Source: Candidatus Altiarchaeota archaeon | GTDB lineage: Archaea > Altiarchaeota > Altiarchaeia > IMC4 > SCGC-AAA252-I15 | Assembly (NCBI GenBank): GCA_043804895.1 | Contig: JAZDIN010000002.1 | Span: forward strand, 1 to 39,928 | Reading direction: 5' to 3' | Length of the DNA stretch: 39,928 nucleotides | Shown here: positions 1 through 39,928 of the stretch, one piece after another | How the letters are laid out: the number at the start of each line of letters is the position of its first letter | How positions within the stretch are numbered: the stretch's first letter is position 1 | Made by a program: the position numbers and the translations under genes | The notes under the pieces: model-generated | What the model was told of the DNA's origin: nothing | Databases searched by the model: none | The model's input: the letters and a program-made list of their open reading frames with translations, nothing else

Positions 1-156
1 ACAACTATTGGAAAAGTGGAGCGGTTCCACCGCTCCTATGAAGCGGAAGCATGGAGATACCCAACCCACCCCCAATACATCCAGCACTACAACTTTGAGC
101 GCCCACACCAGGCGCTCAACTATTTAACCCCTGCAGAAGTATACCTTAAAAACTAA
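1..156 (+). CDS. IS481-like DDE transposase, C-terminal fragment (5' part outside window)
   Basis: Hand translation of frame 1 gives TTIGKVERFHRSY...YIQHYNFERPHQALNYLTPAEVYLKN*. GKVERF and YN..RPH..L...TPAEVY are typical of the IS481/IS3 integrase-core C-terminus. Not in the ORF track. Confidence 0.88.
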   Translation, partial: TTIGKVERFHRSYEAEAWRYPTHPQYIQHYNFERPHQALNYLTPAEVYLKN

Positions 157-183
157 CTGTCGGATATCTCATGGGATAGTACA
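1..183 (+). mobile_element. Right end of an IS481-like insertion sequence; putative terminal inverted repeat about 157-183
   Basis: The transposase stop is followed by CTGTCGGATATCTCATGGGATAGTACA, ending in ACA as in the TGT...ACA ends of IS481. The left end is outside the window, so the IR cannot be confirmed. Confidence 0.7.
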
Positions 184-621
184 CTCCCTTGGCTTTTCAA
201 CCTCGTGCCCATGGTACCCCCTAAAATCCTTCTCAACCCTGACTCCAATGCGGTAGCAGTCAAAAACGCTGGCAAAATATAATACTACAAGGACGAGAAG
301 TAATCCGACAGCCATATAGTGGGCCCCCATCAACTGCTCGTTCACCATTCCAGATGAGGGAAAAACCACCATCTCAACGTAAACGATTGCGCCAACACCG
401 CCAATGAAAAACACAGCTGACAGTAGTGCCTTAACGTTATCTTCCAGGTAAAAGTACCCCCCGCCGACATACCCGAAAACAAACTGGAATGCTGCAGCAG
501 CTGCGCTGCTCTTGTGGGTGCTGGCAACCTTTGGACGGTCTCCTATGTCTGAAAGGATATGGTCTACTCCGCTCCTGCTTCCAGCTCTTACCTGTCCTTT
601 TTCGTCAGGCTCAAGGCCCAT
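169..621 (-). CDS. Hypothetical membrane protein; C-terminus runs into the IS end
   Basis: About 3 hydrophobic segments. KSSAAAAAFQFVFGYVGGGYFYL resembles the KS..AA.LS....G.G..Y motif of TM2-like small membrane proteins. Confidence 0.65.
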   Translation of the reverse strand: MGLEPDEKGQVRAGSRSGVDHILSDIGDRPKVASTHKSSAAAAAFQFVFGYVGGGYFYLEDNVKALLSAVFFIGGVGAIVYVEMVVFPSSGMVNEQLMGAHYMAVGLLLVLVVLYFASVFDCYRIGVRVEKDFRGYHGHEVEKPRECTIP

Positions 622-732
622 ACCCCCCTTATTGTTCGAGAGGATTTAAATGCTCAATTTCATCAGTCTGTTTACTGTGGTGGCTGATGAAATTGGCATG
701 TTATAACCCCCCGTCTATTGACTGGTGGTTCT

Positions 733-1935
733 TCACAAACCGAGGAAGAAGAAGATTGTCGGGATAATGAGTACTCCCATTAAGTGCGTCCTGCTGACGC
801 CAGACATTATCGGTAGCATCCCAATAGCGGTCGACACAATTGAAATCAAAAGGCCTAGCCATCCTGTCATTACGTAGACGAGTGTCAGGATGAAGGCGAC
901 CACAGCGGCGGACAGGAGCCTGTAGTCTACAAGCTTGAAATACATGTTCGCCCTCTTGCCTATCTCTATGTGCAGGAACAGGGCGATGACGGCGCTCACA
1001 CAGAATACTCCGACGAACAGTACCATCAGACTGTAGTCCATTTCAAGTATCCTGCCTATCATGACAGCCACTCCGCTTCTAGCGTTGTTAATGGTGTATA
1101 GTGATATTATCGAGTACATAGCATCTGAGGTGTTTATCGCGCTCACTGAGACGAGGAACCCCCGGAGGCTTGAGCCGAATACGCCTGACATGATTATGCC
1201 AATCTGTGAGGGGCTCATAGCAGGGAGGACTCCGACAACCATCCCCCCTATCGCTCCAGATAATCCCCCACCTATGACCTCCCTGTCAAACTCTACTCTT
1301 GCGTACTCCTCCTGAGGTATGTTCCTCGGCTCGCTTTTCATGGAATACAATATACTACTCAAACCGAACAGGCCTGCGAAGACTGGGAACAACACATAAG
1401 TGCTTGAAATTCCCTCAAGGTTCAATGTCAATGACCCGAGTGCGCCAGAGACTAGGAATATAATCGCAGCCCACAACCTACCGCTCCACCCCCCCTCCCG
1501 CATCATCAGGAAGAGTGCAGCTAACGCTATGACGTACACGACGAATCCTCGAATCCAATGGTATATAATCGGTATCACATACAAGGCAGGGAGGAGTAAG
1601 AGGAGGCCGAAGACCACTCCCATAAGACATCCGTATCCTGTGAGCTTAACTGCTTCTAACGCTTTGCCTTCCATCAGAAGGCGATGCGCCGGCAGTATGC
1701 TCAAAGCGGTCTCCTCCTCAGGAACCCCCAAGAATATAGCTGGTATGAAGTCGAGGAATTGCTGCGTGATGGCCATCGCAACCATGAATACGCTAAACTC
1801 AATAGCATCCAAACCCAAGCCGGCGTACAGGCTCAAACCGATTAGACAGACGGTGTTAACATGCAATCCCGGAGTCAAACCTGTGATTGTACCGGCTAGG
1901 CATCCGGCCAGGATGAGGGGAAGGTACTCCAACAT
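733..1935 (-). CDS. TctA-family (tripartite tricarboxylate transporter-like) permease, archaeal type
   Basis: Polytopic protein with GLTPGLHVN, F.DFIPAIFLGVP and LPAHRLLMEGK motifs. ATG at 1935 preferred; the ORF extends to 1959. Confidence 0.85.
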   Translation of the reverse strand: MLEYLPLILAGCLAGTITGLTPGLHVNTVCLIGLSLYAGLGLDAIEFSVFMVAMAITQQFLDFIPAIFLGVPEEETALSILPAHRLLMEGKALEAVKLTGYGCLMGVVFGLLLLLPALYVIPIIYHWIRGFVVYVIALAALFLMMREGGWSGRLWAAIIFLVSGALGSLTLNLEGISSTYVLFPVFAGLFGLSSILYSMKSEPRNIPQEEYARVEFDREVIGGGLSGAIGGMVVGVLPAMSPSQIGIIMSGVFGSSLRGFLVSVSAINTSDAMYSIISLYTINNARSGVAVMIGRILEMDYSLMVLFVGVFCVSAVIALFLHIEIGKRANMYFKLVDYRLLSAAVVAFILTLVYVMTGWLGLLISIVSTAIGMLPIMSGVSRTHLMGVLIIPTIFFFLGL

Positions 1936-1973
1936 CAAATAAATATAACCTAATCGCATTATTAGTCCAAGAG

Positions 1974-2204
1974 GTGTTTGTCATGGTCGATCTAAAAACC
2001 AAAAAGGAGTTAATTCAGCGGCTTTCTAAGATGACGAAGCAGGATAAGAAGCCTATGAGCGACTTAGAGCGTCAGGCCGGGTTGTTGAACCGTCTTGACA
2101 GGATGGAAGAGCTTGAGCAGTCAGGGGAGACTGAGCAGCATAAGCGGAACAAGAAGGACTTGTGGAAGAAGCTAGAAGAGGATGCTATAAAACGGAGCAA
2201 ATAG
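1974..2204 (+). CDS. Small charged hypothetical protein
   Basis: 76-aa helical-looking ORF; GAGGTG could serve as SD for the ATG at 1983. Confidence 0.6.
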   Translation: MFVMVDLKTKKELIQRLSKMTKQDKKPMSDLERQAGLLNRLDRMEELEQSGETEQHKRNKKDLWKKLEEDAIKRSK

Positions 2205-2243
2205 GCTAATCGAACTTGCCCTGGCTGAGGAGCGATTTTTCAA

Positions 2244-2417
2244 TCAGAATCGACGCGAAGGTTTGGAGTCTCTGGTACTCCTCTCCGTCCTGGTGAGGTT
2301 TTTCATCGCTTCATCGAATTTTGCCTCTGTAGGGTCTTCTTTCATGTCTGAGGCGCCTCTCCTTTCTTGCGCTGCTGGCGTGGTTTTCTTATCCCATAAC
2401 CTTTCTTTCCTTTCCAT
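2244..2417 (-). CDS. Possible small hypothetical protein (57 aa)
   Basis: Hand translation MERKERLWDKKTTPAAQERRGASDMKEDPTEAKFDEAMKNLTRTERSTRDSKPSRRF*, with an AT-rich promoter-like region upstream. Confidence 0.35.
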   Translation of the reverse strand: MERKERLWDKKTTPAAQERRGASDMKEDPTEAKFDEAMKNLTRTERSTRDSKPSRRF

Positions 2418-2536
2418 CTTCCATAAATTAAGCGACTACATTTAAATACTTGCCTTATTTCCATCGCTAAAATACATAATATCTATGAATCTAAATAATT
2501 AGAAATTTAAACAAATAGAAAAATATACAATGTTCC

Positions 2537-3136
2537 TTAATCACTCAAAATCTGTTCAATAACAGCCCTAAACTCCCCCCCCTCATATCCAGGCAGGTTC
2601 CTAACATAATAACCGTTGCCAGTCCTCGTGAACCTACAACCGAAGCTGAAATACGGGACAGTGTTCATGTTACCCCCCTCGAAGATCGTATACTCCTCCT
2701 TAGGTATCACCCCCTCCACAAAATCCGTTAACACATCATCATTCCTGTCGAAAAACCAATGGTGCGCGACTATGCTCCCGTTGCCAACATACCCCCCCAC
2801 AACATTGTCAAAGATTGGGCCGCTCCAGGTGCAGTGTTCGCAGTCTGTCTTGCTGTACATCCTAACTATCGGTTTCCCATCCACCTTGCAGATCTCTCCG
2901 CCGTTGTCCTTGAACGTCTTTATGAGCTTGCTGAGTGTTGTCGTGGTCGTAGACCTCGGTTCCGATAATGTCGTCGGTGGATTAGTTGGTTCCGTCGACG
3001 TGGTAGTTGGCATATAGTAGGTGAAATCGACATCCTCAACTGTCGTCGTGGTTGTCTCATGCGGAGTCTTTTGGGTTTCCCCTCCAATGCACCCGCAGGC
3101 TAAAAATCCAACCAACAGGAGAGCCAACCTTTTCAT
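2537..3136 (-). CDS. Secreted or lipid-anchored thioredoxin-like protein with a Thr-rich linker
   Basis: MKR + hydrophobic stretch + lipobox-like LACGC; poly-Thr linker; CEHC active-site motif; VPYF cis-Pro motif. Confidence 0.8.
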   Translation of the reverse strand: MKRLALLLVGFLACGCIGGETQKTPHETTTTTVEDVDFTYYMPTTTSTEPTNPPTTLSEPRSTTTTTLSKLIKTFKDNGGEICKVDGKPIVRMYSKTDCEHCTWSGPIFDNVVGGYVGNGSIVAHHWFFDRNDDVLTDFVEGVIPKEEYTIFEGGNMNTVPYFSFGCRFTRTGNGYYVRNLPGYEGGEFRAVIEQILSD

Positions 3137-3231
3137 GTACCTGACAATAGTTTTCAAACCCTATATACCCTTACTTTCCAGAAAGACTCTAACATATTTT
3201 TACCCCCCGGAGACAATACCTAAACTCCAAG

Positions 3232-5421
3232 ATGAAGGTTTGCAAAAGCAACAAGGAATTGGTAAAATTCGACAGGAACAAGATAATAAAGACTTGCATG
3301 TCAGCTGGAGCACCGATTGCCCTTGCCACCCAAATAGCATCGGAGGTGCGTAAGGAAGGCTATGACGGCATGACGACTGATGAGATTCGGATGCGCGTCT
3401 ATATCAAGCTGAAGAAGGTCAATCCTGAGATAGCGGAACAGTACGTCTACCGCTCTAACATGAAGGTCCGCACCTCCTCGAACATCCTCGACTACTTCCA
3501 GTCCTCCAGGATTGTCGACTCGCTTGTGAAGGAAACCCATGTCGACAGGTCGTTCGCTGAGACAATAGCTAAGGAGGTCGAGAAGGAATTGGGCAGGATG
3601 AGACTGAACTATGTCACTGCGCCGCTCATCCGTGAGATAGTCAACGTGAAGCTCCTTGAACACGGCATGGAGTCGGTGCGTGCAAGATACACCCGTCTTG
3701 GAATGCCAGTCTACGACGTTAAAAGACTCCTCGAGGAGGGGTCTAAGGAGATACCCCAATACAGTCCTGAGGCAGTCCACAAGGTCATGAGCGACCAGAT
3801 TGCAAGGGAATACTCGCTCCTCAACGTCCTGCCGATAGATCTAGCAGACGCGCACATGACTGGACAGATACACATCCACGACCTAAACCACTTCCCCCTC
3901 CGGCCTACGACATTCTCCCATGATATGAGGTTCTTCCTAACGCGCGGATTGAAGGTCGACGGAGTAGGCGAGTACACAGCCACCGCCGGCCCTGCAAAGC
4001 GTCCATCCTCAGCTTTCATGCACGCAGTCAAGGTGCTGGTAGGCGGACAAGCTGACTGCTCCAGGGAGCAGTGCATCGAAGACTTTAACGTGATACTCGC
4101 CCCATACGTCCGCGGCCTAGAATACGCTGAAGTCAAGCAGCTGGTGCAGATGCTATTCTACGAGATATCGCAGACGTCAGTCGGCCGCGGCGGTCAGGCG
4201 GTTTATGCTACGCTCTCATGCGACACCTCCGTGCCAGAGCACCTTAAGGATGTATCTGCAGTCCAGCCTGGCGGGAAGATGCAAAAAAGCGTTACATACT
4301 CAGATTTCGCATCAGAAGCTGAATCCATATTCAAAGCCTTCTGCGATGTCGGCCTTGAAGGCGACTCATTCCATAAGCCTTTCATCTACCCTAAAATCCT
4401 ATTCAACGTCACAGGCAGACGTTCAGACGAGCTGATGCTAAAGGCTGCGGAGCTGACCTGCAAGTTCGGGCTACCATACTTCCTAAACACTGGGAAGCAC
4501 TTCTACGGACCACGCCGGGGTACTATACAACATGTGACTGTGAATCTGCCACAGGTTGGTTACAAGAGTAACGGCAACATGTTCGAAGTCCTAGATAACA
4601 GGATGAAGAAGGCAGCTGAAGTCCTGCTTTTGAAGAGGAAGGTCATCTCAAAGAATCTCGAACGCAATCTACTCCCATTCCTGAAGCAGAAGGCAGAAGG
4701 TCTCAGGTACTATAACCCAGACAAGCAGCTCCATGTCATATCCTATTCAGGTTTGAACGAGCTTGTCATGCAGGAGACCGGCTCTGACCTTAGGGTAAGG
4801 CCTGGCGTCAGATTCGGCCTGAAGGTCGTGAAGGCGATGATGAAGTCTGTGAAGACCTTCGCTGATGAGAGTGACTTGGACTTCATACTCACAGGAGACC
4901 CGAAGGGCATATGCTACGCGAGCTTCGCAGCCTTTGATGTCGCCAGATACGGCAGCAAAGCTCAAGTCAACGGAGGCAAAAACCCATACTACAGTAAAGG
5001 CCATTACGTGAATGCCCGCCGCCTCCAAGACAAACTGAACACAGAAGGAAGGTTCAACCTCGCAGTGAGTGGCAGGACCACGACTCACTTAAGGCTTGCC
5101 GAAGGCGAATACACAGCAGATGAGACGCTTAAATTCGTCAACCGGCTCCTTTACCGCAAAGACCTGCGTTACCTGGCTGTTTCCCGCACGCTAACCATAT
5201 GCTCCAAATGCGGGTTCACACAACTGACCATAACCGGAAAATGCTGCAAATGCAACAGTCGCATGGTTGGCGTCTGGAGCCGCGACAGCGGCCACATACA
5301 GAACACTAGGACATGGAATTCGGCTCAGAGGCAATCATACATGGACGAATACAGGTACACCCTAGGAGGACAGGGTGTGAAACCGTCCTCAAGGCAGCGC
5401 AGGTTCATCGGCAGACAGTAA
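3232..5421 (+). CDS. nrdD: Class III (anaerobic) ribonucleotide reductase homologue with two ATP cones; catalytic motifs degenerate
   Basis: Two N-terminal ATP-cone repeats, YTRLGMPVYD, AHMTGQIHIHDL, VTVNLP, SGLNE and a C-terminal CSKC...CCKC Zn site. The symbol indicates homology only (see findings). Confidence 0.9.
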   Translation: MKVCKSNKELVKFDRNKIIKTCMSAGAPIALATQIASEVRKEGYDGMTTDEIRMRVYIKLKKVNPEIAEQYVYRSNMKVRTSSNILDYFQSSRIVDSLVKETHVDRSFAETIAKEVEKELGRMRLNYVTAPLIREIVNVKLLEHGMESVRARYTRLGMPVYDVKRLLEEGSKEIPQYSPEAVHKVMSDQIAREYSLLNVLPIDLADAHMTGQIHIHDLNHFPLRPTTFSHDMRFFLTRGLKVDGVGEYTATAGPAKRPSSAFMHAVKVLVGGQADCSREQCIEDFNVILAPYVRGLEYAEVKQLVQMLFYEISQTSVGRGGQAVYATLSCDTSVPEHLKDVSAVQPGGKMQKSVTYSDFASEAESIFKAFCDVGLEGDSFHKPFIYPKILFNVTGRRSDELMLKAAELTCKFGLPYFLNTGKHFYGPRRGTIQHVTVNLPQVGYKSNGNMFEVLDNRMKKAAEVLLLKRKVISKNLERNLLPFLKQKAEGLRYYNPDKQLHVISYSGLNELVMQETGSDLRVRPGVRFGLKVVKAMMKSVKTFADESDLDFILTGDPKGICYASFAAFDVARYGSKAQVNGGKNPYYSKGHYVNARRLQDKLNTEGRFNLAVSGRTTTHLRLAEGEYTADETLKFVNRLLYRKDLRYLAVSRTLTICSKCGFTQLTITGKCCKCNSRMVGVWSRDSGHIQNTRTWNSAQRQSYMDEYRYTLGGQGVKPSSRQRRFIGRQ

Positions 5422-5422
5422 C

Positions 5423-6706
5423 ATGAACGTGAAATATCAATCATGGGATAATCCACGTTGTGAGATATTGAAGTCGATGAGCAAGCTACGTCCGATGAGC
5501 AGGCGCTTGTGTCTCCAATGTAAGGGTGGCAGACTACTGTGTGGCAACAGGTCCTGTCCGCTCCTGGCGAAAATCGACCTACAGAATCCGGTCCAAGACC
5601 GCCTTAAGGAACAGATGTTCGGGCCCTCCCCCTCGGTCTTCGTAGGCTGGAACGACTACCCCTCAGTGTATGTCGGCCCCATGACTTCGCTGGAGGAGGC
5701 CGGCTGCGACACGTTCGACAACCCGGGCTTATGGTATGGTATGGGGTTCGACGACATAATCAGGGCGCGTTCCCTTCTTGTCAGAGGCAAACAGAAGCAT
5801 CCCATAATGGAGCGAAGTAGGTTCGTTGATGAGATGCAGGAGATAGCGCTGTCAGTTCGGCCGGTTGACGTTGAAGCCCACTACACTAAGAGGCCTCATT
5901 TTAGCCTCTCCTTCTCCCCAATCAGCCAGCCTATGGGTGCGTCAGGGGAGTTGAAGAGTTTCTCAGTCGCAGACAATCCTGTCATCCCCCAGAAGGTGGA
6001 TTCGGTTGTCTCTGACGAGCTCACAGCCGGGGAGCAGGTGGTGGAACTTTTTGACCGTAACATGGACGTCTACTACCTGAGCAACGTCCTATCCTCCGGG
6101 GCGCTTGGTATGGAAGACGCTAAAAGGTTGGTTCCGACAAGGTGGGGTATAACAGCAGTCGACGACATACTCGGTAGGGAGCTGATGAAGCGCATACGTG
6201 ACTACCCTGAGCTTCCGGAAATCCAAGTCTACGGGAACACATACCTCGGCAACCACTTCGAAATACTACTCATCCCCGGTGCATGGGAGTTCGAACAGTT
6301 CGAAGCATGGGCTCCCAACACCCTGTGGACGATGTCAAACGACCAGTACACGATAGTGGAAGAGCATGAAGGCCATGGGGGACGATGGGATTACGCATAC
6401 AATGAAGGAGGCGGCTACTATGCGGGCCGATTCGCCGCCGCGGAGGCCCTCAACCGGATGGGCAGGCAGGCCCGCTGCGTCATATTCAGGGAAATCTACG
6501 ACTCCTATGTGATGCCTGTGGGAGTGTGGGAGGTGCGGGAGAACGTCAGGAAGGCGCTGGAGAAACCCCCAACCAAATTCAGGACGCTGCCGGAGGCTTT
6601 GGACGACATAAGCCAGAGGCTCCTAATCAACATAAACTGTTACATACTGAAATCCCAGATTCTACGCCAGCGTAGGATAACGGACTACACCCGATTCTCG
6701 GGGTAA
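5423..6706 (+). CDS. nreA: Nre-family archaeal DNA repair protein
   Basis: N-terminal CLQCKG..LLCG...CP, SPSVFVG...YP.V.VGP, RLVPTRWGITAVD, GGYYA, MPVGVWEVRENVR, and a C-terminal PIP-like QRRITDY. True start may be 5477 or 5494. Confidence 0.93.
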   Translation: MNVKYQSWDNPRCEILKSMSKLRPMSRRLCLQCKGGRLLCGNRSCPLLAKIDLQNPVQDRLKEQMFGPSPSVFVGWNDYPSVYVGPMTSLEEAGCDTFDNPGLWYGMGFDDIIRARSLLVRGKQKHPIMERSRFVDEMQEIALSVRPVDVEAHYTKRPHFSLSFSPISQPMGASGELKSFSVADNPVIPQKVDSVVSDELTAGEQVVELFDRNMDVYYLSNVLSSGALGMEDAKRLVPTRWGITAVDDILGRELMKRIRDYPELPEIQVYGNTYLGNHFEILLIPGAWEFEQFEAWAPNTLWTMSNDQYTIVEEHEGHGGRWDYAYNEGGGYYAGRFAAAEALNRMGRQARCVIFREIYDSYVMPVGVWEVRENVRKALEKPPTKFRTLPEALDDISQRLLININCYILKSQILRQRRITDYTRFSG

Positions 6707-8346
6707 AATTCACTCGCATTCTCGTACTCTCTCAGGCTCATGTTTGCCCTACCCTGCATCTTATACACTTCCTCAAGCATTATATGCGTTTTAGCCTCAT
6801 CAGGGGTTATCTCTATGGACCGCCTGAACTCTTCAGCCGCGGCGTCTGTCATACCCTGCTTAACATATATGATTCCGAGATTGTTGTGGGCTTCTTCGAG
6901 TTCCGGTTTAATTTTTATCGCAGTTTTGAATTCATTAACAGCCAAATCTACCCGCCCCTGTTTTGTGTATATAATCCCCAGGTTGTTGTGGGCTTCAGCG
7001 ATGTCTGGGTTTATATCAAGGGTTTTTTTGAACTCTTCAGTCGCGGCATCTGCCATACCATGTCGGGCGTATTCAATCCCCAAGTCTAAATGCGGGAGCG
7101 CACTCCCTGGCGACCGTTCAGCAGTCTTAGACCACAGGGTCATCTGGTCCCTCCACTCATAATTCCTTGAAATTGTCAGTCCAGCGTATGCTAGAACAAC
7201 GAAGACAAAAACCAATGCCAGCCACTTATCTTTCCTAAAACCCTGGTAGACAACCCACGAAAAAAGGAGGCAGAAGCCAAAGGACGGCAGATATAAGTAC
7301 CTTTCCGCCATGACGACTGGTTGTGGGATTATGTTGGAGACCGGGGATAATCCGATAATAAACCACCCTATGCAAAAGGAAACGATAGGATACCTTCTAA
7401 GACACTTCACCATGATAACAACCAGGGTCAATATCACGGCCATTGAGAAGAGAACGTCAGAATCTAAGATGGTCTGGGCAAATACTACCCCCATAAGATT
7501 CGAGTCTATGTGGGAGGAAATGCCTCCAGGCAGTGTGTGTTCCAAGCTCAGGCCAACCGGGAACAGGGTCAACGAGACGTACTTGACAAAGGCCTTGGAC
7601 ATAGTGAGCATCGTGTAATAAAAGCTACCGGCAAAATATTGCCCCCGGGGTAACTCCAAGATGAGCGACCTAACAAGGAAGTAAAAGGCAGCTAGCATGA
7701 AATAGGGAATCTTCACCCAATATCCCCCGACTGAACGTCTTTTAGCCTTCCTGAAGCAGGCATCATACAAGACTATCATCAGCGGGAGGGTGAGCGTAAC
7801 CTCATACGTCAAAAACGCCAATACCGCAAATGCTGCTGAAAAAACATACTCAACTCTTCTCCAATCCCCCCCAGACCTCAAATACAGCAGAAAGGAGGAG
7901 AGGAAGAAAGCCACACCAATAACGTCAAAGCTTGCAGTCATGAACGTAACCGCTTCCGTATGAACCGGGTGAACGCCAAATACTATCGCAGTCATAAGCG
8001 CAATCACTCCGGACTCAGCAACCTCCAAGGCGATGAAATAGACGAGTATTGTGCAGGTCAGATGCACAAAAAGCGACTGAAGGTGGTAGCCTGCGGGGTT
8101 CACACCCCACAACCAGTAACCCACTGCATAAAACACCCCCCTTACCGGCCTGTAGACTCCGCTATGGCCATGCGGCAGCTCTCCAGTGAAGAACGAGGGA
8201 ATGTTGCCAAGACTTCTTGTTGCATTCCATTTAACAATAAAGGTGTAGTCGTCGTAGACGAATTCATTCTGGAAAATATTCGAGTACGCCAGCGAAGTCA
8301 CTACCGCAACCAAAACACAGTGGAAGACCACATCATACTCGACCAT
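6685..8346 (-). CDS. TMTC-like GT-C glycosyltransferase membrane protein with C-terminal TPR repeats
   Basis: FVYDD loop, YRP, HPVHTEAV and AERYLYLPS motifs, many TM helices, and about 4 TPRs (AHNNLGIIY). Confidence 0.85.
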   Translation of the reverse strand: MVEYDVVFHCVLVAVVTSLAYSNIFQNEFVYDDYTFIVKWNATRSLGNIPSFFTGELPHGHSGVYRPVRGVFYAVGYWLWGVNPAGYHLQSLFVHLTCTILVYFIALEVAESGVIALMTAIVFGVHPVHTEAVTFMTASFDVIGVAFFLSSFLLYLRSGGDWRRVEYVFSAAFAVLAFLTYEVTLTLPLMIVLYDACFRKAKRRSVGGYWVKIPYFMLAAFYFLVRSLILELPRGQYFAGSFYYTMLTMSKAFVKYVSLTLFPVGLSLEHTLPGGISSHIDSNLMGVVFAQTILDSDVLFSMAVILTLVVIMVKCLRRYPIVSFCIGWFIIGLSPVSNIIPQPVVMAERYLYLPSFGFCLLFSWVVYQGFRKDKWLALVFVFVVLAYAGLTISRNYEWRDQMTLWSKTAERSPGSALPHLDLGIEYARHGMADAATEEFKKTLDINPDIAEAHNNLGIIYTKQGRVDLAVNEFKTAIKIKPELEEAHNNLGIIYVKQGMTDAAAEEFRRSIEITPDEAKTHIMLEEVYKMQGRANMSLREYENASEFYPENRV

Positions 8347-8379
8347 CTTCAATATTCAATCCCTTTCCCAATAAATATG

Positions 8380-8592
8380 TCAGCACACTCGGCCGTTGCT
8401 AGCATTCAGTTCCCACCGTGCGCAGTATCTTATGCAAAACTCAGCGAGGTTTTTGAATCCTATGTCGAATCCCATAGCCAGCATCTTCTTGCACACGTTA
8501 GAGTCGGGAGCCTCGTCAGGTAGGCCGTAGGCTTTAATGTACATCCTGTCGCATTCTCTAATCTGCTTTAAGACTTTTTCCGTCTCATCCAT
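8380..8592 (-). CDS. Small Cys-containing hypothetical protein
   Basis: 70-aa ORF co-oriented with the TMTC-like gene. Confidence 0.5.
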   Translation of the reverse strand: MDETEKVLKQIRECDRMYIKAYGLPDEAPDSNVCKKMLAMGFDIGFKNLAEFCIRYCARWELNASNGRVC

Positions 8593-8716
8593 GCCATGTC
8601 CCCCGCGCGGCAGCTACTGCAAGCAGGACTCCGAGCATTATCAGAATCTGCAGGACGTCTGACGATGATGCCCCATTCACTGCCACGCACGTGTTAGTCC
8701 CGCTTATATACGCCAT
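8585..8716 (-). CDS. Possible 43-aa single-TM peptide
   Basis: Hand translation MAYISGTNTCVAVNGASSSDVLQILIMLGVLLAVAAARGTWHG*; overlaps the start of the next ORF by 8 nt. Confidence 0.3.
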   Translation of the reverse strand: MAYISGTNTCVAVNGASSSDVLQILIMLGVLLAVAAARGTWHG

Positions 8717-8797
8717 CTTACCATAATCCCTATTCGAAAGCCCCTGAGATAATCCTTAGGCTAGAATAGTGTCAAATTAGGGTTCCAATGAGGTAAA

Positions 8798-9436
8798 ATG
8801 AGGTCATCCGCGCTAATCGCCATATTGGTTGCTGTCTCCTTTACCTTAAGTCTTTACTCCAATTCTCTCCTGCCTGAGACAGTCGCCTCACACTGGGATG
8901 CGCAAGGCCAGCCGAACGGTTACATGCCAAAAACATGGCTTCTATTCCTGATGCCAGCCATCGCAGCCGCAGCTGCTCTAATGATGTATGCACTACCCCT
9001 CCTAGACCCCTTGAAGGCGAACATAGACAAGTTCAGGCCCCACTACGACAGGTTCATCGTCCTCGTCGTCTTGTTCCTGCTTTACCTGCACATACTAACA
9101 CTCCTTTGGAATCTCGGCTACACCTTCAACATGGTCGCAGCCATGGTGCCCGGCCTCGCAGCATTATTCTACTCCTCCGGCATCCTCATAGAGAATGCGA
9201 AGAGGAACTGGTTCATGGGAATAAGAACCCCCTGGACGCTCTCCAGCGACAAAGTCTGGGACAAAACCCACAAAATCGGAGCCAAACTCTTCAAAGCCTC
9301 AGCGGCTATATCCTTGGTTGGGCTGGTACTCCAAGACTACGCAATCTACCTAATCATCGCCCCAATACTACTATCCTCATTCTACGTAGTCGCCTACTCC
9401 TACCTAGAATACAAGAAAGAGAAGCGAAACCAGTAA
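8798..9436 (+). CDS. SdpI-family / DUF1648 membrane protein
   Basis: LPETVASHW...G.PNGY (DUF1648) and N.FMGIRTPWTLSSDKVWDKTH (SdpI) motifs; GAGGT SD. Confidence 0.9.
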   Translation: MRSSALIAILVAVSFTLSLYSNSLLPETVASHWDAQGQPNGYMPKTWLLFLMPAIAAAAALMMYALPLLDPLKANIDKFRPHYDRFIVLVVLFLLYLHILTLLWNLGYTFNMVAAMVPGLAALFYSSGILIENAKRNWFMGIRTPWTLSSDKVWDKTHKIGAKLFKASAAISLVGLVLQDYAIYLIIAPILLSSFYVVAYSYLEYKKEKRNQ

Positions 9437-9464
9437 TTTAAGCCTAAGTTCCATTATATGAACT

Positions 9465-10274
9465 ATGCCTTCTGTTGAGTATGAGCTCGGGGATTTGGCG
9501 CACCTGCTTGGCCGTAGGGTGGGTGTTAAGGAGCTTCAGGAGACTATTCCGATGTTGGGTGTGGATTTAGAGTCTGTTGACGAGGATAAGCTGGTTATGG
9601 ATGTGTTCCCGAACCGGCCTGACATGCTCAACATAGAAGGGTTCGCGAGGGCGTTGAAGGGTTTTATGGGGGTTGAGGTAGGATTCAAGGAGTACGAAGT
9701 CGGCGAATCAAATGTGACACTAATCGTTGACCCCTCAGTCGATGGTGTCCGCCCTGCGGTCACGGCCGGCGTCGTCCTAGGCGTTGACATGGACGACTAC
9801 ACTGTGAAGTCCATAATGGACATGCAGGAGAAGCTCCACCTCACTCACGGCAGAAACAGGATGAAGGTCGCAATCGGAGTACACGACCTCGACAAAGTCA
9901 AGCAGCCATTCACCTACAAGGCAGTCGGCCCTGATGAGATATCCTTCACACCACTGGATATGGACCGGAAACTGACTTTAAGGCAGATTCTAGAAGACCA
10001 CCCGAAGGGCCGCGACTACGCATGGACCCTAGAGGGTAAGAAAAAATATCCTGTCTTCGTGGACCGCGACAACCAGGTCCTGTCATTCCCGCCGATAATC
10101 AACGGAGAACTCACCAGAATCACCGAAAACACTAGAAACCTATTCCTAGACTTGACAGGCAACGACCAAACAGCTGTGGAGAAGGCCTTGAACATCATAG
10201 CATGCGCACTAGCAGACCGCGGCGGCCGAATACAGACCGTTGAAGTCAAGAAGAAAAAATCCCCCCTAAAATAA
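9465..10274 (+). CDS. pheT: Phenylalanyl-tRNA synthetase beta subunit, N-terminal half only (B1 + B3/B4 editing domain)
   Basis: PNRPDML..EG.ARAL, QEKLH.T.GRNR.KVAIGVHDLD and SFPPIING motifs; ends at 269 aa. Confidence 0.88.
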   Translation: MPSVEYELGDLAHLLGRRVGVKELQETIPMLGVDLESVDEDKLVMDVFPNRPDMLNIEGFARALKGFMGVEVGFKEYEVGESNVTLIVDPSVDGVRPAVTAGVVLGVDMDDYTVKSIMDMQEKLHLTHGRNRMKVAIGVHDLDKVKQPFTYKAVGPDEISFTPLDMDRKLTLRQILEDHPKGRDYAWTLEGKKKYPVFVDRDNQVLSFPPIINGELTRITENTRNLFLDLTGNDQTAVEKALNIIACALADRGGRIQTVEVKKKKSPLK

Positions 10275-10301
10275 TAGGGGGTGTAAGGGGTGTTGGACCC
10301 C
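10260..10301. terminator. Two GC hairpins between convergent genes
   Basis: CCCCCTA-aaataa-TAGGGGG and GGGGT-gttgg-ACCCC. Confidence 0.35.
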
Positions 10302-10664
10302 TTATGCGTACTTTTCAGCCATCTTCCCGATGACTGGCAGCATGAACTTCTCGCCCGTGTATGCCTTGTACATGAGGAATATCCATGACGCGAATATGGC
10401 CAGGCACAGTGCAAGCCATACGAGCATCATAACCAATCCAATAATCCATCCTATGACTGGTATGAACGCCAGCACGATGTTGACTACCATCAGCACGAAG
10501 AAGGCGATTATCAGCGCGACGCCGTATATAATCGACTGTACTGCGTGGAATAGCACGAACTTGTTTCCTTTGTCCTTGTACATGATGTACACTACAATCC
10601 CTGTTAATATGCCAAGTAGGTAGGAGACTGCAGCCATCAGGTTATCGTCAGATTTCTCAACCAT
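10302..10664 (-). CDS. DUF4870-family membrane protein
   Basis: N.MAAVSYLLG, FVLFHAVQS and MYKAYTGEKFMLPVIG motifs; GAGGTG SD. Confidence 0.88.
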   Translation of the reverse strand: MVEKSDDNLMAAVSYLLGILTGIVVYIMYKDKGNKFVLFHAVQSIIYGVALIIAFFVLMVVNIVLAFIPVIGWIIGLVMMLVWLALCLAIFASWIFLMYKAYTGEKFMLPVIGKMAEKYA

Positions 10665-10692
10665 ATTTTACCACCTCAAAAATACTGTATAG

Positions 10693-11148
10693 TTATCTGC
10701 GGGGCCGCATATAAGTCAGTAAGCCGTCCAGTGCTGGTATGAGGTAGTATGGTAGTGTGAGCCCGAATATGAGGCCCGTGGCGAATCTGAGGGTGTTCGT
10801 GCTTTCCCGCAGTCCCAGAAGTTGGGAGCCGCCGTCCAAAGTCAAAGGTACGAGTGCTGCGAGAATAATCCAATGGTTTGGCATCCTACTTTGGCAGCCC
10901 CTCAGGGGGTAAAGTAGCGCCCCGATGAGCATCCCGGCATATATCCCGAAGCAGCGGGCGCAGACCCCCATCTTATATCCAAAGATTAAGAAGCTGCGTT
11001 CCGCTTTCTGGTGGCAGAATCCTGCGAAGATGCGGTAGTTGAACCCCGAGCCTACGTCGTCTCCTGTATAAGCCAGATACGGTGCTGAAATTATCAGAGC
11101 AAAGAGCATAAGCGAAACTAACAAGAAGATAATCTTTGCCTGTTCCAT
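10693..11148 (-). CDS. DUF2085-family membrane protein
   Basis: CHQKAERS, VCARCFGIYAG, DGGSQ and STNTLRFATG motifs. Confidence 0.88.
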   Translation of the reverse strand: MEQAKIIFLLVSLMLFALIISAPYLAYTGDDVGSGFNYRIFAGFCHQKAERSFLIFGYKMGVCARCFGIYAGMLIGALLYPLRGCQSRMPNHWIILAALVPLTLDGGSQLLGLRESTNTLRFATGLIFGLTLPYYLIPALDGLLTYMRPRR

Positions 11149-11162
11149 CCTAGGTAAAAAGC

Positions 11163-11657
11163 CTACCTCCTTTTGAGCGTCGGGGTCCTAACACTTTTGG
11201 CCCCGTTCTTTTCGCTTCCCCTGAGTGTGGCGTATAACACCCCCCCAACAGCCCCGAAGATTACCCCCTCAACAGTCGTAATCACGAACGAGAGGAGGGT
11301 CCACACTACTCCCTTAAGTTGGATGTTAAGTAGAGCAGCGACTCCCCCCACATTCACTCCCCTGACTGCGAGTCCGAGGCCGAAGAGGTCGAAGACCATG
11401 TTGACTACTAGGATTGCTATGGTGTCTGTGATGCCGTATAATAGGCCGAAGACGGCCCCGACTATAGCGCCGTCGGCAAGTTCGAATATCTTCATGTTCC
11501 TGCCTGAGACGTATGCTGCTGCGAACCCGCCGACTATAATCCAGAGGCAGCAGACGTTCGGGAGCCTAACAATTGGGATGGCGGCGACGACGCCTACGAA
11601 CAATCCTATCAAGGCGCAGTAGACGGCAACCCTTTTGAAGTCCATCTCATAGCCCAT
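11163..11657 (-). CDS. Gly-rich 4-TM hypothetical membrane protein with an NxCC motif
   Basis: PNVCCLWIIVGGFAAAY, DGAIVGA..G and FGAVGG; first gene of a three-gene membrane operon. Confidence 0.75.
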   Translation of the reverse strand: MGYEMDFKRVAVYCALIGLFVGVVAAIPIVRLPNVCCLWIIVGGFAAAYVSGRNMKIFELADGAIVGAVFGLLYGITDTIAILVVNMVFDLFGLGLAVRGVNVGGVAALLNIQLKGVVWTLLSFVITTVEGVIFGAVGGVLYATLRGSEKNGAKSVRTPTLKRR

Positions 11658-11735
11658 AGTAAGTATCTCTTCGTTCGCCTATTAAACTTTTTGTTCGGCA
11701 TTTTAAGGCCCTAAGCAAATGTCTAATGGACTATA

Positions 11736-14700
11736 ATGAGAATAAACCGCATTGACACAAAAGCATACGCGATTTCAGGCGAAGCTGAAGAGTCGGCGAT
11801 AGATTACTTCAAGGAGAAGGCTGCTAAGTTCGAAAAGGAGTCTAAGTCTGAGGCGTCAATCACGCTCGAATACCATTACTCGCCGTTGGCCGTGTTCTCG
11901 GCAGTCAAATACGACAAGGAGGGTAAAGGCATCGTGATACGTGGGATGGAGAATGAGTTCCACGTTGGCTTGGACGACGCATGCTTCTACGTTTTCAGCT
12001 CCAAAGGATACGGCGAGGCTACGAAGAGCATATTCATAAAATCAAACGAAGCGAGCATAGAGAAGATAGACTTCCTCCTTAAACTGGCATCCCTCTCCCC
12101 AAAGGCTCTTCAAACGCTTGGCTACCTCCTCGACCAGGGCACCATAAACTTCGACAAGCTTGACATGCCCTCTCAGACTGCAGCTAAGGAGCTTGCAGGA
12201 AGGAAATACGCGGACATATACAAGCCTGTCGACAGGGAGGGCGACCTCACCGTCGTTTTCAGGGAGATTATCGAATTCCAGCCTGTCACGCCGGTATACA
12301 AAGTCAAGGCCATGGTGCCGATACCAAGGTTCACGAACACGATATACAACCTCTCCTCTAGACTTGAGTTGACGGACGTTGTGGAAGACAAAGTGGAACT
12401 CGGCAGGATAACACAATCCCCTGACAAGATAAAGTACCTTCTTGGGACGCTCTTCAATTGCGGCCTCCACCTGAAGAGGGTAGTATACGTGCCGTACCTT
12501 GAGTGCACGTTCAAGTGGGGCGGTAAACAGTCTAAAGAAATAAGGCATATACCCTGCCTCAAGAAGTCGAAAACAAAAAACTACCAGAAGCCAAAAAAAC
12601 TGAAAACCCTCCTAATCGGAGTCAAAGGCTATGGACTCGACTCCATACCGTTCGAGGATGTGGAGATAAAATTCTCTAATGTCGCAGGAATGGCAGAGGT
12701 GAAGGAGAGGATAAGGGAGGGGATAATCTACCCGATAATCCATCCGGAACTGTCCAAGGAGTTCGGAAGCAAAGGCGGTGGCGGTGTTCTCCTATACGGC
12801 CCCCCAGGTTGCGGGAAAACATACATAATGCGTGCCACAGTCGGTGAGGCAGGGGTCAACTTCTACACCATAGGCGTGCAGGAGATAGTCGGAGACGACA
12901 TGGAAGCGTCGGCGAAGAGGTTGGATGAGTCGTTCAACGAGGCGAGGCAGGGTGCGCCCTCGATACTATTCTTCGACGAGATTGACGCACTCGGCGGCAG
13001 CAGGAAACCAGGCCAGTCTGGGGCTGAACATAGGCTCGTCAACCAGTTCCTCACTAACATGGAAGGCGTCGGAGCGTCAAACGAGAACGTGCTCATAGTA
13101 GGCTCCACGAACGCGCCATGGGATATGGATCCTGCCCTCAGGAGGGCAGGCCGTTTCACCTTGCAGATTTTTATCCCCCCACCGGATGCGGAGGCGAGGC
13201 TCGCATTGTTCGAGGTGCACACCAAAGACAGGCCCCTCGCCAAGGACGTAAAATTCAACCGCCTCGTCGAACTGACTGAAAATTACTCGTCAGCTGACAT
13301 AACCGCATTATGCGACGAGGCTGCGAAGATACCTTGGCGGGCGAGCGTCCACGGCGAAGACAGGCGCGAAATCTCCATGGCGGACTTCATACTAGCCCTC
13401 AACGAGACGGAATCCTCTCTCATCCCATGGCTGCGCCTAGCAGAGAAGCAGCTTAGAGAAAGTGGCGAATCAGACCTCTTCCCAGAACTGGCGGACTATG
13501 TGTTTAAGCGCGCGGGCGGCATAGAGATGGTCACACAGCCGACAATGAAATTCTCTGACGTGGCTGGACTAGATGACGTGAAGGAGGAGATAAAAAACAA
13601 GATAGTCTACCCCCTCAAAAACCCGGAAATGTCCAAGAAATACGGCCGCAAACCAGGGGGAGGCGTACTACTCTACGGGCCACCAGGCTGCGGTAAAACA
13701 TACATAGCGAAGGCGACGGCAGGGGAATGTGAAGCCTCATTCTTCAACGTGAAGGCCACAGACCTTTTATCCCCTGAGGAGGGTGTGACTGAGAAGAGGC
13801 TGCACAGCATCTTCGAGCGTGCCAGCCGCAACACTCCTGCGATAATATTCTTCGACGAGATTGATGCCATAGCAGGTCACAGGAGATCCTCAGGCGGTGC
13901 TGAACGTCGGCTAATCAATCAGTTTCTGACTGAGATGGACGGGTTCGAGAAGAAGGAGGGTGTTGTCGTGTTGGCTGCCACTAATGCTCCGTGGGATATC
14001 GATCCTGCATTACGTCGCGCTGGCCGTTTCAGCGATCAAATATTCCTACCCCCACCAGACGGGAAAAGCAGGGAGGAGGTGTTCAGGATACACGCCCAAG
14101 GTAGGCCGCTATCAGAGGACGTTAACTTCAGCGAACTCTCATCGCTTACAGACGGCTACAGTTCAGCTGACATCGCGCTCATCTGCGACGAGGCCTCTAA
14201 GATTCCGTGGAGGGAGGGGATGGAATCAGGCACTGCAAGGAACGTATCGAACGCAGACTTCAAGGTCGTCATATCAGAACACAAGCCCTCGATAACGCCA
14301 TGGCTGAAGCAGGCTGAGAAACAACTCAGGGAAAGCGGAGAATCAGAGTTATACACCGAACTCGCTGAATACGTCTTCAAACGCGCCGGAGGCCTGGAGG
14401 CTGCATCCAAACCTAAGATGAACTTCTCAGACGTCGGAGGCCTCGTTGAGGTGAAGGAGGAGATAAAAAACAAGATAGTCTACCCGCTCAAGAATCCGGA
14501 GTTAGCCAAAGAATACGGTCGCACAATCGCAGGAGGCATACTATTCTACGGTCCGCCGGGTTGCGGTAAAACATACGTCGCTCGCGCTACGGCAGGCGAG
14601 TGTGAGGCGACATTCTATAATGTGACGATAACGGACCTGTTATCCCCTGAGGAGGGTGTGACTGAGAAGAAACTCCACAGCATATTCGAGCGAGCCTCAA

Positions 14701-15272
14701 GGAACACGCCGGCAGTCGTGTTCTTCGACGAAATAGACGCTATTGCAGGGTTGCGTTCCTCAGCGAAGGGCGGTGCTGAACGTCGGCTAATCAATCAGTT
14801 TCTGACTGAGATGGACGGGTTCGAGAAGAAGGAGGGTGTTGTCGTGTTGGCTGCCACCAATGCTCCCTGGGATATCGATCCTGCATTACGTCGCGCTGGC
14901 CGTTTCAGCGATCAAATATTCCTACCCCCACCAGACGGTAAAAGCAGGGAGGAAATCTTCAGGATACACACGAAGAACATCCCACTCGGAGGCGACATCA
15001 ACATAGGCGAACTCTCCTTGCAGACAGACGGCTACAGCTCATCAGACATCAAACTCATCTGCGACGAGGCTGCGAAGATTCCATGGAAGGAGACGATGGA
15101 ATCAGGCAAGAAACGCCCGGTCACGATGGCCAACTTCACCAAAGTCCTCACACAGCGAAAATCATCAATCACAGCATGGTTCAAACAAGCTGAGAAGGAA
15201 CTGAAGGCTGCAGACGAGGAAACGATGTACCCGGAACTCACCGCGGCCATAGAGAAGATGAGGGGAGCGTAG
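11736..15272 (+). CDS. AAA+ ATPase with three tandem Cdc48/Vps4-like modules and an unknown N-terminal region of about 300 aa
   Basis: Three copies each of Walker A GPPGCGKT, Walker B FFDEIDA, sensor-1 TNAPW and SRH DPALRRAGRF. Confidence 0.95.
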   Translation: MRINRIDTKAYAISGEAEESAIDYFKEKAAKFEKESKSEASITLEYHYSPLAVFSAVKYDKEGKGIVIRGMENEFHVGLDDACFYVFSSKGYGEATKSIFIKSNEASIEKIDFLLKLASLSPKALQTLGYLLDQGTINFDKLDMPSQTAAKELAGRKYADIYKPVDREGDLTVVFREIIEFQPVTPVYKVKAMVPIPRFTNTIYNLSSRLELTDVVEDKVELGRITQSPDKIKYLLGTLFNCGLHLKRVVYVPYLECTFKWGGKQSKEIRHIPCLKKSKTKNYQKPKKLKTLLIGVKGYGLDSIPFEDVEIKFSNVAGMAEVKERIREGIIYPIIHPELSKEFGSKGGGGVLLYGPPGCGKTYIMRATVGEAGVNFYTIGVQEIVGDDMEASAKRLDESFNEARQGAPSILFFDEIDALGGSRKPGQSGAEHRLVNQFLTNMEGVGASNENVLIVGSTNAPWDMDPALRRAGRFTLQIFIPPPDAEARLALFEVHTKDRPLAKDVKFNRLVELTENYSSADITALCDEAAKIPWRASVHGEDRREISMADFILALNETESSLIPWLRLAEKQLRESGESDLFPELADYVFKRAGGIEMVTQPTMKFSDVAGLDDVKEEIKNKIVYPLKNPEMSKKYGRKPGGGVLLYGPPGCGKTYIAKATAGECEASFFNVKATDLLSPEEGVTEKRLHSIFERASRNTPAIIFFDEIDAIAGHRRSSGGAERRLINQFLTEMDGFEKKEGVVVLAATNAPWDIDPALRRAGRFSDQIFLPPPDGKSREEVFRIHAQGRPLSEDVNFSELSSLTDGYSSADIALICDEASKIPWREGMESGTARNVSNADFKVVISEHKPSITPWLKQAEKQLRESGESELYTELAEYVFKRAGGLEAASKPKMNFSDVGGLVEVKEEIKNKIVYPLKNPELAKEYGRTIAGGILFYGPPGCGKTYVARATAGECEATFYNVTITDLLSPEEGVTEKKLHSIFERASRNTPAVVFFDEIDAIAGLRSSAKGGAERRLINQFLTEMDGFEKKEGVVVLAATNAPWDIDPALRRAGRFSDQIFLPPPDGKSREEIFRIHTKNIPLGGDINIGELSLQTDGYSSSDIKLICDEAAKIPWKETMESGKKRPVTMANFTKVLTQRKSSITAWFKQAEKELKAADEETMYPELTAAIEKMRGA
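13893..14953 (+). repeat. Intragenic direct repeat, 13893-14077 and 14769-14953 (185 nt, 3 mismatches)
   Basis: Direct comparison of AAA modules 2 and 3; offset 876 nt. Confidence 0.9.
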
Positions 15273-15273
15273 G

Positions 15274-15555
15274 ATGGCTAAGAATCCCTGGTTGGCTGCG
15301 GCGTTGTCTCTCCTGATTGCAGGCCTCGGCCAGCTGTATGTGGGGAGGGTTTGGAGGGCTGTGGGGTTTCTGGTGTTGGATTTAGCCACCGGGTACGTCT
15401 ATGTGAATATGAACGAGCAGGTCGGATTCACCCTTAACATGGCCGTGACTGTAATATCTGTCGTGGACGCCTACAGGTTAGCGAAGAAACCAACTGAAGA
15501 AAAACCAAAGGAGAAACCAGAACAAATCCAAAAACAGGAGCTGAGGGTGTTCTAA
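15274..15555 (+). CDS. Small membrane protein (TM2-like KNP.LAA.LS...GLGQ.Y motif)
   Basis: Starts 1 nt after the AAA gene stop; hydrophobic core, ISVVDAY motif and charged tail. Confidence 0.8.
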   Translation: MAKNPWLAAALSLLIAGLGQLYVGRVWRAVGFLVLDLATGYVYVNMNEQVGFTLNMAVTVISVVDAYRLAKKPTEEKPKEKPEQIQKQELRVF

Positions 15556-16409
15556 TCCTTCTTCTCTAACTCAGCTTGTAGTTCCGCGGGTAGTGCGCTT
15601 TTGATTGATTTCGCTGCTGCATCAGCCTTCGCAAGGTATATGCCAACACTCTCTTTGTTGAGTATTCCCGCGTTTATCATCAGATTCCTGGCTTTGGATA
15701 TGCCTTCCTGTAGGAGGAATATCGTGACTGCCTTGTTGTACACCCTCGCATTGTATGCTAGGTTGAATGCCTTCCTGTGCGCGCCCTGTATCTTAGCTAC
15801 CGTCTCGGCCTCGTCTACGTGTAGTATGTCTCCTGGGTATATCATCCCGTTCTCGTGGGCGGCCTTGACTTTCAGTACTATTTCGACCGGTTCTATGCCA
15901 AGTCTTGACAGTACGACTGCGACTTTGTCGCTGACTTTCTCGCCTTTTTTAACTACCAGCGAATCCTCGCTGACGACAATCTTCCCCCCCTGTATCTTAG
16001 CCTTCACTCCAGCGGCTTGGAAGTCTCCTATGACCGGGCCTGCTGCGATTCCAGTGTCTCCGGAGGGTATTGTGATGTCGTACGGTGCTATGCTTCCCGG
16101 CTTCGCTGGTGCTGTGGTCTTACACCCGTATATGAGCTTCTCAAGCTGGAATGGGTTCAGGTCACTGAACACGATGCCTGAGGGGGCGTTGAGGTATTCG
16201 TCCATCCCTTTCACGCCTGCCTTTTTGAGTGCTAGTTTTATGAGGTTGCTTCTTGCGACATAAATCTCTGCGCTGCCTTTCAGCTTCTTCTTCATGCTCT
16301 GCAGCTGCTTTGAAGGCATGTTTTCTATGCCAACTACTCCGATTACCTTGTGGGCTTTCACTCCCTTACTTAGCCTGCCTACCGTGTCGGTCTTCCACGT
16401 GGCTACCAT
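15552..16409 (-). CDS. rpl10: 50S ribosomal protein L10/P0 (uL10)
   Basis: WK..TV, PSKQLQ, APAKPG.IAP.DI.IP.G.TG...GP and KIQGGKI motifs; follows rpl1. Confidence 0.95.
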   Translation of the reverse strand: MVATWKTDTVGRLSKGVKAHKVIGVVGIENMPSKQLQSMKKKLKGSAEIYVARSNLIKLALKKAGVKGMDEYLNAPSGIVFSDLNPFQLEKLIYGCKTTAPAKPGSIAPYDITIPSGDTGIAAGPVIGDFQAAGVKAKIQGGKIVVSEDSLVVKKGEKVSDKVAVVLSRLGIEPVEIVLKVKAAHENGMIYPGDILHVDEAETVAKIQGAHRKAFNLAYNARVYNKAVTIFLLQEGISKARNLMINAGILNKESVGIYLAKADAAAKSIKSALPAELQAELEKKD

Positions 16410-17032
16410 ATCCTCACAGCCTCCCCCATCGTGGTTTTGACGTAAAGCGAGATTATGTTATCCCTTGGTATGGCACGCTCCACTGTCGTGTAAACTGCCA
16501 TAATGTTTTCTGAAAGGTCCTCGGGCGTCATGTCCTCCACCCCGACTGGGACCTGTATGGTTGGCAGCTTCTTGCTCTTCACCCTCACAGTGTTCTTTAT
16601 CCTCTTAATCAGCTCGTCAAGGTTCGCGGTCGGCGGGAAAGGCTGAGGCATTTTCCCCCTTGGGCCAAGTACGATACCCCACGTCTTACCGATTGCGCCC
16701 ATCAAATCAGCTTGCGCTATGAAACTGTAGCATTGTCCAGCGTATACGCGCATCTTCCTCTTGTTCTTAGCGTAATCTTCGAACTCGTTCTTGCTCAGTA
16801 CGTGCTTGCTGTGCTTCTTCGCGCGCACGTTCATGTCGCCGTCAGCGAAGAATCCTATTTCAACATCCTTCCCGCGGCCTTTCGGCAGTAGGATGTTCAG
16901 GTTAAGCTTGTGCTCCCCTTCAATCTCAACGCCCTCGAAATTGAATATGACATCTACGGTCTGCTTAAACTTGCGTTCTGTCTTCTTGGACAGCGCCTCC
17001 TCAATCTTTGGTATGAACTCTTTGGCTTCCAT
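16403..17032 (-). CDS. rpl1: 50S ribosomal protein L1 (uL1)
   Basis: RKFKQTVD, LGPRGKMP and YVKTTMG motifs. Confidence 0.97.
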   Translation of the reverse strand: MEAKEFIPKIEEALSKKTERKFKQTVDVIFNFEGVEIEGEHKLNLNILLPKGRGKDVEIGFFADGDMNVRAKKHSKHVLSKNEFEDYAKNKRKMRVYAGQCYSFIAQADLMGAIGKTWGIVLGPRGKMPQPFPPTANLDELIKRIKNTVRVKSKKLPTIQVPVGVEDMTPEDLSENIMAVYTTVERAIPRDNIISLYVKTTMGEAVRIW

Positions 17033-17103
17033 CTAATCCCTCCTAGACGTGTAGACGTCTAGTGCAACGGGTTTTAATGAATACGCAATACTCCTTAAAA
17101 AGC

Positions 17104-17799
17104 CTATTTCTTCTTCTCCTCTGGCTTTTTCTTATCCTCTTTCTTCTCTTCTGACTTGCCGTCCTTACCCTTCTTCTCCTCTGGCTTCTTCTCGTCAGTC
17201 TTGCCTTCCTTCTTCTCCTCTTCTGGTTTGGCTTCCTCTTTAACTTCTGGCTTCTTCTCATCCACACCGACTATCTTCACCTTCTCTTCCTTGTGTACTA
17301 ATTTCGGCAGGGTCTTCGTCTTCCCTGTTATGTAATCGTCTAGAATTCCAGAGCGTACGGCCTCGGTCATTTCCTTCGGAGTTAGGCCTTGTATAGTTAT
17401 CCTAAGGCTTTGGCAGCTTCCTACGACCTCTTTGACTGCTGCCTTAAGGTCTTTGGCTAGTAAGCTCCCTTGCTTGCTTTTTGCGACTTCCATCACCTGG
17501 TCTAGGCTTAGGTCGCCTACCATCTCCTTGCCGCCTCCAGCCTTATCGAGTCCGAGGGCTTTGATGAGGAGCGCTGACGTCGGCGGGCTGCCGACCTTGA
17601 TTTCAAATTTTTTGGTCGCTGGGTCGACTATGACTTCAACAGGGACCTTCATCCCCCTGAACGATGCTGTGACTTTGTTAATCTCCTCGACAACCTTCCC
17701 TGCGTTGACACCCATCGGTCCGAGCGCCGGACCAAGAGGCGGGCCTGCTGTTGCGGCCCCACCATCGACCATAATCTTGACTGTCTCCTTCTTACTCAT
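17104..17799 (-). CDS. rpl11: 50S ribosomal protein L11 (uL11) with a long Lys/Glu-rich tail
   Basis: GG.ATAGPPLGPALGP.G, F.GMKVPV and PPTSAL motifs. Confidence 0.96.
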   Translation of the reverse strand: MSKKETVKIMVDGGAATAGPPLGPALGPMGVNAGKVVEEINKVTASFRGMKVPVEVIVDPATKKFEIKVGSPPTSALLIKALGLDKAGGGKEMVGDLSLDQVMEVAKSKQGSLLAKDLKAAVKEVVGSCQSLRITIQGLTPKEMTEAVRSGILDDYITGKTKTLPKLVHKEEKVKIVGVDEKKPEVKEEAKPEEEKKEGKTDEKKPEEKKGKDGKSEEKKEDKKKPEEKKK

Positions 17800-18304
17800 C
17801 TTTCTCCCTCGTGACTACCTTGATGTCGTCTCCGTTGACTATGACTGGTATGGGAACCGCAGCCTCGATAAGTTCCACGGTTATCTCGTTCTTGTCCTTG
17901 TCTATCTTCGCCACCCTCGCCTTCTCACCCTTGAACGGGCCTGCAATCAGCTCTATGAGGTCGCCTCTGTTAACTTCGGTTACTATTGGCGTCGGCTTCA
18001 GGGTCTTCTCCAAGTCCTCTATTGGTATTATGCCTGCGCTTTCAAGGTTGCCTTTCTCCTTTAAGAGTAGTCCCTTGGTTTTAGGCACCTCCCTTGCAAG
18101 GTCTTCGACGACGCCTGGGCTGTTAGCCTCGACCAGGACGTAACCCTTCAATCCACTAGTGTAAAGAACGCTATAAACCTTCCCCCCCTCTGCCATCGTA
18201 ATGCCCCTCTTGCTTGTTGCTTCCCTGTACAAAAGCTCGGCCACGACCCTCTCCTGGCCTGCAGTTGCCTTCACAGCGTAAATCTTAGGTGTGTCTTCGT
18301 TCAT
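17792..18304 (-). CDS. spt5: Transcription elongation factor Spt5 (NusG homologue)
   Basis: NGN domain (GQE..VA, LKGYVLVEA) plus KOW (GDLIELIAGPFKGEKA). Confidence 0.96.
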   Translation of the reverse strand: MNEDTPKIYAVKATAGQERVVAELLYREATSKRGITMAEGGKVYSVLYTSGLKGYVLVEANSPGVVEDLAREVPKTKGLLLKEKGNLESAGIIPIEDLEKTLKPTPIVTEVNRGDLIELIAGPFKGEKARVAKIDKDKNEITVELIEAAVPIPVIVNGDDIKVVTREKDE

Positions 18305-18307
18305 CTG

Positions 18308-18478
18308 TCACCAGCCGCGTTGCAATACCTGGAATATCAGGAATATGGCAAACCCAACAAAACCTATGATAGCTATACCAGCACCACATATCTTGATGCT
18401 CTCATTGTACTCAGACGGTTTAGGCTTCCTTGTGAGCCTGAGTATCCTCCTCGTCTCGCTGATGGCCTTCGCTATCAT
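18308..18478 (-). CDS. secE: Protein translocase SecE / Sec61-gamma
   Basis: Hand translation MIAKAISETRRILRLTRKPKPSEYNESIKICGAGIAIIGFVGFAIFLIFQVLQRGW*; conserved ftsZ-secE-spt5 order. Not in the ORF track. Confidence 0.95.
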   Translation of the reverse strand: MIAKAISETRRILRLTRKPKPSEYNESIKICGAGIAIIGFVGFAIFLIFQVLQRGW

Positions 18479-18518
18479 TCTAACCCCAACTATAAGGAAG
18501 TTACAGTATAAAAAGCGC

Positions 18519-19670
18519 CTATAAGCTCTTTAGTCCTATATCGATTCCTTTACCCTCCTGCTGCTCTATCTTCTCCTCAAGCTCGCCTTCGTAGCCTGGG
18601 ACGCTGACTCCGGACAGTATTAAGAGCGTCTTTATGACGTTCCGGTCTAATCCTTCGTCTATCTGGGCTCCCCAGATTATCTCAGCCTCTGGGCTTATGC
18701 GCTCTGAGACTATCCTCACTATCTCCTCAGCCTCCTCAAGGGTCATGTCCCTCGAGCCTATGATGTTGATTAGAGCGCCTTTCGCATTGCTTATGTCTGT
18801 GTCCAGAAGCGGCGATGTGAGGGCCTTCTCAACAGATTCCCTTGAGCGTGCCTCCATTGGAGTGTCCTTCGCTGATGAGCCGAGGCCTATCATAGCGGTT
18901 CCGCCATCCTTCATAATCGCCCTAACGTCTGCGAAGTCGAGGTTGACGAGTCCTGGTTTTGTGACCATCTCTGTGATGCCTTTGACGCTGTTGCTCAGAA
19001 GCTCGTCGGCAACCCTGAATGCGGCGTTCAACGGCAGGTTTGGCGCGATGTCCAACAGCCTGTCGTTCGGTATCACGATTACAGTGTCAGCGTACTTTCT
19101 CAGTTTCCTCAACCCTCTCAAGGCATTCTCAGCCCTCACATGGCCTTCTACGCTGAAAGGTAGTGTTACTATAGCTATAGTCAGAGCTTGTAGTTCCTTT
19201 GCAATCTCGGCAATAACTGGCGCACTTCCTGTTCCGGTTCCTCCGCCGAGTCCGCATGTGATGAACACCAGGTCCGCGCCCTGCAGCACCCCGGATAGCT
19301 TGTCAACGTCAGCTTCGGCGCATTGTTCCCCGATTTCCGGGTCGTTGCCTGCTCCGACTCCGCCTGTGACGCTTGTCCCAATCAGGACTTTCGTTGGAGC
19401 CTTTGAATACAAGAGGTGGAGTGCGTCGGTGTTTACGGAAATGACTTCCCCGCCTTCAACGCCCATCTCCAAAAGTCTGTCGATTGTGTTGCTTCCAGCT
19501 CCGCCGCATCCGATAACACGGATTGACGTCCTTATGCCCTCGACAATCCTCCTCAGCTCCTCATCGGTGTCCGAGGATTTGCCGGGATAATTCGCCGGCT
19601 TCACAGAGACCGCATGCGGTCCCGTTCCTGACTTAGTTTTACTGATAGCCTCCTGAACTATAGCATCCAT
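18519..19670 (-). CDS. ftsZ: Cell division protein FtsZ
   Basis: GCGGAGSN, GLGGGTGTG and NLDFADV motifs; GGGGTG SD. Confidence 0.98.
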   Translation of the reverse strand: MDAIVQEAISKTKSGTGPHAVSVKPANYPGKSSDTDEELRRIVEGIRTSIRVIGCGGAGSNTIDRLLEMGVEGGEVISVNTDALHLLYSKAPTKVLIGTSVTGGVGAGNDPEIGEQCAEADVDKLSGVLQGADLVFITCGLGGGTGTGSAPVIAEIAKELQALTIAIVTLPFSVEGHVRAENALRGLRKLRKYADTVIVIPNDRLLDIAPNLPLNAAFRVADELLSNSVKGITEMVTKPGLVNLDFADVRAIMKDGGTAMIGLGSSAKDTPMEARSRESVEKALTSPLLDTDISNAKGALINIIGSRDMTLEEAEEIVRIVSERISPEAEIIWGAQIDEGLDRNVIKTLLILSGVSVPGYEGELEEKIEQQEGKGIDIGLKSL

Positions 19671-19740
19671 CAATTACACCCCACTAAGACGAATATTAAC
19701 TGTGTTTTTATTATAAATTACACCTTAAAAAAGGAGAGCC

Positions 19741-20655
19741 TCAGCAGCCTTTGTCGGAAAGCTCCTTAAGCCTGTCTACCCCGTCCTTGACGCTCTTCTG
19801 AATCCTCGCAAGCTCCGTCTCATTTCTCTCAGGCTTGAACAGGTGCCTGAACCTCCCCTGCAGCTTCAGGTACTCCTCCACAGGCTTCAACTTACTCGAG
19901 TCAACTGGCATATTCAGTTTGTGTTTCCCATCGATTATCTCAAAGAGTGGAGTCGCTCCTGTGTCGACGCCGAGCTTCGCGACCTTGATGCACGCCTCAG
20001 GTTCAATCCTCCACCCAGGCACGCAAGGCACATAAACATTCAGGAACTTCGGCCCCTTAGTCGCAAGCGCAGTCTTCACCTTCCTCAGGAAGTCCGTGTG
20101 GTATCCGACAGAGGCAGTCGCCAGGTACGGCGCACCATGAGCAGCCATGATGTGTATCAAATCCTTCTTCCCCTCATGCTTCCCTATACTCACCTTACCT
20201 GCAGGAGAAGTCGTCGTCGACGCTCCGTATGGCGTTGCCCCGCTCCGTTGTATACCCGTGTTCATGTAAGCTTCATTGTCTGTGCAAATGTAAGTGATGT
20301 TATGCCCCCTTTCGAACGCTCCTGAAAGGCACTGCAACCCTATGTCATATGTTCCGCCGTCGCCTCCAAGGACTAGGACGTTAACGTCCTCCTTCCCAAG
20401 GACCTTCAAGGCCCTCTCCACCCCTGAGGCCACGGCGCTGTTGTTCTCGAACGCGCTGTGAACCCACGGAACCTCCCACGCGGTCTCAGGGTATGGTGTA
20501 GAAACGACTTCCATGCAACCTGTGCACTGGCAGACGATGGTGTTAGGCCCTGCGACTTTCATGAGCAGCCTAAGCGCTAATGACTCCCCGCACCCAGCGC
20601 AAGCCCTGTGTCCGCGCGCGAAATACTCCCGCTCATCCAATCCAAGTATGGCCAT
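19741..20655 (-). CDS. porB: Pyruvate/2-oxoacid:ferredoxin oxidoreductase beta subunit
   Basis: GHRACAGCG, GGDGGTYDIG and DNEAYMNTGIQRS motifs; the ATG overlaps the porA stop. Confidence 0.95.
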   Translation of the reverse strand: MAILGLDEREYFARGHRACAGCGESLALRLLMKVAGPNTIVCQCTGCMEVVSTPYPETAWEVPWVHSAFENNSAVASGVERALKVLGKEDVNVLVLGGDGGTYDIGLQCLSGAFERGHNITYICTDNEAYMNTGIQRSGATPYGASTTTSPAGKVSIGKHEGKKDLIHIMAAHGAPYLATASVGYHTDFLRKVKTALATKGPKFLNVYVPCVPGWRIEPEACIKVAKLGVDTGATPLFEIIDGKHKLNMPVDSSKLKPVEEYLKLQGRFRHLFKPERNETELARIQKSVKDGVDRLKELSDKGC

Positions 20656-21827
20656 CAGAACATCCACTCCTCCTTCCTGCCTTCATCATTCAAAGTCATG
20701 TTGACTATCGCTTCGATGTGGTCGAGCCTAACGTCCCTACCGCCTAAACCCACTATGAAGCTCCTCAGGTGAGGCCTCTTATCAGAATCATAAAGCACTG
20801 ATGCGATCTCATGGTAGAGCGGCCCGCCAAGTCCGGGTGAGAGGGCCTTCTCAACAACCGCTATCCTCTTGTAATTCTCAAGCTTCTTCCTCAGAAGTTC
20901 CGCAGGGAAAGGCCTGTACGTTATTATCTTCAACAATCCTGCCTTGACGCCCTTGCCTCTCATCTGGTCTATGACCTCCTTTATCGTCCCGCAGACGGAA
21001 CCCATAGAAACGAGCACTACGTCAGCGTCACCCATCTTATACTCTTCGACGTGATAGTACTTCTCAGGTCTTGAATCCTTTATCGTGCAAGGGAAGGTCT
21101 TGCTATACTCAGCCATGACCTCTTCGATAACCTTAAGCGAGCTGTCGATGACGTCACACTGCTCCTTGCGGAATTCCATGTAATGCGTCGGGAATCCTAT
21201 TGGCCCCTGAGTCAGCGGCTCCTTCGGGTCTAAGATGGCGTGAACCGGCTTATACTTCGGCAGGAACTGGTTGACCTCCTCTTTAGAGTGTACCTCCACC
21301 GGCTCGTAGACGTGTGAAAGGGTGAAACCGTCCATGCAGACCATGGAAGGCAGGAGCACCCTCTTATCCTCGCTAATCTTGTGCTGCATCACGGTCATGT
21401 CATAGCCTTCCTGTGCTGTCTCAACATACAACTGAATCCAACCTGAATCACGCTCTGAAATCGAATCCTGCTGGTCGTTCCATATGTTAATGGGAGCACT
21501 CAAAGCCCTGTTGACGACAGACATGCAAACAGGCAGTCGCATTCCGGATGTGATGAACAGAATCTCATGCATGAGGGCAAGACCCTGAGACGACGTGGAA
21601 GTGTAAGACCTGACTCCCGTAGCCGATGCGCCAAGGCAAGCGGAAATGGCAGTGAACTCAGACTCAACCTGAATGTACTCAGACTTCATCTCCCCGTTCG
21701 CAGCGAACTCCGATAACCTCTCGACGATGTGAGTCTGCGGCGTAATCGGATAAGCCGCTATCACATCAGGTTCAATCGCCTTCACAGCCTCCGCAACGGC
21801 ATGCGACGCCTCCATAACTTCCCTCAT
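20655..21827 (-). CDS. porA: Pyruvate/2-oxoacid:ferredoxin oxidoreductase alpha subunit
   Basis: AYPITPQT, VESE, TSSQGLALMHE and GLGGRD motifs. Confidence 0.95.
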   Translation of the reverse strand: MREVMEASHAVAEAVKAIEPDVIAAYPITPQTHIVERLSEFAANGEMKSEYIQVESEFTAISACLGASATGVRSYTSTSSQGLALMHEILFITSGMRLPVCMSVVNRALSAPINIWNDQQDSISERDSGWIQLYVETAQEGYDMTVMQHKISEDKRVLLPSMVCMDGFTLSHVYEPVEVHSKEEVNQFLPKYKPVHAILDPKEPLTQGPIGFPTHYMEFRKEQCDVIDSSLKVIEEVMAEYSKTFPCTIKDSRPEKYYHVEEYKMGDADVVLVSMGSVCGTIKEVIDQMRGKGVKAGLLKIITYRPFPAELLRKKLENYKRIAVVEKALSPGLGGPLYHEIASVLYDSDKRPHLRSFIVGLGGRDVRLDHIEAIVNMTLNDEGRKEEWMF

Positions 21828-22123
21828 TTTTCTTCAACCACCATTGTAATGCATTTTACCGGGCAGACGTCAGCGCATATCCCGCAACCCTTGCAGAAGT
21901 CAGCGACGAAGTCATACTTCCCGTCCGTGTCCTTGAACCTTGATGCGTCAGGGCAGTAAACCCAGCAAATCGCGCATGCTGTGCACTTGCCATGGTCTGT
22001 GACAGGTTTCATCGCCCTCCACCCGCCGGTCTTAGTGTTTTGTGTGCTGCCGTCGCTCCTCAAGACAGCTCCTGTCGTAATCTCAGCCTTACCAACCTTC
22101 TTCTTGCCTAAGTCAACACTCAT
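21824..22123 (-). CDS. porD: Pyruvate/2-oxoacid:ferredoxin oxidoreductase delta subunit (2x[4Fe-4S])
   Basis: [21 protein letters not shown] and [12 protein letters not shown] motifs. Confidence 0.95.
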
Positions 22124-22659
22124 TTTCCTTTAGCCTGATTGTAAACCTGCTCCAAAAGCTTCTTATTCTTCTCCCCAAGGCTCCCGGAGAAATGCTCGTC
22201 AACGCCCTTGAATAACCCCTCAAGACTGACCTTACCCGTGAACCCAGCGAACGCGCCAAGCATCGCTGTATTGACTATGTCCCTGCCTAAAATCTCAATA
22301 GCTAGTTTCGAGACATCCAACGTCCTCACATTCAAACCCTTCAAACCAAGCTGCTCGGCGCTCTTGTTGGTGTTGACGATAACCATCCCCCCACTCTTCA
22401 ACCCGGAAGTCACATCAACCGCGCCAAACAAAGTCGAATCCAAAACGACAATATAATCGGGCTCATAAACCTGGCTCTTACGCCTTATGAACGAGTCGGA
22501 AATCCTTGTGAAAGCCTCAACCGGAGCCCCCCGACGCTCCACACCAAACTTCGGAAACGCCTGAGTAAACTTCCCATCATGGAAGGCCGCCACAGACAAT
22601 ATCATCGCTGCTGTGACAGCACCCTGCCCGCCCCTACCGTGAAAACGAACCTCCTCCAT
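22120..22659 (-). CDS. porC: Pyruvate/2-oxoacid:ferredoxin oxidoreductase gamma subunit
   Basis: [22 protein letters not shown] and NTAMLGA motifs; ATG at 22659 preferred. Confidence 0.95.
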
Positions 22660-22708
22660 ACTGCCAACAATATGAGAAACCAAACATATAAGCGACCCCC
22701 ACGCAACG

Positions 22709-22716
22709 TTTAAATA
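22709..22716 (+). promoter_or_regulatory. TATA-like box upstream of rpl35ae
   Basis: TTTAAATA about 30 nt upstream of the ATG, in the divergent por/rpl35ae intergenic region. Confidence 0.4.
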
Positions 22717-22746
22717 CTACCTCTGTTCTAATACTAAACCCTTAAA

Positions 22747-23004
22747 ATGGAAGCTACAGTCATGAACTACCGGCGCGGAAAAAACACCCAGAACACGCAC
22801 CAGATGATAATCCACCCGGCGGGTTCAAAAAACAAGGAAGACGCCACCAAGCTAATCGGAAAAACCGTGGAATGGACGACAACCGCAGACAACAAACTAC
22901 AAGGCAAAATAACCAAAACACACGGCTCAAACGGCGCAGTAGTAGCCCAATTCCCCAAAGGCCTCCCAGGCCAAGCAATCGGCACAAAAGCCAAAGTACT
23001 CTAA
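22747..23004 (+). CDS. rpl35ae: 50S ribosomal protein L35Ae (eL33)
   Basis: NYRRGKNTQ, GKITKTHGSNGAV and GLPGQAIG motifs. Confidence 0.95.
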   Translation: MEATVMNYRRGKNTQNTHQMIIHPAGSKNKEDATKLIGKTVEWTTTADNKLQGKITKTHGSNGAVVAQFPKGLPGQAIGTKAKVL

Positions 23005-23110
23005 GAAAACCCATTCCTCATGGAAAGGGAGGCATATCATTACAAAACAAAAACAACCCTCCTCCTTTTAAATCCCTACTCACACAATAAAAAACACATT
23101 CAGCATCGCT

Positions 23111-23272
23111 TCAGTGACCCTGAACTCATTCAGGTGAAATTAAAAAAAATAAACGCCGCTGTAGCTCATCCACAGCCTTATCAAGGCTGGCGAATGGGAC
23201 ACTTCGGCAAAGCCTCAGTGACCCTGAACTCATTCAGGTGAAATAAAAAAAAATAAACGCCGCTGTAGCTCA
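23111..23272 (+). repeat. 58-nt direct repeat (23111-23168 and 23215-23272, 1 mismatch) including the first 14 nt of tRNA-Phe
   Basis: TCAGTGACCCTGAACTCATTCAGGTGAAAT(T/A)AAAAAAAATAAACGCCGCTGTAGCTCA occurs twice. Confidence 0.93.
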
Positions 23273-23409
23273 GCCCGGGAGAGCACTCGGCTGAAGGAGC
23301 CACTTTCTTTTAATAAAAAGAAAAGTGCTTCACCCCAAAAGAAAAACGGGTGGAGGCCAGTTAAGCTTCTGAGACCGAGGTGTCGCGTGTTCAAACCACG
23401 CCGGCGGCA
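23259..23409 (+). tRNA. tRNA-Phe(GAA) with a 77-nt intron at position 37/38 (23297-23373); CCA not encoded
   Basis: Acceptor stem GCCGCTG/CGGCGGC, D arm GCTC/GAGC, anticodon arm CTCGG-CTGAAG|A-CCGAG, T arm GCGTG-TTCAAAC-CACGC, and a BHB-like exon-intron junction. Confidence 0.93.
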
Positions 23410-23411
23410 CA

Positions 23412-23587
23412 GAGCCTTCTAAGGCTCGCGAAGGTGCTATCAGCAAAAACCGAAGGTTTTTGTCTGAGACAAGAGGCTAAAGCCTCTTGCTCATCTTCGC
23501 CTTCGGCTCGATAGCACTGAACGTTACCTCTACTGCAGCCTTACTGTGGTTCGCGAAGGAGGGGCTTCCGCTACGCTCCAGTCCCTC
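23412..23587. repeat. Cluster of palindromes (REP/MITE-like element or structured ncRNA) downstream of tRNA-Phe
   Basis: Stems GAGCCT/AGGCTC, GTGCTATC/GATAGCAC, CAAAAACC/GGTTTTTG, CAAGAGGC/GCCTCTTG and GAGGGGCT/AGTCCCTC, followed by a T-rich tract. Confidence 0.7.
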
Positions 23588-23703
23588 TGAATGCGATTTT
23601 TTTGTTTTGGTTTTCCCTCAACTATAATAACACACCCATGACTTCTTTTGTTTTTATGACTTATTTACTAGTATTCTAACTTATTTCACACCACTCTCAC
23701 AGA

Positions 23704-24651
23704 ATGCACAAGAACCTTGATAATAAGCTTAAACTTGTCAAAAAGCTGAAGTTTAAGGTAAGCAGACACAAACACCACGCGCACAAGCATCGCAGGCGTG
23801 ACTTACTTGGTTCAGAGCCTAAACTCCAACTCGGCGCATGCCTAATAAATTCCAAAAACCCGCCAACAGACCCGTTCAAATTCAGGACAGGAGGTGGTAT
23901 TGGAATATCAGCAACAGACACTGGATGCGCCAAACAAAACATAAAAAAAGAAGCAAATACTCATAAACCCCTCACCCCCCAACTCCCACTTGATGGGTCT
24001 GAAATTCAGTCTGTCACATCCGACATACTAGAGGATTCTGTGGAAAGCGACGAGTCCACTTCAACTCCCACAATCCCTCTCATCATCGGAGTCGTCGCAG
24101 TGTTCTCAATAGTGCTACTCATCGCCCTAATACTCGGAGGCCTACTCATGTTCTCAATGTTCCTCGAATCAGACCCCCCTCAAGAGGCTGCTGTTGCGAA
24201 ATCGGACGCATCAACGATACTCAGGGAGCTTTCCTCAACGACAACGACCGCGTCAACCACCTCAACCTCAACATCCTCCACTACCTCAACTTCAACTACC
24301 CCCCAACTGATAATATGCAAGGCCCCTTACATCAGATTCGGCCTCGGCTGCTGCCTTGACGTGAACGGGAACAGGATATGCGACTCCGATGAATACTCAA
24401 CAACCACTCTCTCAGATTACATATTCTGCTCCTCAGACGCGCAGTGTGGCGCGACACGCGTGGAATACGCGTGCAGGAACGGGGACGTCCACCGCCTCAC
24501 CTTCACATTCTTCTGCAGGCACCCTGGGGCAAGGACTTCAACATGCGAGCGCAACGTCATAGACGATACAACCGACATATGCTCTGCTGATGAGCAGTGT
24601 GTGAGCGGCCGCGACAAATGCCAGAAGAATTGGGTTCCTAGCAACTTTTAG
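23704..24651 (+). CDS. Single-pass membrane protein with Ser/Thr-rich linker and Cys-rich extracellular domain
   Basis: TM helix, poly-S/T run, CKAPYIRFGLGCCLDVNGNRICDSDE and further Cys pairs; start uncertain. Confidence 0.75.
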   Translation: MHKNLDNKLKLVKKLKFKVSRHKHHAHKHRRRDLLGSEPKLQLGACLINSKNPPTDPFKFRTGGGIGISATDTGCAKQNIKKEANTHKPLTPQLPLDGSEIQSVTSDILEDSVESDESTSTPTIPLIIGVVAVFSIVLLIALILGGLLMFSMFLESDPPQEAAVAKSDASTILRELSSTTTTASTTSTSTSSTTSTSTTPQLIICKAPYIRFGLGCCLDVNGNRICDSDEYSTTTLSDYIFCSSDAQCGATRVEYACRNGDVHRLTFTFFCRHPGARTSTCERNVIDDTTDICSADEQCVSGRDKCQKNWVPSNF

Positions 24652-25519
24652 CCTTCTTGTATGGCACGCCTCTGATTAGCTTCCTCATCATGGCTGTCGT
24701 TAGCATGGTGTCGCTTCCGACTTTCACCTGCAGTCGCTCTGTGATTGTGCCTACTTCGACGCACGGGCACCCGTGTTTTGCAGCAGTTGACACTATCCTG
24801 TCAACCTCGCCTGCTGGCACGCTCATGAGCATCGTGCCCATGTACCGTGTCGGGCTCTGGTAGGGTATCGAAGTAATCTTACAACCTTTCTGGCTTTTCA
24901 CAAGCATCTCAGTCAGGTTCCCGAACCATCCTCCGCGGCTCGCATCCTTCATCGCATGAATCTCAACCTTCTTTCCGATGAGGTCGTATATTGTGTTGAA
25001 CTTCACGTTCGCGCGGTGCACTCTCTCACCTAACTCCCCCTCCATCACATGGCCGACCATCAGTATCTTATCATCGACCCTGCAGTCAGAGTCCGGCACA
25101 GGCTTGCCTATTAGCTTGCCAACTACTGTAAATGATATGCACGGTTTCAGGTCGTTCTCAAGCTGGGTGTTGCCGCCGACTATCGGCACCCCAATACCGT
25201 TACTCTGTTTTTTGATATCCTCGGTAATCTCCTTAGCCTGCTCGATTGAATCAACCTGCATCGCATCAAACCCAAACAACGGCTTACCGCCCATGGCAAC
25301 AATATCAGCGCATGTGTGGATGAGACCCGTCTTCCTCCCAATATTCAACGGATACGGACCCTCCACATTATAGACGTATTCTCCGACAACAACAGCATCA
25401 TCCCCCTGCCTAATCCCAAAAGTAAGGCCCTCCACCTTCTCATCCATATGCCACAAAACCCTCCTAATAGGAGAAGTCTCAAGCAAATGACCGATACTGC
25501 GTTGGATTTCCTCCTTCAT
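24638..25519 (-). CDS. AIR synthase (PurM/ThiL/SelD superfamily)-related protein
   Basis: GDDA, DIVAMGGKP, VGGNT and KDASRGG motifs. Confidence 0.85.
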   Translation of the reverse strand: MKEEIQRSIGHLLETSPIRRVLWHMDEKVEGLTFGIRQGDDAVVVGEYVYNVEGPYPLNIGRKTGLIHTCADIVAMGGKPLFGFDAMQVDSIEQAKEITEDIKKQSNGIGVPIVGGNTQLENDLKPCISFTVVGKLIGKPVPDSDCRVDDKILMVGHVMEGELGERVHRANVKFNTIYDLIGKKVEIHAMKDASRGGWFGNLTEMLVKSQKGCKITSIPYQSPTRYMGTMLMSVPAGEVDRIVSTAAKHGCPCVEVGTITERLQVKVGSDTMLTTAMMRKLIRGVPYKKAKSC

Positions 25520-25560
25520 GATTCACCGGGTTAATATTGTTTTGTTTAATATAATATGGT

Positions 25561-27087
25561 ATGCATTGGAGTGGTGAGTATGTTGATAGGTTGAGGTTGC
25601 GTGGTGGGGAGCACGTAATTGAGACTGGGACGAGCATTTCCGGGATACCTCACTTAGGGAACGCTTCTGATGTGATACGCGGCGATTGTATAAGGAAGGC
25701 CTTGGTTGAGGTCGGCTTGAAGGCTGAATTGATATGGGTTTCTGATGATAGTGACCCGTTCAGGAAAGTTCCGGCTGGGATGGAGTCGTTGGAGAAATAT
25801 CTTGGGTTTCCTGTGAAGGACATCCCTGACCCGCACGGCTGCCACCGGAATTTTGTGGACTACTTCGCAGGCCCTTTCGTTGAGGATTTGACCAAATTCG
25901 GGGTCAAACCAACCGTGTACTCTGGCACGGACCTCTACAGAAGCGGAGCTTTACTTCCTGAAATAAAGGTTGCGTTCGAGAAGCGCACGGAGATTAGGGA
26001 CATACTCAACCAATTCCGTGAGGAGCCCCTCAAGGGCGATTACATACCTTGGACTCCAATCTGCGGGAAATGTGGTAAGATTTCAACGACAAAGCCCACG
26101 GCAGTGGATGGGCTTAAAGTCACTTATGAATGTTCTTCCTCTGAAGTCTCAGGAGGAGAAGTGGAAGGTTGCGGTTTTGTTGGAGTCAGCGACGCTTCGA
26201 ATGGGATGGGGAAGCTCCCCTGGCGCGTTGAATGGGCTGCCCGGTGGCATCATTTCAAAGTCACTTGTGAGCCGTTCGGGAAGGAGCATGCCGCAGCAGG
26301 AGGCAGTTACGACACCAGCAAATTAATCTCGGAGCGTGTCTTCGGTTGGGAGCCTCCGATGCCGGTGATATACGAGTTCTTAACACTCAACGGGGCGAAA
26401 ATCTCAAGCTCGAAGGGGAATGTCATCACACTCAAAGACTGGCTTCAAATCGCAGAGCCGGAAGTACTAAAATACTTCATGTACAAGAAGCTGAATAAGG
26501 CGAGGGATATTAATCTGAGCATGCTCCCTAACCTGGTGGATGAATACGATGAGGCTGAGAGACTCTACTACAAGAAGCAGGTAGGCGACCTCGGCCTTGC
26601 GAGGATGTATGAGCTGTCCCAGGTTGGTGCGCCAAAATACTTGAACGTTCCATTAACATTGTGCGCGGTCCTAAACCAGACTGCACAATCTAGCGAGCTT
26701 GATGGTAAGGCTAAGGTTATGGGATACGAAGGATTCGACTTAGAGCGCCTGAAGAAGAGAGTAACACTCGCAGGAGAATGGGTTCAAAAACACGGGCCAG
26801 AATACCTTAGGTTCAAGCTGCTGGGGGAAGAGGAGTCTAAGGCACAATACAACAAACTCGACGGCAAACAGAAGGAAGGCCTCCATCTGCTAGTGGCTGA
26901 AGTTGCTAAGAATCCAAGGCCTGAGGAACTCCATAAGAGAACCTATGAGACTGCAAGGAGTATCGGCCTTGAGCCGAACAGCCTATTCAACGCGATATAC
27001 CTAGTCCTCATAGGTAAGGAGAAGGGCCCGAAGGCCGCGTCGTTCATGCTCAGCCTAGGCACAGAATATCTGAAGACAAGATTCTAA
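25561..27087 (+). CDS. lysS: Class I lysyl-tRNA synthetase
   Basis: SGIPHLGN, RKVP, KLPWRVEWAARW, EPFGKEH, KISSSKGN and GPK motifs. Confidence 0.97.
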   Translation: MHWSGEYVDRLRLRGGEHVIETGTSISGIPHLGNASDVIRGDCIRKALVEVGLKAELIWVSDDSDPFRKVPAGMESLEKYLGFPVKDIPDPHGCHRNFVDYFAGPFVEDLTKFGVKPTVYSGTDLYRSGALLPEIKVAFEKRTEIRDILNQFREEPLKGDYIPWTPICGKCGKISTTKPTAVDGLKVTYECSSSEVSGGEVEGCGFVGVSDASNGMGKLPWRVEWAARWHHFKVTCEPFGKEHAAAGGSYDTSKLISERVFGWEPPMPVIYEFLTLNGAKISSSKGNVITLKDWLQIAEPEVLKYFMYKKLNKARDINLSMLPNLVDEYDEAERLYYKKQVGDLGLARMYELSQVGAPKYLNVPLTLCAVLNQTAQSSELDGKAKVMGYEGFDLERLKKRVTLAGEWVQKHGPEYLRFKLLGEEESKAQYNKLDGKQKEGLHLLVAEVAKNPRPEELHKRTYETARSIGLEPNSLFNAIYLVLIGKEKGPKAASFMLSLGTEYLKTRF

Positions 27088-27819
27088 TTATGCTGATTCT
27101 ATTCTCGGGGCCAGATAGTATACTACTCTGCCGTCGCCTATTGAATACTCAACCCTGAGGGGTGCGTCGGTCTTCAGGCTTATGCACACGACGCTCGGTA
27201 TCTCCGCTGCTTTGAGTATGTTGTTGAGGTATTCGAGCGAGAACACGGACTTGGATGGTGACTTCACGTTTATGCTCAGGAGTTTGTCCTCAGGGAACTC
27301 TATGTCAGCTGAGCCGGTGTCTCCGTCGCTTTTGATGCTTAAAACCTTCTCAAGCTTGATAGCAACGTGGTTTGATATCAGCTCCGCGTCCTTTAATGCC
27401 TCCTTTATCATGTTCGGGGTTATCTTAACCTCTGATGTGAAGTCGATTTTTGGCTCCTTAGGCGGTGTGGCGTTGGATTCGATTATGGATATCGTGAACT
27501 CCCTCCTCGTCTCGCCGCGGAAGACCATCTTCAGACGGGTGTCCACGCTCAAGTCTATCTTGTCCTCCGGCCTGGACCTCCTTGTTATCTTACTCAACTC
27601 GCCGAAGTCGACTCCCAACGTCAGAGGCTTGTCGCAGTGAAACCTCTCGAACGCCTTCGCAGGCAGCTCGAAGTCGACCAACGCTATCTGACTAGGGTCC
27701 ATAGCCCGAAGTTTAAGGCCTGACGAGTCTATCTGGAACGTGCCTTCGTCTATGAGGGCTGCAATAGCATCTATGCTATTACGCCAGGACTTAGTGTCAT
27801 TAATAGTCGCTTCAAACAT
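27088..27819 (-). CDS. pcn: DNA polymerase sliding clamp PCNA
   Basis: RAMDPSQIAL, FSLEYL and YYLAPRIE motifs. Confidence 0.97.
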   Translation of the reverse strand: MFEATINDTKSWRNSIDAIAALIDEGTFQIDSSGLKLRAMDPSQIALVDFELPAKAFERFHCDKPLTLGVDFGELSKITRRSRPEDKIDLSVDTRLKMVFRGETRREFTISIIESNATPPKEPKIDFTSEVKITPNMIKEALKDAELISNHVAIKLEKVLSIKSDGDTGSADIEFPEDKLLSINVKSPSKSVFSLEYLNNILKAAEIPSVVCISLKTDAPLRVEYSIGDGRVVYYLAPRIESA

Positions 27820-27879
27820 TCAACCACCCTAAAGTGAAAGTATGATATATTACAAACATGGCATTAAAAAGGCACTCCA

Positions 27880-29163
27880 TCACCTGGCTTTCCTGAATCC
27901 CCTACCCGGGTATTTGGCCTTCGAACCGAGTTCCTCCTCTATCCTCAGAAGCTGGTTGTATTTTGCGACCCTCTCGCTCCTTGCCGGTGCGCCAGTCTTA
28001 ATCTGGCCTGTGTCCAACCCGACTGCCATGTCAGCTATGAAGCTGTCCTCAGTCTCTCCTGAGCGGTGGCTTACTGTGACGCCCCATCCGCTCTTGAACG
28101 ACATGTTTGCAGAGTCTATGGATTCGCTCACCGAGCCTATCTGGTTGACCTTCAAAAGAAGCGCGTTCGCAGCCTTCATCTTGATTGCCTTCTCAACCCT
28201 CTCCACGTTCGTCACTAGCAGGTCGTCTCCAGTCAGCTGTATCCTACCTCCCAACTTCCTAACCAGCTCCTGCCAACCTCCCCAATCGTCCTCAGCCATT
28301 CCATCCTCTATTGACACTATCGGAAATGTGTCGCAAAGTCCGGCGTAGAAGTCAACCATCTCGGATGGAGAGTACTTCCTCTCCCCTATCATGTAGTATC
28401 CGCCGTCGCTGTAGTAGAACTCTGATGATGCTGGGTCGAGTGCAATCGACATCTTCCCCTCGTAACCCGCCTCCTTCGCGGCTGCCACCATAAGCTCAAG
28501 GCGCTCCTGCGGAGTCTCAATCGGGGGGACGAATCCACCCTCATCGCCCAACTGCACTGCGTGGACTCCGTACTTCCCTTTCAACATCTTCTTCAGCGTG
28601 TGATACGTCTCAGCGCCCATCCTCAACCCTTCAGCGAAGCTCCTGGCGCCTGTTGGCATGTACATGTTCTCTTGTATGTCGTTCTCCTTCCCTGCGTGTT
28701 TTCCACCGTTTATGACGTTCAACTGCGGCACAGGCAAGGTTACTCCCTTATGCCCTGAAAGCGATGCGATATACTTGTAAAGCGGCTTACCCTTAGAGTA
28801 AGCCGCGGCCTTACACGCTGCCATGCTAACCGCTAGTATCGCGTTAGCCCCTAACTTCCCCTTATTCTTCGTACCATCCAACTTAACCATCAGCTCATCC
28901 AGTCCCCACTGGTCTGATGCATCGAACCCGTTCACTTTCTTCGCAATAGTGTTGTTGACGTTCCCCACAGCCTTCAGCACTCCCTTACCCCCATACCTCC
29001 TTTTGTCGCCGTCGCGCAACTCAACAGCCTCATGGACTCCGGTGCTGGCACCGCTCGGGACCATAGCATTGAAAACCCCCTCAGACGTCCTCAAATCAAC
29101 CTCAACGGTCGGATTCCCCCTCGAATCCAAAACCTCCCTCGCATGAACAGCCTTAATCTTCAT
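27880..29163 (-). CDS. eno: Enolase
   Basis: [31 protein letters not shown] and SHRSGETED motifs. Confidence 0.98.
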
Positions 29164-29363
29164 AAAACCACCCAAACTATTGCGAATAACAGCTTTTAAG
29201 CACCCGCTTCGGTAATACTAAACGGCCCCCCATCGAGGGTTACCCTCAGGCAAGATTCGAAGACGTTTGTCGATCAATGAGCCGGGGAGTTAATGACGGG
29301 GGCTACAATCCTCTCCCTGAATTTGACCGTTGATTAATTAATCACGTGCGGGAATACTCTTAC

Positions 29364-30173
29364 ATGCAAGTTGCAGTATCGACATCCCACCGCATCCACC
29401 TCTCAGCAGAACAGGCAGTCTGCGAGTCCTACCCCCTCGGCTTCACAGACATACAGCTGGGGACCCCACATTATTCAGTGAACATTGAGGCGCTGAATAT
29501 CCTAAGGGAAAAACTCGGGCTTACGTACACCGTCCATGCTCCATTCCCAGCGGCCCGTGGCTTCATAGCCAACTCAGCTGCCAAAGATGAGGAGACTTTT
29601 TTAAAAAGCAAAGACATATTCCTAAAAAGTATAGACAATGCCAAGTCTATAGGTGCTGAGATAGTCGTCGTCCACTCAGCAGAGCCTGGACCAGACAACA
29701 ACTTGGAGTCAACACTCAAGATGATATCAAGCCTCGCTGACAGGGGCGAGGCCAATGGCCAAATAATCTGTGTAGAGAACAAGATGCCCAACTCCTCAGT
29801 CGGCTATTCCCCAAAGGATATGCAGGCGATACTTGAAGATGTCGGCTCTGAGAATGTCGGCATATGCTTCGATACCGGCCACGCGATAGCATCACTGGGG
29901 TCAGAGAGGAAAGCGCTCGAATTCATGTCATCCTTCGCAAAGTGGATACGCGATGTACATATCGTCCCCGGCACCTACGAGTGGGATGTGGCCACACCCC
30001 CCCAGATGGAGCCTCAATTTTACAGAGGCGTTGTAAAGATACTAGACCAAGCCGGATACTGCGGTAACCTCACTATAGAGACAGTCCCAGAAATATCTGA
30101 CTCGGAGATAATCAGGGGCGCACAATACCTGCGAGCCACCATTGCGGAATACTACGAAGGCCAGATACTTTAG
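29364..30173 (+). CDS. Sugar phosphate isomerase/epimerase-family (AP endonuclease 2 TIM barrel) protein
   Basis: VHAP, VVVH, VENK, CFDTGH, DVH and TIE metal-binding pattern. The ORF extends to a GTG at 29346. Confidence 0.85.
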   Translation: MQVAVSTSHRIHLSAEQAVCESYPLGFTDIQLGTPHYSVNIEALNILREKLGLTYTVHAPFPAARGFIANSAAKDEETFLKSKDIFLKSIDNAKSIGAEIVVVHSAEPGPDNNLESTLKMISSLADRGEANGQIICVENKMPNSSVGYSPKDMQAILEDVGSENVGICFDTGHAIASLGSERKALEFMSSFAKWIRDVHIVPGTYEWDVATPPQMEPQFYRGVVKILDQAGYCGNLTIETVPEISDSEIIRGAQYLRATIAEYYEGQIL

Positions 30174-30178
30174 GGTTA

Positions 30179-30868
30179 TCAAACCTGGAATTTGCATTCG
30201 CTCTTCTTCTCTACGCCGTCCACAGTTACTGTCCTGACAATCTTGCCTTTTCTTTCAGCTTGGAGTCTTGCCTCTCTCGCGTCCATCCCCGCTGGGATGA
30301 CGAGGTCCTCCACTATTATCCTGTGTTCGACCTTCGCCTTCTTTAAATCCTGTAAGTCAAAGAAGATTTCGCTCTTCAACTTGCCGAGCACGGAGGCATC
30401 CAACGCGCCTGAGCAGAATTTAACCTCCTTATCCCCTCCCGGTTTCGGAGGCTTCTTCTTACACTTGAACTTCACCTTACCTCCTGTCAGATTCAGCAAA
30501 ACAGTCGCGTGCGGGGTCTTCTCATATACCTCAACAAGGACGTCAGACTTTAACTCACCGCTCAAAGCAGCCACGAAGTAACCCTGTTTCTCCTTGCTCT
30601 TGTCATCGAAATCGACTCCCAGTCTCTCAAGTACTTCTCGGAAGTCAACCTTCGAGTAGATTCCACCTTCAGCCTTGAAGTCCCCGCCTGATGAGGCGGC
30701 CAACCACCCGAAGGTAGTGCAGTATTCGACGCTGCCAGTGAATTTGATATCCTTACCCACGCCAACCTCGCAGGCGGGGCCGGCGAAATCGCCGCGGCCG
30801 TACTTTGTGAAAAGCGCGTGTATCCAGTCCTCTGTTTTCCCTTCAAACAACTGTCTTATGTAGTGCAT
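30179..30868 (-). CDS. Conserved-looking archaeal hypothetical protein
   Basis: 229-aa ORF with normal composition; motifs H..F.KYGRG.F, PPKPG, FC and A.RKGKI.R. No function recognised. Confidence 0.75.
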   Translation of the reverse strand: MHYIRQLFEGKTEDWIHALFTKYGRGDFAGPACEVGVGKDIKFTGSVEYCTTFGWLAASSGGDFKAEGGIYSKVDFREVLERLGVDFDDKSKEKQGYFVAALSGELKSDVLVEVYEKTPHATVLLNLTGGKVKFKCKKKPPKPGGDKEVKFCSGALDASVLGKLKSEIFFDLQDLKKAKVEHRIIVEDLVIPAGMDAREARLQAERKGKIVRTVTVDGVEKKSECKFQV

Positions 30869-30909
30869 TTTAAATCAACTACCATATATTCAACATCGGA
30901 AAATAAAAA

Positions 30910-31410
30910 ATGGATTCTCTCCAGTTTCTCCTCACTCCATCGACGCCGATACAGACTCCAGCCCTAGTGTTCCTCCTTGGCAGTCTCACTGTCAGCTCGC
31001 TATCTGACTTGAAGAGGATGGCTGCGCAGGCGGACTTCGCGGAGGTATGGGCTGCGTTCACTGGGTTCATGTTCCTCTCTGACGTCTACTTCGGAGTCGC
31101 AGGCCAGTTACCTCTCATACCTTTCGTGGTGAAATGGGTGATGATACTCCTGTTCGCTGCCGCGACAACCCAGACCCACCTATTCGCGATAAGCACCATG
31201 GATGTCGCAGCCCTCACAGCACTTCTGGCCATCCTAAGCCCCGTTTACATACTCCTGGCGATGATACTGACGCTCATAGTCAACGAGCTTCTTCAGCCGA
31301 TTCTCAGAAAATACGGGGAAGCCGGAGCCTATCCGTTCCTGCCGACGGTGCTCGCAGTGAACCTGCTGGTACTTCTCCTGATAGAGGCCGGCGGAATAGA
31401 GATGCTATAA
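30910..31410 (+). CDS. Membrane protein resembling A24 prepilin/preflagellin peptidases
   Basis: SDLK at the end of TM1, a second Asp in STMD, and C-terminal YPFLP. Confidence 0.55.
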   Translation: MDSLQFLLTPSTPIQTPALVFLLGSLTVSSLSDLKRMAAQADFAEVWAAFTGFMFLSDVYFGVAGQLPLIPFVVKWVMILLFAAATTQTHLFAISTMDVAALTALLAILSPVYILLAMILTLIVNELLQPILRKYGEAGAYPFLPTVLAVNLLVLLLIEAGGIEML

Positions 31411-31411
31411 C

Positions 31412-31804
31412 ATGGCAAAATACATCCTGTTCGTCTGCACTGAGAATTCAGCGAGGAGTCAAATGGCTGAGGGATTCTTCAACCACTACAATAAAAATCC
31501 AGAATATATCGGGTTGAGTGCTGGACTGAAAGCAGCTGATTCGATAAAGCCTTATGCTGTGGATGTCCTGCGGGAGAAAGGTATAGACCTCTCCAAACAG
31601 AAGCCCAAGAACCTAACCTTAGACATGATTGACAACGCCTACCGCATCTACACGATGGGTTGCATTAAAAGCTGCCCTGCCGCGCCACCTGAGAAGACGT
31701 TCGACTGGAATCTGGAGGACCCCTCAGGCAAACCGAAAGAGGCGTTCAGGCAGGTAAGGGATGACATAGAGGAGAGAGTGAAGAAACTATTGACTGAGCT
31801 TTAA
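31412..31804 (+). CDS. arsC: Arsenate reductase ArsC / LMW-PTP family
   Basis: FVCTENSARSQMAE P-loop, TMGC...CP and W.LEDP motifs. Confidence 0.88.
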   Translation: MAKYILFVCTENSARSQMAEGFFNHYNKNPEYIGLSAGLKAADSIKPYAVDVLREKGIDLSKQKPKNLTLDMIDNAYRIYTMGCIKSCPAAPPEKTFDWNLEDPSGKPKEAFRQVRDDIEERVKKLLTEL

Positions 31805-31809
31805 CCACT

Positions 31810-32487
31810 CTAAATTATCATCCCGTCTTGTATCTTGATTGTGTGTTGTGATGTTTTTGCGATGTTTTGGTCGTGGGTCACCACTATCAGCGTCTTCCCC
31901 TCCTCCTTGTTGATCCTCCTGAGAAGCTCTATAATCTTTTTCCCAGTCTCCGAATCCAGGTTCCCTGTCGGCTCATCGGCGAGCATAATCTTTGGTCCGT
32001 TGGCGAGTGAGCGGGCTACTGCGACGCGCTGCTGTTGTCCGCCTGATAGTTCAGTAGGCTTGTTCCCTGCCTTGTCCTCGAGGCCTACGAGGTTGAGGAG
32101 TTCCTGCACTCGTTTCCTCCTTTCCGCGGATGGCGTTCCTTGGAATCTCATCGGCAGCTCAATGTTCTCGTATGATGTCATGTTCGGTATGAGGTTGAAC
32201 TGCTGGAAGATGAAGCCGAGTTTCTCCCGCCTCAACTTCGCCTTCTCGAAGCCGTTTAAGGCTGTTATGCCAGTCCCCTCAATGTAGACTTCGCCACTGG
32301 TCGGGGAATCCAGGCAGCTTATCAGATTCAGGAGCGTGGATTTTCCTGAACCTGACGGTCCCATGATGCTCACGAACGACCCCTCTTTGATAGTCAGGTT
32401 TATGCCATTCAAGGCGGTGAATTCATTCGGCTGCCCTATGTTGTATGTCTTCACCAGGTCCTTGCAGACTATCTCACCATCATTCAT
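31810..32487 (-). CDS. ABC transporter ATP-binding protein (LolD/MacB-like)
   Basis: GPSGSGKST, LSGGQQQR, LADEPTGNLD and VTHD motifs; the ATG at 32487 overlaps the permease end. Confidence 0.95.
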   Translation of the reverse strand: MNDGEIVCKDLVKTYNIGQPNEFTALNGINLTIKEGSFVSIMGPSGSGKSTLLNLISCLDSPTSGEVYIEGTGITALNGFEKAKLRREKLGFIFQQFNLIPNMTSYENIELPMRFQGTPSAERRKRVQELLNLVGLEDKAGNKPTELSGGQQQRVAVARSLANGPKIMLADEPTGNLDSETGKKIIELLRRINKEEGKTLIVVTHDQNIAKTSQHTIKIQDGMII

Positions 32488-33658
32488 AGCGCAGCACCTT
32501 AATCGGGTCAAGCTGTGAGGCGCTCCACGCCGGGTAGAGGCCTGCACCCATGCCAAGGAATATCGAAAACCCAAGGCCGATTGCTACAAGCTGTGGGGTC
32601 ATTACCGGCTGGAATGTCGTGTATTGTGTGATCAAGGTCATTGATGCGTAGCCTAAGCTCAGTCCTGCGACGCCCCCTATTAGGCTGAGTACCGCGCTCT
32701 CCTGCAGGACTTGGGTGAGTATCATCGTCGTCGTCGCACCTATCGCCTTCATGACGCCTATCTCCCTGCGGCGTTCCATGACAGACATTATCATAGTGTT
32801 CATCACGCCAAGCCCGCCAACTATGACCGAGACCGCGCCTATGCCGTAGACTGCGAGTTGGACTGTCCCCAACGTTGATTCTATCTGGCGCACCATGGTG
32901 ATTAGGGATGATGCCCTGATGTCTTCGACTTGGTCGTTTATCTTCCGAGTCATGTTTTCGACTATACTCACATCATACAGTTTCACCTTCAGGGAGGTTA
33001 TCCTGTCGTCGTCCTCTATCTCCTGCATTGTCTTCAACGGCACATATGCGGCGCCGTCTATGGTTGAGTCTCCAGTCTCCTCGAGTATGCCGATGACTTC
33101 GAAGTAGAAGCTCTCAGTCGACTGGTTGGTGGTCCTCTGGTACTCTATCTCCTCCCCGACGTTGAGGTTTTGGCTCTGAGCTGTCGTATACCCAAGCAGA
33201 ACCACTGCGCTGCCGTCGTCTGAGGCGTCGAGTTTACGGCCTTCAGTGGTGATTATGTCCTCACCTATGAGGTAATCCTGGTCGTCTGGATTCAATCCAG
33301 TGAACTGCAGGATACTGGATCCACCCCCACCCCGACCGAATAGGCCGCCTCCGAAGCCGCCGAATCCCCTGAAACCCCTTGTTATCCTGTATGAGCCGAC
33401 CGGCACTACACTTTCTATTTCAGGCCAGCCTGAGAGTTCGTCTATGACGTCCTGCGATATGCCCACATTGTTGTCTGACTCATCCCTCACGTCTATGACA
33501 GAGCCTACGTTTCCGAACTGCTGGGCAATCTGCTGGTTCAACCCCTCGCCTATGGAGCCGAGAGCCAGGATGAGGCCTATGCCCATTGCTATCCCCAATA
33601 TAGTCAAGGCACTTCTAGTCTTCTGTCTGAAGATGTTCTTCAGGGCGATGTCCAGCAT
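32480..33658 (-). CDS. ABC transporter permease (MacB/FtsX-like)
   Basis: RSALTILGI, NTMIMSVMERRREIGVMKAIGA and YPAW.AS.LDPI..LRYE motifs. Confidence 0.93.
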   Translation of the reverse strand: MLDIALKNIFRQKTRSALTILGIAMGIGLILALGSIGEGLNQQIAQQFGNVGSVIDVRDESDNNVGISQDVIDELSGWPEIESVVPVGSYRITRGFRGFGGFGGGLFGRGGGGSSILQFTGLNPDDQDYLIGEDIITTEGRKLDASDDGSAVVLLGYTTAQSQNLNVGEEIEYQRTTNQSTESFYFEVIGILEETGDSTIDGAAYVPLKTMQEIEDDDRITSLKVKLYDVSIVENMTRKINDQVEDIRASSLITMVRQIESTLGTVQLAVYGIGAVSVIVGGLGVMNTMIMSVMERRREIGVMKAIGATTTMILTQVLQESAVLSLIGGVAGLSLGYASMTLITQYTTFQPVMTPQLVAIGLGFSIFLGMGAGLYPAWSASQLDPIKVLRYE

Positions 33659-33659
33659 T

Positions 33660-35291
33660 TTACTTCTTCTTGCCCTTGTATCTCCTATAAGCAAGGTAGG
33701 CGACGACGATGAGGGCAGCCGCTACGGCATAGTATGTGTAGCTTGTTTGGCTTGCGCTCGAGGTCCTGCTACCCAAATCTGTTCCACTGCTGCCACTCAG
33801 TGTTATCCTCTCAGTCTGCGTCACCCTCTCGTTGTTGAGGCCGCTATATTCAATCTCCAATATAGCCTGTCCAGTGGCTGTTGTCGGGAAGGTGAAGGTC
33901 GTCTGCTTGGTTGATTTTATGTCAGACTTGTATGAGATTAGGCGTTGCACGTCGCCGCCTCCGAATCCCTCGGTTGCGTTGAACTGGCGCTGCGCGCCTC
34001 CGCCGAATCCTTGGCTGGCGTTTCCTCTGCCCATTCCGCTACGGTTCTGTGTAGAAGCTGAGTTGGGGATTATCAACGTAGCCTTTACGCCGTCAGCTGT
34101 CCTAGTCCCTATGTTGGCGACGTCTATCCTGACGCTCCCGCTGCTTGTTTGAACGCCCATCACCTCAAGGATCACCTTACCTGTTACATCAACCCCTATG
34201 CTCTTGTTGATGCTGTATGATGTGCCCCCCACCTTGTATGCTATGTTAAGCGGTATCGAGTATGCCTGTGTGGTGGCGTCCCAGCCGATAGCCAGCTTGA
34301 AGTCGACTGTAACCTCCTCTCCTGAGGCAATTTTAGGCAGGTATCTCTCACCACTACCCACTGGGGCGAACGGGGTCGAGAGGTCCAGGTTCAATGTCAC
34401 GTCATCAGCCTCTGCGCTGCCCACATTCTTCAATGCCAGCATAATGTCTGTCTGCTCACCAGGCCCGGTCGGGGCGTAGCTTACGTTAGTCACCTTTAAG
34501 TCGACGCCGGCATCTTCCACATTAATGCCAAGGGTTATGTTATCCGATGCCATGGTGCTTGATTCGTCAGAGTATGACAGGCGCAGTGAAACTATGCATG
34601 CACCCGATGAGGACGGTTTTATCTGATAAACTATCCTGAATGTTTGGTTTGAGTCGATGTCGCCAACGTATTTTTTGGATGAGCCGATGATTGTGGCGCA
34701 GCTTGAGGACAACGTTGCTTCAACATCCTTTACAGAGTCCTTTGACGTGCCTTCCACTGCAAACTCACCGATTGTGTCTTTGTAATATGTGGTTCCTGTC
34801 GGAGTTACCTCAAACAATGGATTACCCATTATCGTAAGTGGTATCTCCCAAGTGGTCAGCTGACCTGCATCGCCCATCCCATCAGATTTGTACCCATCAA
34901 AGTATATCTTAACCTGTATTGCAGTCAATCCGGTCTTAGCTTTAGAGTCGACTGAGAATATAATCGGTATGGTCTTTGAGTCCCCGGGGTCCATCCTGCC
35001 GATATAGAACCTCTTATCAGTCCGGACTGTTGCCGTCCCCTGCAGCCATAATTGGACGTTATCAGCCTTCCTACCTCCGGTGTTCTTTATGACCAGGTTT
35101 ATGATTCCGCTGTCCCCCGGCATCACGTTCGAGTCAAATGAGGTTGACGTGAAGTCCACAACCATGTTCGTCGCAGCCAAGTCAGAAGATGTGCTAGTTG
35201 CTGCGGTAGATGTTGCAGCGTCAACTGTGAGACCGATAAGGCATAATGCTGTCAATACTGTTAATGGCCCTACTCTCATGTTTTTCATCAT
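33660..35291 (-). CDS. COG1361 S-layer-like / CARDB-repeat surface protein
   Basis: Signal peptide, repeated PG...L..KN.G...A.NV beta-sandwich units and a C-terminal TM anchor; first gene of the ABC operon. Confidence 0.85.
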   Translation of the reverse strand: MMKNMRVGPLTVLTALCLIGLTVDAATSTAATSTSSDLAATNMVVDFTSTSFDSNVMPGDSGIINLVIKNTGGRKADNVQLWLQGTATVRTDKRFYIGRMDPGDSKTIPIIFSVDSKAKTGLTAIQVKIYFDGYKSDGMGDAGQLTTWEIPLTIMGNPLFEVTPTGTTYYKDTIGEFAVEGTSKDSVKDVEATLSSSCATIIGSSKKYVGDIDSNQTFRIVYQIKPSSSGACIVSLRLSYSDESSTMASDNITLGINVEDAGVDLKVTNVSYAPTGPGEQTDIMLALKNVGSAEADDVTLNLDLSTPFAPVGSGERYLPKIASGEEVTVDFKLAIGWDATTQAYSIPLNIAYKVGGTSYSINKSIGVDVTGKVILEVMGVQTSSGSVRIDVANIGTRTADGVKATLIIPNSASTQNRSGMGRGNASQGFGGGAQRQFNATEGFGGGDVQRLISYKSDIKSTKQTTFTFPTTATGQAILEIEYSGLNNERVTQTERITLSGSSGTDLGSRTSSASQTSYTYYAVAAALIVVAYLAYRRYKGKKK

Positions 35292-35393
35292 TTTATCAAC
35301 TCCTATTTATTAACTCAAGATGCCAGAGTATATGCGCTGAAACAGTATAAAAGCCTTTACTGAAACAAGATGAAACATGTAACAATCTGAAAC

Positions 35394-35972
35394 ATGGAAA
35401 AAAACCTCAAATACACTGCAATAATGGTACTATCCTTCATGCTTGGTGGATTCCTCCTGAGCACATACTCATTCATGGCATATTCCATACTCTGGAGCAG
35501 TGAAAGCAACATTTTGGAATATTCAAGAAACAACGTGACAGACGTAAGAGAAACGTCAACCACCCGGTTTGCTAGGGAAGTGCCTGGGCTACCGCCGTTC
35601 ATACCGCGTAGGCTGATGGCGGAGCACATGAATCCCTTTGATATCCTAACCTCCCCCCTGATGATGTTCTGCCTGGTAGGCGGGCTAATATCAATGTCCT
35701 CTGCCCTCTCCATATGGACTCTCACCCACAATAGGGCTATGAGGAAGGTGAAGGAGGATCTGACCGAACTTTATCTAACAGACGAGGAGAAGCAGGTCAT
35801 GGCCAAACTCGGGGCATCAAGCACAGAGATGACTCAGAAGGAGCTCACAGACAGGATGGGATACTCCAGAGTCAAGACGCACAGGATACTGCAGAGGCTC
35901 GAAACTAAAAAACTAATCAGAAAAATACCAAACGGCCAAACCTACAAGATAGTGATTGAGGACAAAACATAG
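35394..35972 (+). CDS. Membrane-anchored winged-helix transcriptional regulator (MarR-like HTH)
   Basis: Two TM helices followed by LTDEEK, MTQKEL, YSRVKTHRILQRLE.K.LI; divergent from the ABC operon. Confidence 0.85.
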   Translation: MEKNLKYTAIMVLSFMLGGFLLSTYSFMAYSILWSSESNILEYSRNNVTDVRETSTTRFAREVPGLPPFIPRRLMAEHMNPFDILTSPLMMFCLVGGLISMSSALSIWTLTHNRAMRKVKEDLTELYLTDEEKQVMAKLGASSTEMTQKELTDRMGYSRVKTHRILQRLETKKLIRKIPNGQTYKIVIEDKT

Positions 35973-36015
35973 CCCCTATCTCTTTATTTATTGATGGCAT
36001 TCCCGGTATATCATA

Positions 36016-37173
36016 ATGCCCAGTTATGTTGTTGGTTCTACTCTACACTCTGGTTTTCCGGACCCGGATGAGAAACGTTTTAGGGGATATGATGCCCAAG
36101 GTAGGTTGGCTGCTGCCATCAACTTCTTCAAACAATTTGGGATTACAGCCGGCGAAGACAACACGTTAAGTACTAACCTCACCCCGGACCAAATAACCTC
36201 CCTCAGCAGCTGGCATAATACCACCACCCCCTCCCCAGGCATTCAGATGGTGGGAGAAGACGGCTTCTACAGGAAAGTCCTCCTCGCAGTATCACTCTGG
36301 CGGCAGCGCGGAGACGACGGCAGCATAAACTATCTGCTCGGCAAGGGCGTTGGCGTGGAGATTGCTCTCCGAGGGGAGGTTCTTGGGCGGCAGAAGAGGC
36401 CAGTAGTCTTCCCCTACCGAAGCCATAGCGACTTCGAAATCTACGGCGTCGATTACGAAAGACATACCACAAATCCCTACACCCCGCAGTTCAGGGAGGT
36501 ACTCGGGGCCCAGGAGACACGGCCTCTAACCGAGACAAAGGGCCTGAGAAACATACCCCCAGACTTACTCCATAACACTGCTGAAGTAGTAAACCTCGGA
36601 GGCCTCAGAATTCTCGTGCCACAGCTTGAACTTTTATTCCTAGACAAATTCATGTCGTCTGAGTCTACGCCACGCCCGGAAGGTACTGACGCCAAACTCT
36701 TAGCTGAACAATACCCCCTCAACCGAGAACTCATACTTGAATATTACGATAAATTCGTTTCCGTGCCACACAAGACTGGAATCGAGTCTGAAGACCAAGA
36801 AAAAACCCTCCAACAACAGCTTGCTGCAATCAGCCGCAATATATGTTGGCTTAAACAAGAGAATCTATCACTGGAGGGGGCTGTCGAGGCCCTCAACAAA
36901 AGGATGGGGAATCTAATAGCCACCACCTCTTCAGTTGTTTATTCTGGCATCGAGAAGAGTCTATGGACCAGCATCACGCCAGACCAAGTCGACGAGGAAG
37001 GCGCCATAAAAGACCAGAAATTTGTCGAGAATCTGCGCGATAAAATTAAAACCCGCAAGCAGACGAGACTAGATGAGGCCGAAATGAAGAGGGTAGAATC
37101 CCTGCAAAAAATAATAGAACTCCTCGACAAAGCGGAAACGGTGGGGAACAGAGCCACAAAAAAGAACTGTTAA
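36016..37173 (+). CDS. Hypothetical protein with a possible nucleotidyltransferase-like core
   Basis: LLGKGVGV...RSHSDFEIY and VPQLELLFLDK...RPEGTDA; helical C-terminus. Confidence 0.65.
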   Translation: MPSYVVGSTLHSGFPDPDEKRFRGYDAQGRLAAAINFFKQFGITAGEDNTLSTNLTPDQITSLSSWHNTTTPSPGIQMVGEDGFYRKVLLAVSLWRQRGDDGSINYLLGKGVGVEIALRGEVLGRQKRPVVFPYRSHSDFEIYGVDYERHTTNPYTPQFREVLGAQETRPLTETKGLRNIPPDLLHNTAEVVNLGGLRILVPQLELLFLDKFMSSESTPRPEGTDAKLLAEQYPLNRELILEYYDKFVSVPHKTGIESEDQEKTLQQQLAAISRNICWLKQENLSLEGAVEALNKRMGNLIATTSSVVYSGIEKSLWTSITPDQVDEEGAIKDQKFVENLRDKIKTRKQTRLDEAEMKRVESLQKIIELLDKAETVGNRATKKNC

Positions 37174-37186
37174 ACCAACACAATGC

Positions 37187-38395
37187 TCAGGCCCACCGTC
37201 TCTTGTACGTGACTTCCCTTCCCCTCGTCTTGGTGTTGAATCTGCCTTTGTCATAGACTATGTTGCCGCCAACTATTGTCGTCTCAGGCCAGCCTTTCAG
37301 GAGCCTGTTTTTGTACGGAGACCACCTACATTTAGTGTACAGTCTGCTGACCATCTTCTCCTCTTCCATGTCGACTATCACCAGGTCAGCGTCGTAACCC
37401 TTCTGGATTACGCCTTTGTTTTTTATCCCAAAGACCCTAGCCGGGTTCTCGCAACAAAGCTTCGCCAATCTACCCAAAGTAAGTTTTCCCTCGTTCACGG
37501 CATTCAACATCAATGGGAGAGTAGTCTCGACTCCAGGGAGTCCGTATGTCGTTGCAGTCTTCTTCTCCTTCAACAGGTGGGGCGCATGGTCCGAACCTAT
37601 CGTGTCAATAAGGCCGGAGTTCACAGCCTTCCACAAGGCAACCTTGTCTCCTTTTGTGTTCAGTGGGGGTTTCACCTTAAACAATTCGCTGTTGTCCTCA
37701 TCCAGGAGCAGATGGTGCGGCGTAGCCTCGCAGGACACGTTTCCTATCTTGTTCTTCCTCAGCCACCTAATCTCATCACTCCTTGTTATATGCGCCAGGT
37801 GTAGCCTCTTCCCAGTCTTACGTGCCAGTTCAACCGCCTGCCTGACCTTATCGCCTTCCGCGTGGGCCATGACCATACGCGAGTTCCTGAACACGCCCTC
37901 AAGCAGCTTTGGGTCGTCAATCCTCATATCCCCTGTCGAATGGTTCATGAAAACCTTCGTCGAGGCGACTCCTTTCACCTTCTTTATCTCGGAGAGATTA
38001 TGCGGCGACGCGCCGAAGTGGAATCCAAAATTCACAACAGACTTCTCCGAGGCCATCCTCCTCTTATAGTTCAAATCATCTAGTGTGAGGGTCGGCGGCT
38101 TATTATTCGGCATATCCAACACCGTCGTCACCCCCCCAGCAGCCGCGGCCTTCGTCCCGGTGTGGAAGTCTTCCTTCTGGGTGAAGCCGGGGTCCCTGAT
38201 GTGGGTGTGCGCGTCAATCATCCCAGGCAGTATTATCCTCCCGCTGCAGTCAATCTCATCGCAGGATATGCTGGGTATCCTATCCTTAACGGATGATATC
38301 CCCCAATCACAGATTAGTACATCCTTCTTAGTTAATCTTCCGCCTATGAGGACTCTTCCGTTGGTCAGCAGTATCTGTCCGCGCGTCTTAACCAA
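37187..38395 (-). CDS. pyrC: Dihydroorotase
   Basis: PGMIDAHTHIRDPG, GGVTTVLDMPN, EATPHHL and GSDHAPH motifs; operon with pyrBI. Confidence 0.93.
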   Translation of the reverse strand: MVKTRGQILLTNGRVLIGGRLTKKDVLICDWGISSVKDRIPSISCDEIDCSGRIILPGMIDAHTHIRDPGFTQKEDFHTGTKAAAAGGVTTVLDMPNNKPPTLTLDDLNYKRRMASEKSVVNFGFHFGASPHNLSEIKKVKGVASTKVFMNHSTGDMRIDDPKLLEGVFRNSRMVMAHAEGDKVRQAVELARKTGKRLHLAHITRSDEIRWLRKNKIGNVSCEATPHHLLLDEDNSELFKVKPPLNTKGDKVALWKAVNSGLIDTIGSDHAPHLLKEKKTATTYGLPGVETTLPLMLNAVNEGKLTLGRLAKLCCENPARVFGIKNKGVIQKGYDADLVIVDMEEEKMVSRLYTKCRWSPYKNRLLKGWPETTIVGGNIVYDKGRFNTKTRGREVTYKRRWA

Positions 38396-38404
38396 TTCAG
38401 CACC

Positions 38405-39855
<1,451 letters not shown>

Positions 39856-39928
39856 TCAACATCCCAGTAGATACTATTCTAGCTTAGTAAAAATAAGGTC
39901 TTATACTGTTTATTTTAGGTTTTCATCC

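Follow-up and report, generated by a model that had tools for sequence, protein, structure and literature searches.

Locus and domain architecture

The window analyzed here is a 39,928-nucleotide stretch of contig JAZDIN010000002.1 from a Candidatus Altiarchaeota archaeon (assembly GCA_043804895.1). Its plus strand carries, at positions 3232 to 5421, an uninterrupted open reading frame for a 729-amino-acid homologue of the class III ribonucleotide reductase (RNR) NrdD, a form that we call type A and that matches the Pfam NRDD model (PF13597) over residues 176 to 705 (4.3e-85, 286.9 bits). Upstream, on the minus strand, lies a gene for a TctA-family transporter (733 to 1959; Pfam TctA, 2.4e-48). 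Downstream, on the plus strand, is nreA (5423 to 6706), encoding a 427-amino-acid member of the archaeal Nre family (Nre_N, 9.8e-90; Nre_C, 2.9e-31) with an N-terminal C4 motif and a C-terminal QRRITDY in the alignment. The interval from 3232 to 6706 was found in one public DNA sequencing run (share, 0.07), with no RNA run listed, a result that says nothing for or against expression.

Apart from NRDD, the only Pfam domain in the protein (P0001) is the ATP-cone. Cone 1 covers residues 1 to 72 (3232 to 3447) and cone 2 residues 77 to 154 (3460 to 3693), both on the plus strand like all other features of the gene; tested separately, they score 42.3 and 33.5 bits, and both pass the Pfam cut-off of 25.8 bits. 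Cone 1 has S6 and V11 at positions where the textbook ATP-cone consensus has Arg and Glu, and similar variants occur in canonical Altiarchaeales enzymes. The VRTS hairpin of cone 2 is near-invariant in dead and canonical forms and is without the usual basic pair; given that this pair is missing from dead and live forms alike, cone 2 may bind no nucleotide at all. A CxxC...CxxC zinc ribbon is retained (C657, C660, C671, and C674; 5200 to 5256), its cysteines being present in 27/27 type A and 63/63 canonical sequences. Pfam detected no winged helix (DUF7347, HTH_20, or HTH_5) in the protein, which is without a DNA-binding domain.

The AlphaFold2 model of the protein (pLDDT, 91.2) has solved NrdDs as its top fold matches. 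Solved relatives include the enzymes of S. thermophilus (9D3X/9DCA), P. copri (8P23), T. maritima (4COI), and phage T4 (1H78). Foldseek comparisons with solved NrdDs gave E values of 4e-26 to 1e-16 and target-normalized TM scores of 0.6 to 0.75, and these matches together with PF13597 place the protein in the ten-stranded NRDD barrel fold. The intact frame, NrdD scaffold, two ATP-cones, and zinc ribbon reported in a first-pass annotation, made from the sequence alone, were all confirmed. The protein nevertheless reaches only 275.5 bits against the NrdD equivalog model TIGR02487, below the cut-off of 326.35, and falls far under the cut-off of each of the other NrdD equivalog models.

Loss of the class III RNR active site

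Class III RNR chemistry requires a glycyl radical and a thiyl Cys. We compared the corresponding motifs in an alignment of 116 sequences (from 120 listed proteins, 4 of which were dropped for length), with column counts taken over 63 canonical NrdDs and 27 members of the type A clade. The first active-site Cys, in beta-A, is replaced by T227 within RPTTF (3901 to 3915); this column is Cys in 63/63 canonical and 0/27 type A sequences, and in a sequence alignment to solved NrdDs the Cys of the T. maritima MPYCF motif falls on T227. The thiyl-Cys finger loop is gone. PYFLN (4474 to 4488) is followed by a gap of ∼27 residues where the canonical loop would stand, and what is left is a short connector (residues 419 to 428; 4486 to 4515), modeled by AlphaFold2 as a 10-residue loop joining strands 416 to 418 and 429 to 438. 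Every type A row has this gap in place of the canonical ..ACYQCC.. loop, whose two Cys columns hold Cys in 62 to 63 of the 63 canonical sequences and in none of the 27 type A sequences. Both losses had been recognized in the first-pass annotation, and its motif coordinates are correct throughout; the MGCR loop that it used for comparison is the wrong reference, since the finger loop in this lineage's canonical relatives has a double-Cys motif (..YQCC..). A HMMER alignment pairing C290 of the phage T4 enzyme with C410 is spurious, C410 being Cys in 1/27 clade members. The C410 position lies in the helix preceding the deleted finger loop.

The remaining motifs are rewritten. Canonical N-C-A-G-G-Q has become E/D-C-S-R-E-Q, here DCSREQC (4054 to 4074, with SREQ at 4060 to 4071), with R278 in 100% and E279 in 93% of type A sequences where all canonical sequences have G-G. 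TPAES has become DPKGI (4897 to 4911), K558 and G559 being fixed in type A at positions that read A-E in all canonical sequences, and the motif table for the 116 sequences shows YSKG (4990 to 5001) for canonical YTNS/YTNG and GRTTTH (5071 to 5088) for canonical GGAMSH. The glycyl-radical loop, R-I-T-G-Y in canonical enzymes, is R-D-[ST]-G-H in type A and RDSGH here (5281 to 5295). Its flanks are changed (I to D685, found in 24/27; Y to H688, found in 23/27), whereas the radical-site glycine itself, G687, is Gly in 27/27, and three solved NrdDs have the Gly of their RxxGY motif at this position in the alignment. The initial description of a protein that had lost every catalytic motif, the glycyl-radical loop included, therefore holds for the two Cys sites and for the rewriting of the other motifs but not for the glycine or the zinc ribbon. 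Altogether, type A and the canonical set each have a fixed residue of their own at 24 positions.

Relocated cysteines in DCSREQC and GICY had been proposed as catalytic substitutes. Canonical sequences likewise have Cys at the positions of C276 (48/63) and C561 (34/63), and C281 is Cys in only 2/27 clade members; the alignment contains no clade-specific Cys, and we reject this proposal.

Absence of an activase and an alternative RNR

A search with radical-SAM models recovered no NrdG or other glycyl-radical enzyme activase over cut-off, either in the window, as first noted, or in the whole assembly. The best matches reached 52.9 bits against a cut-off of 131.15 and 25.4 against 126.1, all on other contigs. 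Four weak radical-SAM matches do not amount to a hidden activase: they fit best to QueE, AmmeMemoRadiSam, SPASM/heme-b-synthase-like, and MiaB-like models, and among them only the AmmeMemoRadiSam match clears its curated cut-off. The activase model TIGR02495 is over cut-off in 0/9 type A genomes (assemblies 74 to 92% complete) versus 27/61 genomes of the phylum, and at E values of ≤1e-20 it is found in 19/22 genomes of a canonical-NrdD family (f6).

We found no second NrdD in the same genome, where gene absences are provisional given an assembly 88.7% complete, and none in eight other type A genomes queried with the 729-amino-acid protein, which speaks against the suggestion that it serves as regulatory partner of a real NrdD. 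One genome of the type A family carries a separate nrdD-nrdG pair. The genome studied here encodes a 713-amino-acid NrdJ that passes NF006417 (1047 versus 961) and TIGR02504, bears its own ATP-cone, and is encoded next to a corrinoid adenosyltransferase gene. Class II RNR (PF02867) is present in 7/9 type A genomes, the two misses being 74% and 81% complete, and the type A family seems to rely on the B12-dependent NrdJ for its dNTPs. Because both cysteines are absent, no activase is present in the assembly, and the score lies below the TIGR02487 cut-off, it is nearly certain that class III RNR chemistry is dead in the type A protein.

Purifying selection and a shift of constraint

About 28 orthologues with 55 to 75% identity, all from one Altiarchaeota family, show this set of rewritten motifs. 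Nine orthologous loci from 9 genomes and 4 genera contain no stop codons at pairwise identities of 52 to 72%. The dN/dS of the nrdD-like gene is 0.04 to 0.23 (dN, 0.22 to 0.45) in the 17 of 36 pairs with computable dS, values that are approximate upper limits with dS saturated (≥1), and that of the neighboring nreA is comparable at 0.06 to 0.23. Conserved orthologues, a dN/dS of at most ∼0.2, and the fixation of the replacement residues show that the nrdD-like gene is held by purifying selection and is not decaying. Shared deletion and low dN/dS among orthologues were among the checks proposed in the first-pass annotation, and they came out in favor of retention. By an operational definition, type A is a pseudoenzyme: its catalytic residues are gone, yet the reading frame stays open, orthologues are conserved, and purifying selection acts on the gene.

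The distribution of constraint along the protein has changed. Measured as mean pairwise identity over cone 1, cone 2, the N-terminal core, the C-terminal core, and the zinc-ribbon/Gly-loop domain, conservation in type A is 0.68, 0.77, 0.65, 0.54, and 0.50, respectively, compared with 0.46, 0.67, 0.83, 0.75, and 0.74 in canonical enzymes. Constraint is now tightest in the ATP-cones, where in canonical enzymes it is tightest in the catalytic barrel.

Origin at the ancestral locus and coupling to nreA

The closest canonical kin are Altiarchaeales NrdDs that have a double-Cys finger loop and, at the N terminus, two ATP-cones (P0029 and P0032). Type A shares with them its domain order, the zinc ribbon, and the tctA side of the locus, at 45% identity overall and 62% in cone 2; it differs from them in having GGQ, TPAES, YTNS, GGxxxH, and the glycine flanks rewritten and the Cys sites and finger loop gone. 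On the tree, type A is monophyletic (support, 100), and the dead Altiarchaeota forms group as a single clade inside the canonical Altiarchaeales NrdDs (support, 99). A tblastn search placed tctA next to nrdD genes of both kinds, canonical and dead, within the order. Because of this nesting and the shared upstream tctA, the gene is a positional orthologue, descended directly and at the same locus from the class III RNR of Altiarchaeales, and the locus records the conversion in place of an enzyme into a pseudoenzyme. Branches of the dead clade are longer than canonical ones. Two proteins that have lost the first Cys alone (P0083 and P0089) are sister to the dead clade in one tree and fall outside the canonical and dead sequences in the other.

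The nrdD-like gene and nreA are coupled as an operon. Here nreA starts 1 nt past the nrdD-like stop codon, and in 15 dead-type loci the gap ranges from −49 to +62 nt, whereas the three canonical loci with nreA nearby have gaps of 184, about 450, and 1,691 nt. Directly downstream nreA is found in 8/9 type A loci (the exception being genome G034, with no nreA neighbor) and in 7/10 loci of type B, the sister forms; it is close to canonical nrdD in 3/8 evaluable loci. The association is partly older than the catalytic loss, and gene order inherited from the ancestor could explain it. PMC4929162 describes NreA as a repair factor that binds PCNA and for which no biochemical activity is known. A weak PIP-like tail (Q-x-x-h-I-x-x-Y) ends 6/27 type A proteins, and the tail of the 729-amino-acid protein itself (..RQRRFIGRQ) is without the PIP aromatic residue; a C-terminal PIP box is weakly supported.

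Other dead NrdDs in archaea

Dead NrdDs have at least four origins. One counterpart to type A is a Bathyarchaeia family composed of a winged helix-turn-helix (wHTH), an ATP-cone, a dead NrdD, and a zinc ribbon; among 22 representatives, the wHTH-like DUF7347 was detected in 21 and HTH_20 in 16. Across 80 Bathyarchaeia loci, none keeps the beta-A Cys or a finger Cys, 1 keeps the glycine, and all 80 keep the zinc ribbon. An nrdD gene lies directly downstream on the same strand at 31 of the 80 loci, and all 26 such genes checked have canonical motifs. Other neighbors are loosely conserved among loci with callable neighbors (pyrB at 15 loci, pyrI at 8).

Like type A, the Bathyarchaeia proteins are RNR scaffolds without the cysteines that keep an ATP-cone and zinc ribbon and have changed GGQ to ..EQ. 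Unlike type A, they carry a winged helix where cone 1 would be, their finger loop is of the usual length but has no Cys, and the glycine is gone (lost in 79/80). At 31 of the 80 loci they are paralogues encoded just before a live nrdD; the 729-amino-acid protein is the sole NrdD homologue in its genome. The Bathyarchaeia and Altiarchaeota dead NrdDs form separate clades on the tree, and the winged-helix family is thus an analogy of separate origin for a putative type A sensor, not a homologous precedent. Within the Altiarchaeota, type B has dispensed with the zinc-ribbon/Gly-loop domain, and family f5 (G008 and G009) has nrdJ immediately preceded, on the same strand, by the gene for a dead, truncated NrdD (the distance in G008 being ∼110 nt). 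First-Cys-only loss, truncated forms, and the finger-loop-deleted type A are surviving intermediates. The literature that we searched yielded no description of dead NrdDs or of the Bathyarchaeia wHTH-dead NrdD family, and the accessible portions of PMC2795772, PMC13450708, PMC4390871, and bioRxiv 10.1101/2022.04.23.489257 do not mention a dead NrdD.

Proposed function and alternatives

We propose, with a probability of roughly 0.5, that the type A protein is a noncatalytic nucleotide sensor acting with NreA. The Altiarchaeales class III RNR ceased to work as an enzyme in one Altiarchaeota family that appears to use a B12-dependent class II RNR, and its former active site has been refilled with fixed polar or basic residues (E275, R278, E279, K558, K589, R615, D685, and H688). 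Through its cones and the retained N-terminal half, the protein would sense ATP/dATP and perhaps (d)NTPs, and this nucleotide state would be signaled through protein contacts, most plausibly to the tightly co-encoded NreA. Sensing of (d)NTPs, one of the roles initially suggested, is the function that we infer to be best supported, because the cones are now the most conserved part of the protein and because a winged-helix fusion family arose independently; nucleotide binding, the signaling role, and the partner are likewise inferred.

The conserved pocket, zinc ribbon, and Gly loop would also fit a new catalytic or ligand site unconnected to the cones. A new nonradical enzyme, in which the rewritten site (E275, R278, E279, K558, K589, H591, R615, H619, D685, and H688) forms a catalytic or tight ligand pocket, for instance for a nucleotide or phosphate ester, with the cones as an allosteric switch, would account for replacement residues that are fixed rather than drifting (R278, K558, and G559 in all sequences, E279 in 93%, D685 in 24/27, H688 in 23/27). 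It would also give some reason for keeping the zinc ribbon and Gly loop in 27/27 sequences, which a pure ATP-cone sensor does not obviously need and which type B has shed. We nonetheless find such an enzyme unlikely: constraint in type A is weakest in the C-terminal half (0.50 to 0.54, versus 0.68 to 0.77 for the cones), the reverse of what real enzymes show, catalytic motifs of other families were absent from the Pfam and NCBIfam matches, and salt bridges among the charged residues may do no more than occupy the space of the finger loop. A structural role in PCNA-linked DNA repair, as scaffold or chaperone of NreA with sensing beside the point, would fit stop and start codons that overlap or nearly so in the 15 dead-type loci, nreA adjoining most type A and type B loci (8/9 and 7/10), the PCNA-binding repair function given for NreA in the available part of PMC4929162, and the weak PIP-like tails of 6/27 proteins. 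That role seems improbable when the tightest constraint lies on the ATP-cone pair, the adjacency to nreA is partly ancestral, the protein's own tail has no aromatic residue, and the dead form of family f5 stands beside nrdJ and not nreA.

The f5 arrangement would also fit a dead NrdD that acts on NrdJ, by binding or modulation, or on the supply of its cofactor. The dead nrdD and nrdJ are 2.8 kb apart in G042 and 13 to 16 kb apart on a single contig in G039, G050, and G051, but the latter spacing amounts to ordinary conserved gene order, and in the assembly studied here nrdJ is on a different contig. NrdJ already bears an ATP-cone, and class II RNR dimers differ from class III ones in their interfaces, and we accordingly give a class II RNR partner only a slim chance. 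Least probable, and very much so, is that the gene is a functionless, slowly decaying relic or else encodes a still active RNR or glycyl-radical enzyme with unorthodox chemistry. Either could be read from the retained glycine and zinc ribbon and the longer branches of the dead clade; a relic is contradicted by intact frames at 52 to 72% identity across 9 genomes and 4 genera and by dN/dS of 0.04 to 0.23 (with dS saturated), and an active enzyme by the lack of a conserved clade-specific Cys and of an activase over cut-off in all 9 type A genomes.

Extending the sensor reading beyond type A, dead NrdDs may be a recurrent, undescribed class of archaeal nucleotide-pool readers, acting in Bathyarchaeia as winged-helix transcription factors encoded before real RNR genes, an archaeal counterpart of NrdR, and in this Altiarchaeota family as the converted ancestral enzyme, through translational coupling to nreA, with ATP/dATP gating PCNA-linked repair. 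This broader view is doubtful though not implausible; if true, it would mean that a dNTP checkpoint was made from a former dNTP-producing enzyme.

Relation to known systems

A known functional parallel is NrdR, which the available parts of PMC9110341 and PMC12176259 describe as a bacterial RNR repressor that converts ATP/dATP levels into regulation. Type A resembles NrdR in combining an ATP-cone with a zinc ribbon in the absence of catalysis. NrdR differs in its size (∼150 amino acids) and in its N-terminal, DNA-binding zinc ribbon, that of type A being C-terminal and inside a 560-amino-acid barrel, and the NrdR model is absent among the 11 NCBIfam matches of the 729-amino-acid protein at E values of ≤0.01. 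To our knowledge, archaea mostly lack NrdR.

Inactive homologues are also found among class I RNRs, in yeast Rnr4, a folding partner, and in betaherpesvirus R1 homologues such as M45/UL45, with a cell-death inhibitor role. These proteins are like type A in being derived from an RNR, having lost catalytic residues, and being kept for another role, and unlike it in RNR class, host, and role. We know of no ATP-cone-centered constraint in Rnr4 or M45/UL45.

If the sensor reading is true, type A would offer a handle on the sensing and regulation of dNTP pools in archaea and on the role of NreA, and the winged-helix lineage provides an experimentally easy parallel. Several clade members are annotated as "anaerobic ribonucleoside-triphosphate reductase" in their source records, and counting type A as a working anaerobic RNR in metabolic reconstructions of Altiarchaeota would be wrong for its family.

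Catalytic motifs and fold of the NrdD-like protein

We consider it close to certain that the NrdD-like protein of the window is dead as a reductase, and its retention as a functional protein is well supported. Its gene (3232-5421, + strand) is an uninterrupted ORF encoding 729 aa (P0001), in which Pfam matched NRDD at residues 176-705 (4.3e-85) along with two ATP-cones that, tested alone, scored 42.3 bits (cone 1, residues 1-72) and 33.5 bits (cone 2, residues 77-154) against a cut-off of 25.8, bearing out the uninterrupted two-cone NrdD scaffold described in the first-pass annotation. P0001 did not pass TIGR02487, the curated NrdD equivalog model (275.5 bits versus a cut-off of 326.35). The AlphaFold2 model (88-row alignment) was confident, with a mean pLDDT of 91.2 and a pTM of 0.85, and its top Foldseek matches were all solved class III RNRs (E 4e-26 to 1e-16), from S. 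thermophilus, P. copri, T. maritima and phage T4.

Motifs were compared across 116 of the 120 best homologues (P0028, P0070, P0074 and P0080 were left out for length). Canonical NrdDs carry RPFCFSHD, NCAGGQG, a finger loop of the form ..ACYQCC.FLMPL.., TPAES, YYTNS, DGGAMSH, two CxxC pairs and SRITGY. P0001 and its 27 closest relatives instead read [LI][RK]P[TVS][TS]FSHD and ECSREQ, have a gap of ~27 residues where the finger loop would be, and continue with xPKG[ILV], YYSK[TG]H, NGRTxTH, two CxxC pairs and SRD[TS]GH. The beta-A Cys, present in 63/63 canonical sequences, was found in 0/27 clade members, as were the two finger-loop Cys positions (62-63/63 canonical), whereas all four Zn-ribbon Cys and the glycyl-radical-site Gly are kept in 27/27. 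In HMMER alignments to solved structures, T227 falls on the Cys of T. maritima MPYCF, and G687 on the RxxGY glycine of three enzymes (S. thermophilus, P. copri and T. maritima). On the strength of these columns and alignments, the list of altered motifs drawn up from the sequence was right, with the one correction that the Gly itself (G687) is not lost. The cysteines proposed there to have relocated are either inherited or unconserved: canonical sequences likewise have Cys at C276 (48/63) and at C561 (34/63), and C281 is Cys in only 2/27 clade members.

Ribonucleotide reductases of the source genome and phylum

The source assembly (1.58 Mb in 71 contigs, 88.7% complete) has the P0001 gene as its sole NRDD match, and the absence of the activase NrdG noted for the window extends to the whole assembly, where none scored over the cut-off. 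Four weak radical-SAM matches had QueE, AmmeMemoRadiSam, SPASM-type and MiaB-like proteins as their best models, AmmeMemoRadiSam alone exceeding its curated cut-off. The assembly does encode a 713-aa B12-dependent class II RNR, NrdJ (NF006417, 1047 bits versus 961), which has its own ATP-cone and whose gene adjoins that of a corrinoid adenosyltransferase. Among 61 genomes of the phylum NrdG was over the cut-off in 27, including, among these incomplete MAGs, 0/9 with the finger-loop-deleted dead form of the window's clade (type A) and 0/11 with a truncated dead form (type B). Each type A genome has a single NrdD homologue (search with P0001 as query), and PF02867 was matched in 7/9, the two misses being 74% and 81% complete.

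Origin and designs of the dead forms in Altiarchaeota

A quick IQ-TREE search (LG+G4, 63 rows) placed all degenerate forms in one clade (support 99) nested within canonical Altiarchaeales NrdD, with type A monophyletic (support 100), and a second quick search with 66 rows recovered the same nesting. The transporter gene tctA is the upstream neighbour of canonical and dead nrdD alike, so the dead gene is the positional orthologue of the enzyme and not a stray paralogue. In type A (genera g1, g3, g6 and g11) the finger loop is gone and the Zn ribbon and Gly loop remain; type B (g4, g5, g7, g8, g9 and family f5) retains the finger loop, minus its Cys, and is truncated by the entire Zn-ribbon/Gly domain.

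In two further proteins, P0083 and P0089, the beta-A Cys alone is lost (RPYTF), while one finger-loop Cys, TPAE-like motifs, the Zn ribbon and RITGY are kept. These may be intermediates, or enzymes with a different reductant, and their placement differs between the 63-row and 66-row trees. Many canonical Altiarchaeales NrdDs (P0029-P0033, P0036, P0037, P0041, P0046, P0051 and P0060) also carry a ~30-aa extension past the glycyl-radical domain with a conserved end, G(V/I)NGWxS(D/E)LDF, that type A lacks.

Selection and shifted constraint

Orthologues at nine type A loci share the finger-loop deletion and have intact frames, with dN/dS of 0.04-0.23 (Nei-Gojobori; dN 0.22-0.45, dS 1.0-6.3) in the 17 of 36 pairs with a defined dS; the other 19 are saturated, and the ratios are rough upper-range figures. 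The neighbouring nreA gave 0.06-0.23 in 14/28 pairs. At 24 positions, type A and canonical sequences are each at least 85% conserved but for different residues; these include C to T227, N to E275, GG to R278-E279, AE to K558-G559, I to D685 and Y to H688. Mean pairwise identity in type A versus canonical proteins was 0.68 versus 0.46 for cone 1 and 0.77 versus 0.67 for cone 2, as against 0.65 versus 0.83 for the N-core, 0.54 versus 0.75 for the C-core and 0.50 versus 0.74 for the Zn+Gly domain. The most constrained part is the barrel in the enzyme and the cones in the dead form.

Independent dead NrdDs outside the Altiarchaeota clade

Catalytic cysteines were absent from many of 80 further representative homologues (of 145; length filter 500-830 aa). 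A large group of these has an N-terminal winged helix (DUF7347 matched in 21/22, HTH_20 in 16, HTH_5 in 15) and one ATP-cone. A scan of species-representative genomes gave 574 confirmed stretches, the best 80 of which (loci L054-L133) are nearly all from Bathyarchaeia and have the beta-A Cys in 0/80, an aligned finger Cys in 0/80, the Gly in 1/80 and the Zn ribbon in 80/80. In 31 of these best 80 the gene is followed immediately, in the same orientation, by a second nrdD (e.g., L083, 4001-6217 and 6816-8978), with every canonical motif present in 26/26 checked, and an nrdJ core lies downstream in three more. Among loci with callable neighbours, pyrB is a neighbour in 15 and pyrI in 8. Dead and live nrdD were adjacent in 3/4 whole genomes checked. 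This winged-helix family seems to be an archaeal equivalent of NrdR.

Five other proteins (P0133, P0145, P0206, P0230 and P0239) lack the catalytic cysteines, some having a shorter finger loop, and branch inside other canonical groups, which points to two more putative independent losses (P0133/P0145 and P0206/P0230/P0239). The 66-row tree holds four separate origins, counting the winged-helix group and the Altiarchaeota clade. A literature search covering mainly the main text of open-access articles turned up no account of class III RNR homologues that are catalytically dead.

Coupling to nreA and candidate function

The next gene after the NrdD-like gene is nreA (5423-6706; Nre_N 9.8e-90, Nre_C 2.9e-31), encoding an archaeal Nre protein with an N-terminal C4 motif and a C-terminal QRRITDY. 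NreA binds PCNA, is required in Haloferax for repair of mitomycin C damage and has no known biochemical activity (PMC4929162). nreA lies downstream of the dead gene at 8/9 type A loci (exception G034) and 7/10 type B loci, its nearest start candidate -49 to +62 nt from the dead-gene stop (15 loci; 1 nt in the window). It is also nearby at 3/8 evaluable canonical loci, but farther off (184, about 450 and 1691 nt). The two genes are therefore long-standing neighbours, and what belongs to the dead clade is their tight coupling.

Constraint has shifted onto the ATP-cones, and dead NrdD has repeatedly been reused beside nucleotide-metabolism genes; together these suggest that the protein would sense nucleotides, and the operon coupling suggests NreA as the candidate output; we put this joint reading at about even odds (roughly 0.5). 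The old active site may also have been remodelled to bind a new ligand or to carry out a new catalysis, in keeping with its rewriting with fixed polar residues and with the Zn ribbon and Gly loop that type A retains.

In family f5, nrdJ and not nreA is directly downstream of the dead gene, whose product (647-649 aa) lacks cone 1, the Zn ribbon and the Gly loop and has Cys replaced by Ala. The same-strand pairs of dead NrdD and class II RNR genes are at 4222-6081 and 1934-4111 in locus L039 and at 1510-3090 and 3419-8125 in L040; the nrdJ match in genome G009 is in three pieces, as if intein-split.

The C-terminal tails of type A proteins (5350-5418 in the window) are basic, and 6/27 finish with a weak match to a PIP-like motif, Q-x-x-h-I-x-x-Y (KQRKLITKY, for example). 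In the window the tail is RQRRFIGRQ, from which that motif's aromatic residue is missing. A PCNA gene (27088-27819, - strand) lies 20 kb from the NrdD-like/nreA pair, near genes for ribosomal L10/L1/L11, FtsZ, POR, class I LysRS and enolase, and its proximity is probably ordinary housekeeping context. The window also encodes a 1,178-aa ATPase (11736-15272, + strand) with three each of AAA stretches and AAA lid domains; two is the usual number in Cdc48-type proteins. Finally, a 206-aa protein matching no Pfam family (2537-3157, - strand) may be secreted and thioredoxin-like, judging by its N-terminus, which resembles that of a lipoprotein, its linker rich in Thr and its CEHC motif; its gene separates tctA from the NrdD-like gene in genera g1 and g11 alone (42-53% identity).

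Follow-up and report, generated by a model that had tools for sequence, protein, structure and literature searches.

The window analysed here, a stretch of 39,928 nucleotides from Candidatus Altiarchaeota archaeon, carries an open reading frame at positions 11736..15272 of the forward strand that starts with ATG, runs without a stop through 3534 nt and encodes a protein of 1178 aa, followed by the stop codon. Alignment with homologues begins at residue 1. The protein is made up of an N-domain (residues 1-302; 11736..12641, forward strand) and three AAA modules on the same strand, M1 (residues 303-595; 12642..13520), M2 (residues 596-886; 13521..14393) and M3 (residues 887-1178; 14394..15269). 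Downstream, a membrane ORF of 93 aa (15274..15555, forward strand) is separated from the stop codon by 1 nt and has a match to DUF5683 that lies below the cut-off; it also adjoins the gene in two other loci, L011 and L014. Upstream, a divergent membrane ORF of 164 aa (11163..11657, reverse strand) is likewise found beside the gene in L011, L012 and L013. For both membrane ORFs a connection with the ATPase is unproven. The window additionally carries a split pheT, which one report gives as a trait of the Altiarchaeales (PMC4975002).

The three modules were identified as three stretches of PF00004 (Pfam, E 1.6e-120) and three of AAA_lid_3, and the motifs expected of a working ATPase are found in every one of them. 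For M1, M2 and M3 respectively, Walker A (GPPGCGKT) is at residues 355, 648 and 939, Walker B (FFDEID) at 412, 705 and 996, the sensor-1 motif TNAPW at 458, 749 and 1041, and the arginine-finger motif PALRRAGRF at 466, 757 and 1049; the last two line up with the corresponding motifs of p97 D1 and D2. Each module thereby has what defines the classical AAA clade (PF00004 with AAA_lid_3), which is Walker A, a Walker B of the form hhhhDE, and a second region of homology with the sensor-1 Asn and the arginine fingers. In an alignment of 184 modules, no module group has lost Walker A or B, sensor-1 or the RR..R motif. The residues predicted to bind and hydrolyse ATP are retained in M1, M2 and M3, so that the sequence-only reading of three complete and apparently active classical modules is borne out by both the domain search and the motifs. 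The same reading had described a helical segment closing each module and short linkers joining them, and these are also present, as AEKxL at residues 569, 860 and 1152 and as FKRAGG at residues 590-595 (the end of M1) and 881-886 (the end of M2).

A chain with repeated modules raises the question of whether M2 or M3 could be an artefact of assembly, with the true gene having only two modules. There is some reason to consider this, as M2 and M3 share a 300-nt stretch of 88% identity (13893..14192 in M2 and 14769..15068 in M3, forward strand) that opens with an exact run of 89 nt, and in related genomes contigs break off within the protein stretch that matches 13893..14192, exactly at this near-repeat. 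However, beyond the patch the DNA identity of M2 and M3 is 60-79% per 30-codon block, the stop-free frame holds over the full 3534 nt, and the unique junction between the end of M2 and the start of M3 fits only chains of at least three modules. The same architecture of an N-domain and three modules is found on three independent contigs (L011, L012 and L013), which cover residues 1-1178, and in ten database proteins (P0002-P0011), with several sources represented. Comparison of the modules gives a residue identity of 53% for M1/M2, 45% for M1/M3 and 73% for M2/M3 and a DNA identity of 56-75%, and different codons are used for 30-51% of the identical residues. Given this residue identity of 45-73% and the codon differences, the modules are old diverged copies and not the product of a collapsed or duplicated assembly. 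We therefore consider an artefact hardly credible, and an assembly duplication, which had been named beforehand as something that would overturn the reading, is contradicted by both the module divergence and the independent contigs. The triple-module protein is almost certainly a real gene and a member of a real family.

The N-domain has a pI of 9.1 and is modelled with confidence as an alpha/beta fold (pLDDT 86.9, pTM 0.83). It has no Pfam family match over residues 1-310, no match in the PDB at E <= 0.001 by Foldseek, where only weak rows were returned, and no usable match in the ESM Atlas. What can be recognised is a winged helix-turn-helix inserted at residues ~112-195 (12069..12320, forward strand), which matches winged-helix proteins including MarR, TFE and the ScpA type with Z 6-7 and alignments of 52-72 residues (rmsd 1.8-4.6). 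In a wider structure search with the N-domain the winged helix was the only part matched, and its flanks (residues 1-110 and 196-310) gave no assignment. A winged helix had been suspected within this region of about 300 aa from the letters alone, and the structural match agrees with that suspicion. The winged-helix segment itself has a pI of 6.4, compared with 9.1 for the whole N-domain.

This N-domain is common to family members with one, two or three modules. By BLAST it is present in 86 of the 120 homologues listed; among those 86, three modules were counted in 16, two in 64 and one in 6, counts that include some chains cut by contig ends. In the phylum, 47 of 61 genomes have it, as do all 13 of the high-quality genomes, and the organism names on the proteins that carry it are all Altiarchaeota, Altiarchaeales or 'uncultured archaeon'. 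The family is specific to Altiarchaeota and is defined by the shared N-domain of ~300 aa, followed by modules of D1 type and then of D2 type.

The history of the modules was followed with a tree that took in 109 of the 184 aligned modules. Every first module falls in one clade, with an SH-aLRT of 100. In the clade of the window protein M2 groups with M3 (SH-aLRT 96). A second clade of triple proteins again unites M2 and M3 (95), next to which lie the second modules from chains that have two. The AU test rejects monophyly of the third modules (p 0.024), for a grouping that was picked after inspection of the tree and with the third module of P0008 falling with the other clade. By this phylogeny, M1 of the window protein is shown to be of D1 type and M2 and M3 of D2 type. 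M3 is very probably a copy of M2, since diverged, and the branching shows its likely birth to be a tandem duplication of M2 in a two-module ancestor. The two triple clades indicate that the third module was probably copied from the second twice, independently, within the family. A two-module gene in L015 adjoins the same pheT-N and DUF4870 genes, and because of these shared neighbours it can be regarded as the positional counterpart of the triple.

The proteins most like the modules are Cdc48, p97 and VAT (PDB 5vc7, 5g4f, 7lmz and others), which provide the best sequence and structure match for each module, share the tandem AAA and AAA_lid_3 cassettes and the RR..R motif, and have a D1-D2 linker (in p97) with which the inter-module junction aligns. 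The window protein differs from them in having three modules instead of two and in lacking CDC48_N, CDC48_2 and an aromatic pore loop. Neither CDC48_N nor CDC48_2 is found by Pfam in residues 1-310, and the CDC48 family model TIGR01243, although it matches in three stretches, scores 678.6 bits, below its cut-off of 802.65. The same genome encodes a separate, ordinary Cdc48 with both domains (CDC48_N+CDC48_2+2xAAA), so that the triple is not the Cdc48 of the cell but an additional machine. We conclude that the protein is a real, uncharacterised variant among the Cdc48/VAT-type ATPases, and probably a relative of the type-II AAA ATPases Cdc48, VAT and p97 that is specific to its lineage.

Other assignments suggested by scores or by module number can be set aside. 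The FtsH model TIGR01241 scores 642.9 against a cut-off of 600, and the PAN models NF003069 and TIGR01242 score 607 and 596 against a cut-off of 500, in each case only through the summing of three modules. An identity as FtsH is rejected since the chain ends with M3 at residue 1178 and leaves no room for an M41 peptidase; PF01434 was not among the 25 of 40 Pfam families shown. PAN has a coiled-coil and OB N-domain followed by one module, and it is rejected on the alpha/beta N-domain with its winged helix and without a Pfam match. A single module taken with its terminal helix can be superposed on Vps4 across 263-274 residues (rmsd 2.4-2.7), and the P-W after sensor-1 and a helix after the lid are also Vps4-like. 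However, Vps4 has one module and the window protein three, the CdvC model NF041006 scores 557.3 bits, short of its cut-off of 650, and Pfam has no match to a MIT domain in the window protein. The six-module single chain of the dynein and midasin type is excluded by the presence of only three modules.

The sequence-only reading had also considered the architecture unusual next to classical AAA proteins with one or two modules. The rarity was overstated. Among the best 150 database representatives from an exhaustive search, 24 have 3-6 modules per chain as counted with a module HMM, and Pfam-confirmed triples include CDC48_N+3xAAA from Ca. Altiarchaeum hamiconexum, 3xAAA with peptidase M41 from Thermoleophilaceae, and TPR+3xAAA. 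The first of these, a 'CDC48 family AAA ATPase' (P0121/P0258) from the same phylum, likewise has three PF00004 domains and three lids but is a protein of 1019 aa with a canonical CDC48_N and belongs to a different family; no Altiarchaeum-type three-module CDC48 was found in the genome of the window, where Cdc48 has two modules. The FtsH-like proteins (P0127 of Thermoleophilaceae; P0093-P0111) also combine three classical modules in a single chain, with every Walker motif present, and differ in being bacterial, in their C-terminal M41 protease and in their N-terminus. Triple classical AAA chains are thus not unique and are already common in sequence databases, with none found characterised. In the openly readable literature we found no description of a classical AAA protein whose chain has three ATPase modules, and the concern that this might be an already characterised family finds no support there. 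Yta7/ATAD2, described as 'three-tiered', was considered as an example and rejected, as the tiers are one of bromodomains and two of AAA domains, and the 'AAA' met with in PMC4975002 belongs to the name of a genome. The only studied proteins found described with three ATPase domains per chain, in the literature searched, are EccC/EssC of type VII secretion, which are membrane-anchored and belong to the FtsK/SpoIIIE family and not to the classical AAA proteins; their ATPase domains are unequal in activity.

The pore loops of the window protein differ from those of Cdc48. At the position of pore loop 1 we find G-D-D-M-E in M1 (386-390) and S-P-E-E-G in both M2 (679-683) and M3 (970-974). In the 184-module alignment the aromatic-hydrophobic-Gly motif is found in none of M1, M2 or M3, and acidic or small residues replace the aromatic family-wide. 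The Cdc48 sequences aligned with them as controls have K-F-Y-G or K-W-V-G, and p97 D2 has M-W-F-G. The lack of the aromatic-hydrophobic pair, which is present in the Cdc48 controls, argues against canonical threading. It could be instead that the rings hydrolyse ATP without translocation, and that the protein is a remodeller or a nucleotide-driven clamp acting on a client held by the N-domain, possibly one associated with DNA. Besides the pore loops, such an activity would be in keeping with the winged helix and the basic character of the N-domain as a whole. However, the winged-helix segment is not itself basic and its Z is that of a middling match, and three rings of intact active sites would be costly for a simple clamp. 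Additionally, p97 D1, an accepted member of the group, also has no aromatic pore-loop motif, and even so it touches substrate in solved complexes. We consider a non-threading activity somewhat unlikely, and a threading unfoldase an evenly balanced proposition.

The C-terminal end also sets the window copy apart. Nearly all relatives with two or three modules keep a helical C-terminal tail of 55-90 aa; the tail of the window protein has length 0, and tblastn found no remnant of it. If the tail drives assembly, the window copy may behave differently. A resemblance of the tail to a SHOCT domain was considered and rejected, as two tails gave no such Pfam match at E <= 1. A hydrophobic-Tyr-X motif at the C-terminus is the signal for docking on the 20S proteasome. 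The Cdc48 of the same genome ends in A-Y-M; the window protein ends in R-G-A, and the motif is found neither in it nor in the complete tails of relatives that were inspected.

The arrangement of the chains can be judged from homology. The closest solved proteins are p97/VCP, Cdc48 and VAT (E about 1e-120), whose entries describe hexamers of stacked rings. By this analogy six chains would form a hexamer in which a crown of N-domains sits over three stacked ATPase rings, and we think such a three-ring stack probable, favoured as it is by homology only. The N-domains would pick out a client protein, which may be bound to nucleic acid, and ATP hydrolysis in all three rings would remodel the client or pull it through the central channel, with the extra ring adding pulling sites. 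The channel would be lined with acidic, non-aromatic pore loops, and the substrate must then be gripped otherwise than by the textbook aromatic paddle.

The structural models leave room for a different geometry. The full-length monomer model has a pTM of 0.47, and M2 and M3 of this low-pTM model overlay p97 D1 and D2 over 510-530 residues only loosely (rmsd 6-8 A, Z 28-29), with a Z no higher than for a single module, which alone overlays at an rmsd of about 2 A. As the model does not constrain how the modules are placed, they could lie side by side in the chain, with two chains closing one six-module ring; the two-module relatives would then need three chains and the one-module relatives six. 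It is in line with such a ring that the family has members with one, two and three modules, each number a divisor of six, and that the FKRAGG linkers are short. Against this, p97, Cdc48, VAT, NVL, Afg2 and Rix7, the closest solved homologues, are all two-tier stacks, and the D1-like first modules and D2-like later modules are distinct family-wide, as expected where each ring is built from one type of module. Chains of four and five modules, which are not divisors of six, occur in other lineages. In dynein and midasin the concatenated modules are strongly diverged and partly inactive, unlike the three modules here, which are all intact. One ring built from a variable number of chains (six with one module, three with two or two with three) is thus improbable, and the three-ring stack is the arrangement that we prefer. 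If the single ring were true, it would be the first ring of the classical AAA clade to be closed by modules that are all active and covalently joined, a natural parallel to the linked hexamers engineered for studies of subunit coordination, and the architecture of the gene would set the number of N-domain copies per ring.

These findings have a practical side for the use of sequence databases. Public assemblies tend to break inside the gene, so that such proteins are truncated in databases, and as the cut-offs for FtsH and PAN are passed by adding up three modules, such proteins are also misnamed there. Studies of classical AAA motors rest on machines of one or two rings. If the protein has three active rings, or forms a ring from two chains, it would show what an added tier contributes, whether greater force, higher processivity or labour divided between the rings. 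With pore loops that are acidic and non-aromatic throughout the tiers, it is questionable whether gripping the substrate needs an aromatic paddle. The extra module appears from sequence comparison to have evolved repeatedly, twice in the Altiarchaeota family and also in the Cdc48 of Altiarchaeum and in FtsH-like proteases, and this repetition points to a benefit open to selection and not to chance.

The gene at 11736-15272 on the forward strand is an open frame of 1178 codons starting with ATG, whose product has three PF00004 stretches (E 1.6e-120) and three AAA_lid_3 domains in Pfam. The sequence-only reading had described three complete AAA modules (M1, M2 and M3), and together with these Pfam matches a motif scan recovered every feature it named: Walker A at residues 355, 648 and 939, Walker B at 412, 705 and 996, sensor-1 at 458, 749 and 1041, the arginine finger at 466, 757 and 1049, the helical AEKxL segment at 569, 860 and 1152, and FKRAGG linkers at 590 and 881. 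Because Walker A, Walker B, sensor-1 and RR..R are kept in every module group of the family alignment, all three modules look competent for ATP binding and hydrolysis. Pore loop 1 is G-D-D-M-E in M1 and S-P-E-E-G in M2 and M3, and is likewise non-aromatic and often acidic across the family, whereas Cdc48 controls in the same alignment have K-F-Y-G or K-W-V-G and p97 D2 has the aromatic M-W-F-G. The AAA modules themselves are acidic (pI 4.9-6.0).

The chain is very unlikely to be an assembly duplicate. With boundaries at 303-595, 596-886 and 887-1178, residue identity is 53% for M1/M2, 45% for M1/M3 and 73% for M2/M3, base identity is 56-75%, and 30-51% of the codons at identical residues differ. 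The closest resemblance is a patch of M2 and M3 (residues 716-775) in which the DNA is 91-98% identical and 54 of 58 identical residues share a codon, compared with 5 of 15 to 19 of 23 in the remaining 30-codon blocks; we read this as probable local gene conversion. The longest exact run between the two modules is 89 nt in the window (at 13893 and 14769), and 122-123 nt on two metagenome contigs, L011 and L013. The flanks have diverged and the join between the M2 end and the M3 start is unique, so only a chain of three or more modules fits. The same N-region and three modules recur on three metagenome contigs (L011, L012 and L013) and in ten database proteins (P0002-P0011, from JGI, ENA and NCBI).

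The exact run may also bear on how relatives appear in public genomes, since 122-123 nt is long enough to break k-mer graphs. None of the six orthologue loci checked in the same and the neighbouring genus is complete: four contigs (L002, L004, L005 and L007) stop within module 2, in the patch common to module 3, L003 shows a gap of 100 Ns inside module 2, and L006, which lies on a short contig, breaks off before that point. Several of the proteins are labelled partial by NCBI, and their three-module nature is hidden by the breaks in the part of module 2 that M3 shares.

The third module appears to have arisen from the second. A maximum-likelihood tree was built from 109 of 184 aligned modules, comprising every module of the proteins that have three modules or one, three Cdc48 outgroups, and 25 of about 63 proteins with two modules (the 12 nearest and then each fourth one), with the other 75 rows omitted. 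First modules form one clade (SH-aLRT 100). In the clade of the window's protein M2 and M3 group together (SH-aLRT 96) with the second module of P0012, and in a second triple clade (P0015, P0017, P0018, P0019 and P0022) they again group together (SH-aLRT 95), next to the second modules of P0031, P0032 and P0040, which have two modules each. A tree constrained to unite the 16 third modules in a single clade, a grouping chosen after the unconstrained tree was seen, is worse by 56.7 log-likelihood units (AU p 0.024). At a related locus, L015, a two-module gene has the same neighbours as the gene in the window, pheT-N and DUF4870. Taken together, the groupings, the AU test and this synteny indicate an ancestor with two modules, the second of which was probably duplicated in place twice independently. 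P0008 (1236 aa) has its first and second modules within the query's clade, but its third joins the third modules of the second triple clade (SH-aLRT 96), possibly through recombination or an exchange of modules.

Outside the modules, the N-domain (residues 1-302) matched no Pfam family, although its model is confident (pLDDT 86.9, pTM 0.83, from a 50-sequence alignment). Foldseek gave no PDB match at E <= 0.001. The winged helix suspected there was found in the predicted fold: with VIA-align, residues ~112-195 match MarR, TFE-alpha, ScpA partners, Z-alpha and other winged-helix proteins over 52-72 residues at a middling Z of 6-7, and the alpha/beta regions on either side have no assignment. 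The domain is basic (pI 9.1) and its winged helix is not (pI 6.4). The residues that never vary in the N-domain are aromatics, Pro and Gly, which would fit a scaffold for binding better than an enzyme. At the other end, nearly all two- and three-module relatives have a helical tail of 55-90 aa with conserved G-E-I-D-E ... D-Y-E-K, to which Pfam assigns no family. The window's protein lacks it, with no detectable remnant, whereas P0002, 76% identical, has it; the next ORF begins 1 nt past its stop (15270-15274). Precomputed Pfam lists give four two-module members (P0034, P0038, P0053 and P0057, 1064-1140 aa) a long C-terminal extension with PF05763 (DUF835).

Among proteins of solved structure p97/VCP, Cdc48 and VAT match best (E about 1e-120), with NVL, Afg2 and Rix7 next; all are described in their entry titles or generally known as two-tier hexamers. 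The full-length model (pLDDT 80.7, pTM 0.47) aligns with p97 protomers in Foldseek over 570-660 columns (target-normalised TM 0.47-0.65, rmsd 7-10). VIA-align places residues 603-1166 on p97 200-764 (510-530 residues, rmsd 6-8) with a Z of 28-29, which equals that of a single module at rmsd ~2. What leans somewhat toward stacked rings is not this model but homology, together with the lasting distinction between D1-type and D2-type modules.

Where sources name an organism for proteins sharing the N-region, the name is always Candidatus Altiarchaeota, Altiarchaeales or uncultured archaeon. By BLAST of residues 1-302 it occurs in 86 of the 120 homologues listed, of which 16 have three modules, 64 two and six one by an HMM built from M1-M3, some of the shorter ones being contig-truncated. 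Across the phylum it is present in 47 of 61 genomes, including all 13 of high quality, while this query did not detect it in three families of the class. In the window's genome (88.7% complete) the gene is single-copy, and the same genome keeps an ordinary Cdc48 (contig C25, 730 aa, CDC48_N, CDC48_2 and two AAA modules, ending A-Y-M), which rules out the triple protein as the cell's own Cdc48 and makes it an additional machine. The PF00004 search there also returned a TPR+AAA protein of 519 aa and no strong match to a PAN-type single-module protein. Upstream, at 9465-10274 (+), lies a 269-aa N-terminal half of pheT, in which B1 and B3_4 are the sole phenylalanyl-tRNA synthetase beta domains in Pfam; this fits the split pheT reported as a trait of Altiarchaeales (PMC4975002). 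Directly downstream on the opposite strand (15552-18304), a cluster of ribosomal protein genes (L10/P0, L1 and L11) and an Spt5/NusG gene, assigned by Pfam, form an ordinary archaeal context.

An exhaustive phmmer search returned 95,780 relatives at E <= 0.001, and among the best 150 representatives HMM counts gave three modules in 15, four in three, five in five and six in one. Pfam confirmed 3xAAA+Peptidase_M41 in Thermoleophilaceae, a TPR+3xAAA protein, and CDC48_N+3xAAA in Ca. Altiarchaeum hamiconexum (P0121/P0258, 1019 aa, on 60 contigs, named CDC48 family AAA ATPase by NCBI), whose canonical Cdc48 thus has three modules, in contrast to the two of the window's genome. On these grounds the architecture is, as judged from sequence, recurrent rather than unique. 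Chains with five or six classical AAA modules were P0084 (1861 aa, also with a peptidase M41 domain in its precomputed Pfam list), P0178 (2055 aa), P0143 (2124 aa), P0135, P0207 and P0252; these could be single-chain or near-single-chain rings. The triple protein passes the NCBIfam cut-offs for FtsH (600) and PAN (500), with scores of 643, 607 and 596 bits, only because its modules' scores add up, and such summing could lead automatic annotation to misname these proteins. Searches of the open full-text literature, supplements aside, yielded no work on any classical AAA protein that has three ATPase modules. Among the studied proteins met there, EccC/EssC of the FtsK family come nearest in having three ATPases per chain, whereas the triple protein is a classical AAA. 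The window thus carries a real gene for a three-module variant of the Cdc48/VAT-type ATPases, an uncharacterised protein that belongs to a lineage-specific family.
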